The notes: a model not told the origin generated them from the letters alone. A DNA stretch of 63,298 bases, filler included, from Intoshia linei (GCA_001642005.1; 7 parts of 7 records of this genome joined end to end with filler, not necessarily neighbours in it); one strand, 5' to 3'; counted from the first letter of the whole stretch, positions 1 to 63,298 are shown. A program made the numbers and translations.

Positions 1-238
1 TTTCGTTTCTAGTATCTAACACAGTTGATAATTTATGAAACATTGCATAATTATGTAAATTTATACGCCTTTTCCAGTTTGCTAATTTACACAGAAACGC
101 CTTTAAATGGTCAATAAATTTAATTACATTTGGATTTTTTCCTTGCATTTTTAAATTCAGTATATTAAATTGACCGAATATATCAACTAAATAAGCCCAA
201 CGCATAACATAATGTTTATCTTCCAACAATGCTTGGTT
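1..238 (-). mobile_element. hAT (Buster/SCAND3-ZBED5-like) transposase fragment
   Basis: Minus-strand translation WAYLVDIFGQFNILNLKMQGKNPNVIKFIDHLKAFLCKLANWKRRI matches the Buster-type LAYLxDIFxxLNxLNLxLQG motif; runs off the window edge. Confidence 0.8.
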
Positions 239-633
239 GATTAGATTGGAAAATAAATGAAAGTATGGGAAATTGCAATAATTATACAATTGAATACAAT
301 TTAATTTGTAGTTAATTTTTTATGTCCACATTAGAATTGATTCAATTTTTTTTGTTTTTTATTGCTCTAACTAAATTACACATAAAAGCAGATATAAACG
401 AATGCATTGTAAAATAAAATCAATCTAATACCAATTCTTTTTATACAACCAATGCATTGATTGTTAACAAAAGAATTGATTGCAATCAATTATTTCCAAT
501 ACTATATTAGATATTGACTGCTTGATAGTAGCAATGTAGAGTCCTTATCGTTATATTCTATGTATTAGATGGAATCACAGCCAGTCTTTTTGGCCAAATG
601 TCCATTTCACATTACAAAAAATTTTTTGCTTTA

Positions 634-879
634 TCATATTATCATACAAGTGAAAAAGCCGATTATAACGGCTAAAACGATATACCAAAAAAAATGTGAT
701 AAAAATAAAAATATTACGTAAGCTACCCATTTTCCGGTATTCAACAATTCTTGATTACTAAAATGAATTAAGTTAGGTATTTTAATTGTCTTACCGATCA
801 TTTATAATTTTAATGTTTTGATATTGATTTAAGTCTAAAAAAAATAATTAAATACAATTTCACCTCTCAATACCGCCAT
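634..879 (-). CDS. Putative 59-aa orphan small membrane protein, 3 exons
   Basis: Exons 879-864, 834-795, 757-634 joined by GT-AG introns of 29 and 37 nt give an open frame MAVLRDLNQYQNIKIINDRNQELLNTGKWVAYVIFLFLSHFFWYIVLAVIIGFFTCMII*. Confidence 0.45.
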
Positions 880-1113
880 TTTGGTATTTCTATATTTATG
901 GCTGTATTGAGAGTATAACGTTGTAACGAATATATCATGGATACGGTGACTATATATTCATAATCAGTAATATAGTAAAATAATAAGAAAGGGTCTTTCG
1001 TATTTTAGAGCCAATAGTTTGAAGATTTTATATAAACTTTATTGAAAAAATAAATATTGTTATAAAACCACCAAATTGAATTATAATTTATTGAATTTAT
1101 CGTACTTTTTATA

Positions 1114-1405
1114 ATGAGCATGGATATTTCGAGTTTAGATGATTTTAATTTGAAAAAAATCTCTATATTGCAACTAAAAACATAGAAGCAAGCATAACTT
1201 GTTGCAAAAAATTCGGTTTTTCTTATTTTAATTTATTTTATTTGTGAATAGGTCTAATGAGTTCATGTAAGCCTTACATTGTAAGGTATGTCCATTGTGC
1301 AACCGGCAGATGTTTTTTTCCAAAAATGTGTGTATAGATGGTTATAAATAGAGATGTTCAGCCCCGTGTAGCAAAGTATTATCGATAAGGAAGGATACAT
1401 TTTTT
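1114..1405 (+). mobile_element. Merlin (ISXO2/IS1016-like) transposase N-terminal zinc-ribbon remnant
   Basis: CPLCNRQMFFSKNVCIDGYK*RCSAPCSKVLSIRKDTFF fits CPxC..M..DGxxWRC..C..SIRxxTFF, with the W codon mutated to a stop. Confidence 0.65.
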
Positions 1406-2184
1406 TAAAAAAGTTTTTATTTTAGATTTCAAATCTTATACAGATTATTATAATATAATGTAACAATTAAACATTAATTATGTATTTTTTAATTCATTGA
1501 TTAATTGTCATTCCTTTTTCTGCACTTTCTTGCCATTTGATTAAAAATTAAATGTATCAATATTATCTTTAGTATAAAATACAATTTTATAACAATTAAA
1601 AATAAATTATCGATAAAATTAGAAAATACATCAAGTGTAAATTTTTATTTTGTCTATTTGTACACTAAAACAACTTGTAAAACGCTGTAGAGTGTACACT
1701 ACTAGTTTATAACAAGCATTAATGAACCAAATCAATACTTGCAGCTTTTTGGGTCATCATAAATCATTTTTCAATTCTTTATTTTTTAAAGTGTACAGTT
1801 TCAATTGAAAACATACTGGGAGTCATGTGTAATGAATTATTTTCCAAATTGAAAAAATTTTTACTTGAAAATGAAAAACAGGCTTTTACGGTTATTTCAG
1901 TATTCTACAGCAAAAATATTTTTAAAATTTAGTTTACTACTGATTTAATAAAATAATGTTTACCTGTAGCAAAAATTCTACGTAGAGTTAATGAAACAAT
2001 AACAAAAAGTAATAAATGAATTTTGGATAGCTTCATCAAAACAATATAGGAAATAAAGTTACACATTGTATTGTATAAATAGGAATAAAGTGCTTTTTTA
2101 TATTTCACTTTTTCAATACTTTTTATGTATAGCAACATAATAAAACAAAATTTTGTTTCAATAAAGAGGATATTTTATTTGCAC

Positions 2185-2426
2185 TGGATAAAACACGACG
2201 TAGATGCGCAATATCAATGTTGTAACCAGTAATCTTTACAGACAACCAATATTTTAAATAGATTAGCAAGATCCAATACAGCTCAGTAAGATTGATTCTT
2301 TTGTCGTGGTAACCGCTATCATAATGGATGGCTTATTCAATATTGTTTATCTATTTGAAATATTTATTGGCATTAAGAATATTGGTTACAACATTGATAT
2401 CGCGCATACACGTCGTGTTTTATCCA
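2185..2426. mobile_element. MITE with about 47-bp terminal inverted repeats
   Basis: TGGATAAAACACGACGTAGATGCGCAATATCAATGTTGTAACCA at 2185 is mirrored by TGGTTACAACATTGATATCGCGCATACACGTCGTGTTTTATCCA ending at 2426. Confidence 0.75.
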
Positions 2427-2439
2427 ATTTTAAATTTAT

Positions 2440-2725
2440 AAACCATCACATTGAAAATGACAAAATAGGTTCTTATAATTTTATTTTTTATGGAATTAAT
2501 AATTTACTGAATAAAAAATTAAGATGGAATAATTCACTTTAAAGTAAAAAGTAATGTGATTTGATGGTTGTACTTGAAACAGGTTTGGAAACCACTCCTT
2601 TAAAGGATTGATAATAGTGAATAGTAGGATTTTGAAATTAGATTTATCATGAATTGATTTTTTTGGTAGAATAAAAATGTGCCCTCGGTAGTAATTTTTG
2701 TACGTAGTACATAACGTCAACCTAG
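2440..2725 (+). mobile_element. Non-autonomous Helitron, 3' fragment
   Basis: Same family as 3239-4397; ends GTACATAACGTCAACCTAG followed by T. Confidence 0.75.
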
Positions 2726-2829
2726 TTATTATTATAATGATACTGAATTAAAATTAACATTAATAAATTTTAACATGTATTGATGTATCGAAGCAATAAA
2801 TAACAAATATACTGAAAATTATTAAATAT

Positions 2830-5721
2830 ATGCATGAATTTATTGAAGATGTAACAAAGCCTGATGATAAGATTTTGTCTCCAGAGGCAATGGAAAAACT
2901 CAAAGAAAAAAAGGTAATAACATTTTTTAAATTAACAATTTATTTAACTTTGCATTGTTGCCTAAATTTCAGCCTAAACAGAAAAAATTAAAAAAATATC
3001 GTTCATGTCGAGATATTCGATAGATTTTTTATTAAACTAGATTTTAAGACTTTTGCAAAACTATACTCAAATTTCCAAAACTCAATTTAACTAAAAATCT
3101 CTACAATATGCAATTTCTAAAGTTTTATGTTTCAATTTAAATATTTTTTAAGATACAAACAAAGATTGATAACGAAAAATATCTTCGAAGTCATCTCGAA
3201 TTGAAATGCATGCTTAATTTGTTTGTAAAGTAATATTATCCTTACTTATATATTATGCTACACAATTTTTGTATGTGTGTGTGCGTGTGTTCCACTTTAT
3301 TGAAATAACTACCAGTCTTAGAATTATATAAAGTCCACATTTCAATTACAGTTTTTATCAAGACATATAATAAGATAAATTTCAATCTCCCAAACTCACA
3401 TCTTACGGGTCAAAAACCCCAATTGTCCTTTTTTTAAAAATCAAACGAGGTGGAGAATTTAAAAAAGTATAAACGCTGATATGAATTTTAATATCATAAA
3501 CATTATCATAAATTTAAATAAATTATATCTTCAGGGTCAAAACCACAAATTACCTTTTTATTTAATGAAAACAGGCCTAGAATTTCAAAAAATTTATAGG
3601 TAGTACAGTTGTATCTTGTTAACATACACAAAAAATTTTAATCCTAATAAGTGATGACTTCAGGGTCAAAAAAGCATTTTTGTATTCATATATTTTTTTT
3701 CGAAATATTTTATTAAAACAAAAAATGTGAAATAATTAACAGTCCGAAAATTAAAAAAAAAGATTATTCTGATAGAGCTTCATATCACATAGAAATAGAT
3801 AGATTACATTGAAAATAACAAAATAGATTTTTATAATTTTAATTTTTTTGGAATTTATGCTATTCATGACAATTTTTAGGATTAGACTGTTTTACTTTAT
3901 TTTTAATATTATACACACATTCTGTCTAATAAATTAAAAAAACGTGATAACAATTCTTTACGCAAATGTTAACAAACAAAAAATTAAGATGGAATAATTC
4001 ACTTTAAGTAAAAGGTAATGTGATATGACGGTTCCACCTGAAACAAGTTTAGGAACCACTCCATTAAAGGATTCATAAAAGTGAATAGTAGGATTTTTAA
4101 ATTAGATTTTTAACGTGAATTTATTTTTTTGGTNNNNNACAATTGTATTTTAAAATTCTTTACGCAAATGTTAACAAACAAAAAATTAAGATGGAATAAT
4201 TCACTTTAAGTAAAAGGTAATGTGATATGACGGTTCCACCTGAAACAAGTTTAGGAACCACTCCATTAAAGGATTCATAAAAGTGAATAGTAGGATTTTT
4301 AAATTAGATTTTTAACGTGAATTTATTTTTTTGGTAGAATAAAAATGTGCCCTCAGCAGAGCTTGGTACTGTTTGTAGTACATAACAGTCAACCTAGTAC
4401 ATTTTATAACGTTTCAACTAACTGTGTAGCTTCAATTTGTCATGAAACAAAAATTAGAAAATTTTCCGTATAAAATAAATTTACCTATCCAAATCTCATC
4501 ATTATAATCACGCTCAATTATTTTCAAAAACGTGTTTGTGAACATTGTTTTTTTAATCGAATTTAGCATAATAAACATTATTTAGACAACGTTTATATCT
4601 TTAATTTAGAGACATATTGATGAATAAACCAACAAACGTTTGCGATTTTACAGCAGGTAAATAATTATTATAATAAGTTATGTAAGCCAGGTCTCTCTGG
4701 GCCGACTAATATAAGTTTAGTATCAATGTAGTTTTATAAATCTTGTGTACAGTATATTTATATATTCTTATACATTCACTGTAACTATTTATATATACAT
4801 AATATAATACTTAAAATATACACCTTTTCCAATTCAATAAGGGTAATGGTGGATTTTTTATTTTAGGTGTGGTAAAACTGGATTCCTTCAACCTTCCTTA
4901 AGGATGGGTAAATTTTGATTTTTAATAAAGATTGTTGGATGAAAATAGATGCTCATAATATATTTAATTATTTTTGACCGGGAATCCGTAACTTCTGCAT
5001 TTGAAATTTTGTATCTGGATCAACTGAAATAAAATGTATCAGAATAATCTTTTTTGTAAATATGACGAATTTATTGTATATTTTTGGTTTTAATAAAATA
5101 CTAATAATGTAATTACAAATAAAAAAAATTCATATTAAAGTGGTTTTTTGACAATGAAGACGTCAATTTGTCAGATTGAAGTTTTTTGTGTGTGTTAACT
5201 GGATATAACTGTATCAGCTGTAATTTTTTATATATATACTATTTTCATTTTTGAAAAAAAGGTAATCGGTGATTTTGATCGTAAAAATTCAGTTTTTTGT
5301 TGTATCGATTTACGACAATGTTAATACTTTTAACAATTGTTCCAAAATTTATGTTTTTTTATATTCTAAGACTCATATTTAAATTTTAAAAAAAGGGTAA
5401 TTTGGTTTTTTGGCCGTGAAGGACCTAATTTCTGAAAATGAAATTTTCGATAAACATCACCCTCGAAACAATGTATTATAAATTGGGAATTTAAATTCTC
5501 AAACTTTTAATTTTGATTTAAACGGTAACACGCAGACATTCAATTTTATATAATCAATGTATTAACTTGTAAATATTGGGTATTGAAAGAGATATACATA
5601 TGTATATACAGAGAAATATGTATAATATAATCATAATCTAATGATTATCTTAGATTATTTTACCAATGAAACACTTTGTTTAAAAGTAGAAGAAAAACTG
5701 AATAAGGATTTATTTCATTGA
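2830..5721 (+). CDS. RIIAD1: RIIa domain-containing protein 1 (91 aa, 4 exons)
   Basis: Exons 2830-2913, 3153-3229, 4610-4656, 5654-5721 splice in frame to ...KIQTKIDNEKYLRSHLELKCMLNLFVKDILMNKPTNVCDFTADYFTNE..., matching RIIAD1 KIQTRIANEKYLRTH...RPDNILEFAADYFTD. Confidence 0.9.
3239..4397 (+). mobile_element. Non-autonomous Helitron with both ends, in RIIAD1 intron 2
   Basis: Starts A|TC CTTACTTATATA with a (TG)n tract, ends CTAG|T, no TSD; homologous pieces recur throughout the window. Confidence 0.85.
4960..5540 (-). repeat. Diverged copy of the Helitron family 5'/internal region
   Basis: Reverse-complement similarity to 3300-3800. Confidence 0.6.
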
Positions 5722-5772
5722 TTACTCTTGTGTAATAAAGACATTTAAACAATTTGTATTGATCTTTTAAAC

Positions 5773-8389
5773 TTAAAAATCTGCATATTCTCCGATTCCT
5801 GATTCATTAAATATTCTAAAATAATAATGCTTACAACCCCAAATAGATTCAAAATAAAATTTCAAAAAATACACATTATAATCTTGACTAGATAAATAAT
5901 TGGCCAAGTGATGTAATCCTAATTTTATTGCTGCCATAATTTGAGGTATTAATGGATTATTTTCAAATCGAAAAATAAAGGTTTCTTCATGTAATAAACT
6001 GGCTAAATTTCATATTGAATAAATAGTGCATAAAAAATATGGGTTTTTTTAACATTTAAAATCTGAGCATTTGCTTGTCAACCGGTCTATGATGCCAACC
6101 TTTAAAAATAATAGTTTTTAAAAAATTTTAATTTTAATTTTTTTTATTTTTCACCGGGAATGCGTAGATTTCTGGGATTGAAATTTTGTATTTTTATCAA
6201 CTGGAATAAGCTCGATCAGAATAATTTTTTTTTTTAATTTTCGGACCGTTAATTATTTCACATTTTTTGTTTTAATAAAATATTTTGGAAAAAAAATATG
6301 TAAATACTAAAATGCTTTTTTGACCGTGAAGTCGTTACTTATTCGGATTGAAATTTTTTATGTGTGTTAACAGGATAATACTGTATACCCCGTAAATTTT
6401 TTGAAATTCTAAGGCTGTTTTCATTAAAAAAAGAAGGGTGATTTGAGTTTTGGCCCTGAAGATATAATTTTTTTAAATTTAAATTTATGATAGTGTTTAT
6501 GATTTTAAAGTCCGCATCAGCGTATATATTTTTTTAAATTCTCCAACTTGTTTGATTTTCAAAAGAAGGGACAACAGGGGTTTTTGATTAGTAAGATGTG
6601 AAATTTATCTTATTATACGCCTCGGAAAAAACTGTAATTGAAATGTGGTCTTTAAAAAATTTTAAAAATGGTAGTTATTTCAATAAAGTGGAACACACAC
6701 ACAAACAAAAATCACGTAGCCTTTTATATAAGTTAAGATAAATAATTCATCTTTGAAATTGTTTTACTTCTACAGAGACATTGCTGAAAAAAGTTTTACG
6801 TCATCTTGGCTAAATCACATTACACGAAAATTGTTAATTGTAAAATAAAAATTATGAACTTCACAAACGGTCACGATTCACGACCCTCAGATTAAGAATG
6901 TTGATAATATTCACCTTTTTTATTTATACATATATTATTGAATATTTTACCTAAAAATGGAGAAATGTGTTTAATTTTGTTGTGCTGAAAATGTAATTCA
7001 CTCAAATCTCGACAATAGCATAAACTCGGTGGTAACTGGGTTAATCTGTTTTGACGTAGTGACAACTAAAAAAATCAACTAAAATTAAAAATTACTATAC
7101 ATATATAGGTTACAATAAGTTTCTTACTAGTGCCCGTTTATTTCCAAAAAAAATCATTACCACCACTATATAAAAAATAAAAAAACAGTAAAATATATTA
7201 TTCAAGTCAATAAAATTAATACATTAACACAATAAATTAATATTAAAAAAATTTTCAACGTTCTTAATAAAATATTTTCGCCATCGCATCCAAAGACTTA
7301 CATTATTATCTCTACAATTCGATCAATCATCAAATACATTAATATGTAGTTTCATAAATTTTATGGAATGATTTTAATTAAAATAATGTATTTTAAGTTA
7401 CATATTCTGTTTCTATAGTTTTTCCAAAATCTCTACCGTGTCACATCCTTTGTGTAACTATAGAAACAATAATACACAGTCAAAATTTTAATTATCCGCG
7501 CTCCACCGCCATAAATGCGGAATACACATGCGTCAATTAAGGTATAAATCAGAATTTCCATGATACTGTGAAAATCTCACGTGTAATCTCTTTATATTAC
7601 CACTTGGAGTTTTTTCATATTGTAGAAAGTATCTGGCAAATCCAAAATCTAAACATTCGACATTGAAAATAATAAATTAATGCGCTAAATTACTTTATTA
7701 TCAGACAAATACAAAGCTCGAATATTTTCTAAACAATTAATCATTTAACCGATTTTAAAAAATTTTACATAAAAAATTAATATAATTACCAAATTCAAAA
7801 AAATCGGACGGAAAAGAGTCGTTACGTAGTCTAAACCTTAATAAAACTATATTTAATGAAACAACTTGTTGACTGAAAGATCTAAAATTTCCAAGTTGAC
7901 AAGTTTGTTCATACCCATTGGTAATAATTTGATGGAATTGCATCTACAAAATAAAATGTTGACACCATTACAAACTTTTTAAATAAAAAATTACCCTAAT
8001 TTTAAAACTTTTAAACTTTGGATAGATGAGAGTGAATCTGGAATCATCTATTAAATTTTAAAAAAAAAAATAAAATGTTTACTTTTAAGGAATTATTATA
8101 TACATTTAATTCTTTTAGACATGAAAATAATTCAATTTCGTATGGTAAATCTAAAATTTATTTTCTTTATTATTACTACATGTACAAATCTATACTCATT
8201 AAATTATTGTGTGATAGATTTATGTGAGTTACAAATTTCAAATTGTCTAAAAAAATAATAATGTTAATTAGATATTACATTACAAAAATCATGTGTAATG
8301 TTAAATATTGTAAAATGTTTGCCGCTAAAATTGGCTTTTGTTTCGCCTTGTTCTTCCATTTGAGTAAAATGCTTCATTAATTTTGACAT
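5773..8389 (-). CDS. RSU1: Ras suppressor protein 1 (LRR protein), multi-exon
   Basis: Spliced exons give MSKLMKHF...HINLSHNNL...FPSDFFEFENIRALYLSDNK...KLQVLSLRQNRLTQLP...FRFENNPLIPQIMAAIKLGLHHLANYLSSQDY, collinear with RSU1 (LRALYLSDND, LQILSLRDN, ENNPW, LGVSHVFEY); a few internal splice sites are uncertain. Confidence 0.88.
6140..6738 (-). mobile_element. Helitron 5' portion in an RSU1 intron
   Basis: Minus strand begins A|TCTTAACTTATATAAAAGGCTAC...(TG)n, reverse complement of the 3239 copy. Confidence 0.75.
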
Positions 8390-8717
8390 GATTTTCGTTT
8401 AGATGATCAACTAAATTATTTATGTGTATTATTATTATAATTAAATCATTTTTAATTATGTATTATCACGTTTAATGCAAATTTTCATAGTATAAAAGCA
8501 AAAAAATTTTTTTAAATTTTATTTTATCCAAAAAATATTTTTATTCATAACGTTATTCAGATTCATTTTTTAAACCCTATAAAGGAGCAATCTGATGACA
8601 ACACAAATTGTCATGGAAATGCTCTTTTATTGGTTTTAAATAGTTATATAAACATTTAAAATGATTTGCAGGTGTAATATATCTGGTGTACGTTTTTAAG
8701 TTATAGGTTTTGAATTA

Positions 8718-8846
8718 AAAGTGTCCAGAAAAAATACGTACTATCAATTTTAGTTTATTTGGTGTTAAATGTAAAGCCAAAAATTTTCGGCTTAAAATTT
8801 ATTCAAATAAACTAAAAGTGATAGTACGTATTTTTCAGGTCACTTT
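8718..8846. mobile_element. Short MITE with about 40-bp TIRs
   Basis: AAAGTGTCCAGAAAAAATACGTACTATCAATTTTAGTTTATTTG and CAAATAAACTAAAAGTGATAGTACGTATTTTTCAGGTCACTTT are inverted; a related copy lies at about 15070-15187. Confidence 0.7.
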
Positions 8847-9236
8847 ATTTTAATCAATCTTTGGTATGTCTCAATTTACATGTTTAAATGGATTTATCCA
8901 TGTTTTGAAATGGAAATGAAAAATAGTCAAATAGAACATTATCGCTATATGTTATCAAATGTTTTATCTTATTTATGATGGATCTAATAATTAATTATAA
9001 TTATAAGTATAATTTTTTAGTAACAATAACTTATATCAATAAATTATAAATACATAATATACATGTATATTAAAACATACCAAAACAGATAAAACGTACA
9101 ATTTCTAAATATGAGATAACAAACAAAGAGTAATCATAACTACTATTTATCTGACTATCCAAGGTTTTATTTTAATATGAACGTTTAACATAATAGTCTG
9201 AATAATAATGGCCCGGCAGAGTTGCCGGACCTCGGG

Positions 9237-9670
9237 ATTTTATTCCAAAGACTAGACGACCGTTACATTATTATTTTAAAAATTCCACCTTTATCCCGGC
9301 ATTAATAAAATGTAATAATATTTCTTAAAAAATACAATTCCAGACCCTTAGCGAAAATTCCTGTTTTACAATATTTTTTTAAAAATGCGACTTTATTATA
9401 CACAATGAGAAAAATTCACATTATTCAATTCTAAAATAAAATATTAAATTTTACCAACCCTTAGGCAAAAATCTCCATTTTTTCAATAATTTTTTGAAAA
9501 ATTCGATTTTACCAAACATTATGAGATAAGTCCATATAATCTAACTCCAATATAAAAATCCAATTTATCAACCATTAAACGAAAAATACGATTTTATCAA
9601 ATTTTATGAAAAAAACATCTTATTCCAACCCAAAATAAAAAATAAAGTTTTATTAATCCTTACCTCTTTA
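9237..9670 (+). repeat. Dispersed repeat with degenerate about 29-bp subrepeats
   Basis: Similar to 18260-18560; subrepeat AAAATYCCACTTTTACCAA shared with 26916-27594. Confidence 0.55.
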
Positions 9671-10399
9671 GTTAACAATATCCTTTTATTTATAATTTTA
9701 ATTTATAATAATAAAAATTTAATTATACCAAATTCTTTGAGCATTGCCTAACATATCGTACCGTGCCTCCTTCGAGGGGGAGGGCGTGTCGAAATTTTTG
9801 TAAAATGGGTGTCTCATTTTTCAAAATTGAACATTAAAAAAATTATATTCTTAAATATCATAAAAATGTGTATATTAAATTTAAAATGATAAGTCAAGAG
9901 AACGACATTAACTCAATTTAGTTTAGTTTTGTTTAGTGAATTTTTTTTTTGTTACAAAATCCAAAAACAACACTAAGTAATTAATTTAAATATTTCATCA
10001 AAATAAAAAAATTCAATAATTAAATTGTTTTATTAAAACCTTAGTCTCTAAAGTAAATTTTGAATTTGACAGTAACTCTAAAAAATTTAAAAAATCAATG
10101 CAAATAATAATAAATAAATTTTTAATGTTGGGATAAGATAGGTTTATTTTCTGGCAACTTTGTGGCCCGGTTTAATTATGCTTTTTATAGGAACTTTTTT
10201 ATAGTGATAATATATTGTTTATGTGTTATCATGTTAGTTGTTTTACAGTTGTTTTCATTTTCAGAATTATTTGACATTGATTTTTATACTTCTTTATCCA
10301 CATTCAATTGTAGAAATGGCTTATTGTATTAGTCAAAAACATCATTATTCAATCTATAAGTAGGTGGAAACTTTCTTAAAGTTCTAAAATTCGCTAATA

Positions 10400-10668
10400 C
10401 TGGCAAGCACTCTTAATGAATCTACTATCTACTACTAACTATTAACTTTTGTTACAACATAGTTTTGTGAGGCTGGATTTTCTATTCTAAACAATTATTA
10501 TTATGACCAAACCAGCTTTAATTCTTGAATTGTATCCGTTTAATTTAAGTAACTAGTTAACACTTTATTTATAATTCATATTGTATTAATTGATTTTTAA
10601 TCAGGGATGCACAGTCATTAATATTAATATTTGGGGGTGCATAGGACAAAAAAGGTTAAGAACCACTG
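10400..10668 (+). mobile_element. hAT Buster 3' remnant with right TIR
   Basis: LLTFVTT*FCEAGFS dimerisation motif; ends AAAAAGGTTAAGAACCACTG followed by an nnnTAnnn target (CTCTAATG). Confidence 0.75.
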
Positions 10669-10983
10669 CTCTAATGTATATAATAAAAATATATATTTAA
10701 AATTGTTATTTTATTTTATCGAAAACTTCAGTCACAGGCCGACACTATCACTAGGTAATGTTTTTACAAGACTATTTAAGTTGAAAACCGAAATTTCAGA
10801 TTTTAAAAAAAAAATTACCAATGTCTACAATAAAACGATATTTATCTATAAATATTTATCAATTAAATTATAAACTACAATTGTAAAAGGATTTTTTATT
10901 GTAATAACGATAAATACAAGTAAATGTTTAATTGTTAAATTTATTGTATAAAGTTAAATATATATGATAAATAAATATTTTAT

Positions 10984-11946
10984 CTAATGTACAATGTAAG
11001 GAACAATGTAGTTGAGGTATCCATCCTAAATTGAACATTTAATCATGTTATCAAATATGGTAAATACAGTTGTTGATATTAATAATTATGATATAGTAAT
11101 ATCCTTATAATGATATAATATAATATAAAATTACATATAATCCAATCATTTTTTCTCTCTGAATATATTCAAGAGAATAGAATGTCAAAAAGAAATTAAT
11201 TCCAAACATGAAACTCCCCAAAACCATAATATTACCATATCGGAGTTCCGGCAGTATCGCCATTATAGCTAAATTATCAAATCAGGAATACTCTATGTAA
11301 ATTAATCATTACATATAGTGCATATTATACGTTTAATTAAAAAGATAAATGATTATGAATCAATAAATAAGAAATTAAAAAATAAAATACCTCCGAAAAA
11401 AGAGTAAGATATCATAAGAATAGGAACAAAAAATCCAAATGTCAATGCAATAATGTATTCATGAATCAAAGAGGATATGTTTAGTACAATTACTAAAGCC
11501 AGTGTTTTTGATTTGGTCATCTAAAGTTAAATCTGTAAAAAATGTCAACAATATATGTTGTACTAAATGATTATATCCCATAAATTATCTCTTGTGGTAA
11601 TTTAAAGCAGATAGTATTATGAAAATAAGTCAAATTGGATAAAACTTAAAATTAGGGAATAACTTATTAAAATAAGAACAATCATTGTTCAAAAATAAAA
11701 ACTTTTTGTTCGTTTTCCTGATATTTCCGTAATCAAAAGAAATGTAAAATTTTATACTATTTATTAAAATTTTCTCATAAAATTAAAATAGGTACACGAC
11801 CTTGGTACATCAAGTATGTATATATTTAGAATTATCATATAAAATACACGTTGTACGTCAACATATAGATATTGAAAAATCCAGTCATGTATAACAGTAT
11901 TCCAGGTTCTATACCATCGAGAATAAGATTTACTAACCCACCAGTC
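10984..11946 (-). CDS. SOAT1: Sterol O-acyltransferase (ACAT/SOAT, MBOAT family), last 4 exons; 5' part beyond the gap
   Basis: Exons 11946-11848, 11520-11391, 11268-11135, 11025-10984: [30 protein letters not shown]...[11 protein letters not shown]...FYSLEY..., matching SOAT DWWNS..YYRTWN..VHDWL and the catalytic His in HEY. Confidence 0.85.
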
Positions 11947-11987
11947 CTAAAATTAAATTAAATTTTATATATATAAATATAAATATA

Positions 11988-12322
11988 CTAGGTTGACTGT
12001 TATGTACTATGTACAAACATCACCTAGCTCTGCCGAGAGCACATTTTTATTCTACCAAAAAAAATAAATTCATGTTAAAAATTTAACTTAAAAATCCTAC
12101 TATTCACTATTATGAATACTCTAAAGGAATAATTCCCAAACTTGTTTCATATCACATTACGTTTTACATTAAAGTGAATTATTCTATCTTAATTTTTTTA
12201 AATTCTTATTTTAATTATCTTAAATTTTAACGTAATTCCGAAATTCCGAAGAAATGAAGTATATAGACTTTCACTCATATTTCTTTATTGGAAATGTGTA
12301 GACGTTCAATGCACATTTTTTT
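11988..12322 (-). mobile_element. Helitron 3' end in a SOAT intron
   Basis: Plus strand A|CTAGGTTGACTGTTATGTAC... is the reverse complement of the family 3' terminus; truncated by the gap. Confidence 0.8.
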
Positions 12323-12422
12323 NNNNNNNNNNNNNNNNNNNNNNNNNNNNNNNNNNNNNNNNNNNNTTAATTAATTAANNNNNNNNNNNNNNNNNNNNNN
12401 NNNNNNNNNNNNNNNNNNNNNN

Positions 12423-12659
12423 GAGTCTGCCGTTCCTGAACGTTTGAGACGAAGTCTTGCTCTATCGCCGATACTTTATTTGAGTAATGCTACTTTTTTC
12501 TCTTCACTCATTTTCTTTTCCTTATCATTTGCAAGCGTGACCGTTAATTCAAATTTTTCTATCCAATTCTTTGGATCTTATCTGAATTTTCCAAACTTAT
12601 CAAATAATTCTGGTAGTGGTTTCAATATTTCATATTTATGTTCGTATATATTATTCATA
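12423..12659 (-). mobile_element. Degenerate LTR-retrotransposon gag fragment
   Basis: DPKNWIEKFELTVTLANDKEKKMSEEKKVALLK*SIGDRAR resembles Gypsy gag WxxKFE...KxALL..IGxxA; two in-frame stops. Confidence 0.55.
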
Positions 12660-12809
12660 TAATATTTGTGTTTATTTTGAAAATTTATTTAAATTGAATT
12701 AAAATTGTAATAAAATGTAAGTGTAAAAACGATTTAGTAATTTTAATTCAACACGATAAAACAAATAATCTATGGATACCATCTATAGTGAACATAAATT
12801 TAAAAAAAA

Positions 12810-14272
12810 TATATTTTCATGGCCAAAACTACAAATTACCCCTTTTTTGTAATGAAAACAGTATCAGAATTTAAAAAAATTTACAGGTGCTACACTTGTA
12901 TCCTGTTAACACACACAAAAAATTTCAACCCCAGAAATCTACGCATTCCCGGTGAAAAATAATTTTTAATATATTATCACCCAATATTTTTCAAATATTT
13001 CGCAATTGAAAATGTAAATATTGATCTAAATATTTCAAAAAAAATGTGCATTGAATGAAAGAAGGGTTGGCAACATTAATTATCCTGAACCCTGAGTCTT
13101 GAGCAAAGCTGAATGAAGCATGGCTGAAGCGCAGCAAATCCTGATATAGTGAAACGCAGCGAAGCGTGAAAATTTTTTGTGGGCCCTCTTTTACTTTGGG
13201 GTCCCTTTTTAAAAAATAAGGTAGGTGTCACTAAGTAATGGAATAAAATCAAATACTAACACTAAGAGTCTTTCACCATAGAGAAAAAATTAAAAAATAT
13301 AAATAAAATATGTCTGATCTGATGATTTTGATTGAAATAATTAAATTACCCTGAGCCCTAAATATTGCTTTTGATTTATATATTAGACTTTATCCAAATA
13401 AGTCTAATTTTACTAATAATCATGTCGAAAAATCCATTCCTTCAGTCAAAATATCTAATTCAGAAGAATTAAACAGCTTATTAAATGATAGCAATAATAA
13501 ATTAATTGAAAAATATTCTGAAAATATTACATTAGCGTTTTAGCCAAAGAAATGCATTTTTACGAAGCAACTAATGAGTGTCCTAAAATCTTAAACACTC
13601 TAAAACTATGCTTAAAAACATTACCACCATCTTCTGTTGAAGCTGAAAGGTGTTTTAGTGCAGCTGGACTGTTTATCACAAAATTAAGATCATCTCTCGA
13701 TAATATGATTAATGCATTGTGTTTTCTGAGAAACCATTTTAAAAATAAATAGTTATATTTAACCAATTTTTATTCATTTTCCTGAAATATGTTGATAAAG
13801 TGAAGATTTCATTAATTATTGATACGTAATTGGTATTATAATATTAATATATATCATCAAATTAAAAATGACAAAATAGATTTTTATAATTTTATTTTTT
13901 CTGGGATTTATGCTATTTATGACAATTTTTAGAATTGGACTGTTTTTACTTTATTTTTAATATTATACAGATATTCTGTCTAATAAATTAAAAAAATTGG
14001 ATAACAATTGTTTTTAAAATACTTTACGCAAATGTTAACAGAAAAAATTAAGATGGAAAAATTTACTTTAAAGTAAAAAGTAATTTTATGATGATAAATG
14101 CACCTGAAACAAGTTTGAGAATCACTCCTTTACAGGATTGATAATAGTGAATAATAGGATTTTTTTTAAATTAGATTTTTAACGTGAATTTAATTTTTTG
14201 GCAGAATAAAAATGTGCCCTCGGCAAAACTAGTTGATGTTTGTATGTAAGTAGTACATAACAGCCAACCTAG
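12810..14272 (+). mobile_element. Helitron copy interrupted by a hAT-derived insert
   Basis: Family internal sequence at 12810-13055 resumes at about 13780 and ends CAGCCAACCTAG|T at 14272. Confidence 0.65.
13552..13752 (+). mobile_element. hAT C-terminal dimerisation domain remnant
   Basis: LKTLPPSSVEAERCFSAAGLFITKLRSSL...INALCFLR. Confidence 0.85.
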
Positions 14273-14837
14273 TCAATTTATATTACTTTTTGATTGATTA
14301 ATGTCAAGCACGAGTCATAAATATTCATTGCACCAATTCATATTTTTTTTGATGTTTTTATATCATTTTTACAAATAGGCGTATTTATAATATAATTTAC
14401 AAGCCAATTTTTTGATTAATTATTTTTAAATTATGTTTAGCTTCTATGGACAAAATTAGGTGCTGATAATGACCCAACTGGTAGTTATAGAGTTAAGTAA
14501 ATAATAAATATTTATATATTGACAATCTTTATGTAAAGTAATTGTTTTTATCGTTTAGATGTTTAAACTTTAAAGTTTAAACGTTAATTATGCATTAAAA
14601 TGTGTAAAACATTGATTTTATTGCACTACTAGCTTGACTGTTATGTACTTCGTAGGAAACAGTATATAGCTCTGCCAAGGGCGGACTTTTTCAATTTTAC
14701 CCAAAAAATACATTATTTAACAAAATGTTACATAAAAATGATACTATTCGTTATTTCATCATGACCGGTCAGTTCACATTAAATAAAATTTATAGTGAAT
14801 TATTCACAATTAATTTTATTTGCTCCATTTGTGAATA

Positions 14838-15046
14838 GCCAACTAGATGAGGAACTCATTGAATTGAAATGCAATGCAGATTTAAAGCCATTTTTCAAAA
14901 TATGATAGCACAAATTTTGGTATATTAAATTATTTAGCCAAATTTATTTTACAAATTATTAATATCTTTTTTTTCTTCCTATTTGGTTTATCGCGGTTTC
15001 AGTGGTGTGATAAATATCCTAACCATAAAAGAAATCTGCTGAAATT
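14838..15046 (+). mobile_element. hAT Buster/SCAND3-like C-terminal remnant
   Basis: QLDEELIELKCNADLKPFF...KFW...SSYLVYRGFSGVINILT, with stops and frameshifts. Confidence 0.7.
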
Positions 15047-15674
15047 CATTAATATAGATTAATTCAGTATTTGGTGGTAAATGTAAAGCCAAAACTACTT
15101 ATCCATGACGACGAATAAAAATTTTCGGCTTAAAATTCATTCGAAATAAACTAAAAGTGATAGTACGTATTTTTCTGGTCACTTTAATTAATATATATCA
15201 AATTAAAATTTATTATAAAAATAAGGTATTTACATTTTGAAATAAATCTTAGTGCTTAACTTTAATTCTTATTTATATTATTTTAAAATAAACCGGAAAA
15301 GTTAGTTTTTAGAGGCACTGTTAGAAAATATGATCAAAAGTGGGACAGTAGAGAAATTAAGCTAGGGAATCACTTATTTACAGCGTAAATATTACACAAA
15401 TTATCAAAAATATCTAATATAAATTGTAAATTTATAATTTTTTTAACTTTATATGCTCCAGAATTTAATTATATATTGATAGAGCACATATTTCTCTATC
15501 AATGATATAGTATATTTTCAGCGTATATAGATCAATAATGATTATTTATCTCTAATTTTTAGTTGGTAAATATATTTATACTCGAGAAATGGATCATTCA
15601 ATATTGATATATTGGCATGAATGAGACATTGTTTTGAAAATTGTGATCCATGCACCAAGTTTATTATTCTTAAA

Positions 15675-18600
15675 ATGACTAATATATATCTACAACTTTT
15701 TATTTTTATAATTATTAGAATACAGTTTGGAAAATTGTGTTCAGAAAATGTTGACGAATATACAGAATCATTGGAGCATTTACGATTTGTTATGATTACA
15801 GACAACGACAAAAGGTCTAAAGAAGTAGATAAAGGTTTAAATAATTGACCCTAGACTACCCCAGCATCTATGAAACTGTACCTTGAGATTTTAATGTACA
15901 TGTTAAAAAATTTAATGCACTCAACACAATGTATATATTAATCAGATATCAAGTTGAGGTGTTCCGGGTACTATCTTTCCGTGAACTTTTTAACTATTGG
16001 TCGTTAACCGCCTACTAAAATGAAATAATAGAGAGTTTTGACTGAATATTGAAAAATTAAAATTTACATGCTAATTAATATTTGCTTAACAAATAATTTT
16101 TAATATTTACATGTTGACACTGATAGTCGTGATTTTATCAATGATATCAATGATATCAATTCTTTGAAAATTATTATATTCATAAATGACTGAAAAATAA
16201 ATAATTTTTAGTGACCTTGGGTGTTGAATGACTGTACTGTCAAATTTAGATGGAAAATTTATTTGGATAAGTCATTTACAATATGCGACTTTGACTGTTA
16301 ATCCTTATCAATGGAGTGAAAATTTATCAATTTCTATCTATAAAAACACAACGCGGCTTTCATCCTATTTGAATTATAAGGGCAGAGGAATGGAATTATC
16401 CGATATATTGACGTTTAACAATGATTTGATTACATTTGACGATAAAACTGGAATCATTTACAAAATCAAAGACTTTGAATCAGTTGTTCCTTTATACATT
16501 TTAACAACTGAAGATGAAATGCAACGTAACATTTCTAAATGCGCTATCTGTAAAAAGTGTGTAAGTGTAACTTTTAGTAAACAGTGTATTTAAGTCCACA
16601 CAATCAGTAACCTTTTTTCTTGGGTAGTGATAATGTGTACTCCTGTCCCTACAATGAACTCTGTTCATGAAATAGAGTTTCCAATCTATATAAAATTATT
16701 ACTCATTCATAACAGGTTAAAGTTTCATCTTGCGTTATATTTAACTACCATAAAAACCAACATCAATTTTCGTGGTAACGAAATATCTATGCTAAGTTCA
16801 CTCTTAAGTTTTTTTAGTATTAAAATAAGATTGTAATCGATTCGAATAATCCGAGTTGGCTCAAATCAATCCCTTTCAACCTCTAATCATAAAAAATTTG
16901 TATAAATATTTAAAAAATGAATGATTAAATTTTTCGGGACCACGAGGTTATTCATGAATTTGTGGTAGGACACTAAAATATAAATAATTTTAAGAGGTGT
17001 ATTATGTGTCCTACTAGTACAAGTTCTGACCCTGCTGCAGATGAGATTTTTCAAATATATTCCAAATCACTATCAAACCGACCAAAATTAGAGTATACCA
17101 AAATATATTACTTTTAGTGTCACACTTGTTTATCTGATATGACCTTTTTGCATTTAATTGTATACTCTATTTTACTATTTTACAGCTTTCAAGGCTGAGT
17201 GGGCAACAGTTAAGGACAATGTATTGTATGTTGGAAGCGTGGGAAGAGAATATACCAACGATGATGGATCAATTAGAAACAGAAATAATCGTAATTAATG
17301 TATTATTAATCATTAGATATGATTTTCATATCTTCAGTCAGGGAACATGGTCTAACCGGTAAACTTTTGTAGTTCTCTATATTGTTGCAGTATAAATACA
17401 CAATAAGCAAGCCGTTTCAGATTTCTTAAGTTTTTTCCCAAGTTGGGACGCTTAACGTGGTTAAATTATATTGGGCAGCATTTATAATATTACACTTAAT
17501 TTGTTACTTACATTATTTTCTATTATCGTCATCTTAAATTATATTGTTCAAGTAATTTATGGCAGGGTGGACGCTCTTATGATGGTAACGGGCTGGACAC
17601 ATTAAAAACTTACTACTCACTTTTTATTTGTATAGGTCTCATGCAGATCCTCGAAAAAAGTTTACTAGATTTACTAGAAAATCATCTACGATCGACAGGT
17701 TGGGCATTCCTTCTTTATGGTATCGATATACTAAGTAAATTTTACAATCAGTACCAATATAAAGAAATCAAAATTGAGTAAATTAAATATAAGTATTTTA
17801 AAATATTCTGTCTGCTAGTACACGTTTCAGAACCCTAGTGAGTGAAAATAGGTAAATTTCCAAGTCTCGTGACAGTTCCCATATTGCAAAAATTTTTAAA
17901 GTAATTTTAATCTTATTTTATCCGATTTGTATTGGGCTCGACTCTGTAATAACCAGCGATATAATTTCAAAACTTAATTGATTATAAAAATAATTTTAGA
18001 ATGGATTAAACAAATAGATGGATTGAATATAATCAATGTCGATTGGAAGGTGAATTATGACATTATACGAAATAAAACAAATAACAATTTTCCTGGTAAT
18101 TATTAATTCAATACCTCAATATTATAACGCTGATTTTTCTGAGCATTGGTTCCCGATTGCAATCCAAAACTACATACCTTGGGGTTTGTGAGATTCAAAT
18201 TAAATATAAACCAAACTTTATCAACTTTTGTTTATTTTTAGAATTTTTAACATTTATTACAGAGTTGCCAGATGTTGTGAATTGATCATAAAGCCTAGAC
18301 TGTTACATTATTATTTCAAAAATCCCACTTTTATCCCACCATTAATAAAATTTAATAAAAAATACCATTTTAAACCTTCAGGTAAAAATCCACTTTTACC
18401 AAATCTTATGAACAACAACTTTTTAATCATAAATCATAATAAAAAGCCCTATTTATCAAACTTTTTTAAGGGAAAATCCCCTTTTTCCGTTATTTTTTTG
18501 AACAATCCGATTTTACCAAATCTTATGAGCAACAACGTCTTAATCCAAAACCCAAAATAGAAATGTATTTTTAAAATTATTTTAAAGACAAAAACTGGTA

Positions 18601-19161
18601 CTTTACATTTTATAATATTTTATTGCAAAAAAATACCCTCAAGCTAAAACTCGTATTGAGTAGACTCAATTAAATTAACCCATGCAAAATTCTGAAAATG
18701 TCTAGTCAGATAAATAAATCTAAGTACCTCGTGGTCGAGTAACCATACTAACCATATTTGGAGTCGCAACTGGCCAGCGTAAACGATAAATTTTAGGCTA
18801 TATTGTACACGAAGCGGTAGAATGGGATCACATAAATAATCAATGGTGCTTCTTACCACGTCAAGCTTCAAAACATAAATTTCACCCACAAAATGACTAT
18901 GAATCGGGTACAAATTTATTCATTTGTGGTTCATACGACAATTACAAAATAGTTGAGATATCAAATTTGGAAAAGGAAACTGGATTTTCAGCATTTAGTT
19001 TTGTACCTTATACGGAGAATAAGCTTATCATTGCAATCAGAACATTTGAGACTAAATTTGAAGCCAAAAGTACATTATGGCTATTTAGTATATACGGAGA
19101 CGTTTACATGAAAAATGTAGAAATTGGACCGCATAAATATGAAGGAATAGAGTTTATTTAG
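15675..19161 (+). CDS. CANT1: Calcium-activated nucleotidase / Cimex-type apyrase, complete, with signal-peptide-like N-terminus (5 exons)
   Basis: Exons 15675-15834, 16250-16525, 17186-17290, 18000-18095, 18797-19161 splice in frame: ITDNDK, KGRGMELSD, FDDKTG, FKAEW, GYIVHEA, FLPR, GFSAF, KYEGIEFI*; start codon chosen by inference. Confidence 0.92.
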
Positions 19162-19417
19162 TTTTAAATTAAACTTTATTTTGTGATTTTTACCTTTTTA
19201 TTTAATCCATTAATTAATCAATTTCATTTATTAAGGTAATATTTTCAATTAATTTTGTTAATAAACAAGTAATAGGTCTATAAAAAAAGTTCAACGGTGA
19301 AAAGTATCACTCCATAGATACGCAAGTTTTTATAGTCGTTGATGATTTATTTATTCATTAATTTAAATCAAAAAATTAAAATTTTTTATAAAAATACTAA
19401 AATTATTCCTATATAGT

Positions 19418-19762
19418 ATGGATTGGCAGAGCTTTACAGCCGATCATGCTCGGGGGACTCATCGAAATTTTTATAAAAGTGAAATCATATTTTTTAATAT
19501 TAACTATCAAGATCAATGTCATGAGTATATAACTAGGCGTTATATGGCATTACACACCGTTTTTGAAATTTTTAATGGATCTATTTTTGATATTGGGTGG
19601 GCTCGAGCATGGATTCGACGAGTTTCTGATTAACAGCATAGTCAACATAATTTATTATAATTATTATGATTCTACCTCCAAAAATTCCCTTGACGATTTT
19701 AGTACATATGAACCCAAAGTGTTGGATTCCGATAATTTTGATCAATTTGTTAAATTAGAGTG
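19418..19762 (+). CDS. Candidate exons of an unidentified gene between the two apyrases
   Basis: Less AT-rich blocks with GT-AG boundaries splice to MDWQSFTADHARGTHRNFYKSVIWHYTPFLKFLMDLFLILGGLEHGFDDTYEPKVLDSDNFDQFVKLE; no family recognised and 3' exons unresolved. Confidence 0.35.
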
Positions 19763-19867
19763 GTAATTTATGAATAAAATTAATCAAAAAAATCAAACTG
19801 TCATTTTTAACGAGATCAAGCCGTGTAGGAAACTACAAAATCTAAAATTTTTATGGTATTTATAGAA

Positions 19868-20222
19868 CAAGTCTCATGGCTCCTTCAATGTGTCATATGA
19901 CAACATGTATCTATTTTTTGTGAAAAGATTAGAAATCAAGCAAACACTAGTATATAATTTGATAACCGTGTTCCCTCTAATACAGAAATTGACCATTATT
20001 CTCATATGGCGGATCCCAATTAACAAACAGATTAAGCGGGACACTTTACTATATAACAAGTTTTTCCAAATGTCGCTCCTCGAAATAATTTTGAAAAATT
20101 TTATACTTATTACGTTGTTATCCAAATTCTTTTAATGTTACCTAGTAATTTTGCTTTAATGGTCCGAGGTAAATTTTATAATTTATAACCGGTTCGTCGT
20201 GGAAAAAGTGTGGGAACCCATG
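19868..20222. mobile_element. hAT (Buster-type) non-autonomous element
   Basis: Flanked by near-identical 8-bp TSD TTATAGAA/CTATAGAA; right end GGAAAAAGTGTGGGAACCCATG. Confidence 0.55.
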
Positions 20223-20460
20223 CTATAGAAGAAAACCTGACCTCTTATTTCAATTTTGTATGATTTAAATTTAAATGTATAAAAATGTATTACTAACTAA
20301 CGACAGTTAGTTAACTAGTTACTAGTGTAAACCAGTTAAATCTTCATTGTATAAAATATAAATTTTGACCTATTCAAGTTTAGTGCAAAAATCAATGTTT
20401 TTATGTCTGGTGTAATTATTTTATTGATAATTTTCATAAACGATCGCATCTATGATTAAT

Positions 20461-21060
20461 TCTTACTTATATATATTCTATGCAATATTTTTTTGTGTGT
20501 GTTACCGTTTATTTCAAAAACTATCAGTCGTAAAATTTTATAAAGTCCACATTTCAATTATAGTTTTTACTGGGGGTGTGGTCATAATAAATTGAAACCT
20601 CCCAAACTCACATCTTACGGTTCAAAAAGCCGAATTGTCCTTTTTTTTGAAAATTAATCGAGTTCGAGAATTTAAAAAAATCTATACTCTGATACGGATT
20701 TTAAAATCATAAACATTATTATAATCTCCAGGGCCAAAACCACAAATTACTTTTCTTTTTTTAATGAAAACAACCCTAGAATTTCAAAAAATTTACAAGT
20801 TATACAGTTGTATCCTGTTAACACACACAGAAAATTTCAATCTGAATAAGTTACGGTTTCACGGTTAAAAAAGCATTTAAGTATTCATATATTTTTTTTC
20901 CGAAATATTTTATTAAAACAAAAAATGTGAATAAATTAACAGTCCGAAAATTAAAAAAAGAAGATTATTCTGATAGAGCTTGTGCCAGTTGATATAAATA
21001 CAATTATTTTTTTGGTATAATAAAAATGTGCTAGGTGCTGTTTGTACATACTACATAACA
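20461..21060 (+). mobile_element. Internally deleted Helitron copy
   Basis: Starts TCTTACTTATATATATTC...(TG)n and jumps to the 3' motif AATAAAAATGTGCTAGGTGCTGTTTGTAC. Confidence 0.75.
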
Positions 21061-21997
21061 TGAATTAAAATTGCAGCAACAAGTTTGTGATCCATTATTT
21101 GGTTCACAAAGTTTTTCATTAGCGAATATACGATATCAGGCTAACTGATTTCTCTATTATCGAACATTGCACCTTTTAGTCTAAGATTAAGTTATTTCAA
21201 TAGAATGCGATCCATGCTTTTCAATACCCAATTATCTATGGATGTATCCAATTAAATTTAAATAACTACATTGACGAATGATTAATATGATTAATGATAT
21301 TAATAATCTAAATTTTTTTTGGTTTTTATCAAGTATTTAATCATACATTGATCAAATAAGTAACATGACACAAATAAAATATGTAAATTGTAGACTAACC
21401 AAAATAAGTACAATAAAAGAGGTAATTGTGTAATGAATGTATTTACTCGTGTATAAAATTGTGTCTCTGTAATATACATCCGATGCAATTATCTTATCAA
21501 TGAATCGTACAATTTAACAATCGTTCCCAATGGCATTTATTGGGAATTTTGAAAAATCATTAAACAAAGTGTGTCAGTGAAATATTGAATTTAAAATTTT
21601 ATATAAATATAATTTTAATGATTACATAGTTGAATATAAACTATCACGGCCAAGCATTAGCTTTAATTATAATTTGATTGGACCGATTAGTTTAGCTTCT
21701 ATTCACATGTTTCTTTAATTTCCATCTTTTCGTGTAGCAAAAATGAAATTAGACAATTGCTAAAAATACACTCTCAATTTTAGTCCAAACTCAATACCAA
21801 TCAACATTATTATGTAAATTAATTTATTTACTAGTGATATTGTATACATTTTAATTGCAAATATATTTTCTGCAAATTTTTTGTTGAAATTACATCAATT
21901 CACTTGGAAAATTATCATTTATTGTGTCTATTCTTTCGTACATGCATTGACGTTTTAAAAATATTCATTTACATCCAATTATTGATATTTCTATACC

Positions 21998-22442
21998 ATG
22001 GATTTAGATTCTTTCAAACTCAAAAATATTCCTGTGCCTCAAACGCAAACTCGACAAATCGATAATTTAAATATTTCAAGCGGTTCTCAAAATCCAGATT
22101 CAATAAATTATACAGAAAATTTAACTATAAAGTATATTCAACCTGAAATTATTACTAAAAGACCAATATACATGTATCCAATAGCTTTTATTCAAAACAT
22201 TTTTCCCAGAAGGAGATTTATTTCTTTTTTAATTGTAGTCCTTTTTGTATTTTCTCTTGTGTTTTTTATTTTGTATTTTAAACAAATTTTCATAAACCGT
22301 CACCGTATAACATATAATTCTAAATATCCCCTTTCAAATATTTATCATGATCAATTAAATACCTATTCTGAATTTATTTTTCTCACCGTTGTTATGGTCA
22401 GTGATGAAGATAAGGCCTCAAGAATTCAATTTGATTCACCAG
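21998..22442 (+). CDS. CANT1: Second CANT1/apyrase paralog, exon 1 (type II membrane anchor); the rest is interrupted by a TE and the gap
   Basis: Cytoplasmic N-terminus, TM FISFLIVVLFVFSLVFFILYF, YNSKYPLS (CANT1 YNDTYPLS), VSDEDKASR (ADLDTESR); phase-1 donor at the same position as in the first copy. Confidence 0.8.
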
Positions 22443-23519
22443 GTTATTTTATATATATTATATAGTTTATTGTGTATCAAATTAAAGTAATTTACAGTCA
22501 ACGACAGTTATCATGCTAGGGATTATAAAATCTTTCCTAATCAACATACATTTAATTTTTAATAAATTTTTTTTATACAATGTGGGCGTACTGTCAAAAC
22601 TAAGGATGTTATAAATAGTTTTATATTTCTAACATTTCTAATTGAGAATATAACAAATCAAGGCAACCTAGAAGGGAATGCCATTGGTATGGACTGAAAT
22701 TCGGTTATATCAAACTAGTCATGTAATTAGGTTTATTGACTTAAGATAGAAAAAGGTTGAGAGCCCCTAACATACTATGAACATTTTTTTAATTGGAATT
22801 ATGACTTTTTCATAGTATTTATGTTAGGGTAAAGTTATTCAAGCAAATTTTGTGAAATGTAGCCTTAAGTAAGTGTAACTGTTACATATTCATTAAAAAT
22901 TATAATATTTGGAATTTTAATGGTTGTTTTATGTATAAAACTATTTTATTCCTATATTTAGACTTCTAGTGCCGAATCTATTATGCCAGAGACCCTATTC
23001 GGGGATCGACGAAATTTTGGTAAAATGTGGCCTCTTTTTTTCAAATTGAATATTAAAAAAATATATACTTGAATATCATAACTATTATTTGTGTTTAATT
23101 TAAAATTTCCATTCAATAGTCATAGATAGGTGACTAGGAGATATGGCACAACGCATCATTTTAAAAAAACATTTTTGAGGCCATTTTCATTTGCGGGTGG
23201 TTTCGAGCTTGATAGATTCGGATCTGTGTTTTGGTCCATTCTCTGTATTTTTCCTGTCACATATCCGGCTATTTCCGTCAGTCGCGTACGCCAGGGCCAT
23301 GGAGAATAAACTGTAACTCCCATGTACAATCTACATTGTACAAGTTAAAAAAGTGTTTGTTTCTGTATGGATACTATCCATTGTGTAACTTTTTTTCAAC
23401 GTTTCCCTGCCTAGGGAAAAAATTTAACCACCAATGGTGGTCCACCATACGAAAATGTTATCAAACATCACTTTATATTCTATTAATTTATATATTAAAC
23501 TTCTCATATGGCTTTAACT

Positions 23520-24317
23520 CAGTGGCGTAGCGAGGGGGTGCGAGAGGGACAGATGCCCCAGGCGCTACATAAAAATTTTAAAATTTTAATAACTCATAAG
23601 TTATGAGTCATAACTATAGATCCGCATATATGCATATTTCACCAGAATTTTCTAAATTATTTTAAAATCATTAATCATTTAAAATAAATACCATGAAAAA
23701 ACTAAGTGGATCAGAAAACAAGAAAAGAAAAATATCTCGACAGAACGAAGAAACTAAAGATGCATTAAATGTTAAAAACCTTTTATTTCATATGAAGAAG
23801 TCAACACAACCGGAATCTGGTATGCACAATAAAAAATATGTATTAATATGAACATCTGAAACTGCCATAAAAGTTATTTTTAGTTTTGAATGATAATTGT
23901 ACAAATGATGTTACTGATGAAGTAGGTGTACCTATAGGTAAATTTTTCAAAAAACTGATTTCAAATATATTAGATGCAGGGTTGTGGAGTATACCTGTGA
24001 GTGATAGGATGAGAGTGGAAATTGATTGTTAAATTAGGACCTGCAGTTGTACAGCACAAAAACGGGCCTTTCTCTGTTAATGCAAAAGGTCGATCCATGA
24101 CATCAAGTTGGTTCCATAGAAAGCTAGAAAACGGAGAAAGCATCCATAGAACGTGGCTAGTGTATTCACCGTGTATATCGGCATTATTATGCTTTTGTTG
24201 TAGAATCTTTGGCGTGGAAAAAACCGCTTTTGGAAAAGCTATTGGGTTTAATGACTGGAAAAAATTAAACCCTCGTATATCGCAACATGAAAATAGCCCA
24301 TCCCATGGCGATTGTTT
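23520..24317 (+). mobile_element. hAT element (ZMYM1-like transposase with TTF zinc finger), left end
   Basis: Left terminus CAGTGGCGTAGCGAGGGGG; MKKLSGSENKKRK start at 23693; RTWLVYS...CFCCRIFG...GFNDWK...QHENSPSH. Confidence 0.85.
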
Positions 24318-24579
24318 NNNNNNNNNNNNNNNNNNNNNNNNNNNNNNNNNNNNNNNNNNNNTTAATTAATTAANNNNNNNNNNNNNNNNNNNNNNNNNNN
24401 NNNNNNNNNNNNNNNNNAAATACACCTATATGCAAATATACTTTTTGATCTTTAAAAAAGTGCACACCCTAATATATATATATATATAATCTAACACATT
24501 AAAAGTTCAGTCAAAATATTTTGAAAAAATTTGTTAAGATTTCTAAAAGCGATGGTACATATAGCTATATTTAATTTAG

Positions 24580-25948
24580 ATCCATTTGGTATAAAAGATG
24601 CTATAGAAAATACACAAATTATGATAATTATTTTTTAAATGATTGCTTCTATGCAATTGAATTAAACAGATTAAAAAAAGCCCCACCACTAATTGGAATA
24701 TTTCCGTTGACTATAAATGAAAAAGGTCAATATATCAAGTCGAGTAATTCATATTTTTTAAAATTATAATTACATTTCCTTTTAGCTAATTATAAACTCA
24801 CATCTAGTGAATTCAATATATTAATATGGTCAGTTGTGTTTGTTTTATTTACAATCGTAAATGTTACGTTTTACATTTCAATTGATCATTTATTATATAT
24901 GGTACTAAAGTACATAAACAATGTGTATGTGACATTTATCAATGCAGTATTAGAACGTAAGCATTAAAATATTTAATAAATTAATATTAATTATTAATAA
25001 AAATCAATGACACTCGAAACTACACTGATTGACCCGAAAATTAAAAATAGGCGTTTAAAAATTTTTGTGAACTTATACTTTAAATTTAACTCACTTTACA
25101 GTATCAATGATGGCTACTATTTCCAAAATTATATCCAATTTATCCAATGTTTCCATCTCGAAGCTTCCCAAAACATGATAAAAGTGTATAATAATAAATT
25201 TAGATACTACGGGATATAAAACAAAAGTAATTGGAAAAGGTCTTTTGGTTAATATTACTCAAATGATTATTGATAATGTCAATGTAATAGAAATCAATAA
25301 AATACGTTTGGATTTTATGAAATGTAGACCTATTCCTATTAAACCCGATAATGTTGGAGAATGGCGTATAAGTAATTTTTAAATATAAAATAAATATTAA
25401 AAATTTGAATATAGTCAGCATCATGTTATTATCATTGCTTACATCTCTTTTGCAATCGTATATTCTTAGATTACGTCACATAATAATGGACTATTATGAA
25501 CCTGATCAAAAACGAATCCGAGCATCTCAATTATATGCAACTATAGTGTCAAAACGTAGAATAAATCCAAAATTGAAACTATTAAAAACATTTTTTGATA
25601 AGTTCATCGACTCGTGAGTTTTTATAATAATAATAATAATTATAACATTAATAATAATTATGTAGCATTCCATTTTCCTCTTGTATTCAAAGATTATTTA
25701 AACAAAATTGTTATTGTCGATGTTGCAATACATCTTATGAAAAAGATGACTATGAAAATGTATATCAATGCCCCAATTGTCAAAGTAACATTTCATAATT
25801 ATTAAACTTATAACATTTTAATAAATACATAATACATCATTTTATATCATTAAAACATTTATTAAATTCCATATTAGGTGTATATTGCATTCAATGCTTT
25901 TATGAAAACTTGTATTGTGAAAATTGTCAAATCAAAATTAAAAAATAA
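24580..25948 (+). CDS. DCST2: DC-STAMP domain protein with C-terminal C4C4 RING (DCST2/SPE-42 type), 3' exons
   Basis: Spliced exons: KYTNYDNYFL...IFPLTINEKGQYI...IDHLLY...CRPIPIKPD...YILRLRHIIMDYYEP...LYATIVSKR...YCRCC...DYENVYQCPNCQSVYCIQCF...CENC*; 5' part lost in the gap. Confidence 0.8.
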
Positions 25949-26009
25949 GAAATACAATATAATGAATCAAAAATAATAATATTATACATTTTGCAAATTA
26001 AAGAAAAAT

Positions 26010-29000
26010 TCAAATTTCATCATCAATATTTTCATCGTGTTTAGGTATTCTGCGTAATAGCATTTCATTGTGTATTCTCGTAACAAATTCTGGTTTAATA
26101 TCATTTCCAGGATAAACAGTTAAACTATTAATTGATTTGTTATTCCTTAAAAGATTTTCAAACGATTTTTGAGATGCATCTGTAATGTTATTGCCTTCTA
26201 AATCTATTGATTTTGTGTAAATATTGGAAATTAAGGCATCAAACAAAATTTCAATCATTTCATCGTCTAATTTGCAATAATCCAAAGATAAATTCCTAAT
26301 ACGTAAAGTTCCACTTTTAAGCTTGTGAGCTAATGTTTCAATGTCTGATTTTACAATATCATTTCCATTTACCGATAAAGCATTAATAATTTTTTTTTTA
26401 TTTGATTCATTTTCATTGTCAGTGTCGAATATATGTAAAATGTTCTTAATAAAATTTGCTTCAAATTTGTTTGAATTTAAATATAGGGTATCGATTTGTT
26501 TTCGTTGCATTACATCTGATAAAATTTCTAAATCTCCATTATGTAATCCACAATTGCTTAAACTAAATAATTTTATATAAATACTCCTTTTTAAGGCTTA
26601 CGAAATATTTGTGCATTTTTCACAGCATTTTAATAGATTTCTGATATTTTCAATGCATTTTTGAGACAATTGGTTTTGATTCAAATTTAGATGCTACAAT
26701 TAAAATAATTTACATATAAAGTTTATTTCCTCGTTAGCGGAAATTTTATTGATATAAATAAACATTTAAATATAATAAATTAAAATGTATTTACCAAATT
26801 ATCACCAATTTACCATTAAATCAAAAAAATTATTAAATTTTTTTTTTTTTAACCATTATAATTGACAAATTAAATTCTTCAAGTACAGTCAGTTTTTTTT
26901 TGATAAAAAATGACTAGAATATTCTTAAACCCAACCATTTTTACTAAAATCCAACCGTTTTTACTAAAAATCAAAATTTACCAATCTTTAAGGGAAACAT
27001 CGAGTTTTCGTTTTTGAGTTATATCATCCACTACAGACCCAAGTTACAACTGAAATATTAAGATACCATATTATACCTACAAACCATATTACAAAAAAAT
27101 TAGAAATATTATATGGTGTTCACACCAGAGACATATTTATGTTATAATTACATAACAATTATATTACATTTATGGGATACTCCGCAATTTTGTAAAACTG
27201 GATTTTTCCCTTAAAGGTTGGTAAAACTAGAATTTTCCTTTAAAAGTTGGTAAAACTGGAATTTTTGTTTTTAGGTTTAGTAAATTTTGATTTTTAGTAA
27301 AAATGGTTGGATTTAAGTAAAAATTTATAAATCCTTAAATATAAAATCCACTTTTATCAACATTTTAGGGAAAATTCCACTTTTACCAAGTCTTAAGGGA
27401 AATGCCACTATTACCAACCGACCACTTTGGTAAAATAAAATTAAAATAGAAACAACCACTTTGGTAAAAGTGATTCTTTCCCTTAAGGGTTGGTAAAACT
27501 GGAATTTTCTTAAAGGGTTGTTAAAATTGAATTTTCCCTCAAGGGTTGGTAAATTTTGATTGTTAGCAAAAATAGTTGGATTTAAGAATATTCTCAAAAT
27601 AAATTAACCAAAAAAATAAGATTTCGATACAATAGTGCTCATCTATTCTCCAACATTAAAAATTTATTTTTTTTATTCTGTCATTAAATCATAAACCCCA
27701 AAAAAATAACCTTTTTTTTTTTAAATAAGAAAAATACTTTTCTCGTTAATAAAGAATTAGATTATATATAAAAACAGTCTATTTTTTAATATTCCAGCTT
27801 CATGAATCATAATTTATAATGAATACAAAATTACTTGTACGGTTTGATGAAAACGTTGATTAGAAATAATTTTTTGTAAAATTTGATCAGTTTGATCAGA
27901 TGAAATATTGCAATTATTTATAGATATGGATGTCATAATTTCACTGTTCTCTATAAACTGTAAAATATCCAAGAAATTGTCTTCTGTAATATTGATAGAA
28001 TTAAGAATCAATTTATTTTTATTTTTTAAAAGAGAATCGGTTAATTTTCTATTGAAATTTTCAGGTTTTGTTATATTAGAATTATTAATTAAATTTGCAT
28101 TATTTTTTACATTTTCAGCGTCTTTACCTAAAAAAATTAAATGGAAAGTGATATAAAGTAATGCAGTGGTCGTCAAATGGAAACAAAAATGGAAACTGAT
28201 TATTATTGAGCGGCAATTATCAGTATTCACCTGAGTTTGAATTATACTGCTGCGTAGCGTAAGAATAATTTTAACAAACAAATGAAGTTAATGTTCTTGA
28301 AACGATAACGAAATAAAACGATTTTTTTTTGGTGGTCGATTGATTGTTCGTTGAAATTTTATTTAATTTGTAATTATGGATATTAACTCAACGATTGAGG
28401 ACGAGGTAATGTCAGAATTGGGTTCACATCAACCAGAAGGAGATCTACCCCAAAAGGACATTGACCAGTCACAAAAACAGGAGGTTAGTAATTCTATTAT
28501 TAACGCGTTGGAAATAGGTTATGCTACGGGGCATATGGAAGAATTTATTGATAAATTCCAAAGATATGCAGAATGGCATAAATGGAATCGGGTGACCAAG
28601 TTGGCTCTTTTGAAATTGATTATTTCAAAAAAAGAGGGTGAGAGAATAACTAGTATTCTAGGTAACGAGTGCGGAAATGTGGATCTTTGGATCAAGGTTT
28701 TGTAAAAAACGTTTGGGGCCTTTTGACAGATTAAATAAGTCATTCGTGCTTTTTAAAACACGAATAACTCGGGATAACAAAATAGAGGACGCAGCTCGTG
28801 AGATGGGTGCCGATATTAAGGAGGCAATCCTGGGGATCACTGACAAACAGATTGAGGGGTTTGTCGAGCAAGAGGTGCTCTATCGTGTGAAACAGGTTAA
28901 ACCAGAGGTTGCCATGATAGCGCGCATGTGGGCTACACCAGGTAGTACGACAATTTATGATAGATTGTCTACTATCTTAGGGGGTGTAGATTTACGTTTA

Positions 29001-32000
29001 GAAGCTTCAAGAGACATTTTGCGAACCAACAAGGAAGATGTGAAGCAACGTAATTTCAGGGAGTGGGTGCCAAAAAGCCAGCTGCAATGCCATCAATACG
29101 GGGAATATGGACACATTGCCAGGAATTGCTTAGAGGATACTAGGCCGTGGAAGGAAAAATCAATCAATGGGCCTCGGTCAGAACGGGGGATGTAGCGATT
29201 ACATCACTATGGGATGACGAAGGAATGAAAGATCACTTCGAACTAATTTATATATTTGTCAAGCTTTATTAAAATTTTCTTTTCAAATGTTGTTAATTCT
29301 GATAATCATCACACATTATACAAATATTTGATACCCTGTTGAATTCGTGCAAAATGTAAGACCATATAAATTTCTGCCCACTTAAATATACATTAACCAT
29401 TTAGATAAAATTTTTTGTGGTTTTAAGGAATTAAAGATCACTTCGAACTAATTTATATATTTTTCAAACTTTATTAAAATATTTTGAAATATTGTTTATT
29501 CTGATAATCGTCACAGTATTAAAATTTAAAAATTTGTTTAATAATTATAGTTCATCAACTTTATCATCTCGAAAAAGTAGAGTACTCCATCTCATTTCAC
29601 CATCATTCGTGATACACAAATGTAATGATTCATTAAAAATTGTAATTATTATTAATTTTTTTGGGGGTCCACAGCGAAAAAGGGTTGAGAATGCCTGATA
29701 TACAATGTATAACAAATATGTACTACACCACATGAAAAAATTGTTTTGTAAAAAATGTAAAATTATCGTGCCACAACACAATGTACGTTGGCGAACACTG
29801 AATTAATATAATAAATAATACAATATATACCTCCTGAAATGCTTTTGTCTGATAATATATCAAAATCTATAAAAATATATTTTGTGTATTATAAAATTAA
29901 TAATTAATAATTAGAAATAACCTTTTAATGAACTGAACGATTCCTCATCGGATGTGGTGTCATCAGGCATGCTATATATTTCATTAAATGTATTTTTTTT
30001 GTCAAATATGCTATTTATTGATTCAACATATTCATTATTGTTATCTTTGCTTTCTTTACTATGGGAAGACTTTTCACTAATTTCATCACGGTCAAGTATA
30101 AAAGACGTATGATGCTTATTATTAGGAGAATTTTGGGTATCATAATCTACTATCGAATTCTTTTCACTTTCATCATGTGATTTTATAGCTTCAATAACAA
30201 TTTTTTTTTCTTTATTTTTAAAGACTTTTATTTTATTAGGCACTTTGACAGGTTTATTCATCTGATTTACTGGTGGTTTCTTCATTTTACCTACTTTCTT
30301 GGGTTTGGCTGATTGGCATCTTTCTTTTTTATTTTTTTCTGAACCTTGGCTCGATATTGGTTTAGTGGGTTTATCTATTATTGGATTTGTTAAAGTATCA
30401 TTATCATTCCTTTCAATTTTTAATGTTCCTACATTATAGGTTTTAAATTATCATTATTTTTATATATTCGTAAATATTTACCTTTATTATTTAATGACGT
30501 CATTTCAGTAACTTTAATATTTTCAGAGTAGCCTTTTTCTTCTTCCTTTGGAATTCTAACTAAAAATTTATTTATATACAATGTATTCATATACATATTA
30601 GCTTATAGTATTAGCTTGATAGTAATTTACTTCGTACAAAACTTCATACCTATATAGTCCTGCCGAAAAATAAATTCATAATATAATCTTACAAGGAGTG
30701 GTTCTTTAAATGAGTGTTTACCAAATTTGTTCCACCCATAACACTCAGTTCACATTAAATTAAATTTATAGTCAATTATTCCTACAAATTTTCAAATTTT
30801 AATTTTAACATTTAAAATAGTTATGATACTCAAGACTATAAATTTTTTAATGCTCAATTTGGAAAAAATGAGGCCCCCATTTTACAAAAATTTCGTCAGA
30901 GCCTCCCGAATACAACTCTTGGATACGGTAGGTTTGGCCCTAGGTGTTTGTGCCAAATACATACCCATCAAGCTAGAATTATAATATAATTATTTAATAG
31001 TACCTGAAATCATTGATATAGTACTAGAATGAATAGTTTCACTTAAGTCTGTGGATAACTAAATGTAATTTAATAAAAAGTTAAAAATATAAAAAAAAGT
31101 ATTATCAAACTCAAAAAAAGATCTCATTAAAAATATGACATGTTTTTATATATTTTGTAGTTAAAAAAATGTCAAAAATTTTTTCAAAATTTATAGAGTA
31201 ATTATTGAGATATTTGAGTTTTAATTTAATTAATATTTAGTATAATTAATAAATGTATTGTGATGTGATGTAATAATACTGTTTTAATGTATTATTGATA
31301 TTATTTCGGTAACTGTACAATGCGCAGTGCGCATCATACATATCTATAATTTTGAAATAATTTATTTATTATACCCCTATTCACTTTTTAAATGAAATTA
31401 GTTAGATTGTCGTCAAAAAGATGAAAAATGTTATTCAGTGAAATTTATTGTTGAAACTGTATGGCATACACTGTGTGTAGTTATTCAAAAAATGTATATT
31501 ATTTTAAATAACGGTGTTAGTTCACCTTCAAAAATTTTGAATAATCTTTTATATTCCTAAAGTTCTAATCACTATCAAATTTCCGAACCCCATATAAAGG
31601 AATAATTTTCATGTAATGCATTCAAGATAAAATAGAAAATAAGTCATAATAAAAAAAAATACCTTGTCAAATGATTCATTGTTGTAATCATCTACATTTA
31701 TTTGGATTAAAATTATAACTATAATAATAAAGTGTAGTATATAAAATTTTATAAGTTTTTCAATTCTGTATCGCGTAAATCAGTGGTGCACAAGCTTTTT
31801 GTTGACAACCGCGTAATTAAAAATTTTTACAATAAAAATATTAAACATTGTATTAATAAAAATAATGTTCATCAATAAATGTATTGGAATCTTTTTAAAT
31901 ATCCATTTTATTTATTAATACTATGATTATTAATGTCTTAATACATACATTGTTAATTAATGTATATCTTGAAAAAAATTGCATTTTTGTTGACTTTAGA

Positions 32001-35000
32001 AAATTTTTGTGGGACAAATACGACTATGTCTGCATTTTGTGAATCACTGGTGTGTAATGTGAAATATTTTAAATTAGTATATATTTATATGAATATTATA
32101 TAGGATGGACAGCTCACTTATGGTGAGCTACAATAGGCAAATTAATAATATTTTAAATATATTTAATATTAATTATAATTATTATCAGTGTACTATTAAT
32201 AGTAAATAAATTCACCTGATATTGTGTTATTTTCTTTGGATGATTCTTTTTGATATTTTAAGGGTATTATTGGACTAGTCTTGACTTCTAAAATTTTATA
32301 AAATTACATTTTATCTAAATTCATGTTTATTATAATGATTTGAATCGTACAATTTTATTTAAATCGATATTAATTACTTTTTTTTTTTTTCTTTTTGTTC
32401 TTCTTTACATCATAATTTTCTGTAATACATCTATGATTTAATTATAATAAATACGGGAATCATTTACTTAAAACATGGTTGTGCTCCTTTAATTGCTACT
32501 ATACTGAAATAATTGTTTTCTCCAAGTTTTTTACATATTGTATGTTTGTATTCACAACAAACATTAATTCTTGTATAGGCAATATCATTCACATATACAG
32601 TTACACTAAATGGAAATCCTCTATGTCGCCGAGAATAAAATGTAAAATTAGCTAAAATCATGTAGTTAAAACATAATATAATACACATTTTGGTTCGATG
32701 ATTTCGTTCACTCATAATTAATTTTTTGTCATTTTTATAATATAAAAAGGGTTGGTAAAACTTAAGTTTTCCCTAAAGGGTTAGTAAATTTCGATTTTTA
32801 GAAAAATGGTTGGATTTAAGTAGAAACCCATATATAAATATATTTTTACCTTTTCATTAAAATTTAATAAAGTTTTTGGGAAAAATGTATTTTTTCAACA
32901 CTAACGGGGAACATGCTTCCAAGTAAATCTGTTGAAACCCGTGTAGTCATTAAATCTTAACGTAATAATCATGTATAGCCTCTAGAGAAGGGGTTTTCAC
33001 CATTTTTGACGAATAGGAATATTTGTAATTTTAATAGTTTCGTAAGCACCAAGTTAATTACGTTTTGTCCTGTGTGTATCTGTGATATACAGTTTATTTC
33101 AATAACTAAGAATCTTAGACTTGTAAAAAAGAAAAACTGTCTGTCAGTTTTTTTCTGCTCTCAGAAACTTACATCTTGCCAGTCAAAAACCTCAATTATA
33201 CTTTTTTTAAAAATCAAACATTACCAAAAATTAAAAAAATATAAAATCTGATATAGATTTTAAAATCATGAACATCAGCATAAATGTCAGTTTATAAAAA
33301 GTATGTCTTCAAAGCCAAAACCACAAATTACCCTTATATTTCAAAATAAAAAATAATAAAAAATAAATTTTGTGATATTTTTGAAAATAATAAGCATTAT
33401 CATAAATAATAATAAACAACCTCAAAAATTGCATTTTCACGATCAAAACCGATATTATCATTTTTTTTAAAAATTAAAATAGTTTCAGAATTTAAAAAAA
33501 GACTCTTCTGATACAGCTCATTCCAGTTAATATAGATATAAAATTTGAACCTCACAAATCCAACCATTCCCGGTCAAAAACTGATGCTACAGTTTTATCT
33601 ACCAATATTTAGTAAAATGTAAATTTATTTATTTTTTTTAATTTGTTTGTTTTGTATATAAAATTGAATTTATATGTGCAGGAATTAGAAATAATTGATT
33701 GCAATCAATTATTTTGTATAAACCAATTATTATCAATCTTCAATTAATTCAAATTTTTCATTTTAATCAAGCTATTTAATATATTTATTTATATAATATA
33801 TATAATTTATTTATATATTAATTAGAAAATATTTTTTCATTTTTCAATTAATTGCAATTATTTCATATAAATTAATTAATTGAAAAATAATTTTTGAACA
33901 AACAATTACAATTTCAATTGTAATTGATTATTGTTTAATAATTTTTACTAATTAATTGCAATTAAATTGGTTGCAATCAATTAATTCTAATCCTTGTATA
34001 TGTGTGCGTTAAAATTAATTAAAAAATTAAACGTCTTAGACTTAAAAAGTCCAATTTATATTAAAATTTTTTGAAAGGGATTTTTTTCGCAAATTTCATT
34101 TTCAAAAATTGAGGATTTAGGGTCAAAACCAAAAGTACCTTTTTATTTAATTGAAAAAAGTCGCAAAATTTTTAAGAGCAAAAGTTCTGGGACAATTTTT
34201 AAATAATGTTTAAATAACTAAGAATTTATAGTATAGATTACAATAAATTTGATTGTAATAAAGAAAATTTTTTTTATAAAAACTTAAATTTCATTGTGCC
34301 CAGTGCGTACAGCCCACGACACGATAAATGGCTACCCGCGGGTAGGTGGATGATGGGTCGACTCTAAATCAGTGTTTCAACGAAAAAAAAACAAAAAAAT
34401 AAGCATTTATAGTAGTATTCCCAAAAAATTTTGCGTTATTCCATACTTTAAAATTTTTTTTAATGTCTGGCATAACCCCCTCATAACCTACATAACTGTA
34501 TTTTAGATTATTTTTTTAAAAAATATTAATTTTAAATAAGTATTTATGAAATTATATAGATTTGCTTATCGTTCATTTAAGATATGACAATAAAAAATGA
34601 AAATGTGAATTATCATATTAGAATTGTTTTTAATAAAATTCAAAGGACAACCAATTTATCGTAACATTTAAATTAATTAATGATAAAAACTGTATTTGAA
34701 TGCTACACTAGTAATGATTGATAAATAATTACAATTTGGTTTGACTTTTTTTGAAAAAATAATTATCGAATTGCCGCCACAATGTTGTTGCAAAACCTTA
34801 ATATAATCATGTTTATATGACTCCACCGCCAAATTATTAGTTTCATTGTGTGGTTTTCTATGGTATCGCATAGTTACACGGCAAAATGTTTGAATTTTTT
34901 CTTGATTTTTGAGGGCTGGTTCCGATCGATGCAATATTAATTCACCCTAATTATATTTTATCGAAAAATATATGCACTACACTATTGTATGTACTAATTT

Positions 35001-35319
35001 TGATACATGTTAACATGATAATGTCAACTTGACATATTGTATTTAATAATTCAATTAATGGACGACACGAATATGTAGTAAGTTTATATTATTTACATAT
35101 TCTAAATTACAGAAAGTCGAGCACTGTCATAATATGACAGTCATATTGAGAATATAAATTAAAAAAATTAATTACTACATTTTCAGTGTCTTTCTTTTTT
35201 TTTACTTTCTTGTGTTTATAGAGTTTCAAGTAATTTAATTCGGGCTCAGATATCAAATTTTTATTGTAAGGTGATTTATCAATAGATTTTTTGTTTTCAC
35301 TTAGATAATTATGTGGCAT
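26010..35319 (-). CDS. ERICH3: ERICH3/DUF4590 protein with low-complexity linker and C-terminal RI-like LRRs, multi-exon; 5' end uncertain
   Basis: VLQQHCGGNS (about 34790) and FYSRRHRGFPFSVTVYVN...CCEYKH...GAQPCFKC (about 32650-32430) are DUF4590. Phase-compatible exons continue through 30429-29922 and 28126-27835 to LRRs HLNLNQNQL, LSNCGL, LSVNGNDI, LSLDYCKL, IDLEGNNI. Confidence 0.8.
26916..27594. mobile_element. Foldback-like element with about 29-bp tandem subrepeats in its inverted arms
   Basis: AGAATATTCTTAAACCCAACC...AAATTTACCAA is inverted at 27530-27594; internal units GGTAAAACTGGATTTTTCCCTTAAAGGTT. Confidence 0.7.
28376..29195 (+). mobile_element. LTR-retrotransposon gag (frameshifted) inside an ERICH3 intron
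   Basis: EEFIDKFQRYAEWHKW...KLALL and zinc knuckle CHQYGEYGHIARNC; two overlapping ORFs joined by a frameshift near 28700. Confidence 0.8.
31781..32049. mobile_element. hAT-type MITE
   Basis: TIRs CAGTGGTGCACAA / TTGTGAATCACTG. Confidence 0.55.
33070..33620 (+). repeat. Diverged Helitron-family copy
   Basis: (TG)n followed by family 5'/internal motifs such as AAAACCACAAATTACCC. Confidence 0.55.
33679..33996. mobile_element. hAT-type MITE with perfect 8-bp TSD
   Basis: TATATGTG on both flanks; TIRs CAGGAATTAGAAATAATTGATTGCAATCAATT / AATTGGTTGCAATCAATTAATTCTAATCCTTG. Confidence 0.85.
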
Positions 35320-35389
35320 GATTATATCAAATAATTTGGTTGAATTTAACTAAAAACTTGTATAAATTATAATTATTATTATTATACAT

Positions 35390-36656
35390 TAGGGTGTTAC
35401 ACGTATTTAAGAATCTAAGACGAACGGAACGTATCCTGTTAATTTTAATGGAAAAATTAATAATCTGGAATATAATATTCTAAAAATGCTTATTCGAGTG
35501 GGGTTGGAGAAAAATGTAATTAAAACATATTTTCTTTTATCAATTGGAATTTAATGACCAGAAGGTGCGGAAATGAAATGGTTGGAACATATGTTGGTTT
35601 GGCATTTAATGAGAGCAAGTTACCCACACACAATGATGTAATTTGTCATATATTATTATTAAAAAATGACAATAAAAAATTACCAATAACAAAAATTTGT
35701 CGAGAAACCGCCAAAAAAATATTTAACATTTATAGCAAAACGGGATTAAATATATGTTGTTTGGCACGTATTGTATTTAAACTCAATGAAATTTTCAGAA
35801 AATTTCGAAATGCTGGAAGAAACCCTAATGCAAATGTATCTAAAGAATTTGTGATTAAATTAGACTTTTTATTTGAGGTATTTACAATATTTATTATTTC
35901 AAAATATATAAATGTTTAGGTGGTTAAATCTGATCAGAGACGAGCAACTGAGGCAGATATCAATTTCCTACAGAACCAAAGGGATGGGAGAGGATATATG
36001 GGCAATTCTCAAAGTGAAAATCCCTATGAGATCCATATCTCTGTTATTAGTAAAAAAGAAAGAATCATGTTGAAGGAAAAAAAATTCTAGAATTAAACGT
36101 CAGAATGGATGCTACTTTAAGTCATCGTTTTATTATGATAAACCAATTGATAACAGTATATCGGAGTATCATTATGACGCTGAATTGGAATGTAAAAAGT
36201 TTCGTGTGTGTGATTCTAAATTGATATCATTAACAGGTGCTGGTTCATTAATGGTAAATTAATTCATGACATTATATAAGTACATTTAGGGTACATCATA
36301 TGAAACCAATAGACGAAGGAGAATTTTGAATCGATATAGATATTGAAATTGTACAATGTTTGATCAGTGAATTTAAAAATATAGTTATATATTTTGATGG
36401 AAAACAATTTAGAGAATATAAAAGAATTGCAGTTGTAGCAATTGACACTGAAACAAAAATAGAAATTGTGTTGAAAGTACGCAAACAGTATGGTTCCAAG
36501 GGAGTTACTACCGGCTGCCACAGTTTTTAAAATTTTAAAAGATTGCAATGTCACTGAAAGAGTTGTTGGGTTAAGTTTTGACACAACTGCGGCTAATACA
36601 GAATGTCGAAATGGTAGTGTAAAATTTATTAAAGATTATTTAAATCATGAAATTGT
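35390..36656 (+). mobile_element. hATm-type DNA transposon, left part, degenerate
   Basis: Terminus TAGGGTG; SKLPTHNDV...LDFLFE N-terminus; YFDGK...KRIAVV; GLSFDTTAANT motif. Confidence 0.8.
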
Positions 36657-36799
36657 NNNNNNNNNNNNNNNNNNNNNNNNNNNNNNNNNNNNNNNNNNNN
36701 TTAATTAATTAANNNNNNNNNNNNNNNNNNNNNNNNNNNNNNNNNNNNNNNNNNNNTTTATAATAAAGTTACAATAAAAACGACATTACTTATGAAACG

Positions 36800-37300
36800 A
36801 CCTAATATTTGAAAAATATTGATTGATAATATATTAAAAATTATTTTTCATAAGGAATGCGTAGATTTCTCGGGTTGAACTTTTGTATTTATATCAACTG
36901 GAATAAGCTCTATCATAATAATTTTTTTTTTTAATTTTCATACCGTTAATTATTTCACATTTTTTGATTTAATAAAATATTTTGGAAAAAAATATATGAA
37001 TACTAAAATGCTTTTTTGACCATGAAGTCGTCACTTATTTGGATTGAAATTTTTTGTGTGCATTAATAGGATACAAATGTAAAACCTGTAAATTTTTTGA
37101 AATTTTCCAACTCGTTTGATTTTCAAAAAGAGGGACAACTGGGGTTTTTGACCCGTAAGATGTGAAATTGGGAGGTTGAAATGTATCTTATTATACGTCC
37201 CGGAAAAAACTGTAATTAAAATGTGGTTTTTATAAAATTCAAGATTGTTAGTTATTGAAATAAACGATAACACACACACAGACACAAAAACCATATTATA
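36800..37300 (-). mobile_element. Helitron-family copy (5' half)
   Basis: Reverse complement of 3250-3790, including the (CA)n tract. Confidence 0.7.
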
Positions 37301-37314
37301 TACAATATGTATAT

Positions 37315-37882
37315 TAGGGTGTCGCATTTTTTTTAAATTTTTAGAATTTAATGGGCGGTTAGTAATCAATGTGTGTATTTTTAAAATAGAAGCATTATGT
37401 CGCAATTAAAAATATCTAATGATACTTATCCGAGTTGCGCTCATCATTTGAAATATCCTTTTGAAAATAGTATAAAAAAATTTAAATTTAACTTTATTTT
37501 TTTCAAAAACAACATTGTGGTAAGTTTTCATGGTTTATATTTTATGGTTTCAACACCCACGCTTAACTATACATTTAAATTTTTCAAATTTGATTCTAGC
37601 TCGATTTTTGTGGTTTTTATCGACGTTCAAATTTCGGATAGATTGAAAATTTTATAAACATTATTTCATAAATAACCGAAATTTGAACGTTCATAAAAAT
37701 CACAAAAATCGAGCTAGAATCAAATTTTAAAAATTTAAATGTATAGTTAAGCGTGGGTGTTGAAACAATAAAATATAAACCATGAAAACTTACCACAATG
37801 TTGTTTTTGTAAAATATAAAGTTAACTTTAAATTTTTCTTGACTATTTTCAAAAGGATATTTATAATGCTGAGCGCAATTCG
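37315..37882. mobile_element. Palindromic (foldback) non-autonomous element with hATm-like TAGGGTG end
   Basis: 37431-37637 is a near-perfect reverse complement of 37676-37882; a second partial copy lies at 45059-45298. Confidence 0.85.
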
Positions 37883-38470
37883 AATCGGCATCTTTGCAAC
37901 ACTACATTCTAGATTATTTTATATATCATGATAATACACCATTTCCGCACTAACCACCCGTAATTCTTTTATGGGTGTGACACAGTGCTGGTAGTGCTTC
38001 AGTGAGTCACAGATGAAAAATAAACACTCTATTACAGTTATTAACCAATGTTTAATCAAAATTTTAACGCCTTATTAACCATACTAAGTAAATAACGTAT
38101 CTAACGAGTATGTAACTTAATTAACGTTTATTACAAATTATAAGATGTATATTAATAAATTTATACAAATGTAAATGACAAATTAATCTTAATACCATTT
38201 AATAAACAGATGTAATTATCTAAATTTCAACCTAAAGTATCGGCTCAAGAGATAAATTAATTTATAAATATAATCCTTTTTAGTACAAAAGAAAATCCTA
38301 TGATACCAAGCTACGCGAGTGTATAAATGAATATTTAAATAGATACAATATTGAATAAATTGAAATTATCATGTTAAAATTTATTTGCATAAAGAAATAT
38401 CAACAATTGTTTAATTTATATTATATATATATTAAGTAAAGTATATTGTTTGAAATAAAATGTTTAAATT

Positions 38471-41340
38471 ATGAAAATTGATATTTATGTTTGGTTCCTA
38501 GTAATAATGGTATAATTTATTAGTATATAGTAAAATACTTTTTAAATTTTAATTAACAGATTGAATCACATCCAATGTTCTTTAATATTTGTATGGTATT
38601 TAGAAAAGTTTTACATATTCAGATTATGTTATACTCTGAAACCGTACAGAACATTGGAAGAGTTTCGCGTACTCTACATTTCTGACTTATGCATTTTTCC
38701 CATTTATAAATAATATCAATAATTGCATAATAATATCAACGTAATAAATTTAATGTAGCCGATGCTATGCCGAAAAAGCAATATATGTAATTTTTAGTAG
38801 TTCAATTTAAATTTCAATAATATGATGTATTCTATTGATACTATAATTAGTTGAAATATCACATTATTGTTACCAATTTTACCCTAAAGATAAATACATA
38901 ATGGGAAAAGTCTACAGCAATTATAAATTTATGGACATATGGTTGATGAAAAAATTTAAAGATTGTAAAATGAACGATAAAATACTAAAATTCAAAACCA
39001 TCAACAGACATTATCCCTATTTATATTCAATAATGTTTAAAATACCTCATTACAATTTAGGAGAATTTAGTATTACTAACAATTTTTGCGTTTTATTTCA
39101 AGTAAACCATTAAAAATATTGTGGAATGTAATATTTATTACATTTAGAACGAAAATAAATATTTCATAACTATTGGAATTACTTTGTTCAAAGATTCCAA
39201 CGAATCATTTTTTTATACTCTCATTTGCAATGAACAAGATTTTAATAAAAATTATGTGAGAACACGAGTCGTTAATGACAAAAAGAAATTCGATCCAATG
39301 AAAAACACTTCAAGGTAATTATATACAATATGTAAGTGTGCGACCATATTATTATATTAACTTGACAGTTATGTATTTCGTACAGCCGATAGCTTTGCCG
39401 ACGGCCGATTTTGAATTTATTATACAATGAGAGCATAATCTTAAAAACAATCCAATTATAGTTACAACACTAAAAAATCTTCACAAATAACATGAATTCC
39501 AGTAAAAATAAATATTTAAACACCAATGCAATGCACATTGATAACGCGTACATTGTACACGGTTATTTTTTATTTTTTTGAAATTGTAGGATAAATATTG
39601 AAATTTAATTTTTAATTTTAATATAAAAATTTGAATAATATTGATTGATAATATTTTAAATTATTTTTTACAGGGAGTGCGTAGATTTCTGGAATTAAAA
39701 TTTTTGATATACATCAACTGGAATAAGCTGTATCAGATAATATTTTTTTAAATTCTAGGATCATTAGTTATTGAATATTTTTTGTTTTAATAAAATAGTT
39801 ACTTACTAATGTTAATAAAAAAACCCGAATACTAATGTGATTTTGTACTCGTGAATGAGTCAATTTGTAAAATGAATTTTTTTCTGGATATTACCAGGAA
39901 ATCACTCTATTACTGTGATTTTTTTTAAAATTCTAGGACGTTGGGATCTTTATCTCATTATTACATTGATATGAGATTATATTGTGAATATTCACTTTTT
40001 TGAGGTTGCGATATATGATAATGCTTATCATTCAAAAAAAATATCTCAGAATTTATCTTATAAAAAATTCTATAATAGACCTTTTTTCATTTTTACAAGA
40101 AAGAGTAGTTTTGGGTTTTTCACCATGAAGATGGAAGTTTCAGAGGTTGAGTTTTGCGATAATGTTAAAGATTTTATAATATGTCACAAGATCTATGCTT
40201 TATAAATTATATGGTTGATTTTATTTTAAAAAAAACGGTAATTGGGTTTTTGGCGTTTAAAAACTAAATGTGTGACAATCAAAATTGCATTAAGACATTA
40301 CTTTCCAAACCTATATTAGACAGAACACAGAAATTAAACAGTACACTGAATTACACAGAAAATTTAAATCCGAATAAGTGATGACTTCACGGTCAAAAAA
40401 GCATTAACGGTGCGAAAATTAAAAAAAGATTATTCTGATAGAGCTTATTCCGGTTGATATAAATACAAAAGTTTAACCCGAGAAATCTACGCATTCTCGA
40501 TGAAAAATAATTTTAATATATTATCAACCAATATTTTTCAAATATTTCGATTAAAATAAAAATTGAAAATGCAAATTGATCCTACAATTTTAAAAATAAA
40601 TGTGCAGTGAACGTCTACACCTTTCCAATAAAGAAATATGGGTGAAAATCTATATAATTCATTCCTTCGAAATTTTTTTTATTGCTACGCAATTTTTAAA
40701 TTCCAAATTATTCTCAAAACATTTTGAATAAAACTAAAATAACTTTGTTAATATCATTTTTATATTTATTACAATCTTTTGCAAATTTGGTAAAATTCGA
40801 CTGAAATATGTTTATCAAGTGAAGATTTGGTTAATTATTGATACATAATTGGTATTTTTAATTAAGTATGTATTTATTAAATTGGTACTGAATATATATT
40901 ATCACATTGAAAATGATAATATAGGTTTTTATAATTTTATTTTTTCCGGAATTTATGTTATTTATGACAATTTTTAGAATTGGACTATTTTTTCTTTATT
41001 TTTAAATGTTAAACAAAAAATTAAGATGGAATAATTCACTCTTAAGTAAAAATTAATGTCATATGATGGTTCCACCTGAAACAAATTTAGGAACCACACC
41101 TTTAAAGGATTGATAATAGTGAATAGTAGGATTTTTAAGTTAGATTTTCAACGGGATTGATAATAGTGAATAGTAGAATTTTTAAGTTAGATTTTCAACG
41201 TGAATTTCATAACAGTCAACCTATTCAAATATAGAATCACTTATGTTATTAATTTTAGTTAAAATAATATTCATTTTGCTTTTAGAAAAATTCGATGGAG
41301 CTTCAATTTTTTAATTCCTTTGATATTAATTCTGTATTAA
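38471..41340 (+). CDS. Orphan multi-exon gene, putative secreted/GPI-anchored surface protein
   Basis: Hydrophobic start MKIDIYVWFLVIM; in-frame exons 38851-39101 and 39148-39314; last exon 41286-41340 RKIRWSFNFLIPLILILY*; 5' splice sites uncertain. Confidence 0.5.
39359..41224. mobile_element. Two oppositely oriented Helitron-family copies filling one intron
   Basis: 39359-40320 is a diverged copy on minus; 40350-41224 is on plus and ends AACAGTCAACCTAT. Confidence 0.65.
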
Positions 41341-41454
41341 AAGGTAATTAATACAAATTTATCATTGGTAATTGTATTGGTATTTTATATTTTTGTGTAC
41401 AAATGTTCATTGAAATTAACAATAAATTTTTATTAATGAAAAGCAAGGAATAAT

Positions 41455-44400
41455 TCATTTTGTATGTATCAGTTGCATCGATTTTAGTTGTTGTGTAAGA
41501 TTCGCTATTTCATCTTTGAGTGATTCGATCTGATTTTGATCTTGTGCAATTTCTTCAGATTGAAAACATAAGGATTTTCCCAATGGGAAAAATTCTAACG
41601 AGTCATTTATTATCTGAAATGTAAATATTATAGGCAATATTAATTTTATAACGTAAATTTAAATAATGGAGATTTATCAATTAAAATTACCATATTATGC
41701 ACATAAAGTTCAATAGCTGTATAATCGTTTTCGAAAGTTTCGTTTAAATATATAAAAAAAAAAACGTATGACCATTGATTATGTTCGTTATCAACATGGT
41801 TTTTAAAACCCTAAATTCACATTAAAATAATGAATTTTAGTCACATAATGTTATAATTTCAAAATTTGAATCAGAAAATTACGGTAGAATGTTGTTCAAA
41901 ATCGTAACTTGGTCTACTGCAAATAAAACAAGCAGTTTTCATATCGTTATCAACATGCCACTAGTAAATATTGCATTAATATATTAAAAAACAATTTGAA
42001 AAACAAGTAATAAAAAATATACCTTATTATCTCTCAACTCGGAAAATGTGTCTACAATAATACCAAATATTATATTTAATCCGATGGTAGTAATGATTAT
42101 GAAAAAGACAATGTCGAATATAGCTTTGTTGAATTTTTGATTAAAAGGTAGAATGGTTGGTGATTTTAAAAACTAAATGTATAAATCATATATATATATA
42201 TATAAATAATGTATAAATAAACATATCTTATGATATAAAAATCATGATGTATCAAGTTGTATAAATAATAATAAAATAATTATTTAAGAAATATGGTTAT
42301 TAGTACATAATGTTTTACAAAGCCGCTATCCAAAAGATAAGTTTTAAATGACATTAAACAAAAATCTGCCATGGATTCATTCCAATTTTTAGACCCAATC
42401 TCACGATACAAGGCAAAATGTATCAATATAAAAATCCAAATAATGATAACACCATATAATAATATCATTAATAATGATTGACCTATAATTAATGATAATA
42501 CAATGTATATAAAAATATAAAAAATATATAATTTAGATAGCTTATGATGAAAAATGTAAATTTTTGATTTTAATTACATCAAATACTCCATCGCCTATTG
42601 GCCCAGAATGCATCATGGTGAGCATACATTCATACATTGTGTTACAAAACATTTTGTCCTCGTCTTTTTTGAGTTCACGATATACGGCAAATGTGATGAG
42701 AGCATAAATATATAAAAATACAACTCCGTACAACGTCACCCATAAGAGAGAATCACCTATATAAGCGATAGCAATACATAATTTTTACAAATTACCATTT
42801 TTAGTTACTGCTTGAATAGCTCGTTTTATTAATTGATTGAATTGAGCTACATGTAATAGATGGAAGGAAAAAAAGTATCCATAATATATTGAACCCATTG
42901 CCGACATAATTAATAACAGCTAAATATAATTAGAGTATTGTACATATATACATTGTATATAGTATTATATATTAAAATTACAGTATGCCACAACGTTTGA
43001 AAACCCAATAAACGAACACTCAAATGTGAAACTCGCTCTATTTTTGATACAGAGCTATATATACTTTATTAAATAGATGTATATACAGGTAATCCTCGAT
43101 GGCGTTATGTATACACATATTACCACGCCAATGACGGAATACCCGTTATTTATTAATTTTATTAAGATTAGTTTTTTATATGTCCATTAGGGTGTCAAAG
43201 GTATTCTAAATACAATGCAGCTCAGTAATACTACTAAAATATAAATATATATAACATATATAGTATAATAATATTTGTATATGTAAAAGTGTATATCTGG
43301 AAACGTCCGCCCTCGTCAAATATCTTATATAGGTAAGTAGATAGATACTATTTGTACGAAGTATATCAAATAAAATATAGTGTATAAATAAAGGAATTAA
43401 AATATATACTAATGATATTCACTGAATAGATTTTTTTGAATATATAAGTATATATATTTTATCGTCCGTTTGAAATTGAGTAACTTTGTAATTTCAGTTC
43501 AGTTTTTTCCAAAAGAAAAAATTCAGTTCCAAGTAATAATTCTTATACACAGAATACTAGATAACTCATGGTTTCATATAATTTTTACTCGTAAAATGTT
43601 AAATAACAACTTGGATCATATTCTCAAATTACCAGAAATCATAAAATGACTGACATTGTAAACGGACGGTAACATAAAAATAATATTAATTTTAAGTACC
43701 CTCGCCGCAAAAATGAGGGTATTCTTATAGTAGGATGATTAAGAATCATGTATCCCACAAAGACTAGACATGTTGACAGATTGTGTAATATTGCTAAAAT
43801 TGTAAATGTCCATCCAAATTCAATAGGAAAATAATTATAGGTTGGTTTAAAGCTAGATAAATTAATTATTATTACAAACATGCAATACGTTATCAATATA
43901 AAAAAGTTTATAAACGCTTATTCAAAATATACAATAAATTGAGATAATTATAATTAGTTAAGTTTATATACTACTTAAGTACTTTCAGAATTTTAACTAA
44001 CATGAAATGTAAATTGGAAAATAAATTATAGGAGCCATGTAATATTCAGAATTATTTTGTATCGCGATGCATCGCGGTGGCTGTGTGTCAGCTTTTTTAA
44101 AAATCAAATTATAATTATATCATAATATTATTTATACTATGAATAGTATTCATTCCATACCTATTATAATTAGGTTTTCCATTTATGTAAGGTTGATTCC
44201 ATACTACTAGTATAAGAATAGAATATAAAAAACTTATTAACATCATGAATATATTGAGATGATAACTAAAATATTTGAAAAATATAATTAATAGAAAATA
44301 GATATATATACTCGTATTGTAAATAGAGTTTGACAATAGGTATTCGTTGAATTCGTTTTGTGTAATTTATGTCATCCATAATATCGACCGACCACACCAG

Positions 44401-47400
44401 TAAATCTCTTAATTTACTAGTTGGCGATGTACGGTCAACTTCATATTTAAATTTGCTAACTATATCTTCTCTCAAAACTTTCTATTAAAATATAATATAC
44501 AATAATGTATATGTTGTAAATTTTATAATATAGGATATATTAAAATAAATTATTATAAATGCGAATAAAATTGACATATCGGAAAAGTGACTAATGGATT
44601 CTGGGAGATGGAAAATAAGACAATTAAATTTCAATATAAACGATGCATGTAGCAATTCTCCTCAATGGGGTAGATGTATAATGTACAATGCAAAATTAAT
44701 GTTAAAATTAAATGTAAAATATGTACATTAAAGGTTTCAATAGTATAAAAGACAGGTGAAACATAATAAATTAAGCCATGATTGATAAGATTTAATTTTT
44801 ATTTTATTAAATATTTTCATAAGATTTTGGAATGAGTCTTAAAGTTAAATAGTCACTGAGTAATAATAAAACATTTACTATAATTCCATATTTAAAATTA
44901 CCTTATCATTACACTTGAAATACACTCTTTCTAATTCGCCATCCATTAAAATTTCAATAGATAATGTTTTACTGTTGTAATACTGTAATGCGGCCATTAT
45001 TTTTGGACAAGGTGCGAAATCTTCTATATTAATTTGTAATCATATATTCTATGTACATTAGGGTGTCATATTTTTTTAAAATTTAATGGGCGATTAGTAA
45101 TCAATGTATGTATTTTTAAAATAGAAGCACTATGTTGCAATTAAAAATAGCTAATGATAATTATCCGAGTTGCGCTCATCATTTTAATTATCCTTTTGAA
45201 AAGAGTATAGAAAATTTAAATGTGACTTTATTTTTCGCAAAAACATTATGGTAAGTGGTCATGGTTTATATTTTATCGACTCAACATCCACGCTTAACGC
45301 ATCGAACCAACACTCACGCATCAAAATTAAAAACCAGTAATACCATTATATATGATTAAAAATTATAATTAACGTAAAGCCTTAACTCAGTTTCTCTGAA
45401 CCTTTTGTATCTCGATGCCCGTTAAATTACGAACAACCAAAAAATTTTAAATCGAATATGAGCTATGGTCACACCTTGATCCCATCATAGTTGCTCCTTC
45501 ATCGTTACAATCAATTCATGTTTTTCTACAATTTCGACTTCCTTCAGTTATCTAATTAGTCTTTAAAATAATCATCTATTATTTGTACTCAACTTGTAAA
45601 GAAAGAAAATTTGATTCAATGACCTCATTACAATATTCATCTAGTAGTAACGGCTAACAGAAAATAAAAATGATAGGTATGCATTCCACACGCACCACCG
45701 ATGTACACAAACAAGAAATTAATCCTTCCTGTATTTAGTTATACCACGAAGGAGGTTAAGAGAGTACTCTTTACAGATTTAAATATATTAGATGATTAAT
45801 CCCTAATAGAGCGTACATACACGGAACATCTAAGTGCATCAAATACCTGTTGTTCCATTTCGTGTGCCTAACTTTTACAACATATCAGTTAAGACGTAGC
45901 TGTTTACCCCTTTCATTGCTGTATTAAATGATGAATTATGGATGTTAACCGATTTACAAAATTTTATTTGATAAATATTTAAAAACAAAAAAGGTGATAT
46001 GTGCAAAATGAGTTTTTCTAATAAAAAAAATGGAAACCATAATGGTACATATATATTCGTATACATCATTATTACAGCGTAATCGCGTCAAACTAAATTG
46101 CGACTATCATTAATTTTTCACTATTGGTCAGCCGATTGGACATATTAGGTGATTTAATCGTTAGATAGTATATTTACATGTTATTCTAATGAATTAGTTT
46201 TAACATTTGAAATACCCACCTTTCATTGGTATTACACCCAATTGAATAAGTTCTTTAATACGAGTAAGTATATAAAAATATTTAAATCCCGCGTTTAATG
46301 CGCTAGTAGCTATACTTTCTGGGTAGTCTTTTTTGGTATTGAATGGCTACAATTAAAAATCAATATATTAAATTGAATTAAATATTGATACTAATAGATA
46401 TAGATACTAACCACGGTATTTTCATAAAATTTTACAGCAATTTTGACTAGTGCCATCAAATCAAGACATTCCAATACATCCTATTATTTATATTAATCAT
46501 ACATTGTAGATATTATGAATGTAAATCAACGGTTCCGAATTGAGGGAAAATATTAAACAACCGGTCAACAACGGGTCGTTACAAATATATAAATTTATCT
46601 TTAAATTTATAACTAGAATTCAAGTATAAATAATTAAAATGTAAAGAAAATAGTAAAAAAACACACTAGTCAAAAATAAATGGCATATATAATTTGTGGT
46701 ATTGTATTAACTATTTAAATTTTGTATTGTTTTGTATAAATGTGAAAATTATAAACTATAACGATATTTCGCGCCACGAGAAATGCAAGATAAAATTTTT
46801 GTGGGCAAATCTGATGCTATACGCTTGAAGTGACACAGATTTGATGTATACATTACTGACAACTCGTTGGAGAAATATTTAAACAGTGTATTATTGTTTA
46901 TCAACAATATCTCTTCGAAATAAATGCAACAATTGCATGGTATATAAATATATATAATAATATAATAAAATATATTTCTTGTTTTAAAATTTTGAGTAAT
47001 TTGAATATAAAAAAAAGTTACTTTCAATTTAATTCAAATTAACAAAATAAATTAAAATTTAAATTATTTTTAAAAATCGATAGTTATAAAACGTTTTGAA
47101 TTATTTCTATTTTATTAAAAGTGACATTCAAGATCAAATTTTAATTACAGACTAATTTTTGAATTCTGAGTAAAATTGTTTAAGATGAATGTATTTGTAA
47201 ATTTTTATGTTTAGTGACACTTTTATGATTTGTATACTTAATTTTAATGTAATAATTGCTATTTGTGATTTATTTGTATAATGTTGGACATAACAATCGT
47301 AAATTACGTAATTAGTACGATTTGTAATATAGATTTTTAAATAATAAATGGGTGAATCGTCTTAGGAACAGCTGATGTAACAATATGCATTAACGCATTA

Positions 47401-50400
47401 GTCAAATGTACTTATATATCAAGGGTTCTCAACGTGGGCCACAGAAAATTTTCAACTCTAAAAAAAATTTGGTGTATTACGCCATAAAATTGCTAAAAAA
47501 AACAAAATCTATAAATGCATAATAAATTTGAAATATTAATTTGGAATTATGGTTTACATATTTTCAAAACTTTGAACCAGATGATGTAACCAGTTCTGAA
47601 CTAACTGAAAAACTCTTGAATTTAATTTAATTATTTTAAAAGTAGATTTGAAATTAGTAAGACGAATAGAAAAGGAAGGTGTATTTGAATTTATGGGAAT
47701 TTAAGACTTAAATCCAATTGTGTTTGATAATGTTCAATTAAGCATTATTGCTTTACCTACAACATGGCTTGTAGAAGCTGGATTTTCAGCAGTGGTCGAT
47801 ATTAAAAATATATAAGAGGTCAAAATTGGATGTGAACAACCGAGGAATAATGCGATTAAGATTGAATAAACTAATAGAAATTGATTACGATTCATTGTGC
47901 AACAAAAACCAATACCAAAGCAGTCACTAACCAGTATAAATTTAAATAAATAAATCATATTACTGTAAATAAAAGTAGATATTTTAAGGTTTTTTAAGGT
48001 GGGCCATGGAATTTTAATGGAAATTTAGGCAAAACTTTTTTGGGCCATCGTCTAAACAAGGTTGAAACCGCTTTTATATATGAAAAATGAATACAATGCA
48101 AAATTACCACACAACATTTATTTTTGTCTCGAGTATAGGCGTGTGATCGATGATTTTCTACCATGCTAACAATTAAAGTAGCTATAGAATCCATTAATTC
48201 AATACTCTAATAATATACATGATATTAAAATTGAAGTCTAATAAATATAAAAAATTTACAAACCTTATCTTCATCGATATCATTTCCTATTTCAGCACGC
48301 AGTATATAGTTAATATGATCACAAATTTTGCTATCAAAAACGCATATTTGGTTTTGGTAATTACCCTTTTAAAAATATACAATATACTATACAATACAAT
48401 ATACATTTTATTATGATTTACATAAATATGGAATATAAATCACATAATAAAACGTGAATTAATTCATATAAATTTTCTTAAAATATTAATGTTTAACATG
48501 ATTTAATAAATTTACAATTTTTCTAAGATATCTTTCAAATAAAATGGCAAAAAATTTTGCATGTTAAAAAAAGTACAGATGCAAACAATGCACAACATGC
48601 ACTATCATGTAATTTCCTCAATTAATCAATTAAAGTTAAATAAATCATACCGAAGTAAATTCTATGAGGGTATTTACAAGATTTATGGTAATTATAATAG
48701 TGTAAGAATTTATGCTACTATACAGCATTGTCATAAATTGAGACGTCGTGATAATTAAATTGACTGATTTTATATTGTCTGGCTGTTCTCGCAAGTAGCC
48801 CTATTAAGATGTATAATTTTAATAATAATTAAAAAGGATCAAATAACAAGAAACTCGAATGGTGCTTCATTTTATTTAAATATATAAGTAACCTGTAAAA
48901 TTTTATTCTGCCCATCACACATTAGTCCCAATATTTTCAAAACTAATTCAATCCCATAATCATCATTTGCCACATTCAAAATTTCTTCATTTTCCATGGC
49001 CATATTTATTATTCTATTAACGTCATTTGAAGTTGATATCTATAAATTTGATATTAATACTAAACATGTAATTTTATTAATCACTGTTAATGATACTTAC
49101 ATCGACTGCAACATTGACTGATTTCATTTTGTCATCAGGTGCAATTTTGTTTACCGAAACTTTTTTTTTAGATTTTGCTGTTACCAAGCCAAATCTTTTA
49201 ATTCCAGTATTCCCTGAATCTAATTGAAACTTTGGTATGGCTCTAGTTTCAGGCACTACGGATGTTTTTGTTCCATGTTTCGCACTTTTTAATCGATTTT
49301 TTATCATTGCACTAGGATTTCTCTAAAATATGCATTGATTAATACAAAGTATTAAATGTTGACTTACATAATTCGTTTTTTGTGAATTTAAAGACAGTTT
49401 TCCGTTCTTTAGTGCAGATTCTAACCTTTTAAATTGTTTTCTCTATACCCAATATTAAATTAAAAAATGAAAAGGATACACTGTAAAATGTACGTTAATA
49501 ATAAGTAAAAATAACCGATTCCATCTTATCTTTTGCATTAGTCTGTAGAGCTGATTGAAACCTAATCACATCGGCTATGGCTTCCGATATTTTCTGTTGA
49601 TGTTGATTTATTAAGGAACGTCTAGTTTTAATTTTAAAAAGTTGAAGATTTAAAAGATTAATGTTAATTAAACTTAATTTAATATATTAGTTAATCAAAA
49701 TTAATAGTTAGATAATTGTAGAAATAAATGTGATGTCTAACCTTTCCTTAATTCCGATAGAGGCATTTTCTAAGAAAGCTTTGATAGCGAAAAAAAAATT
49801 TTCCTCCCGTGAACCAAGAAAGTAGCTTACATAACTATTCTAAAAATAAATTTAGATGTATACAAAAAGAAAATACCTGAACTTGACGATTTCCCATGTA
49901 TAATATTTTAACCATTAAAGCTAAAGCTTCTCTAATGATGATGCTGTTGTTTTTGGATAAATGTGGAGAAAGAAATTTTACAATGCCATATTCATTTAAA
50001 GCATATTGGACACTTTTTATATCTTTCAAAATTCTAAATACATTATATTATAAAATCATTACAAAGTAATCAAACTTTTTAATTTTTTTATTGTTTATAT
50101 TGTAATCTTCAGGTAATTTAACAATTTCGTTGTGTATTAAGCATCGCAAAATTTTCATTGTTCGTACGTCCACTTCTTCCTGTTCAGCCTTTTCTTTTTC
50201 GTCATTAAACGTAAAATGAATTGATATTCTTAATTGAATTAAATTAATTTAAATATTATTTTATACATCACATATCAACTAGGTGACACAAAAACCATGG
50301 GCTGATCAAAGTGCACCGGAATGACATAAAATAATATACACCACGTATAAATAATCATAACATGGTTGGATAGTAGAGTGTTCTCTGAAGCATTCTATAA

Positions 50401-50590
50401 CCGCAAGGTATCTTCCAATAATGGATTTAATGTTTGGAACTCGTATTAGTTTTTCAACGCTTTCTTCCAATCTAGGAAAATCAAAAAATCTCTTAGCCTT
50501 TATCTTTATATTACCGGAACGCTCTTTCGGGCTTTTAGTTGTAGTATTAGAAACATTAAACATTAAAATATCAGTAAAATCAATAATCAC
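41455..50590 (-). CDS. ITPR: IP3-receptor/ryanodine-receptor-family Ca2+ release channel (divergent ITPR-like), 3' half
   Basis: RIH-associated motifs LKILGLMCDGQNKILQ, LREQPDNIKSVNL, GNYQNQ; SIEIL...LERVYF; TM region FHLLHV...AVTKNG; DIVFFIIITTIGLNIIFGIIVDTFSELRD; CFICS...HVDNEHNQWSY; C-terminal coiled coil. 5' boundary uncertain. Confidence 0.92.
42307..42482 (-). other. ITPR-like pore exon B, tandem duplicate, candidate mutually exclusive exon
   Basis: AG|GT CAA TCA...CAT TAT|GT; 176 nt, phase 1 to 0, open frame; GQSLLMILLYGVIIIWIFILIHFALYRE...NESMADFCLMSFKTYLLDSGFVKHY. Confidence 0.75.
42578..42756 (-). other. ITPR-like pore exon A (TM5, luminal loop, pore helix, filter)
   Basis: AG|GT GAT TCT...TTT GAT|GT; 179 nt, phase 1 to 0; GDSLLWVTLYGVVFLYIYALITFAVYRE...CNTMYECMLTMMHSGPIGDGVFD. 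Confidence 0.9.
47420..48073 (+). mobile_element. hAT Buster deletion derivative in an ITPR intron
   Basis: TIRs CAAGGGTTCTCAAC / GTTGAAACCGCTT; TTATATAT on both flanks; IIALPTTWLVEAGFSAV motif. Confidence 0.8.
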
Positions 50591-52097
50591 AATGCGCAAA
50601 ATATCATACAGAATCAAATTAAATAAATTGTTAATGTTGAATTAATAATAATGAAACAAAAATAATCGGTGTCTGATTGATGTCTAACTAACGGGATTTA
50701 GGTAAATAGGATTACATAGTTTAATGTAATTATTATTATTATTAATTATAAATTATAATGTAATTATTAATCAGAATCAAAGTATTCATTTTCCGGTTTA
50801 ATTATTAATAATCCACAAATATTTTATGTATTATATTTTATAACCACATAATACCGTTAACAATATCTAAGTTAAATTAATAATAAATTGAGATTGATGA
50901 AAACTGTTTCCATCGAGTAGTCTGATGTTTTTAAAAATTATGATGATAAAATTTAAATTTAAATTTAACGGAATTTTTGTACTTGTGAAAAATTCATAGT
51001 CCGTTAATCAAGAATTTTTTTCCGTTAACGAAAAATTAGCCTGTATAATGAAAATAAACTAAATGACAAAGTTACGAAAAATATATTATATATATTTTAG
51101 GAAACTATTTTGTCGACGTGGGCCTGACTTTTTCAAAAATTATACTTTAAAAACATAGCAATCATAAATATACTTACATTTCTCATCATGTATGTATTTT
51201 TGTTTTGTGAAAAAGTTAACACCCTAATGGCTATACAATATGTATTTCAATTTTCAATATTTAAATTTTTTTAAATAATTCTCGAAATTAATTTGATTAC
51301 TCATTACAACGTGTCAGCCCATAAAGCCAATATAGACTATATTCATTCGATAAAATCAATAGTAAAAATAAGTTAAATTCCATATACTATACATATTATA
51401 TTATGTTATATTATATTAAATATGTATTTTATTATAAATATTTATTGTTATAAGTACATATAATTAATTTTAATTTAATTTAATTAATAATTTTATAATA
51501 TCAATTACAGTGAGTAAATTTATATATATATATATTACTAGTCGAAGTCCAGCGATTACAGGGCTGCGGGCAAACAAATAGTGATGGTAGCTTACTAATT
51601 TTATCTGAAATTAACTTGAATTTTTTTTTGTTTGTTTTAAAGATTGTAGATAAATGGCAAATCGAGAGGGTTATTCCTAATGAAATTTAAAATTTTTTTT
51701 ACAATTTTGTTCAGCATAGCAAAAAACCTAGATACTGAAATATACTTTTTTTTAATTTGAGAAAAGTTGTAAAAATTAATACCCTTATGGTATCATGCTG
51801 ATATAAAATTGAAATAAATAAAAATTTAACACATTTGATATACACTTTAATTTTTATTTTAAAAATTTTTTATTTTTATAACACGTTAACAACTATACAT
51901 GAGAATAAGTGAAGCCACATTTGTAGAATATTCTAATTAAATAATTTTTATCCTTCATAAATTCCAGGGATACGATATTTGGTGTATTTTCACATTAATG
52001 TTTTCATTGTTTAGTGAGTAAATTATTAATTTTATTTTTATGCGGCGGTATTATAACACAAATATAAAATCACAAATACAATGTCAAAATGAATATA

Positions 52098-53671
52098 CAC
52101 TGCGTTCCAAATTATTATGCAAACATTAAAAAAAACTTTAATAATTTAAAAAATAGTCACTTAATTCTATTAATTTTTTTATCATAATTTAATCATTCAC
52201 CATATACAACTTTATTGTTACCAAAAAAATTTATCACGTTTCCAAAAAAACATTCTAGCTAACATTTTATATTGTTGAGTAATTTTTAGTGTGCCAAATT
52301 ATTATGCTAATCAAAATTTAAAATAATTATTGGTAAATTAATATCACTTACAGTTGACGAAAAAGATAAAATCCTTAAAATAACGAAATATCGATAAATG
52401 AAATAGCTTCAAATTTAGAACGTGATCATCGCACAATCCGTCGATATATAGAAAACCCTTCCAACAAGAGGAAAAAAAAGGCAAAGGGATCATTCAAAGG
52501 AGTATCTATTAAAGATATATCCATATTGAACTAGAAATGGTCCGAAACCCTTTTAGCACTTCTCTAGAGATATTTAAATCATCAGGATAAATTGATATAC
52601 CCAAAACTACGAGATGCAGACTATTAAAAACGGTTGGTATAGTAAGTCATGCTAAAGGTAAACCAGGTTTAACCAAACGACACCTGGAATTATGACTATT
52701 CTGGGTTAAAAATTACATGAAGATAAATTTTTCAAATGTAATTTTTACCGATGAAACCAGAATATCTTTAGATGGGCCAGATTCGTGGAGATCGTGTATA
52801 CTTGTATACCTGTTACTTGTTCGATCACCACCAAACCGTTTAAGGCGGTATAAAGAAGTGGGAATATAATGATTTGGACAGACATTGTGAAAGACATTAT
52901 TATTGGGCTTTTTAAGTTAGATAATTGAGTCAATATTAATTCTGAAAAATACTGTGCGTTTTTAAAAAATAATGATTTTTTGTGAATAAAAAAAAGAGGA
53001 AAAAGCTTTCTTAAAAATTTTATTTTTATGCATGATTATGCCTTAAGTCACGCGTCCCGTCATAAAAAAGAATATCTTTCATTAAATGGCTATGGATTAA
53101 AAAAAATAATGTGTTGGCCGCCAAATTCTCCTGATCTTAATTATATTGAAAATGTATAGTCCATAATTAAAAGAAAGATATACAGTGGGAATAAACAATA
53201 CCAATCAAAAAACGATATATGGCATGCAATTTTGACAGAAATCAAAACAATCGATGCAAAAACAATTGAAAATTGCACGAAATCTAAACGGATCAACGAC
53301 TTTTTCTTGTAATATCCCTGAAAGGGGGTATAATAATATGTAAACTTTAATTACATTTTTTTTGCTTGAATTTGGTTTAAAATACAATGGATTATATTAT
53401 TTAAATATTTCAAAATATTTATTTATTCGTATTAACATTGAAATTATTGTTTAATATTAATTTGCATAATAATTTGGCTCACCAAAAATCACAAAATTTT
53501 CTTAAATCTTTGTGTATTCATTTTTTTTGGAATACATTACATTTTTCTTGGGACATTAAAGTATTTTAGTTGAAATATATAAATATGATAAAAAAATTAA
53601 TAGAATTAAAAGTAACTACTTTTTAAATTATTAATGTTTTTAATGTTTGCATAATAACTTGGAACGCAGTG
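52098..53671 (+). mobile_element. Full-length Tc1 transposon (IR/DR type) with degenerate DDE transposase
   Basis: TA|CACTGCGTTCCAAATTATTATGCAAAC...GTTTGCATAATAACTTGGAACGCAGTG|TA; long TIRs with internal direct repeats; VIFTDETRISLDGPD, FMHD, WPPNSPDLNYIEN, with stops. Confidence 0.93.
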
Positions 53672-54283
53672 TATTTATATTTCAGCTACAATATATTTGG
53701 GAATCACAAAATATGTTTAGGTTGTAATAAATTTTCCTTTATAAAAATTATCTTAAGGATACTTATATTTAATACATACACTATGATGTAATAATGATAT
53801 GATACATTTTAATCTTAACATGTTATTTAACTTAGCTTCAATAATATAGCAAGTAATTTATAATAATTTTTACGTAATGTCAATCAACATTAATGTAAAT
53901 AATATTCATATACAACATATATTTTACGAAAAATACTTTTTTTAATGAAATTACTTCTGCATACAAATATTTTTACATTGCATTAATAGTTTTATTAATT
54001 TTTTAATTGTAATTATTTAGTTTGTAATACATATAAAAATACATAATACATTAATTTATTCTATATTGTAATACATTATGAGAGATTAAACATATAATTA
54101 TAATGTGACACAAATGTAAAATGAAATTTTGATAATATCATGACATTAAATCAAGTAGATATCCAAGTTAAATGTCCTACTCAATGAGTACGACTCACTT
54201 TTTTAATATTTTTAATGCTTAGTAATATAAAATTGTTAAAAACCCAAAATTTTCAGAATTTTCAGTAATTCGGTGATATAGAC

Positions 54284-54549
54284 CAGTGATTCTTAACCGA
54301 TGCGACAAAAGTAGAGTTCGAGTGCATCGCAAAGAAATATGAGTTTAATTTACCACCAAAAATATCAATATTCCATCATCCATTAAATTCTTTACTATAT
54401 TTAAGTTTACAAAATAAAAATATTTTTGTATTATGATATTTATCGTTTTTAATCTTTCCACATTTTTGAAAATCGGTGTGTTTTTTATACGCCCAAATTT
54501 TTATTTATTTAGTAGGTGCACCTGAAATAAAAAAGGCTAAGAAACATTG
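54284..54549. mobile_element. hAT Buster-type MITE
   Basis: Perfect 8-bp TSD ATATAGAC; TIRs CAGTGATTCTTAACC / GGCTAAGAAACATTG. Confidence 0.85.
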
Positions 54550-55354
54550 ATATAGACAGACACTCAATATACGTTTATATCTGAATTTTTTAATCTTGCA
54601 ATCGTATAATTTTCCGCTGACTGAATTATGACTGAAAAAATTAAATATTTATAAGGTGAAAGTTGGTCCATTAAGATTTAACCGTATTTTCAATTTTTAA
54701 GGGGCAGAAAGAAGGGGTTCGTGGAACTTTCAGTTTAAGAACCATTGTTATACATGTATATGCCGTCAATATTTAAAATGAAACAATCTTATTTAATATA
54801 AATCTTTTAAAAATGGCGTAATACAGCAGGATTGGTTCATCTCTTGTGATTAATATTGAATATAATCTTAGATTGTAATCATAATTACATATATTTAAAA
54901 TATTAATATGTATAAACTTCTTATGCTATAATTTGGACAAAAGTACCAGTATTTTGTAAACTATTAGATTGTATTAAGAATATAGAGCCAACGGTTACAG
55001 GTACAAGAATTGTAAAATTCTCAAATATAAAGGACTCATTATACATTATTAATACATTAATCATGTTAGATTGTAATTTTTTTTCATTATCAATTATATT
55101 AATAATAATTAATATTTTGGACGCGTATTATTTATGTATAACATTTTGGATTCCATATAACAGTATATACTGTATATATAAATAATATATATTTTATAAT
55201 ATATTATATATATTTCTGTATAAAAATATTAAAATTTTAATTTTTTTGTTTAAANNNNNNNNNNNNNNNNNNNNNNNNNNNNNNNNNNNNNNNNNNNNTT
55301 AATTAATTAANNNNNNNNNNNNNNNNNNNNNNNNNNNNNNNNNNNNNNNNNNNN

Positions 55355-55947
55355 TGTTATATGGATGATATTATAGTAGCATCTAATGATAAAGATCAGC
55401 ATAAAAAAAATTTAAAAGTGTTTATGCGAATAACAAATATAACATCACATTAAAGCCCATTAAAACATTTGTTGGTCAGGAAAAAATATATATATTGGGC
55501 CACGTGGTTGTTAAAGACGGAATTAACATTAACCCAAATAAAGTAAAAGCTATAGGAAATATAGCAGCACCTACCACTCTTAAACGGTTACGTTCTTTTA
55601 TAGGAATGTGTAGTTATCATAGACAATACATAAAAAACTTTGCTGATATAGTTGGACCATTACATGACTTACTAAAGCGTAAATCGCAATTTATTTGGAC
55701 TAATGATTGTAATAAGGCTTTTATTATTTTAAAAAAGGCTTTAACTTCGGCACCGGTACTTATGCTTCAGATAAAGCAATGGGTGCCGTGTTGAAACAGA
55801 ATGGAAAAATAATAGAATGTGCAAGTAAAATTTTTACAAAAACGGAAAATAATTATAGCACTATTGAAAAAAAATTATTAGCCGTAGCATAAGCCATTCA
55901 AAAATTTAAATATTATCTTTATGGTACTACATTTACAGTTTTTACAG
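55355..55947 (+). mobile_element. Ty3/Gypsy pol fragment (RT and RNase H), degenerate
   Basis: YMDDIIV, LGHVV, LRSFIGMCSYHRQYIKNFA, LTSAPVL, NYSTIEKKLLAV. Confidence 0.92.
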
Positions 55948-56314
55948 GACCTATTATTGCGTGCACTGTAGGTTTGTCGAAGGTGGACTTTTTAATTCTT
56001 TCAAAAAAATACATTCAATAATAAAATTTTACACAAAAATGCTAATATTCGCTATTACCTATCCTTTAAAAGAGTAGGTCCCAAACTTGTTTGACTATGG
56101 TACGGTTGAATTAAATGTTATTTTTGAATCTTTATTATTTATTAAATGAGCTAAACCAGTTATTATTTGTATAACCAAAAAAACTGTCAAAAATATCAAA
56201 TTCCCACAGGTAGGTATCATTATTACGGATAGCAAAACAAAATAACTGTTAAAATGAAATGATCAATCCATAATCTAAAACTATATCTAAAATTCATTCG
56301 CATTATACATTGTA

Positions 56315-57123
56315 CTAGCTTGGCTGTTTTATACTACGTACAAACATCACCTAGCTCTGCCGAAAGCACTCTTTTATTATACCAAAAAAATAAATTCATG
56401 TTGAAAATCTAACTTAAAAATCCTACTATTAACTATTAGCCATCCTTTAAAGGAGTGGTTCCCAAATTTGTTTCAGGTGGAACCATCACATCACATTACT
56501 TTTTACTTTAAAGTGAATTATTCCATCTTAATTTTTTGTTTGTTAACATTTGTGTAAAAGAATTTTAAAAACAATTTTTTATCCCATTTTTTTAATTTAT
56601 TAGACGGAATGTGTGTATAATATTAAAAATAAAGTAAAAACAGTCCAATCCTAAAAATTCCATAAATAGCATAAATTCCAGCAAAATAAAATTATAAAAA
56701 CCTATTTTGTCATTTTGAGTGTGATAATATATATTCAGTACCAATTTAATAAATTTGCATTATTTGTATCAGACTCATTGAGACGTCTCATCTTCATCTT
56801 TATAGCCTGTTTGTCACTGAATGTTGCTTTTCTTTTTACCATTTTATGTTAAATTTGTAACAATTATAAATAAAAAAACAACGTTTATCAGTGAGTATAA
56901 ATTTAATTTTATCAATTTATTGTTGTAGTGTTATAAATAAATTAAAGTTTATACAAAATGTTTTGAAAATAAAAATTTGAAATTTAAAAATTGTGTAGCA
57001 ATGAAAAAAATTCCGAAGGAATGAATTATACAGATTTTCACTTTTATGGCTTTATCGGAAATGTGTAGGCGTACAATCCACATTTTTTTGAAATTGTAGG
57101 ATCAATATTTACATTTTCAATTT
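56315..57123 (-). mobile_element. Helitron 3' half
   Basis: Plus strand A|CTAGCTTGGCTGTTTTATACTACGTACAAACATCACCTAG...; truncated by the gap. Confidence 0.8.
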
Positions 57124-57414
57124 NNNNNNNNNNNNNNNNNNNNNNNNNNNNNNNNNNNNNNNNNNNNTTAATTAATTAANNNNNNNNNNNNNNNNNNNNN
57201 NNNNNNNNNNNNNNNNNNNNNNNCATAGTATACAAATTGTATTATGTTTATCTAGGTTAAATTACCTCAAACATATTCAGATGTATGTGCTAAATAACAT
57301 ACTAGCTACAATTTAGTCGAGCTGAACGACAGATTCCACAGTATCATTATGTTGTTCGTTAATTGCTAGGTACCATTGATTATGCAAAACAATTTCGCAG
57401 TGCTATTATGAAAT

Positions 57415-58122
57415 ATGGTATTATTGAAAAATAAATTATTTAAATTAATTTAGGAAGCTCATAACACAAGAAATACATATTCAAAAACCCACGAAATTTT
57501 AGTGGGTCTTTTTGTGTTTTCGCTTCTCCTATCATGCATCACTAGTTTTATTGCAATATGCTCTCCAGATTGGGCTAAATCAGTCCTTGGTGAAGTCAAA
57601 GCCGGAGTATATATTAATGCAAACTATGAAATGTACATATACGGATTATGGCAATATTGTAGCATACCAGTAAACTCCGGCAGAATATGCAGAACATACA
57701 TTTACATAATATATGATAGTATGCGTTAACTATTATTAAATATATTTGTTATAGATTGGATACAATATTGTCAATTTTGTTCGATTTTGGCTATTTTGCT
57801 TAATATATCAGCCTTCCTATATTGGTTTTGGAACAAGGCTAATTCACGAATTCAATTTTCTGTTAAATATTTGGCATATACATCAGTAATTATGGGTCTC
57901 AATGCATTTATTTCTCTTACCATAATAATAGTATACGCTTTCCGGTATAAGCAAAGTCTCATAAATTCTGCTATGGAGTCAAATAATTTGTCCTTCAAAA
58001 TAATGTCAAATTTAACATGGGCATTTGGATTATATTCAATTGGTACTATTTTTTCAATTATTGGTACCTTATCCAGTGCACTTAACTATTTTGTCACTAA
58101 AAAACTCATCAATTCAAATTGA
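57415..58122 (+). CDS. Claudin/PMP22-family tetraspan membrane protein (3 coding exons)
   Basis: ATG, 36-nt intron, exon 57454-57718, short intron, exon 57755-58122; W...YGLWQYC...C claudin signature, four hydrophobic helices, WAFGL in TM4; start exon is inferred. Confidence 0.82.
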
Positions 58123-58741
58123 AATATACATGAATGTAATCAATGTAATAAAAATTATAAATAAAATTTTGTATTTCTTTTCGATGTCGTTTTCATAATA
58201 TGCAAGAATTAATATTTACATTTAAGATTTTCACAAAAATGTAACCCTTATATAATATCTCAAAATTTAGATGACCTGATTAGTTAGGGTCATGAAATTT
58301 TAATGAAGTCAAATTCGTAAATTTTGGATCCATACAAACATTAAAAAAAATTTGGAGTATCACAATGATATTTTTCGTTGTTAGGTGTTCAACCATACTC
58401 CTAATACACAATACTTTAAATACATGGATATATTCCTAAAGATCAACCTTTCCACTTCTATTAACCTATTAGTGACACTCTTTATACTTGGTCAAACATT
58501 ATGATTTTCGAAATGTGTTATTTAAATATGCATTTTTAAATAAGTGCAAAATTTCTAAGGTTTTGAGATACTAGAAGTGGGTAAACTGGCAATGACTACA
58601 TATGTAGTCATTGGCCGCTAACCGGAAAACCACATTAATAAGTCCAAAATATGTCAATAATTCGGTAAATGACTTTAGTTATATATATCTTGATATTCAT
58701 TATGACTCAAAATTAAAATTTAACCAATATGGACTATTTTC

Positions 58742-58990
58742 TCATTTTCCAATAACTACCAATCTCATTTTGTTGCTAGAGTCAATGTTAGAGTATGGCA
58801 TGAAAGTAAACCTAAAAAAATATATAAAAGTGTATATGCTAAACAACCTGTCCTTTGAAACTTTGTGACCCGATACAATTTTATCAGTTATGTGGACTAG
58901 GCTATATTTTGACATTTTTCTCCAAAATATAGCACTTTCATCGGCATTGTATATTTGACACAAATCCAAATAGTTATTAGAGGTTCCTTG
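58742..58990 (-). mobile_element. pogo/Tigger (Jerky-like) DDE_1 transposase fragment
   Basis: QIYNADESAIFWR...GHKVSKDRL...KMRLVVIGK. Confidence 0.85.
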
Positions 58991-59169
58991 GTTATTAGAA
59001 TTATTGTAGAAATTTATTATGCAATTAGCTGTACTTACGATCGAATTACCACTGTAAATATAATACAATTAAAACAATAACTTTACGTTAAATTAGAAAA
59101 TTTTTGGGTCGCGAAAATTTTTTATGTTTATAAGGGGGGTCGCGAACACAAAAAGATTGAAAACCACTG

Positions 59170-59334
59170 ATCTAGCATCTCTAATTGCCCAGCCACATCA
59201 TTTGGAATACTGTCTTCGATTTCTTCTAAATTGGAATCATAATATCCTTGTGGTGGATCAACCATTATTATATCAGTTAATAAAATTGGGTCTACATTTT
59301 CAATAGCATCATTTAAAGTGTTAAAACGAGGCAT
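59170..59334 (-). mobile_element. piggyBac-like transposase acidic N-terminus fragment, cut by a hAT end at 59169
   Basis: DIIMVDPP...DSNLEEIEDSIPNDVAGQLE resembles PGBD N-termini; the adjacent AAAAGATTGAAAACCACTG is a hAT TIR. Confidence 0.55.
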
Positions 59335-60339
59335 GCTGTCAAAGGTTAATAATTTATAATTAAAATATAATAAACTTAGTAAATTTTATTCAGTCTAATA
59401 TGTTGTTCTTTAAAATACGGATTTATATTTAAATCTACTTATAAACTGAATATAGATTAATAAAATATTTATCTATTTTCAGTTAATTAAATTAGTTAAT
59501 ACACATAAATAGGTTTAGTTTGTCAATTTCTAGATAAAATTATCATATTAAACTTGTTTGCCGGTTAGCGGCCAATGACTACATATGTAGTCATGTATAA
59601 ATCTCTATATAACATAATATATCCATGCAATTTTCTAATTTTCACAAATATGAATAACATTAATTCATGGCGATCATTACTCGAGCAGAATTTTAGGCTG
59701 ATTTAATTAATTTCATCACTTAAAATGAATCATAAAATTATTATTTTTGTTCTCAATAGGCAATGATTTAAACCGCAATATCAACATGTTATCAATCACC
59801 AAATCTNNNNNNNNNNNNNNNNNNNNNNNNNNNNNNNNNNNNNNNNNNNNTTAATTAATTAANNNNNNNNNNNNNNNNNNNNNNNNNNNNNNNNNNNNNN
59901 NNNNNNATAAATGTAATGTTGTGTGACCATATGGTCACACTGGGAGTATATGGGTTAATGTGATCAATATTTATAATTGAACATTTTTAATTTTTTTGTA
60001 ATATGGTTTGTAAGTAAAAAGTTAATTTTAATATTTCAGTTTTAACTTAGGTCTGTAACAGAAGTATCCCCTACAGACCGTCTGTAGTAGATGAATTCTA
60101 TAAAATCTAATAATAATATAAATCGTATTAACCCGTATATGAGTGCACATTGTGCACTCATATACGAGCTATTGTGCACTGCACAACACTGTATAATTAT
60201 AATTGACAAATAAACATTACCATTCTCAAGTCTGATATTTTATTTATATGTATTTCATAAGTACGAAATTATAAATGTGTGCCGTTTTTGTATGTGACAT
60301 TTTTGTAAAGTACCATTCCATTACATATAAATACACATT

Positions 60340-61400
60340 TTAACCCCAGAAATCTAAGCATTCCCGGTGAAAAATAATTTTTAATATATTTTCAACCATT
60401 AATTTTCAAATATTTCCATAATTTTGATGATTGAAAATAAAAATTGAAAATGTAAATATTGATCCTATAGTTTCAAAAAAAATGTACACTGAACGTCTAC
60501 ACATTTCCAATAAAGAAATGAGTGAAAATCTATAATTCATTCCTTCGGATTCATTCCAATTCATTTTTTTCATTGCTATGCAATTTTTAAATTATCATTT
60601 TCAAAACATTTTGTTTAAAATTTAAATTATCAACAGTTATTAGTTTTATATTTTTAATTGATATTATAAAATAATTAGATGTTTTAGTAACATCATTCTC
60701 GTGTAATTGAAGTATTAAATAGATTCACACTAAAACGTTGAACCCTAATTATCACATTAAAATTGACAAAATTGGTTTTTATAATTTTATTCTTTCTGGA
60801 ATTTATGCTATTTATGACAATTTTTAGGATTGTATTGTTATAACTTTATTTTTAAGATTATACAAAACATTCTGTCTAATAAATAATAAAAATGGTATAC
60901 AATAATTGATTTTAAAATTCGTTACACTAATGTTAACAAAACAAAATTAAGATAGAATAATTCACTTTAAAGTAAAAGGTAATGTGATATGATGGCTCCA
61001 CGTGAAACAAGTTTGGGAATCACTCCTTTAAAGGATTGATAATAGTGAATATATATTTGAAATATTATCACATAATAATATTTGAAAAATATTGGTTGAT
61101 AATATATTAAAAATTATTTTTCATCGGGAATTCGAAGATTTCTCGGATTGAACTTTTGTATTTATATCAACTGGAATAAGCTCTATCAGAATAATTTTTT
61201 TTTAAATTTTCGGACAATTAATTATTTCACATTTTTTGTTTTAATAAAATATTTCGGAAAAAAATATATGAATACTAAAATGCTTTTTTGACCGTGAAGT
61301 CGTCACTTATTCGGATTGAAATTTTTTTTGTGTGTTAAAAAGATACAACCGCACCATCTGCAAATATTTTTAAATTTAAATTTATGAGAATATTTATAAT
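60340..61400. repeat. Two Helitron-family fragments in opposite orientation
   Basis: 60340-61050 matches 40470-41125; 61080-61400 matches 36810-37080 and 6150-6490. Confidence 0.7.
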
Positions 61401-61419
61401 TTTATTAATTAAGGCATTA

Positions 61420-62550
61420 CCAAGAAGAATTTTGAATTTTTGGATTCACGCTTGCTAATGATGTCAGTAAACCATTATGTATTGAGTGTGGTTCAAGTTT
61501 AACAAATGAATCCATGAAAAAATCAAAATTACAAATTCATCAGAAAACTAAACATCCATTTTCTGTTGGAAAAGACAAAAAAAAAAAGCCAGTAAAATTA
61601 CCTGACTTCTTTAAGAAAGTGAACATGATGAAAGATAAAAACATTAAAGCAAAGTTATTTAGTTGCAGAAATAATATCCAAAGTAGGTGCACCTCAAGTA
61701 TATGGTGAAAAGCTTATTAAGCCAGCCATGATGGCTTGTGCAAGGGAACTTCTTGGAAAAGATGCTGTGTCAATTCTTAATAACATCCCACTTTCAAGAT
61801 ATTGTGACTAGAAGACAAAATAAAATGTCAGAATATGTTGAATTGAAAGTTGTTGAAATACTAAAAAACACAAAGTTTTCTCTCCAGGTTGATGAAACCA
61901 CCATTCATAATCAAGCTCTTTTACTTGCATATGTCCAATTTATATATCAAAATGACATAAGAGAAGAAATGTTGTTTCTTAGAAGTTTCTCAGTAAAAAC
62001 TTGTGAAGAGAATATTTTCTATGAAGTAAAAAAATTATTTGAATAACAAAAACATTCCTTTGACTAATTTAATACAAATTGCCTCTGGTGGTGCTGCTGC
62101 CATAACTGGATTAGTAATTGGATATGTATCAAGAATGAACACAGTTGCTCCTCACATATCTCATTATTCTATATATCATATATCCGCATTATTCACCAGC
62201 AACATTTGGCTGCAAAAAAATGTTGGAGGGGATATGGAAGAAGCCTTAAATGCTGCTATACATGCTATATATTTTGTTAAAGCAAACTCACTTAATAACA
62301 GAATATTCGCATAATTTTGTGAATATGAGAAACTCTGGTGCTACATACTGAAGTCAGATGGCTGTCAAAAGGCAATAGTCTTAAAAGACTTGTAGGTTTG
62401 TGGGATCCTCTGATAAATTTTTTAGTGTTCAAATCAAATTTGGTGAAAGACCCTAATATGAAAAAACAAGCAACAAAAGTACAGTAAATTGTTGATAATC
62501 TTAGAAATTCTGATACAAAATCAAAAATATTTTAACTTACCATATTTTAA
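61420..62550 (+). mobile_element. hAT Buster (SCAND3/ZBED5-like) transposase pseudogene
   Basis: CIECGSSLTNESMK zinc finger, GEKLIKPA, FSLQVDETT, LLAYVQF, HTEVRWLSKG; frameshifted. Confidence 0.9.
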
Positions 62551-63139
62551 TATTAATTAATTATTATTATTAATTAAGGAAAATTAGACATACTATTGAT
62601 AATAGCAAAATTTAAACAGAAAATAGACGATAACAAAAAAAACTTGGAAAAGCAAGAAAACTAAAATATGATGACCCTATTTGTAAAACTGCTAATCTTT
62701 TAAATCGAAGATACCAAATTTGCCTGGATATATGGAATGACTTTCTCAATGACGTATCAATAACGATGGCTCAAAATTTAAAAAGACATGACATTGTTGG
62801 ATATTTATTTAGACCATATTTAATGCATGATTTGCGACATTTATTAAGAGAAAGAAGATTATCTCGTACAAGGACCACTGCAAAAGATATCATATATTTC
62901 TTTTTGGAAAATCAATATTTATCATTTGATAAAAGTAATGAAATGAGTTTTAAATCTAATTTGAGAAAAACGCAATGTTTTTAAAAAAAATAGTTATAAA
63001 AGAGAGACCAGAAAATCAAGAGATTTTACATTTTTGAGTATGTAAAATAAACTTGGTAAAGTTTACATCCGAACAAATCTGATAATTTAGATCAGTGACC
63101 ACGAAATTATGTCCCGCGGGTCAAATCTGGTGCGCAATT

Positions 63140-63298
63140 GAAAACAATGAATTTAAAGACAATAGAAATAAAAACACGCTCAACGGCTTTAAATTGAAGA
63201 ACACTAGTCAATTTAACCATGAAAAAATATAAAATAAATCCCCTAAACGTAATTGCTATAGCCGTTGATAATGCGGCAAATATGCTTTCGTGTATTAA
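63140..63298 (+). mobile_element. hAT (Ac-like) transposase fragment
   Basis: LNVIAIAVDNAANML motif at the window end. Confidence 0.5.

Follow-up and report, generated by a model that had tools for sequence, protein, structure and literature searches.

In the window analysed here, a stretch of 63,298 nucleotides (filler included) that joins seven records of the Intoshia linei genome (GCA_001642005.1), the minus strand carries a gene for an IP3R-like channel in which two tandem exons, here called A and B, lie between the same constitutive neighbours at the level of the conduction pore. Single inclusion of A or B is the sole productive frame. On balance, we favour the reading that A and B are a genuine, selected pair of mutually exclusive exons in a gene of an orthonectid-like animal, in which B would encode a strongly altered, non-canonical pore loop.

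The gene can be identified as an IP3R-like member of the RyR/IP3R superfamily. Its layout was read directly from the minus strand of the piece that spans 36757-55254 (about 25% GC), where the 3' portion of a gene with many exons is found (Table 1), its GT..AG introns near the cassettes measuring 39-134 nt and the N-terminal ~1600 residues of the channel falling outside the piece. Positions 43234-43274 were masked as N in the later local analyses. The median intron length of I. linei is 57 bp (PMC6543705), and the short introns of the channel gene fit this published value. The sequence-only reading had already proposed an IP3R-like channel, and this identity is supported by two lines of evidence. 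First, the exon at 48648-48800 matches RIH_assoc above the curated cut-off, thus placing the gene in the superfamily. Second, a profile of A and B, searched over 1.84 billion representative proteins, gave 160 matches, of which 150 are listed, and the best of them aligns with solved IP3R and RyR structures. This match, P0001, the closest named relative, is an I. linei hypothetical protein (A3Q56_05304) with an Ion_trans domain, represented by a partial gene model of 318 amino acids. Compared exon by exon, P0001 is 66-86% identical to the channel gene over the C-terminal exons and 88% identical over exon A, and it has the same C-terminal architecture, with TM4-TM6, the CxxC/His motif and the tail. 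This level of identity points either to a paralogue of A3Q56_05304 or to its counterpart in an orthonectid near to, yet distinct from, the I. linei reference. Against solved human IP3R3, IP3R2 and RyR1 it reaches E = 2e-36 to 1e-33 in alignments that cover the pore helix, the filter, TM6 and the C-terminal domain, and it scores 39 bits against Pfam Ion_trans. Single exons of the channel gene stay below threshold for Ion_trans when taken alone (21.8 and 13.2 bits), and neither exon A alone nor exon B alone finds a match in the PDB with phmmer at E up to 10. Further relatives among the matches listed come from annelids and one mollusc; P0096, a full-length member of the clade that represents a different gene, combines Ins145_P3_rec, MIR, RIH, RIH_assoc and Ion_trans domains.

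Table 1. Exons, introns and splice sites of the channel gene, in the direction of transcription (positions counted from the first letter of the window)
Feature	Positions	Strand	Remarks
Upstream exon, part of RIH_assoc domain	48648..48800	-	Pfam PF08454, 33.9 bits (cut-off 28.5)
Constitutive exon preceding the cassettes	42796..42919	-	S4-S5 region; ends ...AVTKN plus base 1 of a Gly codon; donor GTAATT; aligns with P0001 residues 51-92
Intron before exon A	42757..42795	-	39 nt, GT..AG; shortest in the C-terminal region of the gene
Exon A	42578..42756	-	179 nt, phase 1 to 0, open; acceptor TATAG, donor GTAATT; TM5, luminal loop, pore helix (C-x5-C), filter GDGVFD; family-typical
A-B intron	42483..42577	-	95 nt, 13% GC
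Exon B	42307..42482	-	176 nt, phase 1 to 0, open; acceptor TATAG, donor GTACTA; family-like TM5, then divergent 30-residue loop/helix ending GFVKHY
Alternative in-frame GT (GTAAAA) within exon B	42317..42318	-	12 nt upstream of the exon B donor GTACTA
Intron between exon B and the TM6 exon	42173..42306	-	134 nt, 13% GC
Constitutive TM6 exon	42023..42172	-	Starts FLKSP...; post-filter linker and TM6 (…GLNIIFGIIVDTFSELRDNK); Pfam Ion_trans 21.8 bits; 86% identical to P0001
Constitutive exon, CxxC half of C-terminal zinc-finger-like motif	41883..41960	-	
Constitutive exon, His half of C-terminal zinc-finger-like motif	41691..41810	-	GFKNHVDNEHNQW...
Final coding exon	41455..41613	-	FFPLGKSL..., coiled-coil-like tail; includes the stop codon

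The frame logic was checked by local joining of the preceding exon, A, B and the TM6 exon, whereas searches and models used single exons. With either A or B between the constitutive exons the frame reads through; inclusion of both gives a stop after VNHY, four codons into B, and skipping of both causes a frameshift with a stop after 10 codons. The two cassettes differ in length by exactly one codon (3 nt). The earlier description of two homologous, AG/GT-bounded, open cassettes of 179 and 176 nt in phase 1 to 0, exactly one of which can be used, is therefore borne out by the reading of the strand and by the frame check. Exclusivity acts at the protein level because the products of double inclusion and of skipping both carry early stops. 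Steric exclusion of co-splicing is unlikely, since the A-B intron measures 95 nt while an intron of 39 nt is spliced in the same gene. A search for a selector RNA structure at the cassettes found only AT-rich inverted repeats, none of them significant, the best being a 16-bp stem that encloses the exon B acceptor (-7.7 kcal/mol, z = -1.35). The splice sites of exon B fall within the range of the other sites in the channel gene: its donor, GTACTA, is atypical when compared with the predominant GTAATT, and other constitutive donors of the gene deviate too. Use of the putative GTAAAA donor inside exon B would drop VKHY, the last four codons, so that the exon would end ...DSGF.

Exon A holds TM5, the pore helix and the filter, as had been proposed, since it corresponds to solved IP3R3 through the P0001 alignment. 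The canonical filter, GGVGD (IP3R) or GGIGD (RyR), is absent from exon A, exon B and P0001. Exon A reads GDGVFD in its place, the final acidic residue occupying the site of the Asp in IP3R, and P0001 reads SGVFE, which is one residue shorter than exon A and has no GD. A short and variable filter is found throughout the relatives listed from the profile search, and the lophotrochozoan clade to which the channel gene belongs has no canonical GGVGD filter. In the genomic fragments of this clade, among the matches listed, the final residue of the open reading frame is always Val, that is, the translated GT donor, which means that the exon boundary is conserved across many invertebrates.

Judged by their similarity, A and B are homologous cassettes. 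Indeed, they match each other with E = 2e-05 in pairwise BLASTP and E = 1e-07 in tblastn within the piece, where the next match is at 0.03 or worse. Over the first 28 full codons, which make up the TM5 half, they are identical at 15 residues, eight of which use different codons; together with the split Gly, this agrees with the 16 shared residues counted in the sequence-only reading. The homology claimed there for the whole cassette holds in the TM5 half. In the pore-helix and filter half there is no detectable similarity, and the two exons are aligned by two landmarks alone, FC and SG. A family HMM built from 161 homologous segments makes the difference between the halves explicit, as exon A scores 95.8 bits as a whole, 47.7 in its TM5 half and 37.2 in its pore half, and exon B 35.6 bits as a whole, 32.3 in its TM5 half (28 codons) and 0.1 in its pore half. 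Exon B retains the family columns S2, L3, G10, F22, A23 and R26, that is, the motifs SLL, G, FA and YRE, and alignment by hand adds C37 (the first pore-helix Cys) and G51 (the filter Gly, 99% conserved). The Ser before G51 is common to A and B and is lineage-specific, occurring in 2% of the family. Exon B lacks the second Cys (C43, 99% conserved), the two conserved Thr (T39 and T46) and the acidic end of the filter, and reads GFVKHY. The proposal that B encodes a second recognisable pore-filter module accordingly fails, given 0.1 bits against the 37.2 of exon A in this half and the loss of C43 and of the acidic end.

Other approaches add little on exon B. The exon has no third copy elsewhere in the piece. 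A search for exon-sized open reading frames in 5.8 billion proteins returned none for B and none for A either, so that the blank for B is uninformative. Leads for exon B in the ESM Atlas stay below 0.9 (PKD_channel and Ion_trans clusters, 0.85-0.89) and are taken as no evidence. A single-sequence AF2 model of B predicts a helix-loop-helix (H3-28 and H35-51, mean pLDDT 72), which is weak evidence that B may be compatible with TM5 and a short pore helix; the corresponding model of A, a single long helix, offers no useful comparison. The luminal loop of exon B also contains an N-x-S sequon (NES, 42379-42387) that is absent from exon A and could be due to chance.

The pattern of substitution points to selection on the protein encoded by B. 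In the TM5 half, synonymous differences between A and B are saturated (pS 0.78) and non-synonymous ones are not (pN 0.35), and identity by codon position is 54% at position 1, 79% at position 2 and 36% at position 3. These values, and the outcome of the simulation described below, uphold for the TM5 half the earlier suggestion that B is old and selected at the protein level. In the pore half, pN and pS against A hardly differ (0.55 and 0.57), and the probability that this half of B is open by chance alone is about 6%. Neutral decay was simulated by letting a copy of A decay under local base composition, with a conservative branch to B of dB = 0.58 substitutions per site. Under these conditions the copy stays open with a probability of 0.015-0.02, keeps both AG and GT with a probability of 0.08-0.10, and keeps an identity of at least 22/28 at position 2 with a probability of about 0.03. 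Lifelong neutral decay of B since the duplication is rejected, with a joint probability that does not exceed 5e-5 at dB = 0.58 and stays under 1% even at dB = 0.3, in a simulation that tests lifelong neutrality and is compatible with a recent loss of B. Thus, B was under selection as a coding exon over the greater part of its history; since an old duplication, purifying selection has mostly kept it open, flanked by splice sites and TM5-like.

This compatibility with recent loss leaves a serious possibility, although one that we rate below an even chance, that B, once an alternative exon or else an old duplicate, is by now dead or dying and no longer enters productive mRNA, all functional transcripts using A. 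On such an account, which we hold at the same level, the TM5 half would still look selected because inactivation came late in the time since the duplication. The pore half of B, which has lost nearly all the residues conserved in the family and in which pN is about equal to pS, is what would be expected, and the same holds for the non-consensus donor. Moreover, all 150 matches listed, of 160, are A-like and none is B-like, and the gene model of A3Q56_05304 contains only an A-like exon. Against an exon already dead stand the intact features of B, which is free of stops and frameshifts and retains its splice dinucleotides, and whose length differs from that of A by a multiple of three. Its GC content of 27% (23% and 30% in the two halves) matches the 26-35% of the constitutive exons and is double the 13% of both flanking introns. 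In addition, decay should erode a duplicate evenly, yet the TM5 half has clearly been preserved better than the pore half, even though the family conserves the two halves of A-type exons about equally, as the scores of exon A indicate. A frameshifted pseudoexon was also considered for B and rejected, as only one of its three frames is open and the other two are full of stops and show no similarity to a pore helix.

A further reading accepts that B is used and gives it another role, either as a poison-exon/NMD switch together with A, or as an exon spliced through other sites such as the in-frame GTAAAA at 42318. Double inclusion does stop within B, an A-B intron of 95 nt has sufficient length for splicing in a gene with introns of 39 nt, and the alternative donor is there. 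Poison exons show nucleotide-level conservation without codon structure. B shows the opposite, with position 2 conserved, position 3 saturated and a single open frame, a signature of protein-level selection on that frame, and we regard this reading as improbable. That the resemblance of A and B is due to chance or to an assembly artefact is very hard to sustain: open stretches rich in Ile, Leu, Phe and Tyr are common in AT-rich DNA of a genome with 25% GC, but exon B scores 33-36 bits against the family HMM where the best of 278 other open stretches in the piece reaches 10.3, so that its TM5 match is not an artefact of composition, it keeps the specific family motifs, and a collapse or duplication error in assembly would not leave copies as far apart as these (56% nucleotide identity in the better half).

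If A and B are a selected pair, as we favour, the spliceosome would link the upstream exon to one of the cassettes, A or B, and this cassette to the TM6 exon. Products with both cassettes or with neither would be unproductive, so that frame, and not steric hindrance, would enforce exclusivity. Exon A would represent the default, family-typical pore, and exon B would give a subunit of full length in which TM5 is normal and the pore loop is remodelled. In this loop one Cys would replace the C-x5-C pair, the pore helix would be about two residues shorter, and the filter would end in GFVKHY, with Lys, His and Tyr where the family has an acidic residue. In IP3R the filter Asp is required for conduction, and pore-dead subunits act dominantly. 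For these reasons a B subunit is expected to conduct cations poorly or differently; it would most likely be a poor conductor of Ca2+ or altered in selectivity, and its presence in mixed tetramers would modulate or suppress release. The sequence-only suggestion that one gene makes two channels of different conductance or selectivity is a proposal of the same kind. We advance only tentatively, as doubtful in its full extent, the proposal that two isoforms, one with a family-typical acidic filter and the other with a Lys/His/Tyr filter and a single-Cys pore helix, swap the whole TM5-pore-loop module, and that B, by itself or in mixed tetramers, alters selectivity or acts as a built-in dominant negative on Ca2+ release.

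Substitution of tandem duplicated exons is known in transmembrane segments of other channels, such as exons 8/8a of CaV1.2 (IS6) and 5N/5A of NaV. In these pairs the copies are near-identical in length, frame-compatible when used singly, and differ by few residues, unlike A and B, in which half of the exon has diverged beyond recognition. The known splice sites SI-SIII of IP3R lie in cytosolic ligand-binding and regulatory regions, outside the pore. A review of the class to which the CaV1.2 and NaV pairs belong records an enrichment of tandem duplicated exons in ion channels (PMC9741552). Exons 12a/12b of protostome Cav3 are the closest functional precedent. According to PMC5379919, which cites Senatore et al. 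2014, these exons belong to the domain II pore loop and switch between Na+ and Ca2+ permeation. Those of Lymnaea LCav3 are likewise tandem and mutually exclusive and encode part of the pore loop (turret and descending helix), and the copies, unequal in length and in their cysteines, alter permeation (PMC5379919). Two differences from Cav3 as presented there have to be noted (PMC5379919). Cav3 is a four-domain, voltage-gated channel of the plasma membrane in which one of four pore loops is swapped, whereas the release channel with A or B is intracellular and tetrameric, and all its subunits would change, TM5 included. Moreover, 12a/12b are conserved across protostomes and have been shown in cDNA, whereas A and B are known here from genomic sequence.

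Within the superfamily itself, the vertebrate IP3R1-3 (6dqj, 9ymz, 7lhe and others) are structural counterparts, and P0001 aligns with IP3R3 at E = 2e-36. The Tribolium IP3R has an optional exon (residues 922-929) that is cytosolic and outside the pore (PMC4204029). The same source describes mutually exclusive exons in insect RyR (Tribolium 19a/19b), which are confirmed by cDNA and conserved in insects (PMC4204029). This pair belongs to the same superfamily as the A/B gene, but to RyR and not to an IP3R-like channel, and it is not placed in the pore in the text consulted (PMC4204029). A literature search returned no mutually exclusive pore exon pair in IP3R/RyR-type channels, and only cytosolic sites and the RyR pair were found. 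If both are used, A and B would be the first case in the IP3R/RyR superfamily of pore exons that exclude each other; they would extend a known type of event, the substitution of tandem duplicated exons, to a new channel family, with an unusual, half-diverged cassette.

Ion channels of the plasma membrane have repeatedly been diversified through tandem duplicated, mutually exclusive exons. If B is expressed, a highly reduced parasite with a tiny genome would build from a single gene two release channels with distinct conduction pathways, thus offering a natural experiment on the features of pore helix and filter that such channels need and, possibly, an endogenous dominant-negative mechanism. 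If B is unused, it is instructive as a cassette whose transmembrane half has long outlived its pore half.

The piece that contains the channel gene also carries several repeats. A remnant of a Tc1/mariner-type DNA transposon lies at 52095-53674, with inverted repeats of about 235 bp (52095-52328 and 53442-53674, 79% identical) that enclose broken transposase open reading frames at 52717-52869 and 53028-53159, the latter with a weak match to DDE_3 (18.8 bits, below cut-off). At 37428-37885 lies a foldback repeat, a palindrome of about 455 bp with 90% self-complementarity, and a partial copy of it, 89% identical, is present in an intron of the channel gene (45073-45298). Downstream of the gene, a dispersed family with members of about 150-180 bp occurs in both orientations (36804-36979, 39575-39797 and 40403-40596, 80-91% identical), and just downstream of the stop codon a 47-bp unit is tandemly duplicated at 41107-41200 with 98% identity.
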